Of a stretch of DNA of 64,000 bases, positions 1 through 64,000 are shown one piece after another (the first letter of the stretch is position 1; each line of letters starts with the position of its first letter). The notes below the pieces were generated by a model. The model worked only from the letters and a program-made list of their open reading frames with translations, was not told the DNA's origin and did no database searches. The DNA is taken from contig CAWCLO010000010.1 in NCBI GenBank assembly GCA_963796455.1, forward strand, positions 672,001-736,000, read 5' to 3'. This DNA is from Candidatus Sulfomarinibacteraceae bacterium (GTDB lineage: Bacteria; Acidobacteriota; Thermoanaerobaculia; Thermoanaerobaculales; Sulfomarinibacteraceae). Both the position numbers and the translations under genes were made by a program.

Positions 1-488
1 CCGCGGGCCAATGGCTCGAACGTACCTTGGACGATTCGGCCAACCGCCGGATGGCCTTGCCCGAGGCCTTTCTGTCGGCCGACGCTATATTGAGGGTCGT
101 GCACAACGTGGTCGACGGTCTGCAGGTCTTTCCCGCCATGGTGGCGCGCAACCTGGCGGAAGAGCTGCCGCTGATGGCCTCGGAAGCCATCCTGATGGAG
201 GGCGTGCAACGGGGCGGTGACCGGCAAGCCTTGCACGAGCGACTGCGGGTTCACTCACGAACAGCCGCCCACGTCGTCCTGGCCGAAGGCGGCGAGAACC
301 CCTTCATCTCACTGATTGCCGACGATCCTGCAGTTCCGCTGGATCGCGCCGAACTCGAGGCGCTTCTCGAACCGGTGCGCTTTATCGGCCGCGCTCCCGA
401 GCAGGTGCGGGAGTTTCTCGAAGAACACGTTCGTCCGATCCTCGCAGAAGCCGGTGATCTTCCCGAAGCGCGCGATCTGGACGTCTAA
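1..488 (+). CDS. purB: adenylosuccinate lyase, 3' part (gene begins before the window)
   Basis: Frame open from position 3: QWLERTLDDSANRR ... ELPLMASEAILM ... GGDRQALHERLR ... FIGRAPEQV, the typical C-terminal PurB motifs. Confidence 0.92.
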   Translation, partial: AGQWLERTLDDSANRRMALPEAFLSADAILRVVHNVVDGLQVFPAMVARNLAEELPLMASEAILMEGVQRGGDRQALHERLRVHSRTAAHVVLAEGGENPFISLIADDPAVPLDRAELEALLEPVRFIGRAPEQVREFLEEHVRPILAEAGDLPEARDLDV

Positions 489-491
489 CTT

Positions 492-598
492 GACTTCGGA
501 TTTCGGATTTCGGATTTCGGATTTGAGTCCCCCTGGCGCCGGCGGACAGGGGGGGGGTGGTCGGGAAATTCGAAATTCGAAATTCGAAATTCGAATTT
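492..598. repeat. inverted pair of heptamer arrays (TTTCGGA)n ... (GAAATTC)n around a GC hairpin
   Basis: About 4 TTTCGGA units at 494-521, 4 GAAATTC units at 565-592, inner CCCCCTG/CAGGGGG stem. Confidence 0.9.
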
Positions 599-1306
599 GC
601 CGCGATCAGCATTCTTCTCGTCATGGCAGTCGGTTGCGCCCACCGCGGCAGCAGTGGTGGCGGCCGCGACCCCATGGCCGGTCCGTCCCTTTCCAGCCCT
701 CATCAACCGGCTCGTGAGGCGGAGTCGGTGGAAGAGGGTTGGACCGAAAAGGGCATCGCGTCGTGGTATGGCGATCCCTATCACGGACGGCAGACCGCCT
801 CGGGCGAAATCTACGACATGCATGAGATGACAGCAGCCCACAAGACGCTCGTTTTTGGTTCGTTGGTCAAGGTCAACCGCCGCGACACCGGCGCTGATGT
901 CACCGTTCGAATCAACGATCGTGGACCCTTCATCGAGGGGCGGATTATCGATTTGTCCTTTGCCGCGGCAAAGAAGATCGGTCTCGATGTGGACGGCATC
1001 GCGCCGGTCAAAATCAAAGTCATCGGGCAAAGGGATCCGCCGCGCCGATCCTCTGCGCCACCACCCGTTCCGATCGAGGAGGCGTGCTTCTGGGTCCAGG
1101 TGGGAGCCTTTTCTGAACGTGGTCGGGCCGCCCGCGCGGAGGACGAGCTGGACCGTTCGGGTGAGGACGCCATCGTGCTCGAGGGGCTGGATGATCTGTG
1201 GAGGGTTCGCTTGGGGCCCTTTGATGATGAGCGGGAGGCCGAACGCACCCGCAACCGGGTGACCAATGACTGGCCCGGCGCTCAGGTTGTGCCGTGTGGG
1301 GGCTGA
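557..1306 (+). CDS. rlpA: septal ring lytic transglycosylase RlpA family lipoprotein with C-terminal SPOR domain
   Basis: Lipobox MAVGC; GIASWYG..YHGRQTASGEIYDM, TAAHKTL, VRINDRGPF, RIIDLS (DPBB domain); WVQVGAFS and RVRLGPF (SPOR). Confidence 0.92.
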   Translation: MVGKFEIRNSKFEFAAISILLVMAVGCAHRGSSGGGRDPMAGPSLSSPHQPAREAESVEEGWTEKGIASWYGDPYHGRQTASGEIYDMHEMTAAHKTLVFGSLVKVNRRDTGADVTVRINDRGPFIEGRIIDLSFAAAKKIGLDVDGIAPVKIKVIGQRDPPRRSSAPPPVPIEEACFWVQVGAFSERGRAARAEDELDRSGEDAIVLEGLDDLWRVRLGPFDDEREAERTRNRVTNDWPGAQVVPCGG

Positions 1307-1345
1307 TTCGTCGAAATCGGTTCCCAATGCTCGATTCGGTCTTTC

Positions 1346-1454
1346 GAGTTAGTTTTGATGTTTGAGTTATGAGTTTTGAGTTGAGGACTCAGCGCTCCTT
1401 TCTCGCCGAAGGGACAGGTGATAACTCAAACCTCAAACCTCAAAACTCAAAACT
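1346..1454. repeat. inverted pair of degenerate heptamer arrays (TTTTGAG)n ... (CTCAAAA)n
   Basis: Left arm 1346-1385; right arm 1421-1454 reads ATAACTC AAACCTC AAACCTC AAAACTC AAAACT. Confidence 0.85.
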
Positions 1455-1482
1455 GAGCCAGGGTGTTGCTACCATCACCCCG

Positions 1483-3348
1483 ATGTTGAAGACGCCACTT
1501 TGCCGCTTCGCCCTACCGTGCCTCGCCGGAACCCTCTCCCTCGCCTTCGCCTGTCAACAAACAGCGCCGCCGGAAGATGTCCGGGCAGAGCGGGTCGTGA
1601 TGGTGTCCTATGATTCGGTGGGCGCCGAGGTGGCCTGGCAGTGGATTGAAGACGGGACTGCAGCTTCGGTGGACGGCCTCCGGGGGCTGGCCGAAAACGG
1701 GCTTTCCGCCGAGCGGATGCGACCGGTGGATCCGACCTTGACGGCTGTGCAGCATCTGACCCTGGCCACCGGCCGTGATGCTTCGGGGACGGGTGTGGTC
1801 AGCAATACATACCGCACCCCGGGCACCCCGATGGGTGCGTGGGTCTCAGGTTTTTCGGCCTCCAGTACAGCCCCACCCTTGTGGGTTGTGGGTCGCGACA
1901 ATGGTCTCAAAGTAGCCACCCTGATGTGGCCGGGGGCCGACGGCGGAGCGCCCGACAGAATGGGCGATTTCGGTGCGGTGTGGCCCGGTCCGGCGGTTTC
2001 GCCGTCGGAGATTTTTGCCTTCGCGCCCGAAGACGCCGAGACCACCGGGGAAGTGCCGTCGAACGACGGTCTGCCGGCTCTGCTGTGGCGGTTGGAGATC
2101 GATCTCGGCGCCTCGACACCGAATCAAGTCGAAACCCTGGTCGCGCTGGTGGATGCCGATCCCGACGGTCAGCCTCGCTATAACTCGGTGGCGACATCGG
2201 TCGTCGGTACCGATGAATGGACCTATGCGGGAGAGATGGAATGGCTCGAAATCTCCTTTGACGCCCAGGGGCCGAACGACACACGGCCGCGCCGCTATGG
2301 CGCCTGGTCGAAGATTCTCTTCATCGATCGTTTGTCGGGCAACCTGCGTTTCTTTCGAGGTGGCGCCAACCGGCTGACGGCCTACCCGGAAGAATTCGAA
2401 GATCGTCTCGCCGAGGCAATCGGTCCGTGGCCGGGAGAGGCCGATTCCTGGATGGTTGCTGATTGGTGGCTCGATCTCGACAAGGGCGTCGATCTGGACA
2501 CCTTTATCGAACAGGGAGAACGGCTCGACCGCTATCTCGATCGGATGGCGGAGTACGTGCTCGAAAACGAGGACGCCGATCTTTTGTTCGTCTATCACTC
2601 GGCGGTGGACGTCTACCAACATGCGAGCCTCATCGTGGATCCCCTGCAGTGGGCCCACAGTCCGGGGAGGGCACTGGCGGCCCGCGAAGGACTCAAGCGT
2701 CTGGGGCGCTCGGTCGATGCGTCGATCAGCTCGATGTGGAAGGCTCTCGACCCGGAGACGGACGCTCTGGTGGTGGTGTCGGACCACGGCCAGCTGCCGA
2801 TTCACGATCTGGTGCGGCCCAATCGAGCCCTTGCCGACGCTGGGCTGGTCAAGACCGGTGCAGAGGGCGGTCGTCTGCGTTTTGCCGTCGACACGCCGAT
2901 GGTTGCCGTATCGAGTGCTGCCACGATCCATCTCTATCTCAACCTCGAGGGGCGCGAGCCGACCGGTGTCGTGTCCCCCCGTGCAGCCGCCGCCTATCTC
3001 AATCGGGCGGCCCGGGTCTTCGCCGATCTCGAATCCGATGGACAACCAGTTGTCGAGCGCGTCCTCAGCCGCGAGGAAGCGGCGGAGATCGGTCTCGATC
3101 ACCCCAATAGCGGCGACCTGGTGGTCTTCCTGGCTCCGGGGTTCACCTCCTCGAACAGTCTTGCCGAACCCGTCATCGAGCCGAGCCGCTATTACGGCCA
3201 GCACGGTTTCCTGGCGGCGCACGACGAGATGTGCGGCATGCTTTTCGCCCGTGGAGTGGGCATTCAGCGGACCCGGATCGACGAGGTTCCGGTCACCGAC
3301 GTGGCGCCGATGATCGCCCGTTGGTTGGGCTTCGAGCTTCCCGACTGA
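1483..3348 (+). CDS. alkaline phosphatase superfamily (nucleotide pyrophosphatase/phosphodiesterase-like) lipoprotein
   Basis: Lipobox LAFAC; VMVSYDS, PTLTAVQH, VVSDHG and GQHG metal-site motifs; ATG 1483 chosen because the upstream ORF extension is repeat-derived. Confidence 0.8.
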   Translation: MLKTPLCRFALPCLAGTLSLAFACQQTAPPEDVRAERVVMVSYDSVGAEVAWQWIEDGTAASVDGLRGLAENGLSAERMRPVDPTLTAVQHLTLATGRDASGTGVVSNTYRTPGTPMGAWVSGFSASSTAPPLWVVGRDNGLKVATLMWPGADGGAPDRMGDFGAVWPGPAVSPSEIFAFAPEDAETTGEVPSNDGLPALLWRLEIDLGASTPNQVETLVALVDADPDGQPRYNSVATSVVGTDEWTYAGEMEWLEISFDAQGPNDTRPRRYGAWSKILFIDRLSGNLRFFRGGANRLTAYPEEFEDRLAEAIGPWPGEADSWMVADWWLDLDKGVDLDTFIEQGERLDRYLDRMAEYVLENEDADLLFVYHSAVDVYQHASLIVDPLQWAHSPGRALAAREGLKRLGRSVDASISSMWKALDPETDALVVVSDHGQLPIHDLVRPNRALADAGLVKTGAEGGRLRFAVDTPMVAVSSAATIHLYLNLEGREPTGVVSPRAAAAYLNRAARVFADLESDGQPVVERVLSREEAAEIGLDHPNSGDLVVFLAPGFTSSNSLAEPVIEPSRYYGQHGFLAAHDEMCGMLFARGVGIQRTRIDEVPVTDVAPMIARWLGFELPD

Positions 3349-3399
3349 TTGACAGGCGTTGATTTAGGCTCGCCGAATCGATTCACTCTCGGCTAGAAC

Positions 3400-3438
3400 T
3401 TAACAGCAGCTTTACACCGCGTTCACTGCACCATCATT
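3400..3438 (+). promoter_or_regulatory. Pho-box-like array of four direct repeats at 11-bp spacing
   Basis: TTAACA 3400, TTTACA 3411, TTCACT 3422, ATCATT 3433, upstream of the porin-pst-phoBR operon; resembles the TT(A/T/C)ACA PhoP/PhoB-type repeat. Confidence 0.7.
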
Positions 3439-3508
3439 CGTGCCCTCCAGTATTCAGGTGCGGCCACCAGCTTCTGAGCACCGGTTGGCCGAAATGAAGG
3501 AGGACTTC

Positions 3509-4819
3509 ATGAGTCGACGAGCGGTGTTGTTCATTCTGGTGTTGATCTTCGCCACCTCGATTGCGAGTGTCGGAGCCCAGGAAGCGGATCTCGATCCTCT
3601 GCTTCAGCTTCTGGTCGAACAGGGTGTGATCACCATGGAACAAGCCCTTGCGGTGCAGGCCGAATACGACCGCCGCAGTGTGGCCGAGCAGGCACCGGCG
3701 GTGGCGCCTCCGCAATCGGTGGAGATGACCCCACCCGAACCCCCGGTCCAAGCGGCTGCTGAACCGGATACCGAGGCCAAGTCCGAGAAGTGGTACGACC
3801 GCATCGACTTCAAGGGCGACCTCCGTTTGCGGGGTGAGTTCTTCTTTGTCGACGGCATTTCAAACAACGACCGTCGCGAACGCTACCGCGCGCGAATCCG
3901 ACCGGGAATCTCTACCGACATCACCGACTGGATGTCCGTCGGGCTCCAGTTGCGCAGTGGTGATCCGCTCGATCCCGTCTCAGACAATTCGAGCCTCGAC
4001 GGTGGCTTCAGCCTGATTCCGATCAATATTTCGGAAGGATATGCGGCCTTCGATATTGCCAAATTCTTCGATCTCACGATCGGTAAATTCGATCCGAAAA
4101 AGAAGTGGACCGCCACTGATTTCCAATGGGATGACGATGTCACCGTCGAGGGCAGCATGCAGGAATGGTCGGTCAGTGCTCTCAAGGCATCGACTTATCA
4201 GTTCGTGCTCGAAGAATCCGGGAGCTCCGCTGACTCGTACATTTTCGGCGCACAGGCCGAGGCTACGATCAAGACGGACTCAACCGGGACCTTCACCTTC
4301 GGCGCTGGCTACGACGACTGGCAGAATCCGCAGAAGGTGGCGGATCTCACGTTGAACGGCAAGCTGCATGGCAACCGGGTGACCAATCTGCTCGATGAGA
4401 ACGACCAGCTGATCTCGGATTTCAACATCGCCAACGCCTTCGTCACCTGGAGCGGCGCCATCAACGAGAACTGGCCGGTCAAGTTCCACCTCTTCGGTTA
4501 TTACAACACCGGAGCCCAGGGACTCGGCAAGGACTACAACAAGGGCTATTTTGTCCGGCTCCAATTCGGTGACTACAAAAAGCCCTACCAGATCGCATTC
4601 CGCGCCTCCCGCTATTACTCCGAGCCCGATGCGCTCTTTTATGTCTTTGCACAGTCGGACACCACCATGGCCTCGGATGTCGATGGCTATCGCCTCGATT
4701 TTCGGATGGGCTTCGTCAAAAAATCTTTTTTCAACGTCACCTGGTACCACACCAAACCGGTGTATTCGATCTTCCCGACCATGGACCGTCTCCAGGTCGA
4801 CTACATCATCGTTTTTTAG
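3509..4819 (+). CDS. putative outer-membrane porin (likely phosphate-related)
   Basis: AGGAGG RBS; signal peptide; LLVEQGVIT N-terminal segment; FKGDLRLR..RERYRAR beta-strands; C-terminal Phe; first gene of the pst operon. Confidence 0.75.
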   Translation: MSRRAVLFILVLIFATSIASVGAQEADLDPLLQLLVEQGVITMEQALAVQAEYDRRSVAEQAPAVAPPQSVEMTPPEPPVQAAAEPDTEAKSEKWYDRIDFKGDLRLRGEFFFVDGISNNDRRERYRARIRPGISTDITDWMSVGLQLRSGDPLDPVSDNSSLDGGFSLIPINISEGYAAFDIAKFFDLTIGKFDPKKKWTATDFQWDDDVTVEGSMQEWSVSALKASTYQFVLEESGSSADSYIFGAQAEATIKTDSTGTFTFGAGYDDWQNPQKVADLTLNGKLHGNRVTNLLDENDQLISDFNIANAFVTWSGAINENWPVKFHLFGYYNTGAQGLGKDYNKGYFVRLQFGDYKKPYQIAFRASRYYSEPDALFYVFAQSDTTMASDVDGYRLDFRMGFVKKSFFNVTWYHTKPVYSIFPTMDRLQVDYIIVF

Positions 4820-4902
4820 TCTATGAAGATTTCGACCCTGATTCACCGTGGCGTCCACTCGGAATCCGAGCGGTGCGTCGCATGGCCGTGCAAGGAGAAA
4901 TA

Positions 4903-5877
4903 ATGAGAAATTCAAAGGGTGTTTTCGTTTGCATCGTAATTCTGGTGGCGGCGACCACCGCCCTGGCCTCGGGGCCGACTCTCGACCCCGCATTGCCGAA
5001 GTACGGAAAGGTCGACGGCCTGCGCGGCACCCTCAACGCCGCCGGCTCGGACACCATGCTCGAGCTCCAGACCCTGATGGCCGAGGAGTTCCGCAAGCTC
5101 TATCCGCAGGTCAAGATCCAGGTCGAGGGCAAAGGCTCGTCGACCGCTCCTCCGGCTCTGATCGAGGGGACCGTGCAACTCGGTGACATGTCGCGCAAAA
5201 TGAAAAACAAAGAGGTTGATGCATTCGAGGAGGCCTTTGGCTACGAGCCGACCCGCTTCGACGTGGCGCTCGACACCCTCGCGGTCTTTGTCAACAAGGA
5301 CAACCCCGTCGAAGCGCTGAGCATCGAAGAGGTGGACGCGATTTTCTCCAAGACCAGAAAATGCGGTGCCGCATCCGATGTCAGTACCTGGGGCCAGCTC
5401 GGTCTCGGCGGGCGCTTTGCCACCGCTCCAACATCGCTCTACGGTCGCAACGCGGCTTCGGGAACCTACGGATATTTCAAGCAGCATGCCCTCTGCAAGG
5501 GTGACTACAAGGATTCGGTCAAGGAGCAGCCGGGGTCGGCTTCGGTGGTTCAGGGGATCGAAAAGGATGCTTATGGAATCGGCTATTCGGGGATCGGATA
5601 TGCCACATCCGGCGTGCGCGCCGTGCCACTTTCGGCAAAAAAAGGACAGCCGGCCGTCGCCGCTTCGTCCGAAAACGCTGCCAACGGGTCGTATCCGCTG
5701 GCGCGGTTTCTCCACATCTACGTCAACAAGCCGCCGTCAAAGACCCTTGATCGGCTCACTGCCGAATACCTGCGGTTCATCCTCTCCGCGGAAGGGCAGC
5801 GGGTCATCATCAAGGCGGGCTTCGATCCATTGGACGCCAAGACTGCAGCTCAACAGTTCGCCAAGATCGGCGGCTGA
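4903..5877 (+). CDS. pstS: phosphate ABC transporter substrate-binding protein
   Basis: AGSDTM, GKGSSTAPPALIEG, GRNAASGTY and YPLARFL motifs; AAGGAG RBS. Confidence 0.95.
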   Translation: MRNSKGVFVCIVILVAATTALASGPTLDPALPKYGKVDGLRGTLNAAGSDTMLELQTLMAEEFRKLYPQVKIQVEGKGSSTAPPALIEGTVQLGDMSRKMKNKEVDAFEEAFGYEPTRFDVALDTLAVFVNKDNPVEALSIEEVDAIFSKTRKCGAASDVSTWGQLGLGGRFATAPTSLYGRNAASGTYGYFKQHALCKGDYKDSVKEQPGSASVVQGIEKDAYGIGYSGIGYATSGVRAVPLSAKKGQPAVAASSENAANGSYPLARFLHIYVNKPPSKTLDRLTAEYLRFILSAEGQRVIIKAGFDPLDAKTAAQQFAKIGG

Positions 5878-8148
5878 ATGCGCCGATTCTTGACCGAGCG
5901 CCGCAAGGACCAGCTCGCCACCGTGCTCATTCGCACCGGTGGCCTGCTGGTGATCCTGGTGGTGGTCGGGATCGTGATCAACATCGGGTCGGAGGCGCTG
6001 CCGCTCTTCCGAAGCGCTTCGGCCGGCCCGATCGAACGACTCGAAAGCGGTGTCCGGCCGCTTCTGGCAGGGAGCGATCCCCGGCGCGAGCTCGTGTGGG
6101 TCCTCGGACACGACGGTCTGATTCGGTTTCCCGACTCTGATGGGCTGTCGCCGCTCGAGATCTTTGACGACATGGAGCCCACCCTGACCGCCGGAGACCA
6201 CGAAATCCACGGGCTTGTGTCGGTCATTACCAAAGACGGCAGGGTGGCGGTCGGGCAGATCCGTTTTCGCGACGACTGGCAGGGGGAGACGCGGGTCACC
6301 ACGGCCCGGTGGCGGCCATCGGCCGACGCGCTGGAGCTCGGCGACGGAGTCTGGACCGGAATCACCGCCAACGGCGATGAAGACGGCAACCTCCTGGTGG
6401 CGGCCTGGGGCGAGTCCGGCGATTTCGATCTCGTCTATTGGGATTCCGAGGACGAGGCCTGGAATCGGTGGGCAGCTCCCGGCCAGCCGGGTGGGGTGCT
6501 CGGTGCCGCCGTCGCAGAAGGTCTCGATAACTTGGCGGTGGTCGATGCCGCGGGCACGATGCGCCTCTATCGCCTGCCTTCCCTGAACCCGGCGACAGTC
6601 CTCAGTGGCGAGCGGGTCATCTCGACTCTGCGGTTCCTGATTGGTGGCGGGACCCTGGTCGCCGCCGGAGGAGATGGTTCGATCGACGTCTTTCTCGAGG
6701 TCCCGCGTGTCACGGTGGAGAACACCGGAGACGGGAGCTTCAAGGTGGCAGGCACGCGCCTCGCGCCGGGAGAGTCGGTGGTGGTGCCCGACGATGAGAT
6801 CGGTCGCAAGCTGGCGTCCCGGAACGATGTGAACGTATCGGCAGCACCTACCCAGTGGACACCGGTACGAAGCCTCGACGGGCCGCAGTCTCGGCCGACG
6901 GTCATTGCCGCTGCCAGCCGGCGGAGGGGATTCGCGGTCGCGGCGGCCGACGGCTCGGTTGGGCTCTACTACTCCACCTCGGGCCGCAGGTTGATGGTGG
7001 ATCCGTGGACCGATGGGCCGATCAGCAACCTGGCCATCGACCCGAAGAGCGACGGGGCCGTAGCCGTGGCCGGCCATACGGTGATGCGCCGCGCCATCGA
7101 CAACCCCCATCCTGAGATCAGCTTCCGCACGCTCTTTCTGCCTGTCTGGTACGAAGGGTATGCGGGTAAAAAATGGGTGTGGCAGTCGACCGGGGGATCG
7201 GACGCCTTCGAGCCCAAGCTCAGCGTCTGGCCGTTGATCTTCGGCACCCTCAAGGCGACCCTGTACGCCATGCTCTTTTCGCTGCCCTTGGCCCTGATGG
7301 CGGCGGTCTATGTTTCGCAGCTCGCGCCGAGCTGGCTACAATCGATCGTCAAACCAACTCTCGAGTTGATGGCGGCGGTGCCCTCGGTGGTGGTCGGTTT
7401 TCTCGCCGCTCTGTGGTTGGCTCCGCGGCTTGAAACGGCTCTTTTCGCGGTCCTTCTGGGGATCTTCGCCCTGCCCCTCGCCATTATCCTGGCCCTCGGT
7501 TTCTGGCGCATGTTGCCGACCGATTTTCGCCGGAGACTGCCCGACGGCGCCGAACTTCTCGTTCTTTTTGCTGCGGGCTCGGCAGTGGTCGCCGCGCTCG
7601 CCCTGGTCGCCGGCCCGATCGAGAGCCGTTTCTTCAACGGAGACTTCCAGCGTTTTCTCTTCACCGAGTGGGGCATGCGGTATGACCAGCGCAACAGCAT
7701 CGTGGTGGGTCTCGCCCTCGGCTTTGCGGTCATTCCGGTGATCTTTACCATTGCCGAGGACGCCTGCTCGGCGGTGCCGCGAGCGCTGGTCAACGCCAGC
7801 CGGGCCCTTGGAGCTACCCGATGGCAGACCGCCATCCGTTTGGTGGTCCCGGCAGCGAGCCCGGGTCTCTTTGCGGCGGTGATGCTCGGGCTCGGACGCG
7901 CAGTCGGAGAGACCATGATCGTTCTCATGGCCGCCGGCAACACTCCGTTGCTCGATCTTTCGATCTTCAACGGCATGCGGACGATGTCGGCGGCCATTGC
8001 GGTCGAGATCCCGGAAGCGCCGGTCGGCGGCACCCTGTTCCGAGTTCTCTTCCTCACCGGTACGCTTCTCTTTGCCTTCACTTTCGTGCTCACGACGGCG
8101 GCTGATTTTGTCGGCAGCTACCTGCGGAAACGATATGCACGATTCTGA
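5878..8148 (+). CDS. pstC: phosphate ABC transporter permease PstC with large beta-propeller-like extracytoplasmic insert
   Basis: [44 protein letters not shown]. Confidence 0.93.
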   Translation: MRRFLTERRKDQLATVLIRTGGLLVILVVVGIVINIGSEALPLFRSASAGPIERLESGVRPLLAGSDPRRELVWVLGHDGLIRFPDSDGLSPLEIFDDMEPTLTAGDHEIHGLVSVITKDGRVAVGQIRFRDDWQGETRVTTARWRPSADALELGDGVWTGITANGDEDGNLLVAAWGESGDFDLVYWDSEDEAWNRWAAPGQPGGVLGAAVAEGLDNLAVVDAAGTMRLYRLPSLNPATVLSGERVISTLRFLIGGGTLVAAGGDGSIDVFLEVPRVTVENTGDGSFKVAGTRLAPGESVVVPDDEIGRKLASRNDVNVSAAPTQWTPVRSLDGPQSRPTVIAAASRRRGFAVAAADGSVGLYYSTSGRRLMVDPWTDGPISNLAIDPKSDGAVAVAGHTVMRRAIDNPHPEISFRTLFLPVWYEGYAGKKWVWQSTGGSDAFEPKLSVWPLIFGTLKATLYAMLFSLPLALMAAVYVSQLAPSWLQSIVKPTLELMAAVPSVVVGFLAALWLAPRLETALFAVLLGIFALPLAIILALGFWRMLPTDFRRRLPDGAELLVLFAAGSAVVAALALVAGPIESRFFNGDFQRFLFTEWGMRYDQRNSIVVGLALGFAVIPVIFTIAEDACSAVPRALVNASRALGATRWQTAIRLVVPAASPGLFAAVMLGLGRAVGETMIVLMAAGNTPLLDLSIFNGMRTMSAAIAVEIPEAPVGGTLFRVLFLTGTLLFAFTFVLTTAADFVGSYLRKRYARF

Positions 8149-9799
8149 CCACACGGCCTCCTTTGTGGTGGAACAGCGCGGGCTGGCTTCGGGTCTGCCG
8201 GGTATCTGGACCACCGCCCTGGCGACCCTCGCGGTGCTGGTCATGCTGGCCGCGCTCTTGTGGATCGTCTCGGTCAACGCCTTTGGGTGGTTCTGGCCGT
8301 CGCGGATCACCGAGATCACCCTCGAGGACGGGACCCTTCGAATCGGCGAGATCGTCGGTCGGGAAATCATCCCGGCCAGCTCGGAGGGCGCTGAAGATCG
8401 ATTCAGGCTGCAGCTGAAGACCGGAAACCGCGAGCTCACGCGGGCCGACTTCATGTGGGTCGACGAAGCGGAGATCATCGGGCGGTCGACTCCCGGGGAT
8501 CTGGTGAGGGTGGTGCGCACGGAGTATGGAGACGCGTTCGGAAGGATCACCGAAGCGATCCGGGACGACGAGACCAGCGTCGATGTCAACTCCACCGGGG
8601 CCCTCGACGGTTTTCTCGAAACCGGCGAATCCTGGCGACGCGAGCGCCGCAGGCTGGAGGCCGAGCGCGATCGCATCCGGACCCCGTTGACCCGTGCGGA
8701 GGAGAAACTGGACCTGCTCGAGAGATCGGCGTTCGGCGGAACGGCGGGCGCCGCTGAGGAGATTGCCGCTCTCGAACAGGTGGTCGCGGTGGAATCCCAG
8801 CGGCTCGCCCCGAGACTCGAAGCCCTCCGGCACGATCTCGATGATTACGCCAGGCGCCTCGCGTCAAGCCGCATCGTGCTCGCGGCGGGGTCCGACCGGG
8901 TCGAGGTGCCGTTGGGCAGCGTCATCGAGGTCGTGTGGTCCAACCAGAAGACTCTTGCGGGCCGAGGCCTGCACGCTGTTCGCGAGGGTTTTCTGTTCCT
9001 CTTTACCGAACCCCGCGAGGCCAACACCGAGGGCGGAATCTTCCCGGCGCTCTTCGGTACGGTTCTGCTGGTCCTTCTGATGAGCGTTGCGGTTGTGCCC
9101 TTTGGGGTTGTGACGGCGGTCTACATGACCGAGTACGCGCGGCCGGGGATCCCGTTGCGGCTGGCCAATCAGGCGGTCAACAACCTTGCCGGCGTGCCCT
9201 CGATCGTATTTGGAATGTTCGGGCTGGCTTTCTTTGTCTACGAGGTCGGCGGAACGATCGACGGCCTCTTCTTTGCCGACCGTTTACCGACGCCGACCTT
9301 TGGCACCGGCGGTGTCTTGTGGGCCTCGTTGACGCTCGCCCTGTTGACGGTCCCGGTGGTGGTGGTGGCGACCCGCGAGGGTCTCCTGGCGGTGCCTCAG
9401 AGTTGGAGGGATGGGTCTCTGGCACTTGGCGCCACCCGCTGGCAGACCCTCAAGAAGATCATTCTTCCCGCCGCCATGCCGGGCATTTTGACCGGTCTGA
9501 TCCTGGCTGTCAGCCGAGCCGCGGGCGAAGTGGCCCCGCTCATGCTCACCGGTGCGGTCAAGCTCGCGCCGAGCCTCCCGGTGGATGGCACCGCGCCGTT
9601 TCTCCACCTCCAACGCAAGTTCATGCACCTCGGCTTCCATATCTATGACGTTTCGATGCAGTCTCCAAACGTGGAGGCCGCAAAACCCATGGCCTTTGCC
9701 ACCACCCTGGTTTTGCTCGGGTTGGTGGTATTGCTGAACCTGACGGCGATCATTGTCAGACGGCGATTGCGCAGGGCTTATAGAGGACAGGTTGTGTGA
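8135..9799 (+). CDS. pstA: phosphate ABC transporter permease PstA with periplasmic coiled-coil insert
   Basis: [46 protein letters not shown]. Confidence 0.93.
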
Positions 9800-10659
9800 T
9801 GAATACTCCTTCGACCATCAAAAATAGAGATGCCGACGGATCGAGGCCGAGAGCGAGCGTGCATGTCGCGCCGGCCACCGGGAACGGGACCGATTCGGTC
9901 GACCGTGGAATAGCACTCGAAACCAAAGGCCTTCGCCTTTTTTACGGCGAGGTCCAGGCCTTGAAGGGCATCGATCTCGAGATGTCGGCACGAAAGATCA
10001 CCGCCCTGATCGGTCCCTCCGGTTGTGGCAAGTCCACCTACCTGCGGTGTTTCAACCGGATGAACGACATGATCGAGGGGGTGCGGGTCGAGGGCCAGAT
10101 CCTGGTGGAAGGCGTCGACATCTTCCGGCCTGACATCGATCTCGAGAGGCTCCGAAAAAGGGTGGGGATGGTCTTTCAGAAGTCGAACCCTTTTCCAATG
10201 ACCATTCGCGAGAACATCAGTTTCGGTCCGCGTATGACCGGAGTCCGCGGTCGCGCGAGACTCGACGAATTGGTCGAACGATCGCTCAAACAGGCCGACC
10301 TTTGGGACGAGGTGTGTGATCGCCTCGACCAATCCGCGCTCGACCTCTCGGGCGGTCAGCAGCAGCGTCTGTGCATAGCCCGCGCCCTGGCCAACGAGCC
10401 CGATATCCTGCTCCTCGACGAGCCGGCGTCCGCCCTCGACCCGATCTCGACGGCAAAGATCGAGGAGACCCTGCTCCAACTCAAGGAGCTTTACTCCATT
10501 GTCATCGTCACCCACAACCTTCAGCAGGCGGCGCGGATCGCGGATCGCACTGCATTTTTCATGCTTGGCGAGCTGGTGGAGTACAACGACACCACCACCA
10601 TGTTCACCAACCCGAATGAGAGAATTACCGAGGAATACATCACCGGTCGATTTGGCTAG
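9796..10659 (+). CDS. pstB: phosphate ABC transporter ATP-binding protein
   Basis: [42 protein letters not shown]. Confidence 0.97.
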
Positions 10660-10700
10660 AACGATCGACGCGAGTAGAGTCTGGAGATCGGGAGAAACCC

Positions 10701-11368
10701 ATGCAACGGCAGTTCGAAGAAGAGTTGGATGAACTGAAACGCACCATTCTTTCGATGGCGGGGCAGGTGGAGAAATGTCTCGATGACATGGCCACCGCCC
10801 TGGCAGGACAGGACAATGAGCTCGCCGAGTCGGTCATCGAGATGGATGAGGAGATCGACCAGTACGAGGTCGAGATCGACCGTTTGGCAACCGAGTTCAT
10901 TGCCCGTTACCAACCGACGGCAACCGATCTCCGCTTTGTGATCGTTGCCATCAAGCTGGGGCCGGAACTCGAGCGGATCGCCGACAACGCGGTCAATATT
11001 GCCGAGCGCGTTCTTCATCTGAGCAAATACCCCCAGATCGAGCCTCTGGTGGATCTCCCACGCATGCTCGGTCTCGCACACGCCATGGTCACCGACGCAA
11101 TCGGCGCCTATGTGGCCCGGGATGCGAAGGCGGCGCGGCAGGTGATCCTCCGTGACGATGAGGTCGACGCGCTCTATCTTCAGATCTTCAGGGTGCTCCT
11201 CACTTTCATGATCGAGGACCCGAAGACGATCTCCCGGGCGATCGATTTGATCCTCGTCGCGCGTTATGTTGAACGCATCGCCGACCAGGCAACCAATATT
11301 GCCGAAGAGGTGGTGTATCTGGTCGAGGCGACCCCGATCCGTCACGTCTATCCGATTTCCGAGGAACC

Positions 11369-11372
<4 letters not shown>
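10701..11372 (+). CDS. phoU: phosphate signalling complex protein PhoU
   Basis: QPTATDLR, ELERIADNAVNIA and ERIADQATNIAEEV repeats. Confidence 0.95.
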
Positions 11373-12054
<682 letters not shown>

Positions 12055-12058
<4 letters not shown>

Positions 12059-13329
12059 AACGAAGGCGCCACGTCCTGACCGCCATCCTCGGGGGCCTCC
12101 CATTGCTCGTGCTCGGCCTTGTTTGGGCTTCGGGACGCAGCGCTGGGGCGCTGTGGTTCACCGGACTATTCTGGGCCCTGGCGGTGGTTGTGCTCGAGTG
12201 GGTGACCTGGCGAACGGTTGCCGCCCCGGTGCGCGAGATGATGCGGGACCTCGATGTAGGTGATGCTCGCCAGGCTCGGCGGGCGGTGAAATCGCTTCGT
12301 GAAACATCGGCGGCCTGCGAGTCGGAACGAATGCGGACCTCAGAACTCCTCGAGGACCTGACCAGGAGCCTCGGCGACGGCCTGTTGGTGGTTGCCTCCG
12401 ATCTTTCGATCCGGCTCATCAATCCGGCGGCAATTCGGTTTTGCGGTGTGGATCAGGTGGCACCCGGGACCCATTTCCTCGAGATCATGCGACACCCTGA
12501 TGTTGTGGAAGCGGTCGAAAAAGCAGCCGGCGGAAGCCCACACGACCCTGTGATCCTGGAAAATTCACGCGGCCTTTGGGAGGTGCACGCTTTCCCGGTT
12601 CGCGGTGGTGGCTCGGTGGTTCTTTTCAGCGACATCGGATTGGTGCGCCGGGCGGCAGAGTTCAGACGGCGCTTCGTCCAGGATCTTTCACACGAGCTTC
12701 GCTCGCCTCTGACGGTGCTGCGAACCACAGTGGAGACCCTCGAGGAGCAGGTCGAACCGCAGATCGCTGCGATGTTGGTCCGTCAGGTGGAGCGCATCGA
12801 CCGGCTGACCGCCGAGCTCTACGAACTCGCCTCGATCGAAGCCGGCGCGGTGGAACTCCAGCTGGAGTCGGTGCCGGTTTCGGTTGTGGTTCGGGAGATC
12901 CTGGCAGACTTTCAGCCCGAGGCGGAACGGGCGGAAGTCGTGCTCGAGTTCGAGGCTTGCGATGATTTGAAATGCTGGTGTGACCGTCGCGGCCTGTACC
13001 GGGTCCTGAGCAATCTCGTCGACAACGCCATCAAATACAACCGCCCCGAAGGGTGGGTCCGGGTGCGAGCGCGCCCGGCGGAGGAACTGGTCGAACTCGA
13101 GGTGTCCGACAGCGGCGAGGGAATTCCCCCAAGCGAGCTGCAGGCGGTTCTGCAGCGCTTTTACCGCGTCGATCGAGCCCGGACGCCGGGTGACGGGGGG
13201 CTCGGTCTCGGTCTGGCCATCGTCAAGCACATGGTCCACCACATGGGCGGGAAGTTGGCCCTCGATTCCCGTCAGCAGGTGGGAACCACTGTGACCCTCA
13301 GCTTCCCGATCGTCTCGACGACCTCCTGA
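12055..13329 (+). CDS. phoR: PhoR-like sensor histidine kinase
   Basis: GTG overlaps the phoB stop; two TM segments, PAS-like region, DLSHELRSPLT, NLVDNAIKY, FYRVDRAR, GLGLGLAIVKH. Confidence 0.88.
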
Positions 13330-13339
13330 CGGTTGCGGG

Positions 13340-14032
13340 CTATTCGTCGTCGACCAGGTTCTCCAGGTCGTCTTCCCGAAAGCCGATCCGGTCGAAGGGG
13401 TTGACGACGCTCGACGCGATATTCATGAGGTGAGCCGAGATCCTCTTCAGGAAGCGCACGTAAAGCGCCGCGCTGACAGCCTCCCGGCACACCAGATCGG
13501 GGTCCTCGCGCACGATCAAACTGTTCAGGATCTCGTCGGCACGGCGGGCGATCCACCAGTGCTCGGACATCACTTCTTTTGCCTTGGCCTCGTCGCCTTT
13601 CGGCAGCGCCTCGATCAGAAGAGTGAACATGGTCTTGACGGTTGTTTCGATTTTCCGGATGTCTTCCTCGAGGGAGCCGCAGTGGAGCTTGCCGGGATGT
13701 CGCAGGGCGAGGTCGACGATGTTCTTGGTCAGGTCTCCGATGCGTTCGATGTCGATGACGATGCTGACGAGGGCGAGACCGGCGGCGATGCTCTGACTCG
13801 AAGTCAGCGCGAGGTGGGTCAGGACCTTGCGACGGACTTCCCTCTCATAGGCGTTGATCATCTGATCCCTGGCGTAGATATCGAGTTCGATCTTTGCGTC
13901 GTCATGCTCACGAAGTGAGCTGGAGGCGGCGAGAAACATCTCGCGATCGGCTTCGAGCATCTCCAGGGACCTGTCGTAGGCCTGTTGGAGCAGATTATCT
14001 TTGCGAAATAGTTCAAAGAACTGTTTGATCAT
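13340..14032 (-). CDS. PhoU-domain protein
   Basis: INAYEREVRRKVL, DIERIGDLTKNI, RFLKRISAH; downstream of the Na/Pi transporter. Confidence 0.8.
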   Translation of the reverse strand: MIKQFFELFRKDNLLQQAYDRSLEMLEADREMFLAASSSLREHDDAKIELDIYARDQMINAYEREVRRKVLTHLALTSSQSIAAGLALVSIVIDIERIGDLTKNIVDLALRHPGKLHCGSLEEDIRKIETTVKTMFTLLIEALPKGDEAKAKEVMSEHWWIARRADEILNSLIVREDPDLVCREAVSAALYVRFLKRISAHLMNIASSVVNPFDRIGFREDDLENLVDDE

Positions 14033-14035
14033 CTT

Positions 14036-15169
14036 TCACCTCAGTACGAGAATCGCCGCAAATGGCACGGCATAGAAACAAACCAGAACATAGGCGATCG
14101 CGATCCATCGATGGTTGGCCGCAATCTCCGCAAACCCTCTGGCCAACCGAATAGGAATATTGCGAATGAATCGAATCGGCCAGATCAAAACGATGCCGCA
14201 GATATTGAACAAGAAGTGTGCGAATGCCACGGTCACAGCGCTGATCTCTCCCACCGCCAGTGCTGCGAGCATGGCGGTGATTGTGGTGCCGATATTCGCC
14301 CCCAGAGTGTAGGGAAAGATCTGTTGCAGCGTCAGGATGCCGGCGCCTGCGAGGGGCACGGCCAGCGAGGTCGTGATGCTCGAAGATTGCACGAGGACGG
14401 TGATCAGCAGACCGAAAACCATGGCCCGGCCCGTGTTGGCAAACAGGGTGCTGTCGAAAAAGGCTTCGACTCGACCGATGACAAGCGCTTTGAGCATCAC
14501 CACCAGATAGCGGAGGGTGGCAAACATGATGGCGAGGGCCAGAATGAGCATCAGCCAGGGATGGCCCTCGAGCATCGTGGCCGCGGCTTTGACAGTCGGT
14601 CCGGTGATCATCTTGAGGGGGCTTGCAAAGGTGAGACCGCCGACCTCTGCGAAGATATCTGCGAGTCTCGCAGCCATAATGCCGAGAAAATTGGTCGCCA
14701 CTTGCAGTGGAAACAGGATAACCACCGCCAGTATGTTGAAAAAGTCATGGATGGTCGAGGCGGCAAAAGCGCGCTGGAACTCGCGACCGTGACCGATGTG
14801 TCCGATGCTGACCAGGGTGTTGGTCACCGAGGTCCCGATGTTGGCTCCCATGACGATCGGTATGGCGGTCTCGATGGGCATCGTGCCGCCGCCGACCATG
14901 GCCACCACCAGCGATGTGGTGGTTGACGATGATTGCACCAGGGTGGTCGCGAGGACGCCGACGAACAATCCCACCAGAGGATCGGACGCGCTTTCAATGA
15001 GGTTGCCGACGACCCCGCCCGAGAACATTTTGAATGCTTTGCCGAGCATCCCGATGCTGACCAGGAAACCGTACAAAAGCAGGAGGAGTGAGACCAGGCG
15101 TGTGCCGACGCGGCTCCATTCCTTCGCCGCGCCGGTCTGCGTCTGGTGGCTGCTACTGCCATCTCTCAT
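14036..15169 (-). CDS. Na/Pi cotransporter (NptA/SLC34 family)
   Basis: Two QSSS(T/I)T repeats and two GANIGT motifs. Confidence 0.9.
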   Translation of the reverse strand: MRDGSSSHQTQTGAAKEWSRVGTRLVSLLLLLYGFLVSIGMLGKAFKMFSGGVVGNLIESASDPLVGLFVGVLATTLVQSSSTTTSLVVAMVGGGTMPIETAIPIVMGANIGTSVTNTLVSIGHIGHGREFQRAFAASTIHDFFNILAVVILFPLQVATNFLGIMAARLADIFAEVGGLTFASPLKMITGPTVKAAATMLEGHPWLMLILALAIMFATLRYLVVMLKALVIGRVEAFFDSTLFANTGRAMVFGLLITVLVQSSSITTSLAVPLAGAGILTLQQIFPYTLGANIGTTITAMLAALAVGEISAVTVAFAHFLFNICGIVLIWPIRFIRNIPIRLARGFAEIAANHRWIAIAYVLVCFYAVPFAAILVLR

Positions 15170-15279
15170 CGGGTGAATCGCCTCCCTGGCGCGAGGGTTT
15201 CAAGCCGCAAGGCGGCTCGATGCTGCGGCGTCATCCTAGCAGCAACAACTGCCGATTATTTGGACCCGATCCGGAATGT

Positions 15280-17559
15280 TCAGGCAGTTGCGCCGACTTC
15301 CTCGTCCGAATCCCCGTCCTTTGTGCCGTTGGGTTGAAAGGGCTCTTCGAAGACGGTCAGGAGATTGGCTGTCTGCTCCGCGATCTTGAGGCAGTCCCAG
15401 GCCAGGCTGTAAGACAGGATGCTGAGTCTGGTCTTGGACGTGTTGTCCTGGATGCGGCGCACCTGATTGTCATCGAATGACTGCAGGAGACTGCGGAGTT
15501 CGGCGGCGGCCCCGGAGATCGCCTCGAGATCCGGCTTTGTCCGGTGCGACATGGCGTCAGATGTTCGGTCGAGGACGGCGTAGGTCACCTGAGCCATTCG
15601 GTCGAGTTCTTCGATCTGGGCTTCCAGCAAACCCGAGTGCTGGTTGGCGACGTGGACATAGGCGCGCATGACCACGTCGCGGACGCTTTCTGAGATCTCC
15701 TGGAGCGAAGAGATGGTCTGGGCAAAACGAGTGGTGTCGACCGGGATGTTCTCTCGCCCAAGCAGTCGAAGAACCTTGAAGATGTTGGCCGCGATGATAT
15801 TGGACCACCGCTGCAGTTCCCGCTGGTGTTCGCGTGCGGTTTTCAGCTGAGTGCGATCGAGCGCGAAGAGGCCGTCGAAGGTGATCTTCAGCGTGTTTCG
15901 AACTTCACGTAGAAAGATGGCGGCGTGGTCAAAAGTCGTGCTGGCGGCGGCCGGCGCATCGGTGATTTTGCTGAGGTTGAAGACATCGAGCGCCTTCTCT
16001 TCTTTTTCGCGGACATGGTGGAGGCGTCGGGTCCGGATGAGCAGCAGGATCGCGATGCAGCCGATGCCGAAAATCGCGAGGATCTTGCCGAAATACAGGG
16101 CGACCGCAAAAACGGCGGCCACGGTGAAGGCCATCATTGCGGTGAAGAACCACCCCCCGATCACCGTCAAAACCCCGCTGACCCGATACACGGCGCTTTC
16201 ACGGCCCCAGGCCTGGTCTGAGAAGGAAGTCCCCATCGCCACCATGAAGGTCACGTAAGTGGTCGAAAGCGGCAGCTTGAACGATGTTGCGAGGGAGATC
16301 AACGCGGCCGCCACCATCAGATTGACCCCGGCCCGGACGAGGTCGAAGGATGGCACGGTGCCATCAATTGCGAGCGCCGGGCGGAATTGGGAGCGGTCGA
16401 GACGACGGTTCACCCAACGTCTGAACGACCCTGGGGCCAGGCGGGCGGCGATCGCCATATACGACGAGACCGACCGGACGATGGCTCGGGAGAGCGCCGT
16501 CGATTCGAAACGTTCATAACCCTCTTCCTGACGGCCGAGACGAAGCTCGGTCTTGGTCACGGTCCGTGCTTTGCGCGAGACCCACAGGGTGATCACCATG
16601 ATGATTCCCGCAAGGAGGAGAAACAGCGTATTTGATCGAACCGGTTCGGTCAGGGCCTCCATCGTCGCGGTCATCGGATCGGCAGCGGTGCCCGCCTCCG
16701 TGTAGGCGGCGAGTCCGGCCAGCGGAACGCCGATGAAGTTGACCAGATCGTTGGCGGCAAAGGCCATTGCGAGGGCAAAGGTCCCGACGAGAACGACGAC
16801 CTTGAGGGGTTTGACCTTGGCTGCAACCATCAGAAGTTGCAGGAAGAGTGCCGAGACCACAAACGAACCGAGCAGCATGGTGGCGGTGTGGCTCTTGATC
16901 CACTGCAGGGTCTCGGGGGTGATGAACGAGGCTCCCTTGGCTCCTTTGATGAGGATGAAATAGGTGATGCTCGCCAGGGCCGCTCCACCCCATAGGGCGC
17001 CGTATCGTTTCATTCGAGACTCATAGTCAAAGGTGAACAGGAGCCTGGTGGCGATTTGGACGATGGCACCGACCACAAAAGCGACCACCACCGATAACAG
17101 GATTCCGGAGATGATGGCCAGTGCCTTGCTGGAGTTGATGTAATTCATGACCTCGCCGATGCCCTGGCCGGCGGTGAAGATCTTGAGCAGAGAGACTGCA
17201 ACAGCGGCGCCGAGCAGTTCGAAGACGATCGAGACCGTGGTCGAGGTCGGCAGCCCGAATGTGTTGTAGAGATCGAGGAGGATGATATCGGTGAGCATGA
17301 CGGCGAGAAAGATCGTCATCAATTCGGGCATGGTAAAGAACTGCGGATTGAAGATCCCCTTGCGGGCGACTTCCATCATGCCGCTCGAAAACAGCACTCC
17401 CGCCAACATGCCGAGGCTGGCGATGACCATGATGACGGTTCGCGGGGCCACCTTCGAACCGATGGACGAATTGAGGAAGTTGACGGCGTCGTTGCTGACG
17501 CCGACGACGAGATCGGAGACAGCGAGCGCGAAGAGAACGATCAGTGCAAGCTCGAACAT
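15280..17559 (-). CDS. inorganic phosphate transporter (PiT family) with C-terminal PhoU-like helical region
   Basis: GVSNDAVN, GLPTSTT, AANDLVN and LPLSTTY motifs; GAGGTG RBS before ATG 17559. Confidence 0.88.
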   Translation of the reverse strand: MFELALIVLFALAVSDLVVGVSNDAVNFLNSSIGSKVAPRTVIMVIASLGMLAGVLFSSGMMEVARKGIFNPQFFTMPELMTIFLAVMLTDIILLDLYNTFGLPTSTTVSIVFELLGAAVAVSLLKIFTAGQGIGEVMNYINSSKALAIISGILLSVVVAFVVGAIVQIATRLLFTFDYESRMKRYGALWGGAALASITYFILIKGAKGASFITPETLQWIKSHTATMLLGSFVVSALFLQLLMVAAKVKPLKVVVLVGTFALAMAFAANDLVNFIGVPLAGLAAYTEAGTAADPMTATMEALTEPVRSNTLFLLLAGIIMVITLWVSRKARTVTKTELRLGRQEEGYERFESTALSRAIVRSVSSYMAIAARLAPGSFRRWVNRRLDRSQFRPALAIDGTVPSFDLVRAGVNLMVAAALISLATSFKLPLSTTYVTFMVAMGTSFSDQAWGRESAVYRVSGVLTVIGGWFFTAMMAFTVAAVFAVALYFGKILAIFGIGCIAILLLIRTRRLHHVREKEEKALDVFNLSKITDAPAAASTTFDHAAIFLREVRNTLKITFDGLFALDRTQLKTAREHQRELQRWSNIIAANIFKVLRLLGRENIPVDTTRFAQTISSLQEISESVRDVVMRAYVHVANQHSGLLEAQIEELDRMAQVTYAVLDRTSDAMSHRTKPDLEAISGAAAELRSLLQSFDDNQVRRIQDNTSKTRLSILSYSLAWDCLKIAEQTANLLTVFEEPFQPNGTKDGDSDEEVGATA

Positions 17560-17668
17560 TTTCACCTCGTTCGGAAAGCTTCGACGATCCCGGTCGTGGG
17601 GATTCTGCGCGACGATTCTACAGCAACGGGCTCCGGTCGACGGGCTGAAACTTTGTTAGGCTGTCCCG

Positions 17669-18547
17669 GTGCGCATCATCGTCAATCCGGCGGCTGCGGG
17701 CGGCCGAGTCGGTCGTGAATGGCCGCGTCTCGAGCAACGGCTCGGGGACTACGGCCTGAATGCAACCGCTGTCATGACCGAGGCCCCGGGGCACGCAGCT
17801 GAGTTGGCTGCTGCGGCCGTTCACGACGGCGAGCGTCGCGTGGTTGTTGCTGGGGGCGACGGCACTCTGTGCGAGGCGGTCGATGGGTTGTACCGGGCAG
17901 GCAGTTGCGAGCTTGCACTGCTGCCGCTTGGAACCGGCAACGACGCCGCTCGGACCCTGGGGATCCCCCTCGATCTCGAAGAAGCGGCCCGCGCCGCGGT
18001 CGATGGGGTGGTGAGGAAGGTCGATCTGATCCGCTTCGGCAATCGGGTCATCGTCAATGCCGCCGGAATCGGGTTGATCGGAGACATCAATGACCGGGCC
18101 GAGCGGATCAAGTGGATCCGGGGCATTGCCGTTTATCTCGTCGCCGCACTTTCAGCGCTTTTTCGGTACCGGATGCAGCGAGTCCGGATGGTCACCGAAG
18201 AGGGCTCCTACGAAGGCTCGATGGTGATCCTCGCGGTCCACGGCGGGCCCACGACCGGCGGCGGCTTCGAGCTCACACCCGCGGCCCTACCAGACGACGG
18301 TCTGCTCGATGCCTGTCTGGTCGAAGAGGTTGGTCCGATCGGGCGATTAGTCAGGCTAGCGGCCGCGATGCGGGGCGGGCTCGGAGATTTGAAGGGTACT
18401 CATATGGTGCAGTCGCCGTGGCTCGAGCTCCACTTTGAACGGCCTCTGCCGGCTCACTTCGATGGCAACTCCGTGACTCTCGAGCCCCCTCTGGCACGAT
18501 TTGAGGTCCTCCCGGCGGCCCTCAGCGTGGTCGTGCCAAACCGGTAG
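17669..18547 (+). CDS. diacylglycerol/lipid kinase family protein (YegS/DagK-like)
   Basis: IVNPAA, AGGDGT, PLGTGNDAAR, PDDGLLD, FDG. Confidence 0.9.
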   Translation: MRIIVNPAAAGGRVGREWPRLEQRLGDYGLNATAVMTEAPGHAAELAAAAVHDGERRVVVAGGDGTLCEAVDGLYRAGSCELALLPLGTGNDAARTLGIPLDLEEAARAAVDGVVRKVDLIRFGNRVIVNAAGIGLIGDINDRAERIKWIRGIAVYLVAALSALFRYRMQRVRMVTEEGSYEGSMVILAVHGGPTTGGGFELTPAALPDDGLLDACLVEEVGPIGRLVRLAAAMRGGLGDLKGTHMVQSPWLELHFERPLPAHFDGNSVTLEPPLARFEVLPAALSVVVPNR

Positions 18548-18571
18548 GTCGAAGGAACCATCCCATCTCAC

Positions 18572-18630
18572 AACCGCAGATAGCGCAGATGGACGCAGAT
18601 AAAAGTAAATCACCCGCGTGATCCGCGGTT
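18572..18630. repeat. inverted CGCAGAT-type arrays bounded by AACCGC...GCGGTT
   Basis: AACCGCAGAT AGCGCAGAT GGACGCAGAT ... CCCGCGTG ATCCGCGGTT. Confidence 0.75.
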
Positions 18631-18682
18631 TCTCCGGACGATTGTCGTTTCGAAGCCCGTGAGTCGGAGTGGGCCTTGCCGT

Positions 18683-18713
18683 GTCAACCGCGGCCCCCCG
18701 GCCTTCGTCGTAC
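18683..18713 (+). promoter_or_regulatory. ECF-type promoter (AAC-N17-CGTC), probably autoregulatory
   Basis: GTCAAC (AAC 18686-18688), 17-nt spacer, CGTCGTA from 18706, directly upstream of the ECF sigma gene. Confidence 0.55.
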
Positions 18714-18717
18714 TAAT

Positions 18718-19320
18718 ATGTTACGGGCTCAAACCATGGATCCATCCCGAAACGATTTTTCCCAGGGAGACGATGCGCTCGTCATGCGGGCCAGGAACGG
18801 TGACCGCGAGGCCTTCGGCGAGTTGGTCAACCGGCATCAGCGCCGCGTGTGGATGGTGTGCCGGCAGTATGTGGGTGTCGACGAGGCGGATGCGGCGGCT
18901 CAGGACAGCCTGGTCAAGGCCTATACAAGGATCGGCGATTTCGATCAGCGGGCGGCCTTCTCGACCTGGCTCACCCGGATCGCCATCAACACCTGTCTCG
19001 ACATGCTGCGCAAGCACCGGCGGCGGGGAGAAGTAACGGATGCGGCGGACGACGAGGAGGGTGGGAGTGTGCTCGAACTGGTGCCGGATGACCAGGTCGG
19101 ACCCGAAACCCGGACCATCCAGCGGCAGACAGTCGCCACCCTCAAAGAACTCGAAGAAGGACTGCCGTCAAGGCAACGAGAGATCTTCAGGCTGCGCTTC
19201 TTTGCCGAGATGGAGCTTGAAGAGATCGCAGAGACTCTGGGTGTCCACGTGGGCACAGTCAAGACGCAGTTGCACCGCGCAGTGCACAGGCTGCGGGAAG
19301 AATTGGGAGCGTACCGATGA
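18718..19320 (+). CDS. ECF RNA polymerase sigma factor
   Basis: GDREAFGELV, FSTWLTRIAINTCLD, EIAETLGVHVGTVKTQLHRA; start may instead be 18736. Confidence 0.92.
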   Translation: MLRAQTMDPSRNDFSQGDDALVMRARNGDREAFGELVNRHQRRVWMVCRQYVGVDEADAAAQDSLVKAYTRIGDFDQRAAFSTWLTRIAINTCLDMLRKHRRRGEVTDAADDEEGGSVLELVPDDQVGPETRTIQRQTVATLKELEEGLPSRQREIFRLRFFAEMELEEIAETLGVHVGTVKTQLHRAVHRLREELGAYR

Positions 19321-19787
19321 AACACCTTGAAGACCACGAGATCGCGGCCGCCCTTGCCGGCGAACCCCTCGAGTCGAGCAGCGACGAGCATCTTGCGGGA
19401 TGTCTGGCATGCCGGCAACAGGTGACCGAACTCGAGGCGTTGATTTCCGAGCGCCGAGAATCGCTCGAGACCGAGGTGCCCGATTGGGAAGAACAACGGC
19501 GGGCGGTCCTCGACCGGCTCGGCGACCCACCGGCAGCGGCCCGAAGCCAATCGCATTGGCGGCGCGCACTTCTCGCGGCCGCGGCGGTTGTCCTGCTGGC
19601 AATCGGTGTGCGGGAGCTGACGGTTCCCCAGATCACCACAGTCCCTGGAGTCGACAACGAAATCCAGATCGAAAAAATCCTCGCCGAGGTCGAGGCGGTC
19701 CTGTCCGACGACAGTCTGCCCGGTTTCGAATCGATCGATCCGGGTTTCGATGATCCCGAGAGCATGATTGCCAATGGAACGTCGTGA
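19317..19787 (+). CDS. zinc-binding anti-sigma factor (ZAS) with one TM helix
   Basis: HLAGCLAC (HxxxCxxC); TM ALLAAAAVVLLAIGV; overlaps the sigma stop codon. Confidence 0.82.
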   Translation: MKHLEDHEIAAALAGEPLESSSDEHLAGCLACRQQVTELEALISERRESLETEVPDWEEQRRAVLDRLGDPPAAARSQSHWRRALLAAAAVVLLAIGVRELTVPQITTVPGVDNEIQIEKILAEVEAVLSDDSLPGFESIDPGFDDPESMIANGTS

Positions 19788-19809
19788 GCGGGCCAGAGCG
19801 GAGGTCAAG

Positions 19810-20301
19810 ATGAAGAAAGCATTGATGATATTGATAGTTCTCATGGTCGCAGGCCCCTTGATTGCTGCGGAGTTCGATCTGCCGCCCGGCAAGTGGTGGG
19901 AGAACCCGCGGGTGGCGGAGCGGATTGGTTTGACCGAGGAGCAACAGAAGCAGATCCGTGACGTCGTGTATGACCATGCGCGGCGGATGATCGATCTCAA
20001 GGCCGACGTCGATCGATCGGGGCTCGATTTGAAGCAGGCGGTCGACCGGGATGATTTTGCACCCGACGCGGTGCGTTCGGCGTACGTCGCGTTTCAGAAT
20101 GCCCGTCACAAGCTCGAGAACGAGCGTTTCGAGATGCTTCTGGCGGTACGGCAGCTCATCACCACGGAACAGTGGAAGTCGCTTCAGGAGATTCGGCGAC
20201 GTTTCCAGGAACAACGTGGAGAACAGCGCCGACCGGGCCAGCGCGGCCAGGGAGGGCAGATGCCTCCCGAGGGGCAACGTCCACCGGAGCAGCGCTACTG
20301 A
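19810..20301 (+). CDS. periplasmic Spy/CpxP-like (LTxxQ) protein
   Basis: GGAGG RBS; signal peptide; GKWW, GLTEEQ and LITTEQW motifs. Confidence 0.8.
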   Translation: MKKALMILIVLMVAGPLIAAEFDLPPGKWWENPRVAERIGLTEEQQKQIRDVVYDHARRMIDLKADVDRSGLDLKQAVDRDDFAPDAVRSAYVAFQNARHKLENERFEMLLAVRQLITTEQWKSLQEIRRRFQEQRGEQRRPGQRGQGGQMPPEGQRPPEQRY

Positions 20302-20324
20302 GGTCGCGAGCCGATGATCGAACC

Positions 20325-20349
20325 ACGGGCCCTTCGGGGCCCGTTTTTT
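20325..20349 (+). terminator. intrinsic terminator
   Basis: ACGGGCCC-TTCG-GGGCCCGT followed by a T run. Confidence 0.9.
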
Positions 20350-20357
20350 CAACCAGG

Positions 20358-20716
20358 GCTCGATGTTCGACGGTGGATCACCGCTGTCCAAAACACAGCT
20401 TACAGCGGCAGTGTTCAGCGACGGCGACAGTGACCAGCGACCGGGAACAGCGACAGAGGACAGCGGCGGCGGCAGGGGACAGCGATCAGGAGTCCGGTCG
20501 GCGAGTTCGGTCCCCGCGAACCAGGCGAAAGGCGACGGCCGAGTCTGTTCCCCGCCCCTGACCCTGATAACCGTCGCTGATATCTGTCGCTGTTGACTGG
20601 CCCTGCCGCTGACTGCTTTTCGCTGACCCTGTCTGCCGTTCTCCACCCCTGATATCGTGGCGAAGCGTATCGACTGATCGCGCCACCGAGCATCCAGCAT
20701 CCAGCATCGAGGATCG
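20358..20716. repeat. composite inverted repeat element: outer GATGCT(C/G)/CAGCATC heptamers, inner degenerate CAGCGA/TCGCTG hexamers
   Basis: Inner arms about 20395-20490 and 20556-20640; outer right arm (CAGCATC)n 20688-20716; same architecture at 47163-47520. Confidence 0.75.
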
Positions 20717-20773
20717 GGTGGTCGGTCGGCCTTTCCACGGCACCGTCCAAAGGGCGAAACGGGGTGGAACTCC

Positions 20774-20802
20774 TTGACAGCAAACGCCCTGTCTGTTACA
20801 AA
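20774..20802 (+). promoter_or_regulatory. sigma70-type promoter for rplU-rpmA
   Basis: TTGACA 20774-20779, 17-bp spacer, TGnTACAAA. Confidence 0.55.
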
Positions 20803-20834
20803 TACGACCCCTTTGTGCAGGGGAGAGGTGTGGA

Positions 20835-21158
20835 ATGACTGATTATGCAGTAGTTGAACATGGCGGCAAACAGTACCGGGTCAGCCCCGGCGATGAGCTG
20901 CTGGTCGAACGAACCGTGCCTGACCTCAAAAAGGGCGATGCCCTGGTCTTTGATCGGGTCATGTTGATCAGCAAGGGCAAAGGTGTCCAGGTCGGACAGC
21001 CTTTGGTCGATGGCGCATCCGTCAAGAGTCAGATCCTGGCTGCGGAGCGGGGCGACAAGATCATTGTTTTCAAGAAAAAACGCCGCAAGGGTTATAAGCG
21101 GAAGAACGGTCATCGGCAGGACTATTATCGGGTCCGGGTCGAGGCCATTGAGGCGTAG
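20835..21158 (+). CDS. rplU: 50S ribosomal protein L21
   Basis: [13 protein letters not shown] ... [16 protein letters not shown]. Confidence 0.98.
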
Positions 21159-21166
21159 GGGGATCT

Positions 21167-21421
21167 ATGGCGCACAAAAAAGGACAGGGCTCGAGCCGCA
21201 ACGGTCGTGATTCCAATTCCCAGCGTCTCGGTACCAAGGTTGGTGACGGCCAGACGGTGACATCAGGCACCATCCTGGTGCGGCAGCGTGGCACGCATTT
21301 CAAGCCCGGCGACAACGTCAAAAGAGGTCGCGACGACACTCTTTTTGCGACCTCGCACGGTCAGGTCAAATTTTTGAACCGCGGTCGGCTCGGTCGGTTC
21401 ATCAGCATCGTTGCCAACTGA
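21167..21421 (+). CDS. rpmA: 50S ribosomal protein L27
   Basis: [16 protein letters not shown] ... ILVRQRGT. Confidence 0.98.
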
Positions 21422-21499
21422 CACCCCAATCAGATGAAGACGGCACGAGTAGAGCTCGCACGCCAGGCTGCGTGGTGGGCGGAGTGCCGTTGACGAACC

Positions 21500-22513
21500 A
21501 TGCTTGTTGACTCAGTTCGGATCACGGTGCGCGCCGGCAACGGCGGCAATGGCTGCGTGTCATTTCGGCGCGAGAAATTCGTCCCCCGGGGTGGTCCGAA
21601 TGGTGGTGACGGCGGTCGCGGCGGCGACGTCATCCTGGTGGTCGACGAAGGCATCAATACCCTGCTCCATCTCCACCATCGGCGCCACGTCCGTGCCGAG
21701 GCCGGCAAGCACGGTCAGGGTTCCAACAAGACCGGCGCCGGCGGCGATGATGTCTGCGTTCAGGTTCCGCCCGGGACGATCGTGCGCGATGCATCCACCG
21801 GTGAATCCATGGGTGATCTGGTGAATCAAGGCCAAGAACTGGTGGTGGCGAAGGGCGGCAAGGGAGGGCGCGGCAATACCCGTTTTTCTTCGTCGACCAA
21901 TCGGGTCCCCCGCAAAGCGGAGGATGGTGCGCCGGGCGAGAATCTCGATCTCGATCTCGAACTCAAGCTTCTGGCCGATGTCGGCCTGGTCGGGCTGCCC
22001 AATGCCGGAAAATCGACCCTGTTGTCGCGGTTGTCGGCCGCTCGCCCCAAGATTGCCGATTATCCCTTCACGACTCTCGAGCCCCATCTCGGCGTGGTTT
22101 CCGCGCCGGATGACGAGTTGCGAACCCTCGTGATGGCGGATATTCCGGGCATCATCGAGGGCGCTTCCGACGGGGCCGGGCTGGGCGCACAGTTCTTGCG
22201 CCATATCGAGAGGTGTCCGGTGCTCGCCCACCTGGTGGATCTCTCATCTGAGGAGCCCCTCACCGAACGGGTTGATACTATTCGAGCCGAACTCGAGGCG
22301 CACCCGGCTCCGCTCGAGCAGCGGCCGTGGTTGCTGATTGGCACCAAGCTCGACACTGTTGGCGATCGTGAGGCAGCTCTTGCGGAGCTTGAAAAAGTGG
22401 CGGCTGCCAATGGGGCATCATCGATGGCGATTTCGGCGGTGACCGGCGAATCCGTCGACCGGCTCCTGGGTCGACTCTTCGTGTTGGTTGAGGAGGTTCG
22501 GAACCGTTCATGA
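21500..22513 (+). CDS. obgE: GTPase ObgE
   Basis: FRREKFVPRGGPNGGDGG, GLPNAGKST, YPFTTL, DIPGIIEGA. Confidence 0.97.
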   Translation: MLVDSVRITVRAGNGGNGCVSFRREKFVPRGGPNGGDGGRGGDVILVVDEGINTLLHLHHRRHVRAEAGKHGQGSNKTGAGGDDVCVQVPPGTIVRDASTGESMGDLVNQGQELVVAKGGKGGRGNTRFSSSTNRVPRKAEDGAPGENLDLDLELKLLADVGLVGLPNAGKSTLLSRLSAARPKIADYPFTTLEPHLGVVSAPDDELRTLVMADIPGIIEGASDGAGLGAQFLRHIERCPVLAHLVDLSSEEPLTERVDTIRAELEAHPAPLEQRPWLLIGTKLDTVGDREAALAELEKVAAANGASSMAISAVTGESVDRLLGRLFVLVEEVRNRS

Positions 22514-23178
22514 CAGAACGAATTGCAATCTACGGCGGAAGTTTTGATCCATTCCACCTCGGGCATCTGGTCCCGACGGTCCGTGCCCAGGAGACCTTTC
22601 AATTCCAGGCGGTGTATTTCGTGCCCGCGGGTTCGCCGCCGCACAAGCACTCGGCCCCGTTGACCCCGGTCACCCACCGGTTGGCGATGGTGGCAATGGC
22701 TACCCTGCCGTACGAGAATTTCTATACCTCCGACGACGAGGTCTTTGCACCGCAACCCACCTATTCGGTGGAGACCGTTCGCCGCTTTCAGACCAGATTT
22801 CCGGACAGCACGCTCTATTTCATTCTCGGTTCCGACTCCTTTTCTCAGATCCAGACCTGGGAGTTGTGGGAAGAACTTGTTGAATCGGTTCACCTGGTTG
22901 TCCTCCACCGCGCCCATATGTGGGGAGACGAACTGGCCGCTCGAGTGCCCAAACGGCTGCTGCCTCGCCTGCGGGTGGTGGAGCCCTTCGAAGAGGTTCC
23001 GGACCCCGAAGACCTTACGGTCTACCTGCTCAATCACGAGCCCTTCCCGATCTCCGGAACCTCGATCCGGGCCCGCGAGAGTCGCGGCCTTCCGATCCGT
23101 GAGTTGGTACCGCATGAGGTCCACACCTATATTGAGAAGTACGGCCTCTATGGACCCAATCCAAAGGTGGTGGACTGA
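22510..23178 (+). CDS. nadD: nicotinate-nucleotide adenylyltransferase
   Basis: GGSFDPFHLGH, PPHK, FILGSD, ISGTSIR. Confidence 0.95.
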   Translation: MTERIAIYGGSFDPFHLGHLVPTVRAQETFQFQAVYFVPAGSPPHKHSAPLTPVTHRLAMVAMATLPYENFYTSDDEVFAPQPTYSVETVRRFQTRFPDSTLYFILGSDSFSQIQTWELWEELVESVHLVVLHRAHMWGDELAARVPKRLLPRLRVVEPFEEVPDPEDLTVYLLNHEPFPISGTSIRARESRGLPIRELVPHEVHTYIEKYGLYGPNPKVVD

Positions 23179-23558
23179 TGTCGGAAACCGATTTTTTGGC
23201 TCGTCTCCAGACGGCGGCCCGCGCCGCAGCTGACAAGAAAGCATTTCAAGTCATCGGTCTGGAGGTCGCCGGTTTGACCTCCTACACCGACCACCTGCTC
23301 ATCTGTTCGGGCGCCAGTGACCGCCAGGTGGCGGCCATCGCCGATGCGATCCAACGACAGCTCAGGGACGAGGGCCTTCGGCCGAACCACGTTGAAGGGG
23401 TGTCCCGTGCCGAGTGGGTCCTGATCGACTATGGTGATTTCGTTGTGCACGTCTTTACCGAAGAATGTCGTGCCTACTACGGCCTCGACGCTTTGTGGGG
23501 GGATGCGCAAAAACTCGACGCAGAGGCGCTCGGAATCGGGGAAGACGAGTCGTCGTGA
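23178..23558 (+). CDS. rsfS: ribosome silencing factor
   Basis: DKKA, WVLIDYGDFVVHVF, RAYYGLDALWGD; follows nadD. Confidence 0.95.
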   Translation: MSETDFLARLQTAARAAADKKAFQVIGLEVAGLTSYTDHLLICSGASDRQVAAIADAIQRQLRDEGLRPNHVEGVSRAEWVLIDYGDFVVHVFTEECRAYYGLDALWGDAQKLDAEALGIGEDESS

Positions 23559-24037
23559 AGATCAGGACGCTGTGGGTCGGACGCCGGTCGGCGAGCCCCT
23601 ACGAAAAGCAGATCGAAACCTATCGTCAGCGGGTCCAGCGTCGATGGCCCGCGGAAGATATCGCCATCAAAAGCGTCGCGGGCGGTCGCGACAAGGATCC
23701 CCGGCGGGCACTCGGCCTCGAGGCCGAGGCCATGCTGCAAAACCATAAGGCCGGTTGGCGACTGGTGGCGCTCGATGAGCGAGGCACCCAACGTGACAGC
23801 ACGGCTTTTGCGCGGTGGATCCATGAATTCGCCGAAACCGGTGGCGCGGGTCTGGTCTTTGCCATTGGCAGCGACCTCGGTCTCGACCCCCGCGTGCTTG
23901 AAGCATCTGATGAGAGTATCTCGTTGAGTCAAATGACTTTACCTCATCTGCTGGCGCGTCTTGTTTTGTGGGAACAGCTTTTTCGTGCCACCAGCATCCT
24001 CTCAGGTGGTGCGTATCATCGGGGTTTCGTACAATAG
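23555..24037 (+). CDS. rlmH: 23S rRNA pseudouridine-1915 N3-methyltransferase
   Basis: ALDERG, FAIGSDLG, SLSQMTLPHLLARLVLWEQLFRA, YHR. Confidence 0.93.
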   Translation: MKIRTLWVGRRSASPYEKQIETYRQRVQRRWPAEDIAIKSVAGGRDKDPRRALGLEAEAMLQNHKAGWRLVALDERGTQRDSTAFARWIHEFAETGGAGLVFAIGSDLGLDPRVLEASDESISLSQMTLPHLLARLVLWEQLFRATSILSGGAYHRGFVQ

Positions 24038-24112
24038 GGGGCGGTCACTTACGATTGAAAACAGCCGCGAGATATTGGTGGCCGCTGGCCCCCGATTCGG
24101 AGGATCGTCATC

Positions 24113-24466
24113 ATGAACAAAAGACAACGCGAAAAATATCGCAAACAGCTCTTGGCAAAAAGAGAAGAACTTCTGGAACGCGTCAAGGCCGCACGGACGA
24201 GCGAGAAAGAGGGATCGGGCAAAGAAGCGCCGGACCTCGGGGATCGTGCCTTGTCGACCGTTATTCGGGATCTGAGCTACCAGCTGACGGCCGGCGAACG
24301 GGATATCGTGCGCCGGGTCGATCTTGCCCTCGATCGCATTGAGGAGGGGAACTACGGGACCTGCGTCGAGTGCGGAAAGAAAGTCCTGCTCGGTCGCCTG
24401 GACGCGGTTCCGTGGGCCCGCCACTGCATCGATTGTCAGGAATTGCAGGACCGCGGAGAAATCTGA
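24113..24466 (+). CDS. DksA/TraR family C4 zinc-finger protein
   Basis: DLGDRA tip motif; YGTCVECG ... RLDAVPWARHCIDCQ. Confidence 0.92.
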   Translation: MNKRQREKYRKQLLAKREELLERVKAARTSEKEGSGKEAPDLGDRALSTVIRDLSYQLTAGERDIVRRVDLALDRIEEGNYGTCVECGKKVLLGRLDAVPWARHCIDCQELQDRGEI

Positions 24467-24493
24467 GGGATTGCGGTACTCCGCGGCCTGAAC

Positions 24494-25669
24494 ATGGCCC
24501 ACGTCCACCTTATTGCGTCGCCTGACGACTATCTCCTCAACGAAGAGATCAAACAGATCCTGCCAAGGGTTTGCAGCGAACTCGGTGGAGTGGAGCCAGA
24601 ATACATGCCCGACGACACCAGCCCCGAGTTGCTGGCGGTCGAGTTGTGTTCGCCCTCCCTTTTTGCGCCCCAGAGAGTCCTCGTGATCAGCGAGGCGCGG
24701 CAGTGGGTCGACGTGCCGTCGCCGAACAAGCAATATCGGCCACCGCCCGGGACCGGCCCGGCGGAAATCGATGCTTCGGCTGTGACCCATGTGCTCGATG
24801 AGGGACTGTCGGACGACATCGCGTTGATCCTTCGGGTGCAGTGCCAGGCCAAACCCAAAGGTGATCTGGTGGCCGCGATCGAAAAATCGGGGCATCTTCA
24901 CTGGCAACCGGTGCCGCCACCGCCAAAGCCCTGGGAAGATGCGGTGGTTTCCAAGGAACAGGTGGCGGTTCTGCGCGCTGTGATCGCCCGGGAAGCGCCC
25001 TCGGTAGGTTTTGCCCCTGCGGCGGAACGATTGCTCTTCGAACGCCTCGGTTTTGCGCCCCGTCTGCTCGCCTCCGAGGTCGGCAAACTTGCGGCGGCGG
25101 CAAGCGGCGACGAGGTCGACGTGGATCTTGTGCGCCGATTGAGCTTTCCACGGGAGGGTTCCCTCGAAGAGGCATTTGACGCCCTGCTCGATCGAAGGGT
25201 GGCACCGGTCCTTGAAATTCTTTCTGCCGCAGAGGGTGGTCTTCCGGTGCGCGATCTCCAGGGTCGATTGATGACCGAAAAGGCGGTCTATTTTGCCCTC
25301 GCCGGACAGGCCACGAAGGTCTTCCAACAACTGCTGTATCTCCGTCTGCTCGGCGAGCGAGAGGGCTTTCTCGCTGAGATGGCTCCGGACCGGACAGCGG
25401 CAGGTGCGTGGTATCCGAAGCGATTCAAAGACGGGATCGGACCCAGACTCCAGGAAGCCCTCAAGACCGATGCTCCCTCCCCTCTCGTGCCGCCGGGAGG
25501 CAGATCGCCGACGGTTTTTGCGCTCGGAAAGCTCTTTCGGGCCGGTGGTCGCTACACCACCGATGAGCTCCGCGCTTCGCTTGTCGATCTCGGGGCGCTG
25601 GAGGCGGACCTGCGTGGCGACGCCAAGTTGGAAGCGCTGTCGGTCTGGTTTTCGGGCGTTCTGAGCTGA
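24494..25669 (+). CDS. holA: probable DNA polymerase III delta subunit (divergent)
   Basis: DDYLL N-terminus, SPSLFAPQRVLVI, LLASEVGKL, C-terminal EADLRG. Confidence 0.65.
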   Translation: MAHVHLIASPDDYLLNEEIKQILPRVCSELGGVEPEYMPDDTSPELLAVELCSPSLFAPQRVLVISEARQWVDVPSPNKQYRPPPGTGPAEIDASAVTHVLDEGLSDDIALILRVQCQAKPKGDLVAAIEKSGHLHWQPVPPPPKPWEDAVVSKEQVAVLRAVIAREAPSVGFAPAAERLLFERLGFAPRLLASEVGKLAAAASGDEVDVDLVRRLSFPREGSLEEAFDALLDRRVAPVLEILSAAEGGLPVRDLQGRLMTEKAVYFALAGQATKVFQQLLYLRLLGEREGFLAEMAPDRTAAGAWYPKRFKDGIGPRLQEALKTDAPSPLVPPGGRSPTVFALGKLFRAGGRYTTDELRASLVDLGALEADLRGDAKLEALSVWFSGVLS

Positions 25670-25751
25670 TTGGAGCTCGGTGGGCCGTGACGAGGTCCCA
25701 TCACCATCCCGAAATGCGATACGATGAATACCTTCATTCATTGGAGGTCAT

Positions 25752-27038
25752 GTGACGGACAGCGCGCGGGAATCGACCGAGGAGCGCTTGGCGAAGAGCC
25801 AACAACGGGTTCGCCGGCTCGAAGCCGTGGTGGAGGCGAGCCTGATGGTGAACTCCACCCTCGATCTCACGGAACTCGCCGAGCACATCATCGATATCGC
25901 GACCCGTCTGGTCAACGCCGAGCGCGGCTCGCTTTTTCTGGTTGACGGGGAAAGCGGCAGTCTCCAGGCCCTCGTCGCCCAGGGCGTCGCACAGGGTTCC
26001 CTGCGACTGGCGATCGGTGAAGGCATCGTCGGAGCCGTCGCGGCATCCGGTGAGGCGGAGATCCTGGACGACCCTTACGATGATTCCCGTTTCGATCCCA
26101 GCGTCGATCGGGCCACCGGCTTTCAGACCCGCTCGTTGCTGACGGTTCCGGTGCGTGATCGCGACGGGTCTTTGACGGCGGTCCTGCAGTTGCTCAATCA
26201 CGGGGGGGGCGGTTTTTCCCGCGAGGACATCGAGTTTCTGGCTGAACTCGGCGTTCCCTTCGCCATCGCACTGACGACCGTCCGGATGCATGGAGAGATT
26301 GTCGCCAGTGAGCGGCTCGAGCGGGAAATGCGTCTCGCGGCTGAAATTCAGCGCGCCCTGCAACCGGTAGGTCGAGCGACCATTCCCGGTCTCGAAATCG
26401 ATGTCCTGTTCCGACCCAGCCGCCAGGTCGGGGGAGATTACTGGGATGTCATTCCTCTCGGCGAGAACCGGTGGTGGATCGTGGTCGGCGATGTCTCGGG
26501 CAAGGGGGTGGCGGCGGGTCTGGTGGCCTCCAACATCCAGGCATGTCTGTGGAGTCGCCGCAGCGCGCTCGCCCCGCTCAACGAGATCATGGCTGATGTC
26601 AACGATCTGCTCGGGCGCCTGACCCGCGGCCGCAAGTACGCGACCCTCGTCGTGGCGGAGTGGAATGCGGATCGCGAAACCCTCTCCTGGGTCAATGCGG
26701 GCCACCCCCCCCTGCTGCACGAACGAGAGGGAGAGGTGCGCGATTTCGGGGCCACCGGTCGTCCCATCGGTTTGCTCGAGAATCAGCACTACACCCGTGA
26801 TGGTTTTGTTCTCGAGGAGGGCGACACCGTGTTGCTCTATTCCGACGGTGTCCTCGAGGCGGAGGGCGCTACCGATGGTGCCGAGTTCGGTCTCGAGAAT
26901 ATTCGTCGGCACCTGCCCGGAGAGGGCGGGCCCCATGGGGCGGTGGTTCGGATCTCGGAGGCCGTCAACGCCCACCTCGGCGGCAACGATCCCGGGGACG
27001 ACATCACCATGGTGTGTTTTCGCCGATCGCGGGGGTGA
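25752..27038 (+). CDS. GAF domain plus SpoIIE/PP2C serine phosphatase
   Basis: GAF (RFDPSVDRATGFQTRSLL); VGGDYWD, GDVSGKGVAA, NAGH, YSDGV, DDIT. Confidence 0.92.
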   Translation: MTDSARESTEERLAKSQQRVRRLEAVVEASLMVNSTLDLTELAEHIIDIATRLVNAERGSLFLVDGESGSLQALVAQGVAQGSLRLAIGEGIVGAVAASGEAEILDDPYDDSRFDPSVDRATGFQTRSLLTVPVRDRDGSLTAVLQLLNHGGGGFSREDIEFLAELGVPFAIALTTVRMHGEIVASERLEREMRLAAEIQRALQPVGRATIPGLEIDVLFRPSRQVGGDYWDVIPLGENRWWIVVGDVSGKGVAAGLVASNIQACLWSRRSALAPLNEIMADVNDLLGRLTRGRKYATLVVAEWNADRETLSWVNAGHPPLLHEREGEVRDFGATGRPIGLLENQHYTRDGFVLEEGDTVLLYSDGVLEAEGATDGAEFGLENIRRHLPGEGGPHGAVVRISEAVNAHLGGNDPGDDITMVCFRRSRG

Positions 27039-27161
27039 GTTCGAAGACGTCCCCGCATCGGCACGACAACCTGTTTTTTTCGTTGAAAGAGACGCAAAGA
27101 CGCGAAGCACTGCCAAGGTTTTTTCCGGACACGCATCTCCGAGACGATGTTTCTGGCCAAT

Positions 27162-27326
27162 GTTCAGGGACAGCGACAGCGAAAGCAGACAGCGTCGCGA
27201 CAGGAAGTAGTCAGCGTCAGTCCTCAGCGACAGCTTCAGCAATCAGCGAACAGCCTTCACTTCGCCGACTGGACTCCTGATCGCTGAACCCCGCCGCTGC
27301 CGCTGAACCCTGTCGCTGCCGCTGAA
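27162..27326. repeat. inverted degenerate CAGCGA/TCGCTG hexamer arrays (same family as 20358-20716)
   Basis: Left arm 27162-27255, right arm 27276-27326; reverse complement of 27262-27286 matches 20480-20504 at 24/25. Confidence 0.78.
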
Positions 27327-27411
27327 ATTCGGGATCGGGACAACCGCGAATCGGAAATGGCAAAAACCAACCCGACTCCAATGTGCTTGGGTAAAGTAAA
27401 CTCGTTCCACC

Positions 27412-28791
27412 ATGGCAAAGCAAGAAACAGTGTGGATCGTGGACGATGACTCGGCGATTCGCGAATTGCTCTCGTTCATCATCGCCGAGGCGGGGTATGA
27501 GGTCGATGTCTTTTCTTCGGGTGCGGAGGTCCTGGCAAACTCCGGGCCACCACCGAGCGCCGTTCTGCTCGATCTCATGATGCCGGGGGTCGATGGTGTG
27601 GAGGTGCTCAAAGAGCTCAAACGGCAGCATCCCAAGCTGCCGGTGCTCATGATCACCGCCGACAACGATATCCAGCGCGCGGTGGAACTGACCAAGCTCG
27701 GGGCCTACGACTACCTGGTCAAACCGGTCGATCAGGAGCGTCTGATCACGACCCTTGGGCGTGCGCTCTCGCACGGTTCCCTCGAGAAGGAGGTGGCTCG
27801 GCTCAAGGAGCAACTCTCCGACCGCTATCACCTGCGGAATATCGTCGGCTCCTCGGCCGCGATGCGCAAGGTCTACGATCAGATCGAGAAAGTCCTCGAG
27901 TCCGAAATCACGGTCTTTATCAACGGTGAGAGCGGCACCGGCAAGGAGTTGGTGGCCAAGGCAGTCCACTACGCCTCGTTGCGCTCCGACGGCCCCTTCA
28001 TCGATGTGAACTGTGCGGCGATTCCCGATGGCCTCCAGGAGAGTGAGCTCTTCGGCCACGAAAAGGGGGCGTTCACCGGTGCCGTTGCCACCCACCCGGG
28101 CAAGTTCGAACAGGCCACGAAAGGGACCATTTTTCTCGATGAGATCGGCGAGATGTCGCCATCGGCGCAGGCCCGCCTTCTCCGCGTGCTCCAAGAGCGT
28201 GTGCTGCAGCGGGTCGGCGGAACCGACACGATCGAGCTGGACGTGCGGGTCATCTCGGCCTCCAACAGGAATCTGGCGGAGATGGTCGAGGAGGGGTCAT
28301 TCCGCCAGGATCTCTTCTACCGGTTGGTGGTCTTTCCGATTTCCCTTCCGCCGTTGCGCGACCGGCGCGAAGACATCCCGCTTCTGGTTGACCATTTTCT
28401 CGAGAAACACGCCCGCGACGCGGGCAAACGAATCACCCGGGTCGAAGCGCAGGCGATGGATGCGCTGGCCGGCCACGGGTGGCCGGGCAATGTGCGCGAG
28501 CTCGAAAACGTGATTCACCGCACGCTGTTGGTATCGGCCGGTCTCGAACTTACGGTTGACGACCTTCCGGTGGGTTTCGCCGGCGCCAGTGCGCCCGTCG
28601 TGTCCTCAACCGCCCGCTCGGCGCCAGAGGACGGTGCCGCCATGAGCCTCGAGGAGATGGAGCGGGCAGCCATCGTTGGCGCCATGGAGTCGAACCAGGG
28701 CAATCTCTCGGATGTGGCGCGGCAACTCGGTATCGGGCGCTCGACGCTGTACCGCAAGCTCGAACAATACGGGTTGCGGGAGAAAAAGTAG
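27412..28791 (+). CDS. sigma54-dependent response regulator (NtrC/AtoC family)
   Basis: Receiver domain; GESGTGKE, ESELFGHEKGAFTGA, FLDEIGE, WPGNVREL; Fis-type HTH. Confidence 0.95.
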   Translation: MAKQETVWIVDDDSAIRELLSFIIAEAGYEVDVFSSGAEVLANSGPPPSAVLLDLMMPGVDGVEVLKELKRQHPKLPVLMITADNDIQRAVELTKLGAYDYLVKPVDQERLITTLGRALSHGSLEKEVARLKEQLSDRYHLRNIVGSSAAMRKVYDQIEKVLESEITVFINGESGTGKELVAKAVHYASLRSDGPFIDVNCAAIPDGLQESELFGHEKGAFTGAVATHPGKFEQATKGTIFLDEIGEMSPSAQARLLRVLQERVLQRVGGTDTIELDVRVISASNRNLAEMVEEGSFRQDLFYRLVVFPISLPPLRDRREDIPLLVDHFLEKHARDAGKRITRVEAQAMDALAGHGWPGNVRELENVIHRTLLVSAGLELTVDDLPVGFAGASAPVVSSTARSAPEDGAAMSLEEMERAAIVGAMESNQGNLSDVARQLGIGRSTLYRKLEQYGLREKK

Positions 28792-28799
28792 CCGATTAC

Positions 28800-28905
28800 G
28801 AGTTCGGAATTCGGAATTCGGAGATTTCACACTCCGTCCCTCAGCGCTCAGAGAATCTCGGCTAGCGGAGCTGCATTCCAAACTCCGAACTCCGCCCTCC
28901 GAACT
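28800..28905. repeat. inverted heptamer arrays (GARTTCG)n ... (CTCCGAA)n between convergent genes
   Basis: GAGTTCG GAATTCG GAATTCG GAG ... ATTCCAA ACTCCGA ACTCCGC CCTCCGA ACT. Confidence 0.8.
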
Positions 28906-28907
28906 GG

Positions 28908-29981
28908 CTAGAGGACGTCATCCCAGCCTTTTTGGTGGAGGGCCTCGACCACCGCTTTGACGCGTTGGCATTGATCCTTGGGCACGACCAATACGGCGTC
29001 CGGGGTTGCAACCACCACCAGATCGTCGACGCCGACCACCGAGACCACCGGTCCGGTGCTGACCACGACGTTGCCGAATGCTTCCACCGCGAGGCCGCGA
29101 CCGCGAATGGCGTTGGCCTGCTGGTCCGCGGGAATGGTGTCGGCGGCGGCGGCCCACGAACCGATATCGGACCATGGGAAGTCCACCGGCATGGTCCAGC
29201 ATTGGCGGGCACCCTCCATGATTCCGAAATCCACGGAAGTCGAGGGCAGGGTCGGATAGGTTGAATCGAGGACCGACGCCTCGTCGGGTTGTCCCAGGGA
29301 TTCGGCAATCCGTTGCAGCCCGTGGCCGAGATCGGGAAGTTGCCTGGAGATCTCTTCGAGCAGATCAGCCGCTCGCCAGGCGAAGATCCCGGCGTTCCAC
29401 AAGTACTTGCCGGAGGCCACATAGGCGCGGGCGTCTTCGAGATCAGGTTTTTCGACAAATCGTTCGAGCAAATGAATCGTCCACTGATCCGCACGGGAGT
29501 GCTCGGCACCGACTTCGAGATAACCGTAGCCGGTCTCCGGGTGGGCCGGTTGGATGCCGAAGGTGAGGAGGCCGCCTTCCTGGCTGACCAACTCGGCGCC
29601 GGCGGCCATGGCCGACCGAAAGCGTGCTTCGTCGCCGATGATGTGGTCCGCGGGCAGCACGATGCAGGTGGCTTCAGGATCCCGGAGCAAGACCGCGTGG
29701 GCGGCGAATCCTGCACACGCCGCAGTGTTCCGGCCCACCGGTTCGGCCAAAACATTGCCCGCCGGGAGCTCCGGCAGCAGATCGTGAGTCGCCCGGGCCG
29801 TCGCGGCCGTGGTGACAACCCACACGCGCTCTGCCGGGACCAACCCTGCCAATCGATCAAAGGTCATTCGGAGCAGCGGTTGCTCGGTGGCCAGGGCAAG
29901 GAACTGTTTTGGGCGGTCGCGGCGTGAGGCCGGCCAGAAGCGGGTCCCCGAACCACCGGCCATGATGATTGCATGCAGCAT
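28908..29981 (-). CDS. manC: mannose-1-phosphate guanylyltransferase
   Basis: IMAGGSGTRFWPASR..PKQF, EPVGRNTA, LPADH, ETGYGY, FVEKPD, WNAGIF, WSDIGSW. Confidence 0.95.
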   Translation of the reverse strand: MLHAIIMAGGSGTRFWPASRRDRPKQFLALATEQPLLRMTFDRLAGLVPAERVWVVTTAATARATHDLLPELPAGNVLAEPVGRNTAACAGFAAHAVLLRDPEATCIVLPADHIIGDEARFRSAMAAGAELVSQEGGLLTFGIQPAHPETGYGYLEVGAEHSRADQWTIHLLERFVEKPDLEDARAYVASGKYLWNAGIFAWRAADLLEEISRQLPDLGHGLQRIAESLGQPDEASVLDSTYPTLPSTSVDFGIMEGARQCWTMPVDFPWSDIGSWAAAADTIPADQQANAIRGRGLAVEAFGNVVVSTGPVVSVVGVDDLVVVATPDAVLVVPKDQCQRVKAVVEALHQKGWDDVL

Positions 29982-30035
29982 GGGAGTATCTTATCCCGTT
30001 CCTGCCCGACCGTGTCCGCGTCCGCGCCCACTCCC

Positions 30036-30104
30036 GAGAAAGGGGGAAAGGGAGAAAGGGAGAAAGGGAGGAAAGGGGGAAAGGGGGAAAGGGGGAAAGG
30101 GGGA
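30036..30104. repeat. 69-nt pure purine tract of (GGGRGAAA)-like octamers
   Basis: Only A and G from 30036 to 30104; related copy at 47128-47150; inverted partner at 30934-30950. Confidence 0.9.
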
Positions 30105-30173
30105 CCGCACAATCGAGAACTCGGTGAGGTGTGGATCTTCCCTTCTCTTTGCAGCGAATGTTATCCTCCCGCG

Positions 30174-30881
30174 ATGGTTAACGGATTGAGGGCAATCACC
30201 TTTGACGCGGGAAATACCCTCCTGTTCTGCGATCCGAGTCCGGCGGAGATCTATGCCACCCACCTCAGTCGATTGGGGCGGCAGGTCCTGGCGGAGGATG
30301 TGGGTCCGGTCTTTGCCGAGGTGTGGTCTCTGATGCAACAGCAGAAGCGTCCGGAGTTGGACCGTTATGGATCGGTGCCGGGAGGGGAGAAGGCATGGTG
30401 GGGGCAATTCGTTCGCCGGGTTCTGATCCGTCTCGACCATGACGCTCCCTGGGAGCCGCTGCTCGAAAACCTCTATGCGGCCTTTGCCGACGACGACGTG
30501 TGGAAGGTCTACCCGGATACGCGGCGCACCCTCGACCTGCTTGCCGAGCGAGGTCTGCGATTGGCGGTGATCTCCAACTGGGACCGGCGGCTCCCGGATA
30601 TCCTGCGATCCCTGAAGCTGACCGATTACTTCGAAGTCATCACCGTGTCGGCAATCGAGGGTGTGGAAAAACCGGCGCCCGACATTTTTTTGCGCTCGCT
30701 GAATAGGATGGATTTACCACCGGAGGAGGCCCTCCATATCGGCGACTCGCCCCTCGAGGACTACGAGGGAGCAACCGGAGCCGGTCTGCAAGCTCTCCTT
30801 ATTGACCGGAACGGACTTTTTGCGGGCTCCGAATACCATCGGGTCTCTGCTCTGTCGGAGATCCTCGATCTGATGGAGTGA
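30174..30881 (+). CDS. HAD-IA family hydrolase (HDHD3/REG-2-like)
   Basis: FDAGNTL, VISNWD, GVEKP, HIGDS..EDY.GA; the ORF-track N-terminal extension is repeat-derived. Confidence 0.9.
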   Translation: MVNGLRAITFDAGNTLLFCDPSPAEIYATHLSRLGRQVLAEDVGPVFAEVWSLMQQQKRPELDRYGSVPGGEKAWWGQFVRRVLIRLDHDAPWEPLLENLYAAFADDDVWKVYPDTRRTLDLLAERGLRLAVISNWDRRLPDILRSLKLTDYFEVITVSAIEGVEKPAPDIFLRSLNRMDLPPEEALHIGDSPLEDYEGATGAGLQALLIDRNGLFAGSEYHRVSALSEILDLME

Positions 30882-31027
30882 CTCGATACTTCGGCATGAA
30901 GGATTACTCCGTCTACCGTTCTCCCGCACTCCTCTTTCCCCCTTTCTCGGAACCGGATCTGCCATACTTCTCTGATGGATATGACGAATTGAGATACCAA
31001 TCCTCGCCCGGCGGCAAAACAACTTTG

Positions 31028-34000
31028 ATGAAGCGGACCTCATGGTTTCTGTGCCTGATGCTGATTGGCCTGGCAGGCTCTGCCGGCGCCGGCTCGATCA
31101 ACGACCGCGTGCAAGGCCACGTTGAATCTGCGGTCAAGAATGGCGTGCAGCCGACCGATTTCCACCATCTTTTCTTCGCGCTGAACTGGCGCGCGACCTT
31201 TGACGATTGGCAAGTGGCCGAACGTGCTCTCGATCGACTGAGCGGTGCTTCGAAAACACATCCGTTGATGAAGGACGAACTGCGATTGATGCGCTCGCGG
31301 CTGGAGATGGACGGGGGTCGTGATGCGGCCGCCCGGGAGCTCTTCCGGACCATGGGTGGATTGACGAGGTGGTGGTTTCTCGGTCCGGAGCCCCTCGAGG
31401 AGTTGCAGGATTTTGATGGTGTGGGTCTGCCTGCCGCCGGGGATGCCGGTTGGCGCGAGGCGGCCGGCACCGATCCTCTCGGGTGGCTGCACATTTCCGG
31501 GCTCGCCTGGCCGCCACAACGGCAGATGGCCTATCTGGGCACGACCATTGTCAGTGATCGAGAACAGCCCGTAGCGATCAGGGTGGGCGTGGCACAGGTC
31601 GCCCGCATCTGGCTCAACGGATCGGAAATTGCGACGACTCCGAAACCCCTGGCCCGCGCCGAAGATCAGATGTCCAGCGGTGCGTGGTTGCGAGCGGGCC
31701 GCAACTCGGTGGTGATTGCGGTCGCGTCAGAAGATGATCGGTGGTGGCTGCGCGCACGCTTGACGCAGCCGGATGGTTCGCCGCTCACGGGTGTCCGCGA
31801 AGCCGGCGACGCCCCAATCGACAGGACGGCGGTCGATCGCGAAGCACCCCCGGTACAGGACCTCCGTTCCTTGATCCAGAGCGGAGTCGATGAGGGTGTC
31901 CCAGGAGCAACCGTTGCGCTGGCGGCCTACCTGGTTGCCCACCGTCCGGAACCGGTAGGCGGTGGTGGGACACGGTCCGCCTGCCGGGCCGCGCGTTCTG
32001 CGTCGCCTGCGGAGTCCCGGCTTCTCGAATGGTTGGTGACAACCGAAGCCAGGTTGGCCCGAGATCTGCTCGCAGAAGCTGTCGAGCAGGATCCCCAGTT
32101 GGTCTGGGCGCGTCTCGAGCTGGCCGAGTGGCTGGCTGATCGGAATCTTTTCGAACAAGCGCACGCGATCCTGGAGGGTTTTGATTCCGACGAGCCCAGT
32201 ATTTCGATCGCAAAGCTCGATCTCGACGCCATGATGTGGGGCCCCGTGATGATTCCCGAAATGGCCGCTCTTGCCCGCGCTTGGCCGCGATGCCTGGTTG
32301 CCAATATGAGCCTCGCCGACGGCGCGATGGATGGACGGCGTTGGGATCTGGCGGAGGAGGCCATCGCCCGCTTGACCGAATTCGCGCCGGGACTGGGCCC
32401 GGTCTTTGATCTGCGTGCCGAGATGGCTGAAAGCTGTGGTGATGGCACGACCCTCCGGGAAATCTACGGTTCCCGGCTCCGGCGCGATCCGAATCAACCC
32501 GACGTCCGGCTGCGAATGGCGAGGTTGCAGGCGGCGGATAACGATCTCGATGGTGCCCGCACCCTTCTCGATGACGGTTTGCGGCGCTCACCGACCGATG
32601 TGGATCTCTTGATGGAACTCGCGAGCATCGAACATCTGGCAGGTGATGAAGCGCGTACAACCGAGATCGCCCGGGAAGTACTTTCCATCCGACCGCAGAA
32701 TCGGCGGGCGCAGCGCCTGTTGGAACTCCTCGGCGAGGGTGGCGAGGATTTTGACTGGTTGCGATCTCCCGAGGAGCTCTGGGCAATGGTCGATGCGGCG
32801 TCGCCCGCCCGGACGGCTCAGGTGATTGTCGATCGAAGGGAGGTGGAGTTTCTGCCTTCGAATCTCATCGAAGAGCGCGTTCAACAGGCCATCTACATCA
32901 CCGAGGCCGACCGCGCGAACGATTTGTTGTCCCACCACATCCCCTTTGTCGCCGAGAAGGAACGATTGCGGATTCTGCGGGCCCGGATTCTGCGCCGTGA
33001 TGGCTCGGAGGTCGGTGCGCGCCAGGGCGACACGCCGCGTCTGTCCGAGCCCGAGTTCAACCTTTTTTACGACACCCGATTGCGTGTGCTGCAGTTCACC
33101 GAGTTTGAAGACGGCGATCTCGTCGAGATAGCCTATGTCCTGAGCCAGACTGGAGAGGCCAACGACACCGGACCGTACAACGGCGGTCTGATCCCTCTCG
33201 GCAGGGCCCTCCCGGTGGCGTTGATGGAAGTCGAGCTCAGCGGCCCCTCAGAGCTCCTGCCGGCATGGGAGTTGATTCACATCGAAGGCGAGCCCAATGA
33301 AGAAGTGGATTCGGCGGGCCGGCGGTCGCTGCGTTGGCAATGGCGCGATATCGAGGCCGTGCCGAACGATGTGCCGGCAGCTCCCCAGTTGATGGTCACG
33401 CCCTACATGGTCTACTCGAACCACCCTGAGTGGGAGGATCTGACGGACTGGTACCTGCGGCACATCGAACCAAGGGTACGGGTATCGACTCAGGTCGAGG
33501 AGACTGCAAATCGACTGGTGGTTGGCATTGAAGACCGTCTCGAGCGGATTCAACGGATCTATCGTTTTGTCACCAACGAAATCAAATATGTCGGTCTGGA
33601 ATTCGGCGAACATCGTTTTCGGCCTTTCTCGGCCGACTGGGTGCTGCACCACGAAATTGGTGACTGCAAGGACAAGGCGGCGCTGCTGGTGGCCTTGTTC
33701 GATGTGATCGGGATCCCGGCTCACATGGTGATGGTCCGAACCTCGGATCTCGGTCCCGTTGGACACGAGATGGCGTTGCTCGAAACCTTCAATCACGCCA
33801 TCGTTTACCTCCCCGAGGACGATCTGTGGCTCGATGGCACCGCCACCGGCCACCCGGTCTTCCCGCCGCCGGATCTCGATCAGGATGCGCTGGTGCTGGT
33901 GGCCGGCGGCGAGCTCGGCCGGCCGCAGACAACACCGACCGTCGGCGCCGGTCTGGCGCAACACCGGTTCGTGCTTTCCGCCGAACAAAACGGCAATGTG

Positions 34001-34558
34001 GAGATCGAGATCCGGGCCCGAGAAACCGGTGGTGCGGCGGATCGACGGCGAGCGCGCTTCGCGGGAAGCCGCGATCCGCAGCGATTTGCACGATGGTTGC
34101 AGGAACAGTTCCCCGGCGCTCAGCTCACCGGCGAACCGACGCTGCAGATCATTTCAAGCCGCGATCCCACAATTGTCGAGATCACCGGTTTGATCGCGAG
34201 CTCGTCGTTGAAGAGTACCGGCGGCATCAAGATCTATCCGGGCGACCTCGGGTGGGCGGCGAGCATGGTCCCGGGTGGCGAACGAAGCGGTCCGCTGATG
34301 ATCGTGACCCGTCCGGACCTCGAATGGAGCGTCGAGGTCGATCTCGGGAGGCCGCCATTGACGCTCCCCGATCCGATCGATCTCGAGACCCGTTTCGGAA
34401 CGCTCCGGGTGGAGCTTGCATCGGAATCCTCAGGCTATCGGGTGGATGGTTTCTTTCATTTCCGACCGGGTCTGACGGCGGCTGAAGATGTGGGCGAGCT
34501 GAGAGACTTCCTGGTGGAGGTCGAACGCCAACTCGAACGAAGGTTGGAGTCGCCATGA
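31028..34558 (+). CDS. exported TPR + DUF3857 + transglutaminase-like protein (catalytic triad present)
   Basis: Signal peptide from ATG 31028; TPR-like helices; GDLVEIAY; IKYVGLEFG, GDCKDKA (Cys), FNHAI (His), WLDGT (Asp). Confidence 0.8.
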   Translation: MKRTSWFLCLMLIGLAGSAGAGSINDRVQGHVESAVKNGVQPTDFHHLFFALNWRATFDDWQVAERALDRLSGASKTHPLMKDELRLMRSRLEMDGGRDAAARELFRTMGGLTRWWFLGPEPLEELQDFDGVGLPAAGDAGWREAAGTDPLGWLHISGLAWPPQRQMAYLGTTIVSDREQPVAIRVGVAQVARIWLNGSEIATTPKPLARAEDQMSSGAWLRAGRNSVVIAVASEDDRWWLRARLTQPDGSPLTGVREAGDAPIDRTAVDREAPPVQDLRSLIQSGVDEGVPGATVALAAYLVAHRPEPVGGGGTRSACRAARSASPAESRLLEWLVTTEARLARDLLAEAVEQDPQLVWARLELAEWLADRNLFEQAHAILEGFDSDEPSISIAKLDLDAMMWGPVMIPEMAALARAWPRCLVANMSLADGAMDGRRWDLAEEAIARLTEFAPGLGPVFDLRAEMAESCGDGTTLREIYGSRLRRDPNQPDVRLRMARLQAADNDLDGARTLLDDGLRRSPTDVDLLMELASIEHLAGDEARTTEIAREVLSIRPQNRRAQRLLELLGEGGEDFDWLRSPEELWAMVDAASPARTAQVIVDRREVEFLPSNLIEERVQQAIYITEADRANDLLSHHIPFVAEKERLRILRARILRRDGSEVGARQGDTPRLSEPEFNLFYDTRLRVLQFTEFEDGDLVEIAYVLSQTGEANDTGPYNGGLIPLGRALPVALMEVELSGPSELLPAWELIHIEGEPNEEVDSAGRRSLRWQWRDIEAVPNDVPAAPQLMVTPYMVYSNHPEWEDLTDWYLRHIEPRVRVSTQVEETANRLVVGIEDRLERIQRIYRFVTNEIKYVGLEFGEHRFRPFSADWVLHHEIGDCKDKAALLVALFDVIGIPAHMVMVRTSDLGPVGHEMALLETFNHAIVYLPEDDLWLDGTATGHPVFPPPDLDQDALVLVAGGELGRPQTTPTVGAGLAQHRFVLSAEQNGNVEIEIRARETGGAADRRRARFAGSRDPQRFARWLQEQFPGAQLTGEPTLQIISSRDPTIVEITGLIASSSLKSTGGIKIYPGDLGWAASMVPGGERSGPLMIVTRPDLEWSVEVDLGRPPLTLPDPIDLETRFGTLRVELASESSGYRVDGFFHFRPGLTAAEDVGELRDFLVEVERQLERRLESP

Positions 34559-37500
34559 GCATTCAGAGGCAGTGTGCTCTGTTCCTGATTGTTTTGATCC
34601 TGGCGGCCTCGCCCGCAGCGGCGGGCTGGCACGAAGTGCGCCGTGCGGACATGGCATTTGATCTCCCGGCGGCGCGTGCGGAGGCGCTTCAAACCATATC
34701 CAATGCCCCGGCGAGTATGGATGCGATCGCGGCCGCCACCTGGTGGCTGGCGAATATCGAAGACATCTCCGACCCCGAAGAAGTCCTCGCGGTTGACGCC
34801 ACCGAGCGCGATCCGGAACTCGGGTTCATCCTCGGATTGATCGAACACCGCCTTCGTTTCGAACCGCCCCCCGGGGCGCTGAACGATGCCGAACTGGCCG
34901 GAGCCTTCGGGGTGTTCACCATCCTCGATCTCGAGCGCCATGTTGTACCTCCGGATGGTGCCCTACCGGCTCCCGGAACTCGATGGACCGATCCATCAAG
35001 GCCGGTGCGTCTGCCGATGCGAACTCCTGACGGGCGTTTCGGGCCGCCGCGGTCGATGGCGATCGACGGCATCTACCTCGTGGCATGGAATCTGAAGGCA
35101 ACCGCCCCGGCCACCGGTTGGCTGGTGGTGGAGGCGGCGGGCGGCTTCAATCTCGAAGTCGACGGCGTCGAGATCGATCGGCGTCGCCATTGCGGACGCA
35201 CGGAACCGGAGATCACCTGGTACCGCGTTCGACTGGATGAGGGAAACCATCGGGTACGTGTGGAGATCGGAGCCACCGAAGAGCCCCAGGTGCGGCTGAC
35301 TCTTCTTGACGATCTCGGGGCCCCCATGACGACGGTGTCCACCGTTGACGAGCAGGCGACGGAATTGGCCACCTCGGAGATCGAACGTGCCGAGCCCCCG
35401 GCCGCGCGGGACTTCCGGGTGTTACTCGAGGGCGACAAGGTGTCGATCGATGAACTTCTCCTGGCCGCTCAGATCGAGCGTGGTCGTGGTGACCCCGTCG
35501 CCACCTACCGGTTTCTCGAGCGGGCGCGGGCTATCGATCCCTTGGATCCCTGGCCGGCCCTGGCCCTGGGCGAACACCTCATCCTGGATGGCAACAGCGG
35601 CCGCGCGCCTGAAACAAGCCGCCGGATCGTGCAGCACCTCCGGGTCGCTCGAAAGATTCCGGGCACTTCGATTTTCGATCGGCTCCTGGCCGAACGCGAG
35701 GGGCGCGCCGAAGATGCAGAACGCCTGCTCGATTCGATGATGAATGACCACGGCGACGATGTCAGGGTGCTTCGGATCTGGGTTCGGGAGGCAGTGAATC
35801 GTGGATGGGCGCGCGAAGCTGAAGACGGGCTGGGGCGTCTCGAATCCGCCCTCCCCGGATCGCTGAGTGTCACCGGGCTTCGCCTGGAAGTGCTGGCCTC
35901 TCTCGAGCGCTGGCGGGAGCGCGAGGAGCTGCTCCGTGCGCTGGCATCGGCGACTCCGGTGGAGTACCGCTGGATCGGCCAGATGGCATCGAGCTGTCTG
36001 GTCGACGAAGCGATTGCCGCGAGTCGCGCGCTCCATCAAGAAGTGGACAATCCGGATTTTGACATTCCGATGATTCGACTTCAGCTCGAGAGTTCCCACT
36101 TCGATGTCGCACGTGCCGAGCTTGATCGCACGCGGGCACAATGGGGGGATCTGCCGATATTCGACGAACTGGAGCTGATTCTGTCCGGCGACGATTCCGA
36201 GGAACTCAGTCGCGCCCTTGACGCCGCCCTCGAGCGAAACCCATCGAATCTGGAATTGCTGGTCCTTTCATGGCGACTTGGCGCCGAGCCGTTTTTTGCC
36301 CCCTTCCGTGTGAACGGAGACGATTTTGCGGCCGAGTACGAGGATCTGGGCAAGGACGCCGATGTGGTGTTGCTGCTCGATCAAGCGGTCGAACGCATCT
36401 TTCCCGATGGCTCGAGCCTGTACTACTACCACGGTCTGTCACGCGCCAATACGCCGGTCGGTGCGCGACGCGCGTCGCAACTCCAGCCTCTGGCCGATTC
36501 CCACCAGATCATGGTGCGCATCATCAAGCCGGATGGGCGGGTGGTGGTTCCGGTCGATGTTCAAGGCGGTCAGGCGGTGGCCAATCTCTCGGAGGTCGAG
36601 GCCGGAGATCTGGTCGAAGAGGAGTATGTGTCCCGAGTCGCAGCCACCGGCGCTTCCCGCCGCGGTCATCTGCCGCCCTATATCTATCGCTTTGCGGACC
36701 CTGATCGCGCCTTTGGTCTCTCCGAATACGTACTCCTGGTGCCCAATGAAATCGACGTCCAGGTGGATGGAAATCTGGAAGGCCTGGATCGAGAAGAGAG
36801 CGACTGGCGTGGCCTCCGGCTTCTGCGGTGGCGCAACGAAAATGTGCCGGCTGTCGCTACAGAGCCGTTTTCTCCTCCGGCTGCGGAGCTGATGCCGTGG
36901 CTCAACTACGGCTTCGGGGTCAGCTGGAATGATGTGGGTGACGCGGTGAGGGATCGGGTACTGCCGGTGCTGCGGACCTCGCCGGATCTCCAGGCGTGGG
37001 CTGAAAGGGTGATGCAGGGCAAAACGGCGGCGGTTCGGCTCGAGGCCCTTGTCGGTGCGCTGGTTGACGAGGTCCAGCCGGGGAATACCGAAATCGCCAT
37101 CGGTTTTGCAGCGGGTGAGACCTTTGCCTACCGTCGTGGAAATCGTCTGGGCATCCTCGCCTCGGTCCTGGCGGATCAAGGATGGACCGTCGACCTTGTC
37201 CTGACCCGTCCGACGACAGATCGCGACCAGAGGCTCGAACTTCCGACTCTCGATGCCTTTCCGGTGACGCTGCTTCGTGTCGCCGATGGTGATGAAGAGT
37301 TCTGGATCGATATGCGAGAGGAAGAACGGGGAGTTGATCACATCAACCCCTTTTTCCAGGGCAGTGACGGTTTGGTCCTTCCCCTGACCCGACCGGAACT
37401 CGCAGTGAGCAGGATCGACGAATTGCCCATCTATGAAAATCCCGAGCTCGAGGAACATGTGAATGTGCGCGCCGAGGTCAACCCGGATGGCAGCGCGCGG

Positions 37501-38073
37501 CTTGCGTTCCGCATGCACCTTCGCGGGAATCAGGCGGAGCGTCTTTTGGAGCAAATCGAAAGCGTACCCGAGGACCAGATTCCGATGGTCTATCGCCAGA
37601 TCGCGGTTTCGATGTTTCCGGGGGCGAGCGGAGTCGAGGGCCGGATCGATTCCGTCGAAGACGACTCGATCATCGAGCTCTTGATGACCCTGCCCGCTGC
37701 CTGCGATGTCGTTCCGACAAAGATCGAGTGCCGATCTCTGATCCTCTCGAACCCGCTGGTGCCGGTTCTCGCCGCTCTTCCCGAACGGAGATACCCGCTG
37801 CTGCTGCAGATGCCCATCATCCGCCGCCTCGAGCTCGAGATCATCGAGCCCTCAGGGTGGGTTCTCGAAGATCGGCCGCCGCGCCGCCTCGACACCCAAT
37901 GGGGATCGGTGAGCGAAGATCTCGACCGCGGGGCAGGGAGCCTTCGTTCGGTGCTTTCGATTTCGGTGCCGTCTCAGAAAGTGGCCACCGAGGACTATCG
38001 AGCCTTCGCGCGCTTCTGTCAGGCAATTGATGAAATCTCCACGCGGCCGCCGACGCTGGTGCCGGTCAGGTAG
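34555..38073 (+). CDS. exported TPR + DUF3857-like paralog lacking transglutaminase catalytic residues
   Basis: Signal peptide; GDLVEEEY; RRGNRL, FPVTLL and WIDM at the positions of GDCKD, FNHAI and WLDG. Confidence 0.7.
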   Translation: MSIQRQCALFLIVLILAASPAAAGWHEVRRADMAFDLPAARAEALQTISNAPASMDAIAAATWWLANIEDISDPEEVLAVDATERDPELGFILGLIEHRLRFEPPPGALNDAELAGAFGVFTILDLERHVVPPDGALPAPGTRWTDPSRPVRLPMRTPDGRFGPPRSMAIDGIYLVAWNLKATAPATGWLVVEAAGGFNLEVDGVEIDRRRHCGRTEPEITWYRVRLDEGNHRVRVEIGATEEPQVRLTLLDDLGAPMTTVSTVDEQATELATSEIERAEPPAARDFRVLLEGDKVSIDELLLAAQIERGRGDPVATYRFLERARAIDPLDPWPALALGEHLILDGNSGRAPETSRRIVQHLRVARKIPGTSIFDRLLAEREGRAEDAERLLDSMMNDHGDDVRVLRIWVREAVNRGWAREAEDGLGRLESALPGSLSVTGLRLEVLASLERWREREELLRALASATPVEYRWIGQMASSCLVDEAIAASRALHQEVDNPDFDIPMIRLQLESSHFDVARAELDRTRAQWGDLPIFDELELILSGDDSEELSRALDAALERNPSNLELLVLSWRLGAEPFFAPFRVNGDDFAAEYEDLGKDADVVLLLDQAVERIFPDGSSLYYYHGLSRANTPVGARRASQLQPLADSHQIMVRIIKPDGRVVVPVDVQGGQAVANLSEVEAGDLVEEEYVSRVAATGASRRGHLPPYIYRFADPDRAFGLSEYVLLVPNEIDVQVDGNLEGLDREESDWRGLRLLRWRNENVPAVATEPFSPPAAELMPWLNYGFGVSWNDVGDAVRDRVLPVLRTSPDLQAWAERVMQGKTAAVRLEALVGALVDEVQPGNTEIAIGFAAGETFAYRRGNRLGILASVLADQGWTVDLVLTRPTTDRDQRLELPTLDAFPVTLLRVADGDEEFWIDMREEERGVDHINPFFQGSDGLVLPLTRPELAVSRIDELPIYENPELEEHVNVRAEVNPDGSARLAFRMHLRGNQAERLLEQIESVPEDQIPMVYRQIAVSMFPGASGVEGRIDSVEDDSIIELLMTLPAACDVVPTKIECRSLILSNPLVPVLAALPERRYPLLLQMPIIRRLELEIIEPSGWVLEDRPPRRLDTQWGSVSEDLDRGAGSLRSVLSISVPSQKVATEDYRAFARFCQAIDEISTRPPTLVPVR

Positions 38074-38214
38074 AAGAGAACCGCAAAGGGTGCAGGGTGC
38101 GGTGCCGGGCCGAAGAGGGTCTGGGCCTCAACTCTCGCCATTTCCCTGGTCGCTGGGTTCTTGAATTCCTGCGCGGACAGGAATCGGACCTTCTTCGTTA
38201 TACTCTCCGCCGTC

Positions 38215-39123
38215 ATGGAAATGGTTGAAGGCACCGTCATCGCGATGCACGGACCACTGGTCCGGGTGCAGGTGGTCGAGCAGACCCTGGTGGTGGCATC
38301 ACGGCGGAGACTCAACTGGGAGGGCGGTACGCCGCCGGCGGCCCGATTGGTGGTCGGTGACCGGGTGACGCTGGAGATGCGTGGCGAGGACGGGGTGATC
38401 GTGGCGGTCCACGCCCGCCGCAACAGCCTGCTCCGCAAGGCACCGTCGAAGAACCGGGCTCAGATCCTGGCGGCAAATGTCGATCATGCGCTGCTGGTCT
38501 TTGCCGCCCGTGAGCCCGAGCCAAAACCCGGCTTGTTGGATCGCTTCCTCGTCGCCTGCCATCTGGCCGGCATCGAGGCCGTTATTACCATCAACAAGAT
38601 CGATCAAGGCATCGAAGACGTCAAACGATGGCTGCCGATCTATCAGGCCCTCGGCTATGACGTGCGGCTGGTGTCGGCGCGCAGCGGATGGGGTCTCGGG
38701 AGCGTGAAGCGAATGCTCATCGATCGCACGACCTTGTTCTGCGGCCCCTCCGGAGCCGGTAAGTCTTCATTGCTCAACGCGGTCTACCCCGGCTTTCGCC
38801 TCAAGGTGGGCGAGCTCTCCGATAGTTCCGGCAAGGGGCGCCACACGACCTCTCTGGCCGAGCTGATGCCCTTGCCCTACGGTGGTTTTGTCGTCGATAC
38901 ACCCGGGCTCAAGGAGTTCGGAGTTTGGGATGTCAGCATCGAGGAATTGGCCGCCGCGTTCCCGGATATCAGCGAACACACCGACCAGTGTCGGTATTCG
39001 AACTGTACCCACCAGGAGGAGCCCGATTGCGCCGTCCTCGAGGCGGTCGAAGAGGGTGAGATCCATCCCGGGCGTCTCGCGAGCTATCGCAAGATCCTCG
39101 AGGAGGCGCTGGAGTCGAGCTAG
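38215..39123 (+). CDS. rsgA: ribosome small subunit-dependent GTPase A
   Basis: VVGDRV, AANVD, NKID, GPSGAGKSSLLN, GKGRHTT, DTPG, CRYSNCTH..EPDC. Confidence 0.97.
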   Translation: MEMVEGTVIAMHGPLVRVQVVEQTLVVASRRRLNWEGGTPPAARLVVGDRVTLEMRGEDGVIVAVHARRNSLLRKAPSKNRAQILAANVDHALLVFAAREPEPKPGLLDRFLVACHLAGIEAVITINKIDQGIEDVKRWLPIYQALGYDVRLVSARSGWGLGSVKRMLIDRTTLFCGPSGAGKSSLLNAVYPGFRLKVGELSDSSGKGRHTTSLAELMPLPYGGFVVDTPGLKEFGVWDVSIEELAAAFPDISEHTDQCRYSNCTHQEEPDCAVLEAVEEGEIHPGRLASYRKILEEALESS

Positions 39124-39305
39124 CTTCCTGCCACATTTTGGTGCCACTGACTATCAGGAGCCTCTTTTCGCATGGTTGGCACTTCTGATCGTCATGCCTC
39201 GGGGACAACCGCGGTGGTCCCGCCGGATTCGAGATAGATTCCTCGGTCAACCGGGTTTCAATCCGTAATCAGCAAAGACTCGGCCGTTTCCCGCAACCTT
39301 TTTTG

Positions 39306-39404
39306 AACCGCAAAGAGCGCAAAGAGCGCAAAGAAAGTCTCTTTGTTCGCGAGACGCAAAGGGTCCTTTGCGATGTCTTTGCGTTCTTCGCGGTCTTAGC
39401 GGTT
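39306..39404. repeat. inverted CGCAAAG-type nonamer arrays bounded by AACCGC...GCGGTT
   Basis: AACCGCAAAG AGCGCAAAG AGCGCAAAG ... CTTTGCGTT CTTCGCGGT CTTAGCGGTT. Confidence 0.85.
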
Positions 39405-39521
39405 CCATTGGGCATTCGAAATTCGGATCGCTCTGCATTGAGAGGCGACGGGCGGGGGTCAACTTCACCTTCCGATCGCATGAAATCCTCAGGGGATGGG
39501 TTGATCCCCTACCTTGAGTAC

Positions 39522-41843
39522 TCAGCCGAGCGCTCGGTGCGGGGCGGCGAGGAAGCAGGCGAGGTAGCCGGCCCGTCCGCGCAGCGTCGGCAGCGGTGTT
39601 GCCAGTCCCGGGTCCTGACGGCGAAGACCGTCATACATCTTCGCCAGCTCGAATCGGTTGCGGAAGAGCCACATCTCCATCGGTTCTCCCGGGTTGAGTT
39701 CGGGAGTCTGGATCGGGACCTGGATGGCGTGGAGCAGGACGTCGTCGGACTCCCGGTACTCGCCAAAGATCCACTTTCGCCGGCCGTCCTCGATCAGATA
39801 GGTGATGACCAGGAGATTGGTGCCGATGCTCTTGGTGACGAAGCCGTCACCGGCGTCCTCCGGATCCTCGCCCTGACTGAGGCGACGCAGCAGGCTGAAC
39901 ATGGGTCGCTCGAAAGGGACCACTTCGGCATCTTCCGGAACTTCGGTCCACACCGCCGCCTCGGCCAGTTCCTGTGCAGGAAGCCCCTTGAGACGGGCGA
40001 CCCCGAGGTGACGCAGACCGACGTAGAGAGTATCCGGGAGGCCGGAGTCGACCGGAAGCAGCAACCAACGATGGTTGTCCATCGTCACGACCCAAAGATG
40101 TTCGAGATCGAGCTCCATTCCGAGTTCTTCGATGAAGGGCAGGGCCACGACAATTCCTTCGTTGAACAGCTCGCCGTGGCTGTCGAGGGTCGCAGCATAA
40201 GGTCGGGTCGAAACCTGCTCGCCGCCGCCCCTGGCCGTAGCAAGTGGTGAGAGAAAGCTATCGACCTCAGCCGGGTTGTAGCCGGAGTGGATCAGAAATT
40301 CAGCGATGTCCGCAACTTCGCGGGCGCTCTTGCCGGTGGTCATTCGTGCCAGTTCGACGATGCCGTGGCCGAAGAACTCGAAGCGTTTGGCCTGGGGGCC
40401 GGGGTTGAGCATCGGCAGCAGACGATAGACCCCGAAGTTGATGGCAATGCGAATACCGTTGTTGAATGGAAAACCGACGCTTCGCAGCTGCTCGTATACA
40501 CGCTGGATTTCGCAAGCTGCCGCGATCACCCGGAGACCGCGCCGCGAGGTGTAGAAGGCGCCATCACCGAGGAATTTTTCGAAGGTGAGGCGGCGGCGGA
40601 GCCGAATCGCCTCGAGACGATTCTGGAATACGTACATGAACTGGAGGGCCCGTTCCTCCGCCATGCGACCCGCCTTGCGGACCTCCTCGAGGACCGTGGT
40701 GAAATTCGAGAGGTCGTAAATCAACCCGAAACGTCGGACGGCCGAATCGACCACGCCAGGGGCAGTGAAATCGTAAGGGCGGGTCGTCTTGGCGATCGGG
40801 GTCGCCGCCGAGCTCCCGACGAGCACCAGGGTCGTTCCCTGCCGCTGCATCGGCAGGATCCGGCGTCGTAGGGCGGCCAGCAGCTCGAATGTCTTGAGCC
40901 GCAGCCCGAGATCGCGGAGCAGGTCCATCTGCATCATCGACAGCTCGAGGGTTTCGGCGAGCCCGCCGCTGTGGATCGCATCGAGAAGCCTCGGTTCGAG
41001 CAGGCTCTCGATGCGATCCAGCTTGAGACTCGAGCCGACGGCCAGCCGCAGCAGATTGCCGACCTCGGGCCGCCGCTCGACAAGATCGACGAGACGATCG
41101 AGCACGTTGCGGTTGGCGACGGTGAGGGCACTGGCGCTTTGTCGGAATCGTGCCTGCAAAAAACCACTCAATTGAATAAATTGGGTCGGCGGACGGTTTT
41201 CGGTGAGAAGCAATTGATCCTGGCAGATGATGCCGAGGAGAGGAGTCAGTGCCGGCGTGACCTGGACCTCAGCCAGTTGCCTGAGGTGATCGGTGGCGTC
41301 GATTGCGGCGCGTCGGAGGAGATCGGCGATGACGCCGGCGATAGCCTGGCGGATGTCTTCGCCACCGCGGTTTTCGGCGGTGGTTTTCGGGACTTTGGAC
41401 AGGGCGCGGTAGATCTCCCCGGAGTGGAAGAGCAGGAAGAGATCGACCAGGCCCCGGTGATAGTCGTTCATGACGACGTTTTCCATCGTTGCCGAGACTG
41501 ATTTCTGATAGCGATCGCGACAGCTTCGCACCTGTCGTTTATCTTCGTCATTACGATCCCGGCTCCGAACGCGATAGTCGAACTCCGCCTTGACCAGTCC
41601 ATCGAGGTCCCGCCGGAGTTTGAGCACGCCATCGGACAAGAGAATCGGGAAACCCCAGGTCATGACCCGTTCTTCGTCGCGGCCAAAAATCGGGAACGGC
41701 GCCGGCAGCGATGCGGCGAGGGCGGGGAAAAGCTCACACCACCGTCCACCGACCTCCTCCGGTGTCAGGTAGGTCGGATGCTGGAGGTCTTCAGACAGAA
41801 CCTGAGCGAAGGCCTCCATGGACTTCTCGTCGCGCGTCATCAC
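39522..41843 (-). CDS. large cytoplasmic protein with a divergent class III nucleotidyl cyclase domain
   Basis: GLIYDLSNFT, FEKFLGDGAF, IRIAINFG and FEFFGHGIVELARM align with the FxDIxGFT, KxxGD, RIGIxxG and GxxVNxAAR motifs. Confidence 0.65.
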   Translation of the reverse strand: MMTRDEKSMEAFAQVLSEDLQHPTYLTPEEVGGRWCELFPALAASLPAPFPIFGRDEERVMTWGFPILLSDGVLKLRRDLDGLVKAEFDYRVRSRDRNDEDKRQVRSCRDRYQKSVSATMENVVMNDYHRGLVDLFLLFHSGEIYRALSKVPKTTAENRGGEDIRQAIAGVIADLLRRAAIDATDHLRQLAEVQVTPALTPLLGIICQDQLLLTENRPPTQFIQLSGFLQARFRQSASALTVANRNVLDRLVDLVERRPEVGNLLRLAVGSSLKLDRIESLLEPRLLDAIHSGGLAETLELSMMQMDLLRDLGLRLKTFELLAALRRRILPMQRQGTTLVLVGSSAATPIAKTTRPYDFTAPGVVDSAVRRFGLIYDLSNFTTVLEEVRKAGRMAEERALQFMYVFQNRLEAIRLRRRLTFEKFLGDGAFYTSRRGLRVIAAACEIQRVYEQLRSVGFPFNNGIRIAINFGVYRLLPMLNPGPQAKRFEFFGHGIVELARMTTGKSAREVADIAEFLIHSGYNPAEVDSFLSPLATARGGGEQVSTRPYAATLDSHGELFNEGIVVALPFIEELGMELDLEHLWVVTMDNHRWLLLPVDSGLPDTLYVGLRHLGVARLKGLPAQELAEAAVWTEVPEDAEVVPFERPMFSLLRRLSQGEDPEDAGDGFVTKSIGTNLLVITYLIEDGRRKWIFGEYRESDDVLLHAIQVPIQTPELNPGEPMEMWLFRNRFELAKMYDGLRRQDPGLATPLPTLRGRAGYLACFLAAPHRALG

Positions 41844-41966
41844 CCCATTGTATCCGCAAGCCCGCCGAGCATGAACTGATGTGGAAAAATGGATCTGAAC
41901 ACCAGATTAAAAGGAACTGTTGTCCAGATCATCTACATACGAAACAATCTGTGATAAACCATTTAT

Positions 41967-43004
41967 ATGCTGTTCGAGTACCTGGTACGCGTGATCGGGG
42001 AAAGCCCGTTCTTTCAGGGCATGGCCGCTGAGGAGCAAATGTCGCTGGCCCGCCTGGGGGGTGTGGACGTTCACCCGGCGGGTGGGGTCCTTTTCAGCCC
42101 CGGTGATGTGCCGTCGGCGCTCTATCTGGTGCTCGACGGGGTGGCGGAGGTCTGTCGAGAGGAGAGCCCGGCGCTCGGAGTTCAACCGGTCGCATATCTT
42201 GGCGTCGGTTCGACCCTGTGCGAGAGCAAAGTTCTGACCGGCACCACCCTCAACGCGCTCGCTCATTTTCCCGAGGGCGGCACGACCTTGCAGTGGCCGC
42301 GTCCGATCCTTCTTCGCCAGCTCTACTCGTCGCGGGCCCTCGGGCTGCAATATCTGCAGAGCCTGGCCCGCAGGCTCGAGGGAACCGTCGCCAATCTGGG
42401 CCAACACAGCGGATCGAATCTGCGCGGCAAACTCGAACAATTCGATCTCCCCGCCATCCTGCAGACGGTAGTTGATTCGGGTGCCTGTGGTGTTCTCGAG
42501 ATCGTCGACGCGGATGGCCAGCCCTTTGGCAATATCCATACCCGGAACAAGCTCATCGGCACCATGGCATGCCGCAGCCTCGATGGCACCGCGGCCTTTC
42601 TCGAAATCCTCAATTCTCCCCCTCACGGTGGAAGCTTCAGATTTACCAACGTGGATGTTCCGTTTGAAGACCAACAATTCCGCCCGCTGCAGCCGCTTCT
42701 GATGGAAGCGGCCCGGGTTCAGGATGAGTTCACACACTTTGCCGCGACGGTCGCGCCGACTGCTTTTCTGCAGCCGTCCTCGAGACAGCTCGATTTTGTC
42801 GGTGATGCCGATCCGGTGTTGGTGGACGCCATCTGGCATCAACTGTCTGCCCAGTCGTGTGGCTGGGGTGTGTTGATCGAGCTCCTGCCCTTCAGCAAGG
42901 GCCAGATAGCTCTGGCGGTGCGGGACATGCTTCTCGCCGGTGTCATTGTTGTGGATCGCGGTTTTGAAGCGGGTGAAGCGGGGGTTGCCGAGGGTTGGTC
43001 CTGA
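41967..43004 (+). CDS. cNMP-binding-like domain plus DUF4388 (PatA-N-like) protein
   Basis: SPFFQGM, LFSPGD...LYLVLDG (cNMP fold); LRGKLEQFDLPAILQ...GVLEI and LLMEAARVQDE (DUF4388). Confidence 0.75.
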   Translation: MLFEYLVRVIGESPFFQGMAAEEQMSLARLGGVDVHPAGGVLFSPGDVPSALYLVLDGVAEVCREESPALGVQPVAYLGVGSTLCESKVLTGTTLNALAHFPEGGTTLQWPRPILLRQLYSSRALGLQYLQSLARRLEGTVANLGQHSGSNLRGKLEQFDLPAILQTVVDSGACGVLEIVDADGQPFGNIHTRNKLIGTMACRSLDGTAAFLEILNSPPHGGSFRFTNVDVPFEDQQFRPLQPLLMEAARVQDEFTHFAATVAPTAFLQPSSRQLDFVGDADPVLVDAIWHQLSAQSCGWGVLIELLPFSKGQIALAVRDMLLAGVIVVDRGFEAGEAGVAEGWS

Positions 43005-43017
43005 GGGGGGCGAGGTC

Positions 43018-45693
43018 ATGAGACGTCGCCGCGTCGTGCTGACCATTGTGACGATTCTGGTGATTGCTGGGGCAGGCAGCTCCGTGATTCGGACGGTGCG
43101 GAGTTTCTACCGTCTCGATTTTCCGGTCTCGTGGGTCGAACAGGGTCTCGTGGTCAATTCCGTTCCCTCGGGCTCGAGCGCCGAGATGGCAGGTCTTGCT
43201 GAAGGTGATCTGGTGGTCAGCATCGATGGAATTCCCATCGAGCGGCTTGAAGATCCGGCCTTCGTTCTCGCCGGTGGTCAGGAGCATGTTCTGGATGTCC
43301 ATCGTCCGGAGGGGGAAGTGGCTGAAATTCGGCTGCAGTCGCCGCCGCCAACTATCAACTCCGTCTATCTCGTTCGAACCGCGGTGGCTTTCTTCAGCCT
43401 GGGGTGCGCGCTCTATGCCTTGTGGAACACCCGCCGGAGGGAGGCGGCCACCTTCCTCGTGCTTGCCGCTGCCGCGTTGGTCATCGGCGCTGTGCCCGCG
43501 CGCACGGCTTCAACCGAACTTGGTCTGGCCATCCTCAGACGGACCGCCGGTGCCGCCCTGCCGTTTTTGATAGTCCGCTTCTTCACGGTTTTTCCCGCCA
43601 GCAAACGATCGATGCGGCTTTGGGACTTTTTGACCGTGGTGGCGGCCGTCGCATCCGGGCTGACCGCTCTTTTCCCGAGCGCAGGGGCCTGGTGGCAGGT
43701 GGTCATGTCGCTGCTGCGGGTGCTTTTCAACGCCTCCCTCCTGTACGGGATCGTTCTCCAGGTCATGCGTTGGCGGTCGGCTGCCCAGGACCTCCGAATC
43801 CGGCGCCAGATCGAATGGGCGGCTCTGGGTCTTTTTGTCGGCCTGGCGCCGTTTTTCATGCTGGTGTTGGTGCCCGGGTGGCTGGGTTTTGAATTCGTGC
43901 CGTTTTCGTGGCTCGCAATACTCCCGATGAGCGCCATCCCGATCGGCGTCGCCGCCGCGCTGCATGAATATCGACTCTGGGATCTCGAGCCGATCACCCG
44001 CGATCTGATGTCGGCGACGTTGGTTGTGGTTGCCGGGGGGCTCATTTTCGCCCTGACAAACCACCTGCTTCTGAGATACACAGGTGGACTGGGTTCCCTC
44101 CGCAACCTTTTCGCCTTTGCCACCGGGGTGCTGCTGGTCGTGCTTTTGCAGCCGGTGCGGCTTCGGGTCGAACGTTTTCTTGATGAGTGGCTCTACCAGG
44201 GCCGACCGGCGCCGCGCTCACTGCTCACCGGCGCCTCCCGGGAACTCGCCCGGCTCACCGATCCCCGCGAGCTTTTGGTCCAGCTGTCCAAGACCCTCAC
44301 CGAAGGCATGGAAATCGATCTCGTCGCCACCTATCTCCAGATCGACGCCGACACATTCGGCCGGATCACCGGCGACGGCGGCAGTATTGCGGACCGGCTT
44401 CCTCACGAGGTCCTCGATGAGGACTATCCCTCCGAGGACGAGGACTCCCTCGCCCTCGCGGGCTATGCCGTGAGAATACCGCTCGAACGTGTGGGTATCG
44501 TTCACGGTTTGCTCTATCTCGGCCTCAGGCGGGGAGTTTTTCCTCTCGGCAGCGAAGGAGAAGAAGTGGTGGCCTCCTTTGCCGCCCAGGCGGCGCTGGC
44601 TCTGGAGAGCGCCCGCTACCTCGACGATCTTCGCCAGCAGGCGGAGGAGTATCGCATCCTTCACACCAACACCCAACGGATCATCGAGTCCTCGGCGGCG
44701 GCGATCCTGGTTTGTGACGCCGCGGCTCATATCCTGTCGGCAAATCGGCAGGCCGCGGGCCTTTTCGAACGCGAGGCGCAGGAACTCGTCGGGCTCGACC
44801 TCGGTTCACTGGTAGACCTTCCCGAAGCCTGGCGCATCGAGGTGCCGCCGCACGCGCTGAACACCGAGGCACGCACCTTTACCAACCCACCGCGACGGGT
44901 CATTCTGGCGGTGTCGGTCCTCGAGCTCGACAGCGGAAGCTTCAACGGCCGCGTGGTCGTGCTGCAGGATGTGACCGAACTCAGAAACCTGCAAGATCGC
45001 ATGCGGGAACAGGAACGTCTGGCCGGTCTCGGTCGACTGGCCTCGGGTCTTGCCCACGAGATCAACACGCCCCTGACCGGGATCTCGTCCTTTGCCCAGA
45101 TGCTCGGCGAAATGACACCCGAGGACGATCCGCGGTCGAACCTGGTCACCAAACTGGTCGATCAGAGCTTCAGGGTCTCACGGATCGTCTCCAACCTTCG
45201 CGCCATGGTGCGCGGCTCGAGCGACAGCCGCATGGTGCTCGAGGTCGGTGGGGTCGTCGTTCGGGCGGCCCAGGAGGCGGCCCGTTCTCTCGGCGCCGAG
45301 GAGGCCCTCCAAATCGAGGCCGCAGAGGAACCGGTCATGGTGTGGGCCTCGGTGGCGCCGCTTGAACTGGCGGTGGGCAATCTCGTTCGCAACGCGATCG
45401 AAGCTTCTCCACCCGGAGCTCCTGTTCGCTTTTCGGTCGTGGTCTTTCCCGAATGGGCGGAAATCGTCGTCGAAGACTCGGGCCCGGGGCTTCCAGAAGA
45501 CCGTGCCGACAAGATCTTCGAACCGTTCTTCACCACCAAAACCGATCGCGGCGGCACCGGGCTGGGTCTCGCGATCACCCGTGATATGATCTCCCAACTC
45601 GGCGGCGAAGTCTCCCTCGACGATACTGATGGAGGCGGTGCGCGCGCCACGATCAGGTTACAAAGATGGCAGGAACCGGAACAGTCCTCGTAA
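43018..45693 (+). CDS. membrane sensor histidine kinase (PDZ, multi-TM, GAF-like, PAS, HisKA, HATPase)
   Basis: SSAEMAGLAEGDLVVSIDG (PDZ); many TM segments; GLAHEINTPL, NLVRNA, DSGPG, FEPFFTTK, GTGLGL. Confidence 0.9.
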   Translation: MRRRRVVLTIVTILVIAGAGSSVIRTVRSFYRLDFPVSWVEQGLVVNSVPSGSSAEMAGLAEGDLVVSIDGIPIERLEDPAFVLAGGQEHVLDVHRPEGEVAEIRLQSPPPTINSVYLVRTAVAFFSLGCALYALWNTRRREAATFLVLAAAALVIGAVPARTASTELGLAILRRTAGAALPFLIVRFFTVFPASKRSMRLWDFLTVVAAVASGLTALFPSAGAWWQVVMSLLRVLFNASLLYGIVLQVMRWRSAAQDLRIRRQIEWAALGLFVGLAPFFMLVLVPGWLGFEFVPFSWLAILPMSAIPIGVAAALHEYRLWDLEPITRDLMSATLVVVAGGLIFALTNHLLLRYTGGLGSLRNLFAFATGVLLVVLLQPVRLRVERFLDEWLYQGRPAPRSLLTGASRELARLTDPRELLVQLSKTLTEGMEIDLVATYLQIDADTFGRITGDGGSIADRLPHEVLDEDYPSEDEDSLALAGYAVRIPLERVGIVHGLLYLGLRRGVFPLGSEGEEVVASFAAQAALALESARYLDDLRQQAEEYRILHTNTQRIIESSAAAILVCDAAAHILSANRQAAGLFEREAQELVGLDLGSLVDLPEAWRIEVPPHALNTEARTFTNPPRRVILAVSVLELDSGSFNGRVVVLQDVTELRNLQDRMREQERLAGLGRLASGLAHEINTPLTGISSFAQMLGEMTPEDDPRSNLVTKLVDQSFRVSRIVSNLRAMVRGSSDSRMVLEVGGVVVRAAQEAARSLGAEEALQIEAAEEPVMVWASVAPLELAVGNLVRNAIEASPPGAPVRFSVVVFPEWAEIVVEDSGPGLPEDRADKIFEPFFTTKTDRGGTGLGLAITRDMISQLGGEVSLDDTDGGGARATIRLQRWQEPEQSS

Positions 45694-47042
45694 TTGACGA
45701 CGAGCCCGTCCTTCAGGATGTGCTGAGCGCGCTCCTGCGTGGCGATGGCTATGAATGCCACCAGGCGACCACCGCCGCTGACGGCATGCGGATACTCCGT
45801 GAAGAGGAGATCGATGTCGTTCTTCTCGATCTGATGCTTCCCGACCGCCCGGGGCTCGAGATCCTGCCCGAGATCAAGGCCTTCGATCCGCAGCTGCCGG
45901 TGGTGGTCATCACCGCCTACTCTTCGGTTGAGTCGGCCATCGAGGCCATGCGGGGCGGCGCATTTCACTACGTTCCCAAACCCTTCAAAAATGAAGAGGT
46001 TCTATCGCTGGTGCGGCGGGCTGCCGAGCGCCGATCGCTCATGGTGGAAAACGTCCAGCTCCGAAGCCGGCTCGATGGCATGGGAGAGATCGTCGGCACT
46101 AGCCGCCGCATGGAAGAGATCTTCGAACTCATGCGGCGGGCTGCGCCCGCCCGTTCGACCATCCTCATCAACGGCGAGTCGGGCACCGGCAAAGAACTGG
46201 TGGCGCGGGCCATCCATCGCCTCAGTCCACGCGGCGACCGGCCCTTTGTTCCCGTTCATACAACCGCCATCCCGGCCGACCTTCTCGAGTCGACCCTCTT
46301 CGGTCACGTCAAGGGTGCGTTCACCGGCGCCATCAACAACCGGAAGGGACTCTTTGAGGCCGCCCACCATGGCACGCTCTTTTTGGACGAAGTCGGTACC
46401 ATTACGGGTGAGACGCAGACGAAGCTGTTGCGGGTGATTCAGGAGCGCGAGATCCGCCGCGTCGGCAGTGTCGAGTCGACGGCCGTTGACACCCGCCTGG
46501 TTGCCGCCACCAACACGAATCTCTGGCAAGAGGTCCAGGATGGCAACTTCCGCGAAGATCTCTACTATCGACTCAACGTCATCACCCTCGAGCTGCCGCC
46601 CCTGCGCGACCGTCAGGATGATATCCCCTTGTTGGCGACTCATTTTCTGAGCGCCTTCGCCGAGGAGAACAAGCGCGAGATCGAGGGCTTCTCATCCGAT
46701 GCGATGGATGCAATGACGAGCTATCACTGGCCCGGCAATGTGCGCGAGCTCGAAAATGCGGTCGAGCGCGCGGTGGTTCTGTGCCGGGCCGAGACGATCG
46801 AGGTCGACGAGCTCCCGCAGTCGCTGCGGGGAGATGCTCCGACGCCCGTGTTGGCATCGGCCTTTCCACCGGAAGGGCTCGATTTCCGCAAGGCGGTTGC
46901 CAATTATCAGGAAACGCTCATACGCGAAGCCCTTAACCGTGGTGACCGGGTGCAACGGCGCGCTGCGGGGCTGCTCAAGCTCAGTCCGACCACATTGAAC
47001 GAGATGATCCACCGGCTCGGGATCGATCTCGACGAGGACTGA
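45666..47042 (+). CDS. sigma54-dependent response regulator
   Basis: Receiver domain; GESGTGKE, LFGHVKGAFTGA, FLDEVG, WPGNVRELEN; overlaps the kinase gene. Confidence 0.95.
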   Translation: MAGTGTVLVIDDEPVLQDVLSALLRGDGYECHQATTAADGMRILREEEIDVVLLDLMLPDRPGLEILPEIKAFDPQLPVVVITAYSSVESAIEAMRGGAFHYVPKPFKNEEVLSLVRRAAERRSLMVENVQLRSRLDGMGEIVGTSRRMEEIFELMRRAAPARSTILINGESGTGKELVARAIHRLSPRGDRPFVPVHTTAIPADLLESTLFGHVKGAFTGAINNRKGLFEAAHHGTLFLDEVGTITGETQTKLLRVIQEREIRRVGSVESTAVDTRLVAATNTNLWQEVQDGNFREDLYYRLNVITLELPPLRDRQDDIPLLATHFLSAFAEENKREIEGFSSDAMDAMTSYHWPGNVRELENAVERAVVLCRAETIEVDELPQSLRGDAPTPVLASAFPPEGLDFRKAVANYQETLIREALNRGDRVQRRAAGLLKLSPTTLNEMIHRLGIDLDED

Positions 47043-47162
47043 ACCGCCCACCTGGATACGGGATCCAGGTCACAGGATTCATCGCACACCGTCCTCCCTC
47101 TCCGATCCCGCTCCCGAAAGGGTGCATGGGAGAAAGGGGGAAAGGGAGAACGCCCGCAACAC

Positions 47163-47520
47163 GATGCTCGGTACTCGATGCTGGATCACTCTTTTCCAAG
47201 AGAGAGCCTCGGACAGCGTACAGGGACAGGGAACGGCTGACAGCGACAACGAACAGGAGTCAGCGGCAGCATTCAGTCATCAGCGGCTGTCTTCAGCGAC
47301 AGCGTCCAGTCGACCGGTATGGAGAGCTGAAATCAAGACTTTGGTCGAGCAAACGGCAGGTCATCGCACGGACCTGATCGCTGCCCCTGATCTCTGCCTC
47401 TGAACACTGATCCCTGTCGCTGACGCTGGACAATGTCCCTGCCGCTGCAATTCCTGCACAGAGACGGAAACAGAGAAGGGCGCCTGGAAGCTTTTGCGAC
47501 ATCCAGCGTCCAGCATCCAG
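47163..47520. repeat. composite inverted repeat element (same family as 20358-20716)
   Basis: GATGCTC GGTACTC GATGCTG GATCAC, then CAGCGA-like and TCGCTG-like arms, then CATCCAG CGTCCAG CATCCAG. Confidence 0.75.
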
Positions 47521-47745
47521 GTGGTTGGGTGGCACACACGCCGACGGCCCCGTGTGTTTGGGGGATACGGGGCCGCCGGCAGAAAGGAGGTTGTGATGCA
47601 ATTGAAATTACGAATCATTCACAAAAAGGTTTCAATGATTGAAACTGGTCCGCTCGGAGGAACCACAGATCACGCAGATGAGCGCAGATAACGGGCCCAA
47701 AGTTTGCCTGATGATCCAGGCAGACGCCTGAGATGCAGACTTGGT

Positions 47746-47794
47746 GAAATCCGAAATCCGAAATCCGAAATCCGAAATCCGAAATCCGAAATTC
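47746..47794. repeat. (GAAATCC)x6 plus GAAATTC heptamer array
   Basis: Six perfect units and one variant, starting 8 nt after the mnmA stop; reads TTTCGGA on the mnmA strand, like the array after purB. Confidence 0.95.
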
Positions 47795-47802
47795 CTAATT
47801 CA

Positions 47803-48858
47803 TCACTCCATGACCCCACCCCCCAGACACTCCTCGCCGTCGTAGAGCACCGCGAATTGTCCGGGTGCGATTCCCGGGTCGGAAGCATCCAAGAGATCCA
47901 CCACCAGCCCGCCATAGGCGCATTCGCTGACCGTGCAGCGGTCGATCCTCTCACCGTGTCGGAGTCGGACCAGGAGGCCGGTCTGTTGGGGCGACTCGGC
48001 GATCCAGTGGGGCTTCTTGATCTGAAAACTCGTCCGGGCACGATTCTCGAGCTTGTCGCCGTGAATCACCTCGATGACGTTGGCCTCGGGATCCTTGGCG
48101 ACCACGTACCACGGGCCGCCTGAAAGCCCGAGACCGCGGCGCTGACCGATGGTGTGGAACCAGGTGCCGTGGTGTTCACCCAACACCCGGCTGCTTTCGG
48201 TCTCACGGATTTCTCCGGGTCGTTCGCCGAGGTGGTGGCCGACAAAATCGTTGAAAGGGACGCGGCCGAGAAAACATATGCCCTGACTGTCGGGACGGGC
48301 GGCGTTGGGCAATTCGAGCCTGCTGGCCTCTTCGCGGACTTCGGCCTTCATCAGATGGCCGATCGGAAAAACGGCGCGAGCGATCTGATCCTGGGTCATC
48401 TGGGAAAGAAAATAGGTCTGGTCCTTGCGCGGGTCGGCCGCCCGAAGAAGTCGCGTCAGGCCATCGCGCTTTTTGGTGCGGGCGTAGTGGCCCGAGGCGA
48501 CCGCGTCGAATCCGTCGTCGATTCGATCCACGAATGCTCCGAACTTGATCATCCGGTTGCACATGACGTCCGGACTCGGGGTATGGCCTGCTTCAAGATC
48601 GGCCAGCGCATAGGCCACGACGGTGTCGAGGTATTCACGCTGCAGCGGGATGATTTCGAGTGGCACCCCGGCCCTTTCGCAGACGGAATTCGCGTTCTCG
48701 AGATCCTCCTCCCAGGGACAAGAGCCGAGAAAGGCCATCTCGTCCTCGAGCCAGATCTTCAGGTAAAAGGCCGTCAGCTCGTGCACACCCTCCTCGGCCA
48801 GTCGCATGAGAGCAACAGAGGAGTCCACACCACCCGAGGCGAGAACCGCGATCTTCAC
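47803..48858 (-). CDS. mnmA: tRNA-specific 2-thiouridylase
   Basis: SGGVDSS, TPSPDVMCN, SGHYA, KDQTYFL, DSQGICF, TIGQRRGLG, PGQFAVLY. Confidence 0.97.
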   Translation of the reverse strand: MKIAVLASGGVDSSVALMRLAEEGVHELTAFYLKIWLEDEMAFLGSCPWEEDLENANSVCERAGVPLEIIPLQREYLDTVVAYALADLEAGHTPSPDVMCNRMIKFGAFVDRIDDGFDAVASGHYARTKKRDGLTRLLRAADPRKDQTYFLSQMTQDQIARAVFPIGHLMKAEVREEASRLELPNAARPDSQGICFLGRVPFNDFVGHHLGERPGEIRETESSRVLGEHHGTWFHTIGQRRGLGLSGGPWYVVAKDPEANVIEVIHGDKLENRARTSFQIKKPHWIAESPQQTGLLVRLRHGERIDRCTVSECAYGGLVVDLLDASDPGIAPGQFAVLYDGEECLGGGVME

Positions 48859-48873
48859 CGGTACAGGATACTC

Positions 48874-48976
48874 AATTTCAGATTTGGAATTTCGGAATTC
48901 GGATTGACCGTCCTCCGCCCCCGTTTCCCAGAGAGGGTGGGCGGAAATTCGAAATCCAAAATCCGCAATCCCAAAT
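48874..48976. repeat. inverted heptamer arrays (TTTCGGA-like)n ... (AAATCCG-like)n with inner CCGCCC/GGGCGG stem
   Basis: Left arm 48874-48905, right arm 48944-48976; junction GGTGGGCGGAAATTCGAAAT resembles the one at 556-576. Confidence 0.85.
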
Positions 48977-49004
48977 ATTCTCAGGCGTTGGAGAATGGCT
49001 GAGT

Positions 49005-49403
49005 TCAGCGCATGTACTTGTTGTGCACCATGTGCTCGAGATAGCGGTCAGTGTGGATCCCGTAGTCCTTGAGCAGGCCTTCGGCCGAGACGTGAAAGGT
49101 CGCCTCCTCGCCGGCGACCCGGGAAAAGTACACGCGGTACGTCTCGCTGCCCCGATGGACATCGAGCGCATTGAGGTCCTCGGAGAGATCCGAAGTCAGG
49201 CTGTGTTCGCAGACCGGACAAAAAAGCTCCCAAAGGGTGCCAGGTGGCATCTCCTCACCCGGCGGCAGCTCCACCTCGTAGTTGCCGGGCTGTGGGTGAA
49301 AACCGGCCAGAAATCGATGGTCGCCGCGTTCGGCGCGAAGCACCACCCGGTCTTCCGGGTTGAGCATCGATTGGCAGTGGGGGCACGAGTAGGTCCAGTG
49401 CAT
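49005..49403 (-). CDS. hypothetical protein with two CxxC motifs (zinc-ribbon-like)
   Basis: AGGAG RBS; CPHC and CPVC. Confidence 0.7.
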   Translation of the reverse strand: MHWTYSCPHCQSMLNPEDRVVLRAERGDHRFLAGFHPQPGNYEVELPPGEEMPPGTLWELFCPVCEHSLTSDLSEDLNALDVHRGSETYRVYFSRVAGEEATFHVSAEGLLKDYGIHTDRYLEHMVHNKYMR

Positions 49404-49464
49404 GACTTCTCCTGGTGGAAGAATATCTCAGAATCTCTTTGTCTGGGGAATCGACGTCTCGATC

Positions 49465-50178
49465 TCAGGGCAGGGCCACACCCAACTCTCGCAATTGGGC
49501 GGTAGCTTGCTCGGCCCATCCCCTGTTGGCGGCCGGGCTGGCCGGGCTGGGGTGGAGTATCCGGCCGATGCGGACCCCGGTCCCATCGAGTGCGTGCTGT
49601 GCTCGTTGCTCGGCGAAGACGCCGACTCCAACTACAAGAGCGGGCCGGAGACAATCGACAGTCTGTCGCAGCGCGCGGTCGCAGGCAGCAAACAACGGTT
49701 CCCGCTCCGCCGCAGGCAGCTTGTCCGGGGTCCGGTTGCGGCTCGATGCCTCCATGAATGAGAGCGGACAGTAGTTACCGACAAAAAAGCGCTCGAAGAA
49801 CCGATCTGGGGTGGCGAAGATATCCTTCGCCCATCCCCATATTCTCGCGCCGGAAACCTCCGAGCGACCACAGGCGAGCCCATCGATCAGGCGTTTGGGG
49901 TGTTCGTTGGCCGGTTTGCCGATGGCGGCGTCTATCTCGAGCCAGTCGCGCACCGCGGCCACCTCGCCAAAAGGCACTCCAGTCTGCGCCATCCCCCACG
50001 GTCCGGGATTCATGCCGAGGAAGAGCGCCTCCTTGGGCGCAGAACCGAAGCGCTCCAGGTATTGCGCGTGCGCCTCCCAGGCGTAGTCGAGCGGGTTGTA
50101 GACGTGGGTTACCGGTGGTTTGAAGGCGAGTCCCTCGACCTCGATAGTTAAGTTTCTGGCAATCTCAACGAGGCTCAA
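49465..50178 (-). CDS. SMUG1-family uracil-DNA glycosylase
   Basis: VYNPLDYA, GMNPGPWGMAQTGVPFG, SEVSG, NYCPL, HPSPASP; TTG start after GAGG. Confidence 0.93.
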   Translation of the reverse strand: MSLVEIARNLTIEVEGLAFKPPVTHVYNPLDYAWEAHAQYLERFGSAPKEALFLGMNPGPWGMAQTGVPFGEVAAVRDWLEIDAAIGKPANEHPKRLIDGLACGRSEVSGARIWGWAKDIFATPDRFFERFFVGNYCPLSFMEASSRNRTPDKLPAAEREPLFAACDRALRQTVDCLRPALVVGVGVFAEQRAQHALDGTGVRIGRILHPSPASPAANRGWAEQATAQLRELGVALP

Positions 50179-50267
50179 AGCGATTTCCTCTGCCGGGAAT
50201 GGTATCAGTTTGCTCAACACTCCACGGGAAGGGAGGCGGCAGGTTAATATGACAAGCGGAGGTCGCC

Positions 50268-51965
50268 ATGCGCCGAATTCTTGTCGTTGTTCTCGTCCTT
50301 GTCTCAACATCTCTGGGTATGGCTGCGGACCGGCCGGAGGGTCAGACTTTCGCAACCCGTTCGGTGACCTATGCCGAAAACGGCATGGTGGCCGCCGCCC
50401 ACCCGCTGGCAGTTCAGATCGGACTCGATGTCTTGAAGGCGGGCGGTTCGGCGGTTGACGCCGCAATTGCGGTCAACGCGGCGCTGGGGTTTCTGGAACC
50501 CACGGCCAATGGCATGGGTGGCGATCTCTTTGCCATGGTTTGGGACCCGAAGACGCAGAAGCTTTATGGCCTCAATGCCTCCGGCCGCGCCCCGGCGGCG
50601 CTGACCATCGACAAGGTGCCCGCCGAGGAGAACGGCACCATCCCGGTCTATTCGCCGTATTCGTGGACGGTACCGGGCTGCGCCGATGGCTGGTTCGAGC
50701 TGCACGGGAAGTTCGGCACGTTGCCGTTGCAAGACGTTCTCGCGCCGGCGGCCAGGATCGCGCGCGAGGGTGCGCCGGTGCCGCAGGTGATTGCCGGCGG
50801 TTGGGCGCGGAGCATTTCGCGTTTCAAGGACAAACCCGGTTTTGCCGAGGTTTTCATGCCGAACGGGCGCGCCCCGATGGAAGGGGAGGTCTTTGCCAAC
50901 CCGGCGCTGGCCGACACCCTGGAGTTGGTGGCCGCGGGCGGGCGCAAGGCTTTTTATGAGGGTGAGATCGCCAAGGAGATCGTGGCTTTCTCGGACAAAG
51001 TGGGCGGGTTCTTCTCGCTGGAGGACTTTGCCAACCACACCTCAGAGTGGGTGGAGCCCATCTCCACCACCTATCGCGGATTGACGGTGTGGGAACTGCC
51101 GCCCAATCCGCAGGGGCTCGCGGCGCTGCAGATGCTCAATATTCTCGAGGGCTTCGACGTGGCGACACTCGGTCGCGACAGCACCGATTTCTGGCACCTC
51201 ATGGTGGAGGCCAAAAAGCTGGCCTATGAGGATCGGGCGAAGTACTACGCGGACATGTCTTTTGCCGAGGTCCCGGTGGAGGCGCTGCTCGACAAGGGTT
51301 ATGCCGCTAAACGGGCCCGGCTGATCGATATGAAGAAAGCGGCCCGCAGCATCGTCCCCGGCAACCCGGCCCTCGACCACGGCGACACGACCTTTCTCGT
51401 GACCGCCGACTCCAATGGGATGCTGGTTTCGCTGATCCAATCGAACTACACCGGTTTTGGGTCGGGCTATGTGGTGCCGTCGCTCGGAATCGGCATCCAG
51501 GATCGTGGCGCGCTCTTCAGCCTCGACCCCGACCACGCCAATGCGCTCGAGCCCGGCAAGCGGCCTTTTCACACCATCATTCCGGCCTTCATGGGGTGGG
51601 ATGGCAAACCCGACACAGCCTTTGGTCTGATGGGCGGTGGCATGCAGCCCCAGGGCCACGTCCAGATCGTGGTCAACCTGGTGGACTTCGGGATGAACCT
51701 GCAGGAGGCGGGGGACGCGCCGCGTTTCTACCACACCGGTTCGTCGCAACCGACCGGGACGGTGATGAAATCCGGTGGCGTGCTCCACCTCGAGTCGGGG
51801 CTGCCGCAGGAGGTCTATCGCGACCTCAACAAACGGGGCCACCGGATCCAGGAAACCAACCCGGTGGTCTTTGGTGGTTACCAGGCGATCCATCGCGATC
51901 CGAAAACGGGTGTGCTCGCGGGGGCCACCGAGTCGCGCAAGGATGGGATGGCGGCAGGGTATTAG
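50268..51965 (+). CDS. ggt: gamma-glutamyltransferase family protein
   Basis: Signal peptide; GGSAVDAAIA, GDTT nucleophile site, PGKRPFHTIIP, GGGMQPQGH. Confidence 0.93.
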   Translation: MRRILVVVLVLVSTSLGMAADRPEGQTFATRSVTYAENGMVAAAHPLAVQIGLDVLKAGGSAVDAAIAVNAALGFLEPTANGMGGDLFAMVWDPKTQKLYGLNASGRAPAALTIDKVPAEENGTIPVYSPYSWTVPGCADGWFELHGKFGTLPLQDVLAPAARIAREGAPVPQVIAGGWARSISRFKDKPGFAEVFMPNGRAPMEGEVFANPALADTLELVAAGGRKAFYEGEIAKEIVAFSDKVGGFFSLEDFANHTSEWVEPISTTYRGLTVWELPPNPQGLAALQMLNILEGFDVATLGRDSTDFWHLMVEAKKLAYEDRAKYYADMSFAEVPVEALLDKGYAAKRARLIDMKKAARSIVPGNPALDHGDTTFLVTADSNGMLVSLIQSNYTGFGSGYVVPSLGIGIQDRGALFSLDPDHANALEPGKRPFHTIIPAFMGWDGKPDTAFGLMGGGMQPQGHVQIVVNLVDFGMNLQEAGDAPRFYHTGSSQPTGTVMKSGGVLHLESGLPQEVYRDLNKRGHRIQETNPVVFGGYQAIHRDPKTGVLAGATESRKDGMAAGY

Positions 51966-52068
51966 GCTCGAGGCTTGGGGCATGAGACTTGAGGTCGTGC
52001 CGGCTTGAAATATTGACACCAAGTGGGTGGGTGGGCGCGCAAGCCCCAGGTCCCAGGTCCCAAGCCCT
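51964..52068. repeat. inverted degenerate heptamer arrays (AGGCTTG)n ... (CAAGCCC/CAGGTCC)n
   Basis: AGGCTCG AGGCTTG GGGCATG AGACTTG ... CAAGCCC CAGGTCC CAGGTCC CAAGCCC; begins at the ggt stop codon. Confidence 0.75.
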
Positions 52069-52094
52069 TCTGTTCGCGCTAATATAGCGGCACA

Positions 52095-53822
52095 ATGCTG
52101 GACCCAATTCTCACTGCTGAACAAAAGGATCTTCTCGACTCCGAGCGCGCGCTCCTGGCCGAGGTGACGGCGGGGCTCGAACGCGGTGAGGTTTCTGCCG
52201 ACGATCTCCGGGCGCTGGCCGATTCGGTGCGCCAGCTCGACGAGCTCTTCCTGCTCGTGGTGGTGGGTGAATTCAACGCCGGCAAGAGCGCGCTCATCAA
52301 TGCGCTGCTCGGCGAAAAAGTTCTGGCCGAAGGCGTGACGCCGACGACCGCCAAGATCCACCACATCACCTTTGGCGAGGCTGTGGAGCGGGAGCCGATG
52401 GGTGCGGTGGGTGAACGGGTCACCGCGCCGGTCGAGACGCTGCGCCAGTTGACGATCGTGGACACTCCGGGCACCAACGCCCTCGACCGCGCCCACGAGG
52501 CGCTGACCACCGACTATGTACCGCGTGCCGATCTGGTGCTCTTTGTGACCTCCGCCGATCGCCCGTTGTCCGAGAGCGAGCGGGTCTTTCTCGAGACCAT
52601 CCGCCGCTGGGGCAAGAAGGTCGCCATGGTGATCAACAAGGTGGATATCATCCGCACCGAGGATGAGCGCGAAGAGGTTCAGAGCTATGTCACCTCCAAC
52701 GCGACGCGTCTGCTCGGAGTCGAACCAGCGGTCTTTCCAGTCTCGGCTCTGCTCGCGGCCGAGGCGAAGAGTGTGGAGGCCCGTGAGGCGAGCGGTCTGC
52801 CGGCGGTGGAGAGTTACCTCCATCAAACCCTCGAGAGCGGGGAGTTGTTGCGGCTCAAGCTCTCGAACCCCCTTGGGGTCGCCTCCCACCTGCTCGGTAC
52901 TTCACTCGAGACTCTCGATGCACGCCTCGCCCTGCTGGATGATGACCTGAAGACCCTCGACGACATCGAGGCCCAGACCGACACCTGGGCATCGGATGTC
53001 CGCCGCGAGTTCGAATTGCGGCTGTCGGATATCGACAATGTGCTGCACGGTATAGAGCAGCGGGGCACCCAGTTCTTCGATGACACGGTGCGGATCAATC
53101 GCCTGCCAAAGCTCTTCGACAAATCGGAGCTCAAACAGCGCTTCGAATCGGAGGTGGTCGCCAAGGCCCCCGACGATGTCGAGACAAAGGTCGATTCGCT
53201 GATCGACTGGCTGGTGGATTCGGAACTCGGTCACTGGCAGAACGTGGTCAATCATGTCAATCGCCGCGCCTCGGCCCACTCCGACCGCATGGTGGGTGAG
53301 GTGGGTGGGCGATTCGAGACCGACCGCTCTCGATTGCTCGAGACCGTCGGCCGTGCCGCACGCGAAGGCCTGGCCTCCTACGACCGGGTCGCCGAGGCAC
53401 GAAGGATGGCGGAGGATCTGCAGCGGGCGGTCACCTCGACGGCGGTCCTCGAAGTCGGCGCGGTGGGTCTCGGCGCCGCGGTGGCGCTGGCGGCAAGCTC
53501 GACGGCCGCCGATATCACCGGTCTGACCGCGGCCGGGTTGATGGCCGCTCTCGGGCTCTTTGTCCTGCCCCACCGTCGGCGCAAGGCCAAAGCGGAGCTC
53601 AAAGAGAAGATCGCGGCGCTGCGCTCGGAACTCATGACTGCTCTTACCACCCACTTCGACACCGAAGCCGTGCGCGGCCGTCACCGGCTCGTTGAAACCA
53701 TCGCGCCCTACACCCGCTTCGTACGCTCGGAGTCCGAACGTCTCGCCGGCGAACGCGATGGGTTGAAGGGGCTCTCCGAACGCGTCGGCGAGATGACGGC
53801 GCGGGTGGAGAGTCTGGCCTGA
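52095..53822 (+). CDS. dynamin-family GTPase (bacterial dynamin/FZL-like)
   Basis: GEFNAGKS, GVTPTT, DTPG, NKVD; helical stalk; hydrophobic hairpin near the C-terminus. Confidence 0.88.
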   Translation: MLDPILTAEQKDLLDSERALLAEVTAGLERGEVSADDLRALADSVRQLDELFLLVVVGEFNAGKSALINALLGEKVLAEGVTPTTAKIHHITFGEAVEREPMGAVGERVTAPVETLRQLTIVDTPGTNALDRAHEALTTDYVPRADLVLFVTSADRPLSESERVFLETIRRWGKKVAMVINKVDIIRTEDEREEVQSYVTSNATRLLGVEPAVFPVSALLAAEAKSVEAREASGLPAVESYLHQTLESGELLRLKLSNPLGVASHLLGTSLETLDARLALLDDDLKTLDDIEAQTDTWASDVRREFELRLSDIDNVLHGIEQRGTQFFDDTVRINRLPKLFDKSELKQRFESEVVAKAPDDVETKVDSLIDWLVDSELGHWQNVVNHVNRRASAHSDRMVGEVGGRFETDRSRLLETVGRAAREGLASYDRVAEARRMAEDLQRAVTSTAVLEVGAVGLGAAVALAASSTAADITGLTAAGLMAALGLFVLPHRRRKAKAELKEKIAALRSELMTALTTHFDTEAVRGRHRLVETIAPYTRFVRSESERLAGERDGLKGLSERVGEMTARVESLA

Positions 53823-53840
53823 ACCATCGAACACGGGACA

Positions 53841-53994
53841 AACCACCAAGACACCAAGTTCACCAAGGGGAGCCAGCTGAGTTTCTCTGTCTCGTTTGAG
53901 GCCGACCCCCTTCACGGTGCGACGTACGAGATCTGTATGGCATCACCTGTGTGATGACGTGGGAGAATCTTGGTGTTCTTGGCGTCTTGGTGGT
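53841..53994. repeat. inverted CACCAAG-type arrays
   Basis: AACCACCAAG ACACCAAG TTCACCAAG (53841-53867) ... CTTGGTG TTCTTGGCG TCTTGGTGGT (53969-53994). Confidence 0.85.
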
Positions 53995-54009
53995 GAGTCG
54001 AAAACGCCG

Positions 54010-54039
54010 AAAAAACGGGGCGGGGATGAACCCCGCCCC
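54010..54039 (-). terminator. intrinsic terminator of the VPS10 gene
   Basis: GGGGCGGGG/CCCCGCCCC stem with a T6 tail on the minus strand. Confidence 0.8.
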
Positions 54040-54062
54040 TAGAACATTCAGGTCGACGCTTT

Positions 54063-57000
54063 CTAATTCACGCTCGGCAGCGGCCTGCCCGGCGTCCACG
54101 GAACACCGGCGTCGTCGAACTTGCCTTCGAGGCCCGGGAGCGCGGTTTCGAGGATTTGGCGCAGTTTGGGCTCGATGGCCGCAAACTGCTCTTCGGCGAT
54201 CTCGAAGGCCCGCTGGTGCATGGCTGTGGGGCCGTAGTCCGAACGGCCGTCGGTTCCGCCGGCCACCCGCAGCCTTCTCGAGATGCTCGGGGTGGTGGGC
54301 TCGCCGATTCCGCTGATGGAGCGATTGCCGTTGAGTGCCATGTCGATGTCAAAGAGTTCCTGTTTGAGCGCCTCGAGCTCCTCATCGAGCGTGCCCGGGG
54401 CCGCAGTGGATCGTTTGAGCGCCTTTTCGAGGTGCTCGATCCTGGAGAAGGCCAGGGCCATCGCCTGCGATGCGGCACTGACGCCGCGTTGGAGGTCGGC
54501 CACCTGCTGCATGAAGGCGGCTGTGTCTTCGGGCGCCATGCCCTCGAGGGAACCCTCGAAGGTGCGCACCACCTCGAAGTCCACCGGGCCGCCGAGCTCG
54601 GTGACCACACCGTCCACCCGCTTGGAAAGGGTGACCGAGTAGGAGCCCGGAGGCACCAGGAAACCGGCATCGGCATCACCACTCGGCGCCCCGCGTCGGC
54701 CGCCCCCGGAGGAGGTGCGGATGGCCGAGGTGGTGGGTGAGGTGAGATTCCAGGCCACCCGGTGAAAGCCCTTCTTGGTGGGGCCGGTGATGGTCCGAAC
54801 GATGTCACCCCCGGCGTCCTTGATGGTGAGCAGGATGGCGGCATCCGGTTGACGCCGTTCCTTCTCGAGCTCATCAAAGCTCACGAATGGCGTGTCCTGC
54901 CACTCCTTCTCGAGTTTCTTCTCGGCCTTGCGGCGGCTGTCCTCGAGGGACGAGATGCCGTCGCCGAGGTGATAGGTGAAGACGGCGCCGAAGGGTGGAT
55001 TGTCGGCGATGTAGAAGGACGTACCCTGCGAGGCCTGACCCGAACCACCGAGAGGCCGCTGCTCCATATACCACGGGGTCTCGCGGACCGGGAAGAGAGT
55101 GGCCTCCTTCTCGAGCGCTGCCTCGGAGACCTCGCGCAGCGGGCTGTAGTCGTCAAAGACGTAGAAACCGCGGCCGAAGGAGGCTCCCACCAGATCGTTG
55201 TCGCGGCGCTGAATGGCAAGGTCGCGGAAAGAGATCGTGGGCACGCCGCCGGAGAGCTTGGTCCAGGCATCGCCCCCATCGACGGAGAAGAAGATGCCGA
55301 ACTCGGTGGCGAGGAAGAGCAGTTCCTTCTTCACGTGGTCCTGGACCAGGCGCCAGACCAGATGGCGGTCGGGGAGACTGCCGGCGATGGATGTCCAGGT
55401 GACGCCGCGGTCGGTGGTCTTCAGCACATAGGGTTTGAAGTCGCCGTACTTGTGGTTGTCGAGACACACATAGGCAGTGTCGGCGTCAAAAAGATCGGCC
55501 TTGATGTCGTTGACGAAGGCGGTGTCCGGGACTCCCGGCAGATCACCCACCGGAATCGCCTGCCAACTCTCACCGCCGTTGGAGCTCACCTGAAGCAGGC
55601 CGTCGTCGGTGCCGGCCCACAGGAGGCCCTCCTGCTTGGGCGACTCGGCGAGTGAGGTGATGGTGTTGTAGTTGGACATGGCGTAGAGGTCCCAGGGGGC
55701 GGTGGCACTCCACTGTCGACCCATCACCGGTATCAACAGCCGATTCTCGTTCTTGGTCAGATCGTCCGAAACCGGAGTCCAGCTGTCGCCCCGGTTGTCC
55801 GACCGCCACACCCGCTGCGATGCGAAGTAGACCCGGGTCGGTGCGTGCGGGCTGACGAGGATGGGCGAGTCCCAGTTGAAGCGCTCCGGCGGGTCGCCGG
55901 GCTCGGGCTGGGGCTGAATGTAGACCACGGTGCCGTTGCTTCGATCGACTCGGTGCAAGACCCCGTTCTGCGACTCCGAATAGACGATGTCGGGGTTCCC
56001 GGGCTCGGTGGCCGGCTGGTGGCCGTCGCCGCCGAGGTTGATGAACCAGTCGCGGTTCATGATGCCGTTGACGTTGGTGGTGCGCGCGGGCCCACCCTGG
56101 GTGCTGTTGTCCTGGGTGCCGCCGTACACGTTGTAAAACGGCTCGGAGTCATCCAACGCCAGCTTGTAGAACTGGGTCACCGGGAGGTTGGCCACGAAGC
56201 GCCAGGTCTCGGCCAGATCGAAGCTCTCGTAGAGCCCACCGTCGGTGCCCACCAGCAGATAGTCGGGGTCGTCCGGACGGAAGGCCAGCGCATGGTTGTC
56301 CGAGTGCTTGGTCCTCTCGTTCATGATCCGGAAGGTCTTGCCGCCGTCGTCGGAAATCTGCATGCGCACATCGATGATGTAGATGCGGTCGAATGCGTGC
56401 GGGCTGGCTTCGAGTTCCTGGTAATAGTGGGGACCCGTGCCGCCGGACACCGCGTCGGACATCTTCTTCCAGCTGGCGCCGCGGTTGGCGGAGCGCCAGG
56501 TGCCGCCTTCGCGGTTGTCGAGCTCGATTACTGCATAGACCACATCGGGGTTCTGGGGTGAAATCGTCATCCCGATTTTACCCAGGTTGCCCTTGGGGAG
56601 GCCGGTCTTGAGGCGGGTCCAATTGTCGCCGCCGTCGGTGGTCTTATAAAGCCCGCTCTCCGGACCGCCGTCGATTACAGCGGCCACTGTGCGGTGGTGC
56701 TGCCAGGTGGCGGCGTAGAGCACATCGGGGTCGCGTGGGTCGATGACCATATCGGTGACGCCGGTCCACTCGCCGTCGGAGAGAACGTTGGCCCAGGTCT
56801 CGCCGCCGTCGGTGGTCTTGAAAAGACCACGTTCGCCGCCCGGTGCCCACAAGGGCCCCTGGGACGCCACCCAGACCGTGTCGGAGTCTCCGGGGTGAAC
56901 AATGATCTCCGAGATGTGTTCGGATTCTTTCAGACCCATGTTCTTCCAGGTCTTGCCGCCGTCGTTGCTGCGGTAGACGCCGTCTCCGAAGCCCACGTGG

Positions 57001-57356
57001 CGCCCGCCGACGTTTTCGCCGGTGCCGACCCACACGATCTCGGGGTTGGAGGGGTCGAGAACGACGCACCCGATGGAGTAGGAATCCTCGCCGTCGAAGA
57101 TCGGGTTCCAGGTCGTGCCCGAGTTGCTGGTCTTCCAAACGCCGCCCGAACCCACAGCCACGTACCAGGTGCTGTAATCGGTCGGGTGGATCGCGATGTC
57201 CGCGATCCGCCCGGACATCAACGCCGGCCCGATGGCGCGGAATTCGAGGCCCGAAAATGCCTTGGCCGAGAGGCCCTTTTCTTCCGTATCTTCTTCGGCG
57301 GCCCCGAGCGGCAGCGCCAGGGCGATGATCACCAACGCGAGCAATGCTTTTCTCAT
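54063..57356 (-). CDS. exported VPS10/sortilin-like BNR-repeat beta-propeller protein (glycosyl hydrolase-like)
   Basis: Signal peptide; FRAIGPALMSGRI; many (S/T)xDGGxTW Asp-boxes; GGTQDN; C-terminal coiled region. Confidence 0.88.
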   Translation of the reverse strand: MRKALLALVIIALALPLGAAEEDTEEKGLSAKAFSGLEFRAIGPALMSGRIADIAIHPTDYSTWYVAVGSGGVWKTSNSGTTWNPIFDGEDSYSIGCVVLDPSNPEIVWVGTGENVGGRHVGFGDGVYRSNDGGKTWKNMGLKESEHISEIIVHPGDSDTVWVASQGPLWAPGGERGLFKTTDGGETWANVLSDGEWTGVTDMVIDPRDPDVLYAATWQHHRTVAAVIDGGPESGLYKTTDGGDNWTRLKTGLPKGNLGKIGMTISPQNPDVVYAVIELDNREGGTWRSANRGASWKKMSDAVSGGTGPHYYQELEASPHAFDRIYIIDVRMQISDDGGKTFRIMNERTKHSDNHALAFRPDDPDYLLVGTDGGLYESFDLAETWRFVANLPVTQFYKLALDDSEPFYNVYGGTQDNSTQGGPARTTNVNGIMNRDWFINLGGDGHQPATEPGNPDIVYSESQNGVLHRVDRSNGTVVYIQPQPEPGDPPERFNWDSPILVSPHAPTRVYFASQRVWRSDNRGDSWTPVSDDLTKNENRLLIPVMGRQWSATAPWDLYAMSNYNTITSLAESPKQEGLLWAGTDDGLLQVSSNGGESWQAIPVGDLPGVPDTAFVNDIKADLFDADTAYVCLDNHKYGDFKPYVLKTTDRGVTWTSIAGSLPDRHLVWRLVQDHVKKELLFLATEFGIFFSVDGGDAWTKLSGGVPTISFRDLAIQRRDNDLVGASFGRGFYVFDDYSPLREVSEAALEKEATLFPVRETPWYMEQRPLGGSGQASQGTSFYIADNPPFGAVFTYHLGDGISSLEDSRRKAEKKLEKEWQDTPFVSFDELEKERRQPDAAILLTIKDAGGDIVRTITGPTKKGFHRVAWNLTSPTTSAIRTSSGGGRRGAPSGDADAGFLVPPGSYSVTLSKRVDGVVTELGGPVDFEVVRTFEGSLEGMAPEDTAAFMQQVADLQRGVSAASQAMALAFSRIEHLEKALKRSTAAPGTLDEELEALKQELFDIDMALNGNRSISGIGEPTTPSISRRLRVAGGTDGRSDYGPTAMHQRAFEIAEEQFAAIEPKLRQILETALPGLEGKFDDAGVPWTPGRPLPSVN

Positions 57357-57443
57357 GTTCCCCCCGTCCTCAAAGACTTCCACGACAGCTGCAACTTTAA
57401 CAAGGACGGGCGTTCTGTGGAGAGGAAAGGGACCCCGGTTTCT

Positions 57444-58496
57444 TTATTTTTGTTGAGCCGCGAACATGGGGAATGAGGGAAAAAGTCGAGTTTGCGTTGA
57501 GGTGATCAACCCATTCCGAACGAGACTCCGACTAAGGAGCACGAATGCGAGGGGAAAAGCCCACCGCGAGAATCGGTTGAACCCGGCCGCGCGCTCCTCG
57601 GTCATGGAGCTCGTCAACGCCACCTGGATCAGAGCGACAAAGACCATGATGGTTGCACCGAGGAGAAAGTAGTCGAGGCGGGTGAGGTAAGAGACCGGTG
57701 GCAACGATTGTCCGAGGAGGAAGCGGTAGGCGATGAGAGTCAGCATCGAGGTCACCGCGACACTCAAGCGGGGACCGATGTTTTCGGCGCTGAGCCAGAA
57801 GACCACCCAGGACATGAAAACGATGATGGCGACCGAGATAAAAGCCTTGCCGACATAAAAGCCGAGATGCCGGCGAGCCTCGAAGAAACCCTCCACACCG
57901 GGGATTTCCCGTCCTCCGGGAACGATTGAGTACGGATTCTGCCGCATCAAGAATGAACCGATCGACCAGTCGGGCACCGTCATGGTGGGTGATTGAATGT
58001 CCTTGAAGCCCACGGTGGACGGAGCCATTTCGATCTCGGCCGGAAGATAGCCTGGAATCACCACCTGGAGCGCGAATCGGTGCCGGTCGAGGGGGAAATC
58101 TCGCAGATTGAGGGGCGAGGCGAACTGTCCGTAAAAGCGCTGGCGATAGATGACCGTGCCGTCCGGAGCGATGTCGACCTTTTCGTCAAAGGTCTTCCAC
58201 AAGCGGCGTTGGTTGATGATCTGGACCCGCGGGTTCCAGATGCTGTCGAGTGCTTGTCTGCGGACCCCTTTGATGTCGGCGGCCAGGCGATCGTCCTTCC
58301 ACCGCAACATCATGAAGACATCAGCGGTAAAGCTCTGGTCGGCGCCGTCGATCTTCGAGACATCCAGAAGTACCAATGTGGTATCGACCCGGAGCGGCGT
58401 GCCCTCCTCGCCCGGTCGTGTGCCCGTGAGGTTTTCGGAAGGCGCAGAAACCGAGGCAACCGACATCACAAAGAGCAGAATGAGCAATCGCCGCAT
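57444..58496 (-). CDS. pentameric ligand-gated ion channel (GLIC/ELIC-like)
   Basis: Signal peptide; IWNPRVQIIN, LRDFPLDRH (Pro-loop), SWVVFWL (M1), LPPVSYLTRLD (M2-M3 loop); four TM segments; possible frameshift near the 3' end. Confidence 0.85.
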   Translation of the reverse strand: MRRLLILLFVMSVASVSAPSENLTGTRPGEEGTPLRVDTTLVLLDVSKIDGADQSFTADVFMMLRWKDDRLAADIKGVRRQALDSIWNPRVQIINQRRLWKTFDEKVDIAPDGTVIYRQRFYGQFASPLNLRDFPLDRHRFALQVVIPGYLPAEIEMAPSTVGFKDIQSPTMTVPDWSIGSFLMRQNPYSIVPGGREIPGVEGFFEARRHLGFYVGKAFISVAIIVFMSWVVFWLSAENIGPRLSVAVTSMLTLIAYRFLLGQSLPPVSYLTRLDYFLLGATIMVFVALIQVALTSSMTEERAAGFNRFSRWAFPLAFVLLSRSLVRNGLITSTQTRLFPSFPMFAAQQK

Positions 58497-58622
58497 ATAC
58501 GAATCTCCCTTGTTGCGCTATTCTACAGGCCGCTTGTGCGGGGGGAATCCCCGATTCACCACAGATGTTCAATAAAGGGGCCTCGGAAAATGCCGGCCCG
58601 ACCCACACCAAGGAGGAGATTC

Positions 58623-59435
58623 ATGAAACGTACGTTTGTCATTTTCGCTATTGCTTTGCTCGCGCTGGTCAGCGCCCCGAGCGACGTTCAGGCCGCAGAC
58701 AATGCGCCGATTTTGAGCCGGATCGTCGAAAGCGGGACCTTCCGCGTCGGTATGTCCGGGACCCAGCCGCCATTCACGGTGATGTCCAAAGCGGGCAATC
58801 TGATCGGCTACGAAGTTGATCTCGCCAATGTGCTCGCCGATGCCATGGGCGTCAAGGCCGAGTTTGTCCAGATGCCCTTCGGCGATCTGCTCGACGCACT
58901 CGAGGCCGGCAAGATCGACGCCATCATGTCGGGTATGACCATGACCCCCCGGCGCAACCTTCGCGCGGCCTTCGTCGGTCCCTATATCGTTTCCGGTAAG
59001 TCGATTCTGACCACTTCGAGCGCCCTGGCCGCCCTCCAGGATGCCGAGGAGATCGATCGTTCGACGATCAAGATCACCGCCCTCAAGGGCTCCACCAGCG
59101 AGAAGTTCGTCAAGACGGTGCTCGAAAAGACGACCTTTATCGGCGTCGATGACTATGATGCCGGTGTCCAGATGGTGCTCGACGGCAAGGCGGACGCCCT
59201 GGTGGCTGATTACCCGATCTGTGCATTGTCCTTGATGCGCTTCCCCGATGCCGGCCTCGCGACGCTGTCCGAGCCGATGACCATCGAGCCGATCGGTATT
59301 GCTCTCGCCCCCGGCGACTCGCTCTACGTCAACATGGTCACCAACTACCTCGGCGCCCTCGAAGGCCTCGGTCTGCTCGAGCTGCTCGAGGAGAAGTGGT
59401 TCGATGACGGCGGTTGGCTGATCCAACTTCCCTAA
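58623..59435 (+). CDS. amino-acid-type periplasmic substrate-binding protein (family 3)
   Basis: AGGAGG RBS; signal peptide; PPF, GYEVDLA, IDAIMSGMTMTPRR, EKWF. Confidence 0.9.
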   Translation: MKRTFVIFAIALLALVSAPSDVQAADNAPILSRIVESGTFRVGMSGTQPPFTVMSKAGNLIGYEVDLANVLADAMGVKAEFVQMPFGDLLDALEAGKIDAIMSGMTMTPRRNLRAAFVGPYIVSGKSILTTSSALAALQDAEEIDRSTIKITALKGSTSEKFVKTVLEKTTFIGVDDYDAGVQMVLDGKADALVADYPICALSLMRFPDAGLATLSEPMTIEPIGIALAPGDSLYVNMVTNYLGALEGLGLLELLEEKWFDDGGWLIQLP

Positions 59436-59486
59436 CAGTTTCCTCGAAGCCAAGCGCTTCAAACGAATCGCTGAAAAGCTGAATTG

Positions 59487-59512
59487 AGGTGGTGCAGTCG
59501 CACCACCTTTTT
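59487..59512 (+). terminator. intrinsic terminator
   Basis: AGGTGGTGC-AGTC-GCACCACCT followed by a T run. Confidence 0.75.
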
Positions 59513-59551
59513 CTTGGGTTAAGATTCTCGGACCCAGGCAGGAGGAAGTTG

Positions 59552-60880
59552 ATGATGTCAAAGAATCGGGCGGGCGGATTTCAAGGTTATTTCGAGTGGT
59601 TCGTCCGCTCCGAGGTCACGGGCAGTGTGCTGCTGCTGGCGTGCACTGTGGTGGCCCTCGTATGGGCCAACTCGCCCTGGGCCGACACCTACTTCGACCT
59701 CCTCCACACATATGTCGGCGTTTCATGGGGCGATGCGGTCTTCAAGTTGTCGCTCCACCACTGGATCAACGACGGCCTGATGGTCATCTTCTTCTTTGTC
59801 GTCGGTCTCGAGATCAAGCGCGAGTTGGTGGTCGGCGAACTGTCGTCGATCGAAAAGGCGAGCCTGCCTGTGGCGGCGGCCATCGGCGGCATGGTGGTGC
59901 CGGCGGCACTGTTCTTCTTCATCAACGCCGGGAGCGAGGGTGCACGGGGTTGGGGCATCCCGATGGCCACCGACATCGCGTTTGCGCTCGGCGTGCTGGC
60001 CATTTTCGGCTCCAGGGCACCGCTCGGGCTCAAGGTTTTTCTTACCGCCCTCGCCATCGCCGATGATCTCGGTGCGGTGGCGGTGATCGCGATTTTCTAT
60101 ACCGAAAAGATCAACATCGCCGCCCTCGGCGTCGGGTTCGTTCTGCTGGTACTGCTCTTTGCTGCAGTCCAACTCAACATTCGTCGCAGGGGATTCATCT
60201 ATCTGTTGATGATCGGCGTGTGGCTCGCGGTCTTTGCCTCTGGGATTCACGCCACGGTTGCTGGAATCCTGATGGCGATGATCATCCCGGTCCGACCGCG
60301 GATCGACCCGCACAGCTTTATCGACTCGACCGAAGCGCGGTTGGATCGCTTCAAACAGAAGGAACTCTCGCGAGAAAGCCTGATCAGCGATTACGAACAA
60401 TTGGAAATCGTCGAGGGCATCCACAGACGAGCCGAAGACACATTGCCTACCGGTCTGGTCCTGGAGCACTACCTGCATCCGATTCAGGTGTGGCTGATTC
60501 TGCCGCTCTTTGCCCTCGCCAACGCCGGTGTGGCCATCGGCGGTGATCTGATGGCGGTGCTGTCGAACCCGCTCGCTCTCGGCGTCATCGTCGGTCTGGT
60601 GGTCGGCAAACCGGTCGGTATCGGCCTGCTGAGTTGGCTGGCGGTGAAAAGCGGTCGCGGCGCGTTGCCGGAGGGGGTGACCTGGCTTCAGGTCGTAGGT
60701 GCCGGTTGTCTTGCCGGCATCGGATTCACCATGTCGCTCTTCATAGCCGACCTCGCTTTTGACAACGAAACGCTCATCGCCACCGCCAAGATCGGGATCA
60801 TCGCGGCGTCGCTCGTTTCGGGGGTCTTGGGATTCGTGATTTTGTCAAAATCTCTGCCGAAGGCTCCCGACTCAAAATGA
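59552..60880 (+). CDS. nhaA: Na+/H+ antiporter NhaA
   Basis: WINDGLM, GLEIKRE, ATDIAF, AIADDLG, GIHAT, FALANAGV, GIGFTMSLFI. Confidence 0.97.
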   Translation: MMSKNRAGGFQGYFEWFVRSEVTGSVLLLACTVVALVWANSPWADTYFDLLHTYVGVSWGDAVFKLSLHHWINDGLMVIFFFVVGLEIKRELVVGELSSIEKASLPVAAAIGGMVVPAALFFFINAGSEGARGWGIPMATDIAFALGVLAIFGSRAPLGLKVFLTALAIADDLGAVAVIAIFYTEKINIAALGVGFVLLVLLFAAVQLNIRRRGFIYLLMIGVWLAVFASGIHATVAGILMAMIIPVRPRIDPHSFIDSTEARLDRFKQKELSRESLISDYEQLEIVEGIHRRAEDTLPTGLVLEHYLHPIQVWLILPLFALANAGVAIGGDLMAVLSNPLALGVIVGLVVGKPVGIGLLSWLAVKSGRGALPEGVTWLQVVGAGCLAGIGFTMSLFIADLAFDNETLIATAKIGIIAASLVSGVLGFVILSKSLPKAPDSK

Positions 60881-60893
60881 CCGACCCGGTTCA

Positions 60894-60928
60894 ATCGCTA
60901 TCGCTATCGGAATCGCTATCGCTATCGA
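60894..60928. repeat. left arm: (ATCGCT)n hexamer array with one ATCGGA variant
   Basis: ATCGCT ATCGCT ATCGGA ATCGCT ATCGCT ATCGA. Confidence 0.95.
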
Positions 60929-60988
60929 ACTTGTACTTGAATCAGGTGCAGAGTAGGTCAGCACGGTTTGGTTCTCGAGGAGGAGCTC

Positions 60989-61381
60989 GTGGTATTCGCG
61001 CATGAAAGCCTGGATGTGTACCGGTTAGCCTTGGAGTACGTGGGTTTCGTGTTTGAGCTCTCTGATCGGCTCGAGGGGTCGGTACGCCATGCGCGAGATC
61101 AACTCCTGCGTGCGTCGCAGTCGATTCCACTCAACATCGCGGAGGGCAATGGAAAGGCGTCCGATGGCGACCGACGGAGATTTTTTGAGATTGCTCGTGG
61201 TTCAACTCTCGAGTGCGCTGCGATACAGGATGTGTTGCAGGTTCAGGGCATCCTGAGTGCGAATGAAAATCAGGTCGCCAAGGAGACGCTTGATCGTATC
61301 GCGGCGATGTTGACGAGGCTTGGCGGAAGAGGTTACTCGGTTGGGGAAGAGATCGACGGGTACGGTGACGCAAAGGACTGA
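60989..61381 (+). CDS. four-helix-bundle protein (23S rRNA IVS protein / Avd-like family)
   Basis: GAGGAGG RBS; F.HESLDVY, DQLLRASQSIPLNIAEG, RFFEIARGSTLEC. Confidence 0.92.
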   Translation: MVFAHESLDVYRLALEYVGFVFELSDRLEGSVRHARDQLLRASQSIPLNIAEGNGKASDGDRRRFFEIARGSTLECAAIQDVLQVQGILSANENQVAKETLDRIAAMLTRLGGRGYSVGEEIDGYGDAKD

Positions 61382-61396
61382 CCAAACGCCCTGCCA

Positions 61397-61436
61397 TTCG
61401 ATCCGATAGCGATAGCGATAGCGATTCCGATAGCGA
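61397..61436. repeat. right arm: (AGCGAT)n hexamer array, inverted relative to 60894-60928
   Basis: 61410-61436 is the exact reverse complement of 60901-60927 (27 bp). Confidence 0.95.
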
Positions 61437-61505
61437 AGCGCCCGCACATTGCTGCGCGGGCTATGAATGCGCGAAGAGGAGTGATGCCGTGACTGGAATC
61501 GGTTG

Positions 61506-62159
61506 TTACCAGCGGAAACCTACGTTGATCGGCATGAATGTCGAGGTGGACTCGGTTCCCACCCAGTGGTACTTGGCCTCGAGGTAGATCACCGAGTCGC
61601 TCTCGAGCCTGAAGGTGATCGCCGCGCCGATGGTGTAGCCGAAGTCGATCGACGACACGGAATCGTCGACCACGGCGCCAGGGGTGCACCCCCACCAACA
61701 CCACCAGGGATAATGGGGGTCGTAATTCGGTCCGCAGGTATAACCCGGCTCGGTCAGCTGGCCCTGGCTGTAGTAGGCGCCGAACCCTGCCTGGACGTTG
61801 AAGCCGACACGACCACCGGTCTTGAGTGCCCAGATTCCGCCCGCGGTCAGCGACCAGATCGACGCATCGCCCCCCGAAGACTCGTAAAAGTCGAGGGCGT
61901 CCCGGGTGATGCCGAAATCGTTGTATCCCAGTTCCATGACGATGCCGAGGGGCCAGTCATTTGGTTTGTAGGTCGCGCCGCCGCTGATGTTCCAGCCGCC
62001 CGAGAGAATATTGCCGGTGTCGCCCTGGGGCGACGAATAACCTGCTGCGATGTGGCCGAACCATTGTTGCCAGCTCTTGTCGAACTGGGCGTCAGCGGTT
62101 GCCGGGACCAGCACCAGCCCGAAAATCACGGCCAGAATCGGCAGACGTTTCAGATTCAT
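61506..62159 (-). CDS. outer-membrane beta-barrel protein (OmpA-TM-like)
   Basis: Signal peptide; alternating beta-strands; YLEAKYH ... PINVGFRW terminal aromatic motif. Confidence 0.8.
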   Translation of the reverse strand: MNLKRLPILAVIFGLVLVPATADAQFDKSWQQWFGHIAAGYSSPQGDTGNILSGGWNISGGATYKPNDWPLGIVMELGYNDFGITRDALDFYESSGGDASIWSLTAGGIWALKTGGRVGFNVQAGFGAYYSQGQLTEPGYTCGPNYDPHYPWWCWWGCTPGAVVDDSVSSIDFGYTIGAAITFRLESDSVIYLEAKYHWVGTESTSTFMPINVGFRW

Positions 62160-62366
62160 CGATGCGTCCCTCCCTGTGCCAGTTCAATTCGAATTCTCGC
62201 TGATTTGGTGTCGCGAATGCAACTTCCGGCCGGGTCTGGCGGGGTGTCGCCGGGCCATGGAATCACAGGGCGCTGGCTTTTGGCTGTAATTGTGCGATAA
62301 TGTCTCGACTTTTCCACGCTCGGCAGGGACAAAATTCTGCACGAGCCTGGGGGGAGAGATAGAGAT

Positions 62367-62708
62367 ATGGAAATCACCAAGCGCACTGTAGGCGACGTCA
62401 CAATTTTGGATCTCAACGGAAAGCTCACCATCGGCAAGGGGGACGTGGTCCTCCGCGATGCACTGGTAGCGGAACTCGAGGGGGGCAGCAAGGCCATTCT
62501 GATCAACCTCGATACGGTGAACACCATCGACTCATCAGGTCTTGGTGAGTTGATCCGCTGCAGGGTGACCTCGAAGTCTCACGAGGCGGAGGTCAAACTG
62601 CTCAACGTCAACATCAAAGCCCGTAAACTTCTGACCATGGCCCAGCTGGTCGGGGTCTTCGAGATGTTTGATGACGAAGAGCTGGCGGTGGCCTCTTTTT
62701 CTGCATAG
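62367..62708 (+). CDS. STAS-domain anti-sigma factor antagonist
   Basis: VTILDLNGKL, LINLDTVNTIDSSGLGELI. Confidence 0.92.
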   Translation: MEITKRTVGDVTILDLNGKLTIGKGDVVLRDALVAELEGGSKAILINLDTVNTIDSSGLGELIRCRVTSKSHEAEVKLLNVNIKARKLLTMAQLVGVFEMFDDEELAVASFSA

Positions 62709-62726
62709 TTTCTCGATTTCGTGATC

Positions 62727-62751
62727 AAAAGCGGGGGTCAGCCCCGCTTTT
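62727..62751. terminator. bidirectional intrinsic terminator
   Basis: AAAA GCGGGG GTCAG CCCCGC TTTT between convergent genes. Confidence 0.82.
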
Positions 62752-62775
62752 CTTGTGACCCGATGAAAACTCCGC

Positions 62776-62884
62776 CTTTGCGTCTTTGCGTTTCTGTTTC
62801 AAACTGAAAATCGAACACTCCTGAAGCACTCGGTGCTTCAGTGGACGATGCAGGGATATCCGCGTCAATCTGCGTAATCTGCGG
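62776..62884. repeat. orphan right arms of the CTTTGCG and ATCTGCG repeat types, plus a palindrome
   Basis: CTTTGCGT x2 at 62776-62791; CTGAAGCAC-TCG-GTGCTTCAG at 62821-62841; ATCCGCGTCA ATCTGCGTA ATCTGCGG at 62858-62884. Confidence 0.65.
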
Positions 62885-63037
62885 GAAAATGCAGGAGAAA
62901 CACACGCTACGAGCGCAGCCCTCGACACCGCCGGCACCATTTGGTTCTTTCGTGGTTGCGACGAGGTGGGCTGCCAACCTGGAATGAAAAGGCGCGCCCG
63001 GAAGGACGCGCCTGGATATTCTGGACTGAGACGTAGG

Positions 63038-64000
63038 CTAGCGGAGGTCGAGTTCGGCCGGTGCGCCTTCGTAGACCTCGATCGTTCCCTGGCGGGGACC
63101 GGCGGCGGTGCCGATCGAGATGACATACGAGTCTGCCTGCAAGGGCCCGATCCGAAGACCACCCGCGGTGGGCTGCGGCGGGCTGGCCATGAAGAGAAGG
63201 CTCGAGAGATCGACCCCATCCGTTGTCATGACGCGCACCGTCGGCATGCTTTTGGCGTTTCCATACAGCACGTCGATATAACCGCCGACGCCGAGGTCGA
63301 GGCTCGCCTGGAGTTGATCGCCGTCGTCGACGAGAAGTTCGGGGCCGCACCCGGTGGCGCCGCCGTAGGCAAATCCGCACGGCCGGTAGGCCCCGGCAGT
63401 GATGCCCGAGAAGGTGGCATGCCCGCCGGTGTCGGTGAAGCCGGTGGAGGTCTCCGGGCCCACGAGGTAGACCGGCGCGCCGCCGGCCGAACCGGCGATC
63501 GCGTTAACCGCCAACATGACGTTGCCGCCGTCAGGGGGCAGAAGCTCGAGCACGATCGGACCTTCGTTGCTACCATCGCGCAGATCGAACTCCGAGGGAA
63601 TCGAGGGTGCGAACTCGGTGTGGTCAGCGGTCAGAACGAGCTTGCCCGGTTCGAGACCGCGAACCGTGAACCGTCCTTCGCCGTCGGTGAATGCCGTGGC
63701 TTCCTGAATGCCATCGCCTGCAAGGGCGACGACCGAAGCTCCGGCCACTGCGAGGCCGTCGTCGTCAACCACAACACCTGAGACCGCCGCATCGGCGTAT
63801 TGGATGGTGCACTGGAATGTGTCGACATGAGGCACATCGAGGGGCTTTGTGACCGGTGCAGAACCACCGCCGGCTGGGGTGTAGGACACATAGTATCGAC
63901 CGGGAGTGAGCCCGGATCCCGCAAAGCGGCCGTCCGAGTTGACTGCAAAGGTCATCGGCTGCTGGTCGATGCCGAAGAACTGGCGATCGGCGGTGACCCG
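63038..64000 (-). CDS. carboxypeptidase-regulatory-like (beta-sandwich) repeat protein, 3' part (gene begins beyond the window)
   Basis: Frame open to 64000; SGVVVDDDGLAVAGASV...TDGEGRFTVRGLEPG-type repeats. Confidence 0.75.
   Translation of the reverse strand, partial: RVTADRQFFGIDQQPMTFAVNSDGRFAGSGLTPGRYYVSYTPAGGGSAPVTKPLDVPHVDTFQCTIQYADAAVSGVVVDDDGLAVAGASVVALAGDGIQEATAFTDGEGRFTVRGLEPGKLVLTADHTEFAPSIPSEFDLRDGSNEGPIVLELLPPDGGNVMLAVNAIAGSAGGAPVYLVGPETSTGFTDTGGHATFSGITAGAYRPCGFAYGGATGCGPELLVDDGDQLQASLDLGVGGYIDVLYGNAKSMPTVRVMTTDGVDLSSLLFMASPPQPTAGGLRIGPLQADSYVISIGTAAGPRQGTIEVYEGAPAELDLR

Follow-up and report, generated by a model that had tools for sequence, protein, structure and literature searches.

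In Coxiella burnetii, the intervening sequence (IVS) in the 23S rRNA carries an S23p/PF05635 open reading frame (ORF) and has a 28-bp stem that is cleaved by RNase III (PMC4990558). PF05635 has also been linked to Avd (PMC10053308), the protein of diversity-generating retroelements (DGRs), which is a pentamer (PMC6182149) and a highly positively charged barrel (PMC6182149, PMC10053308). REPIN-RAYT systems consist of inverted repeat doublets with a characteristic spacer length and of an HUH transposase gene flanked by the repeats (PMC3337134). The heptamer arrays of Xanthomonas and Nostoc are intergenic, lie near the upstream ORF, often form inverted pairs and are of unexplained origin; they are described without a four-helix-bundle gene, and the term 'four helix' is absent from the main text of the paper (PMC4692102). 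Among insertion sequences, the IS4Sa subgroup has CA ends and 8-10-bp repeats (PMC2266710). In our literature search, with subscription papers and supplements outside its coverage, we found no description of four-helix-bundle cassettes with repeat arms, and PMC5524665, PMC10910872 and PMC3936711 contributed nothing further. The module reported here is apparently undescribed so far and assembled from known parts.

We analyzed a stretch of 64,000 nucleotides (the window) from the genome of a Candidatus Sulfomarinibacteraceae bacterium (G000, 90.5% complete), in which an initial annotation had noticed a four-helix-bundle gene with a hexamer array on each side, the two in inverted orientation. This arrangement is real. 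The upstream host gene is nhaA, encoding a Na+/H+ antiporter (59552-60880, forward strand; TIGR00773 above cut-off), which lies in an ORF spanning 59489-60880 and probably starts at the ATG that follows a ribosome-binding site (RBS). Its stop codon occupies 60878-60880, and the left array begins at 60894, after the 13 nt originally reported. This left arm (60894-60927, forward strand) has six TCG cores with a period of 6 and one variant unit, the third of five. An RBS of its own, GGAGG, was read from the sequence at 60979-60983, 5 nt ahead of the GTG of the four-helix-bundle gene (60989-61381, forward strand, 130 amino acids; TIGR02436 and PF05635 above cut-off). This likely start aligns with the ATG of the homolog in a relative, G018, and an in-frame TTG at 60968 is an alternative start that would give 137 amino acids. 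The right arm is an inverted hexamer array with six cores, in which the variant is unit 2 of 5 (61404-61436, reverse strand), and a slipped 5-nt unit lies immediately inside it at 61399-61403.

RNA folding placed a GC-rich hairpin without a U-tract at 61440-61461, in the interval between the cassette and the convergent gene, and comparable hairpins were seen by eye after the array at the nhaA junction in G003, G006 and G016. Promoter and terminator prediction called nothing at the locus. The convergent host gene (61506-62159, reverse strand) encodes 217 amino acids with a signal peptide and a C-terminal aromatic residue. Its earlier description as an outer-membrane barrel agrees with these two features, by inspection only, and found no Pfam or NCBIfam match. 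A homolog of this gene adjoins nhaA in G011. Neither target duplications nor transposon ends were seen beyond the arrays of the window copy by sequence inspection and inverted-repeat search, and a script for core and inverse core found no attC site there. The locus matched no Rfam family, 59400-62400 had no rRNA match, no tRNA was found in the window, and profile searches of G000 returned no integron integrase above cut-off. As initially stated, no transposase appeared nearby in a family search of some of the window ORFs, which returned NhaA, a substrate-binding protein, STAS and others, and the reported lack of a nearby reverse transcriptase extends to the genome, 90.5% complete, where PF00078 had no match.

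The two 27-nt segments at 60901-60927 and 61410-61436 are 100% complementary, as reported, whereas the full 33-nt arms are only 88% complementary when compared end to end. Because the variant is the third of five units on the left and the second of five on the right, the perfect match requires a slip by one unit. The 27-mer occurs 11 times in G000 and the variant-bearing 21-mer 24 times. Among the 68 arrays of at least 27 nt in this genome, 11 contain the 27-mer, and 337 of the 2278 array pairs (15%) share at least 27 nt. When counted from the inner end, none of 22 hairpins that lack the gene was perfect, and of the 74 unit pairs in which a variant occurred, only one had it mirrored in the other arm. 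These copy numbers, together with the unit comparison in the hairpins, rule out the mirrored variant as covariation, and the initial view that it marks co-evolved arms does not hold: each arm at this locus is one draw from a pool of repeats that is shared across the genome. The hexamer array is present in about 100 copies in G000 and is also frequent in sediment contigs, where its contexts are unrelated and no piece spans the cassette junctions. Arm length peaks at six cores, both in G000 (47/116 arrays, a peak inflated by composite repeat families) and in the upstream arms of homologs (25/72).

When positions 60870-61480 were folded as RNA, the predicted arm-to-arm stem enclosed the whole ORF at -249 kcal/mol (z = -3.6), a value reached by 0 of 20 shuffles. 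According to this model, the arms of the window copy would pair with each other. The cassette resembles the rRNA IVSs in the PF05635 family of its protein, in an ORF that is looped out by a terminal stem some 28-33 bp long (here predicted), in its sporadic distribution and in the presence of RNase III in the host. It differs from them in lying outside rRNA, between nhaA and a convergent protein gene, in having arms that are tandem hexamer arrays common to about 100 dispersed copies, in carrying its RBS inside the loop and in having relatives with traceable DNA vehicles.

The four-helix-bundle identity of the protein was borne out by profile searches (PF05635, 75 bits against a cut-off of 33.8; TIGR02436, 67.3 bits against 24) and by an AlphaFold model (pLDDT 87), in which there are four long helices. 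The best Foldseek matches were 2GSC (Xcc0516; E = 6e-6, rmsd 1.3) and 2RLD, whose entries both contain chains A-E. Avd structures (8UBE and 4DWL) ranked lower, with a TM of about 0.69. Thus similar in fold, the protein differs from Avd in sequence (7% identity), in its host, which has no reverse transcriptase match by which a DGR with template and variable repeats could be recognized, and probably in charge: its sequence is acidic overall (net charge -6, pI 4.9), whereas Avd is highly positive. The mean charge of the clade core is +3. No catalytic motif was evident in the fold or among invariant residues.

A scan of a genome collection confirmed 559 relatives of the gene. The best 80 of these, with 58-73% identity, span 17 phylum-level labels that are interleaved on the protein tree, with 42 label changes compared to a minimum of 16 and to 48 after shuffling. 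Thiorhodococcus mannitoliphagus and Pelovirga terrestris are among the carriers of these homologs. Arms were surveyed at 72 close homolog loci with full unmasked flanks; the window copy was excluded, three loci from the genus were added, and some genomes are repeated. A left arm was found at 67 loci, a right arm at 69 and both at 65, compared with 1/70 and 0/67 in shifted controls. The right arm starts within the ORF in 65 of 78 cases and in 61 of these 65 uses a single reading frame, giving an acidic D-x-D-x tail. The packaging of gene plus arms is general and occurs in many phyla. The earlier proposal that gene and arms form a unit is upheld by the two arms at 65 of the 72 close homologs, by paralogs with other units, by the existence of hairpins without the gene and by variation at the nhaA junction.

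The TCG core and the period of 6 are constant among the homologs, and the variable triplet shifts jointly in both arms (0.59 vs 0.25 ± 0.03 shuffled; 66 loci, one per genome; 0/2000 shuffles reach the observed value). The composition of the two arms changes jointly from lineage to lineage; the mirrored variant at the window locus is no evidence of covariation. As proof of pairing the joint change is weak, because kinship and homogenization within genomes could also produce it.

Alleles at the nhaA junction were compared by eye at 20 loci of the same genus: one had a full cassette (G018), six had arrays without the gene, ten had no evident arrays and three were cut by contig ends. Full, gene-less and array-free alleles are therefore all present in the genus. 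The G018 cassette also lies 13 nt 3′ of the nhaA stop, and its protein is the sister of the G000 protein (support 87; 97 in a smaller tree), whereas the nhaA genes of the two genomes are not sisters in a poorly resolved tree. The cassette gene is intact in both (pN 0.22, pS 0.85), with synonymous sites near saturation, as they are in nhaA. No vehicle ends are present at the window copy, and since the nhaA genes of G000 and G018 are not sisters, its arrival at this junction would call for multiple losses or local transfer. In the simplest reading of these sequences, the window cassette is likely an old resident that was lost or replaced in other lineages.

The 73 TIGR02436 matches in G000 comprise the window gene, three other singletons and one multicopy family (family B). 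Each of the other singletons has inverted arrays of its own, so that G000 has four array classes with one full gene apiece. Across the genus, 15 of the 17 four-helix-bundle genes outside family B had arms of matching period (6, 7 or 8 nt) on both sides in a survey of 31 loci, 8 of which had no match and were hence unscored, and in a quick tree the arm period tracked the protein group. Inverted arrays of different units thus flank paralogs as well. We detected the hexamer-clade gene in three of the 25 genomes from the genus. G013, an 83% complete genome, has 284 array matches and no hexamer-clade gene was found in it, while G018 has the gene and only two array matches. A simple coupling of gene to array within the genus was accordingly not found.

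Gene-less hairpins were most regular in G013, where a 26-nt spacer separated arms of mostly 33 nt (33-26-33) in 19 of 20 hairpins, a sample selected from paired sites among the first of the array matches. About half of the 92-bp hexamer hairpins that form a burst in this genome lie within one larger composite repeat. In G000, three hairpins had a 26-nt spacer and the clearer ones had spacers of 20-32 nt, and spacers of 4-95 nt were seen in loci of other phyla. Where hexamer arrays of G000 bound a longer interval as a pair, the interval contains other repeats rather than genes. The spacers of 22 gene-less hairpins fell into 11 families, with a residual identity of 8.0 of 22 vs 6.7 of 22 after shuffling. 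We found no support for a scenario in which the 26-nt spacer would be a piece of host DNA to which arms were added on each side, and some apparently 'unique' spacers are related. At one G000 hairpin site, array-free alleles in relatives measured about 7-35 nt and were too diverged for alignment, and no junction across a gene-less hairpin was found in the DNA contigs searched. The gap between convergent genes at C8:106.7k of G000 and at its orthologous sites contains, in most species, a repeat hairpin that differs between them, built of the hexamer or of one of several heptamers, and is otherwise only 7-35 nt long. Within the window, gene-less inverted heptamer pairs with gaps of roughly 40-55 nt lie at 495-595, 1351-1454, 28803-28905 and 48874-48976, and inverted 9-nt arrays surround a nested shorter inverted repeat at 39309-39403.

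Traces of movement were found around relatives of the module. A relaxed core-complement test recognized attC-like ends around eight of the 67 homolog loci, where 0.52 would be expected; three of the eight come from one genome, and a stricter script gave 0/80. Four copies in one genome had exact 8-bp duplications (4/4) and GG...CC ends, as judged by eye, and belong to an element that we take to be ISL3-like. An ISL3 transposase in G008 starts with an end motif that is also found beside family-B genes of G005, G008 and G014. Most homolog loci had no vehicle ends detectable by the tests used. In G000, profile searches for mobilizing enzymes returned no reverse transcriptase, IS256, Tn5-type or ISL3 match and no IS4 partner.

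G000 contains 63 full copies of the sister family B, which was also matched in 16 of 24 relatives. Its ends are associated with 9-bp duplications that were exact in 21 of 83 cases vs 1.87 expected and, at non-array targets, lay within one mismatch in 10 of 29 vs 0.07 expected. Ends of the same type flank an IS4 transposase in metagenomes (NF033592, 256 bits; cut-off 115), and a search of 25 genus genomes recovered such a transposase from one of them, which is not G000. The family-B ends fit subgroup IS4Sa, which has CA ends and 8-10-bp repeats. With IS4-type ends, 9-bp duplications, a passenger gene and no transposase, family B resembles mobile insertion cassettes and passenger-carrying IS4 derivatives; MIC231 is presumably a comparable mobile insertion cassette. 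The window copy is unlike these in having no such ends, and the passenger here is a repeat-armed module that also occurs in attC-like cassettes and in another element. The initial annotation had proposed that the unit itself may be mobile. This was not supported: the window copy has no mobility ends, and the traceable movement of its relatives uses borrowed attC-like, 8-bp-duplication or IS4-type ends.

Of the family-B ORFs, 55/63 are intact, with a dN/dS of 0.16. Purifying selection acts mainly on shared variants, 137 of 202 being synonymous vs 56 under neutrality, compared with 39 of 100 private variants vs 28 (p = 2e-6). Such a pattern would be expected if the protein aids the spread of its copies. 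Alternatively, the diversity may have been inherited from source lineages, because mosaicism or homoplasy marks the family-B copies (four-gamete failures, 45-83%). Breakpoints shared by gene-less family-B copies show microhomology. IS4-type ends occur in the window only at 20379 and 47187. The former is the left end of a gene-less family-B derivative (20376-20690) with inverted degenerate CAG arrays followed by a heptamer array, and the latter is the one end of a family-B remnant (47185-47520) that retains a 3′ fragment of the ORF amid 8-mer and 7-mer arrays. A further family-B-type remnant at 27165-27330 consists of inverted degenerate CAG arrays without a gene. In G017, an IS4 element with family-B-type ends lies between inverted heptamer arrays.

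Taken together, we consider it somewhat probable that the window copy is a complete, long-resident passenger module whose arms are predicted to pair and whose protein would bind the arrays, and that its relatives are carried by borrowed vehicles. The window module encodes no mobility enzyme. By their sequence footprints, its relatives moved within attC-like cassettes, a non-autonomous element with 8-bp duplications and, for the sister family with its 9-bp duplications, IS4-type ends. Between such vehicle events, the arrays likely serve as recombination or landing sites at the 3′ ends of genes, and copies that lost the gene would remain as the hairpins and single arms that are scattered in these genomes. 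The protein would assemble, as its solved relatives do, into a pentameric ring that would bind its own five-unit array, as RNA or single-stranded DNA, thereby helping the module to persist. This last part is more tentative than the rest, and we regard it as a fair guess that may well be wrong. It is suggested by the modal arm length, the coupling of period to clade, the presence of five chains in both 2GSC and 2RLD and the fact that Avd is a pentamer, while the acidic charge of the protein and the loose coupling of gene and array count against array binding.

If the passenger reading is carried further, PF05635 proteins in general could be sequence-specific pentameric array readers, with one period and core per clade (five units with a TCG core in this one), that act as a cis-preferring cofactor for the spread of cassettes and hairpins by any transposase or integrase. 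We regard this generalization as unlikely. If true, it would be the first function of PF05635 outside retroelements and the cause of 6-8-nt intergenic arrays in many bacteria. The module joins two old loose ends, namely what the '23S rRNA intervening-sequence' proteins do and where short-period intergenic arrays come from. The hexamer clade provides a sharp test case, with a core and period that are constant over many phyla and a modal five-unit arm that equals the chain count of the solved relatives, and the natural variants with other units allow specificity swaps. The selection pattern in family B is what a protein that aids the spread of copies would give.

A competing explanation, which we judge improbable, is a RAYT/REPIN-like relationship in which the single-copy four-helix-bundle gene acts in trans to replicate or maintain the gene-less hexamer hairpins of its genome. 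The likeness to REPIN-RAYT systems extends to inverted doublets, to a spacer of 26 nt in 19 of 20 G013 hairpins (more variable elsewhere) with diverged sequence, to decayed single arms and to a small gene that has its own class of repeat on either side. The constant 33-26-33 geometry despite diverged spacers (11 families among 22), the one full gene for each of the four array classes in G000 and the concentration of family-B selection on shared variants (p = 2e-6) all speak for such a trans factor, as does the absence of hexamer arrays within 600 nt of any of the six Y1 transposases in G000 (0/6). However, the protein has no evident catalytic motif, the genome with the most hairpins (G013) is one in which the clade gene was not found, and in G018 the gene is accompanied by hardly any arrays. 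The movement of the sister family is accounted for by the IS4 transposase, and its shared variation may stem from source lineages, its copies being mosaic or homoplasic. Unlike in REPIN-RAYT systems, the arms here are tandem arrays rather than palindromic REPs, the flanked gene encodes a four-helix bundle rather than an HUH transposase, gene and array are loosely coupled across genomes and the homologs are widely scattered across phyla.

Next in order, and also doubtful, is a domesticated host module, in which the arms would be RNA-stability or transcription-boundary signals at the 3′ ends of genes, the protein a reader serving the host, and mobility incidental. An intact gene at an identical junction in two species (pN 0.22, pS 0.85) and the many array classes at the same intergenic sites in relatives would suit this explanation. 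So would the Xanthomonas heptamer arrays, which like ours are intergenic, lie near the upstream ORF and are often inverted pairs (PMC4692102); our hexamer module is unlike them in its period of 6, its TCG core and its tie to a gene family. Yet 10 of 20 same-genus nhaA loci have no arrays, 22 of 25 genomes yielded no clade gene, and the homologs are scattered over phyla and ride mobile vehicles.

Placed just below it, and likewise improbable, is the model of the initial annotation, an IVS-like unit that is cut by RNase III from the nhaA transcript and moves by itself through an RNA or single-stranded DNA intermediate. The predicted stem of about 30 bp does resemble the 28-bp Coxiella IVS stem cleaved by RNase III (PMC4990558), the protein family is the same, and an RNase III gene is present in G000. 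But the cassette lies outside rRNA in a genome where no reverse transcriptase was found, the window copy has no self-made ends or duplication, and the gene-less hairpins have no mirrored variants (0/22 perfect). Such cleavage may well take place, but by itself it would leave the DNA where it is. The observation behind the annotation was thus partly confirmed and its interpretation partly supported. Chance proximity of an ordinary small gene to two independent copies of a common intergenic repeat is very improbable: with about 100 array copies in G000 and 27 nt shared by 15% of random array pairs such a match could arise, but both arms with the same polarity at 65/72 homologs in unrelated genomes, and the inverted arrays of the other three G000 singleton paralogs, contradict it.

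Several other features were recorded in the source genome. The six Y1 (RAYT-like) transposases lie at C4:1143.4-1147.4k, C4:209.8k, C1:952.6k, C1:740.6k and C8:150.8k, and several are flanked by palindromic or direct repeats of their own. A single DDE transposase gene at C7:291074-292150 has terminal inverted repeats of ~21 bp that are unrelated to family B. The segments C10:770619-777833 and C2:1-7218 share 7.2 kb at 96% identity, possibly as a strain-level overlap or a duplication. In the window, single 8-mer or 7-mer arrays, from classes of about 50-100 genome copies, lie at 30038-30104, 47116-47150 and 47746-47792, and a gene for a prokaryotic pentameric ligand-gated ion channel occupies 57444-58496 on the reverse strand (PF02931 and PF02932 above cut-off).
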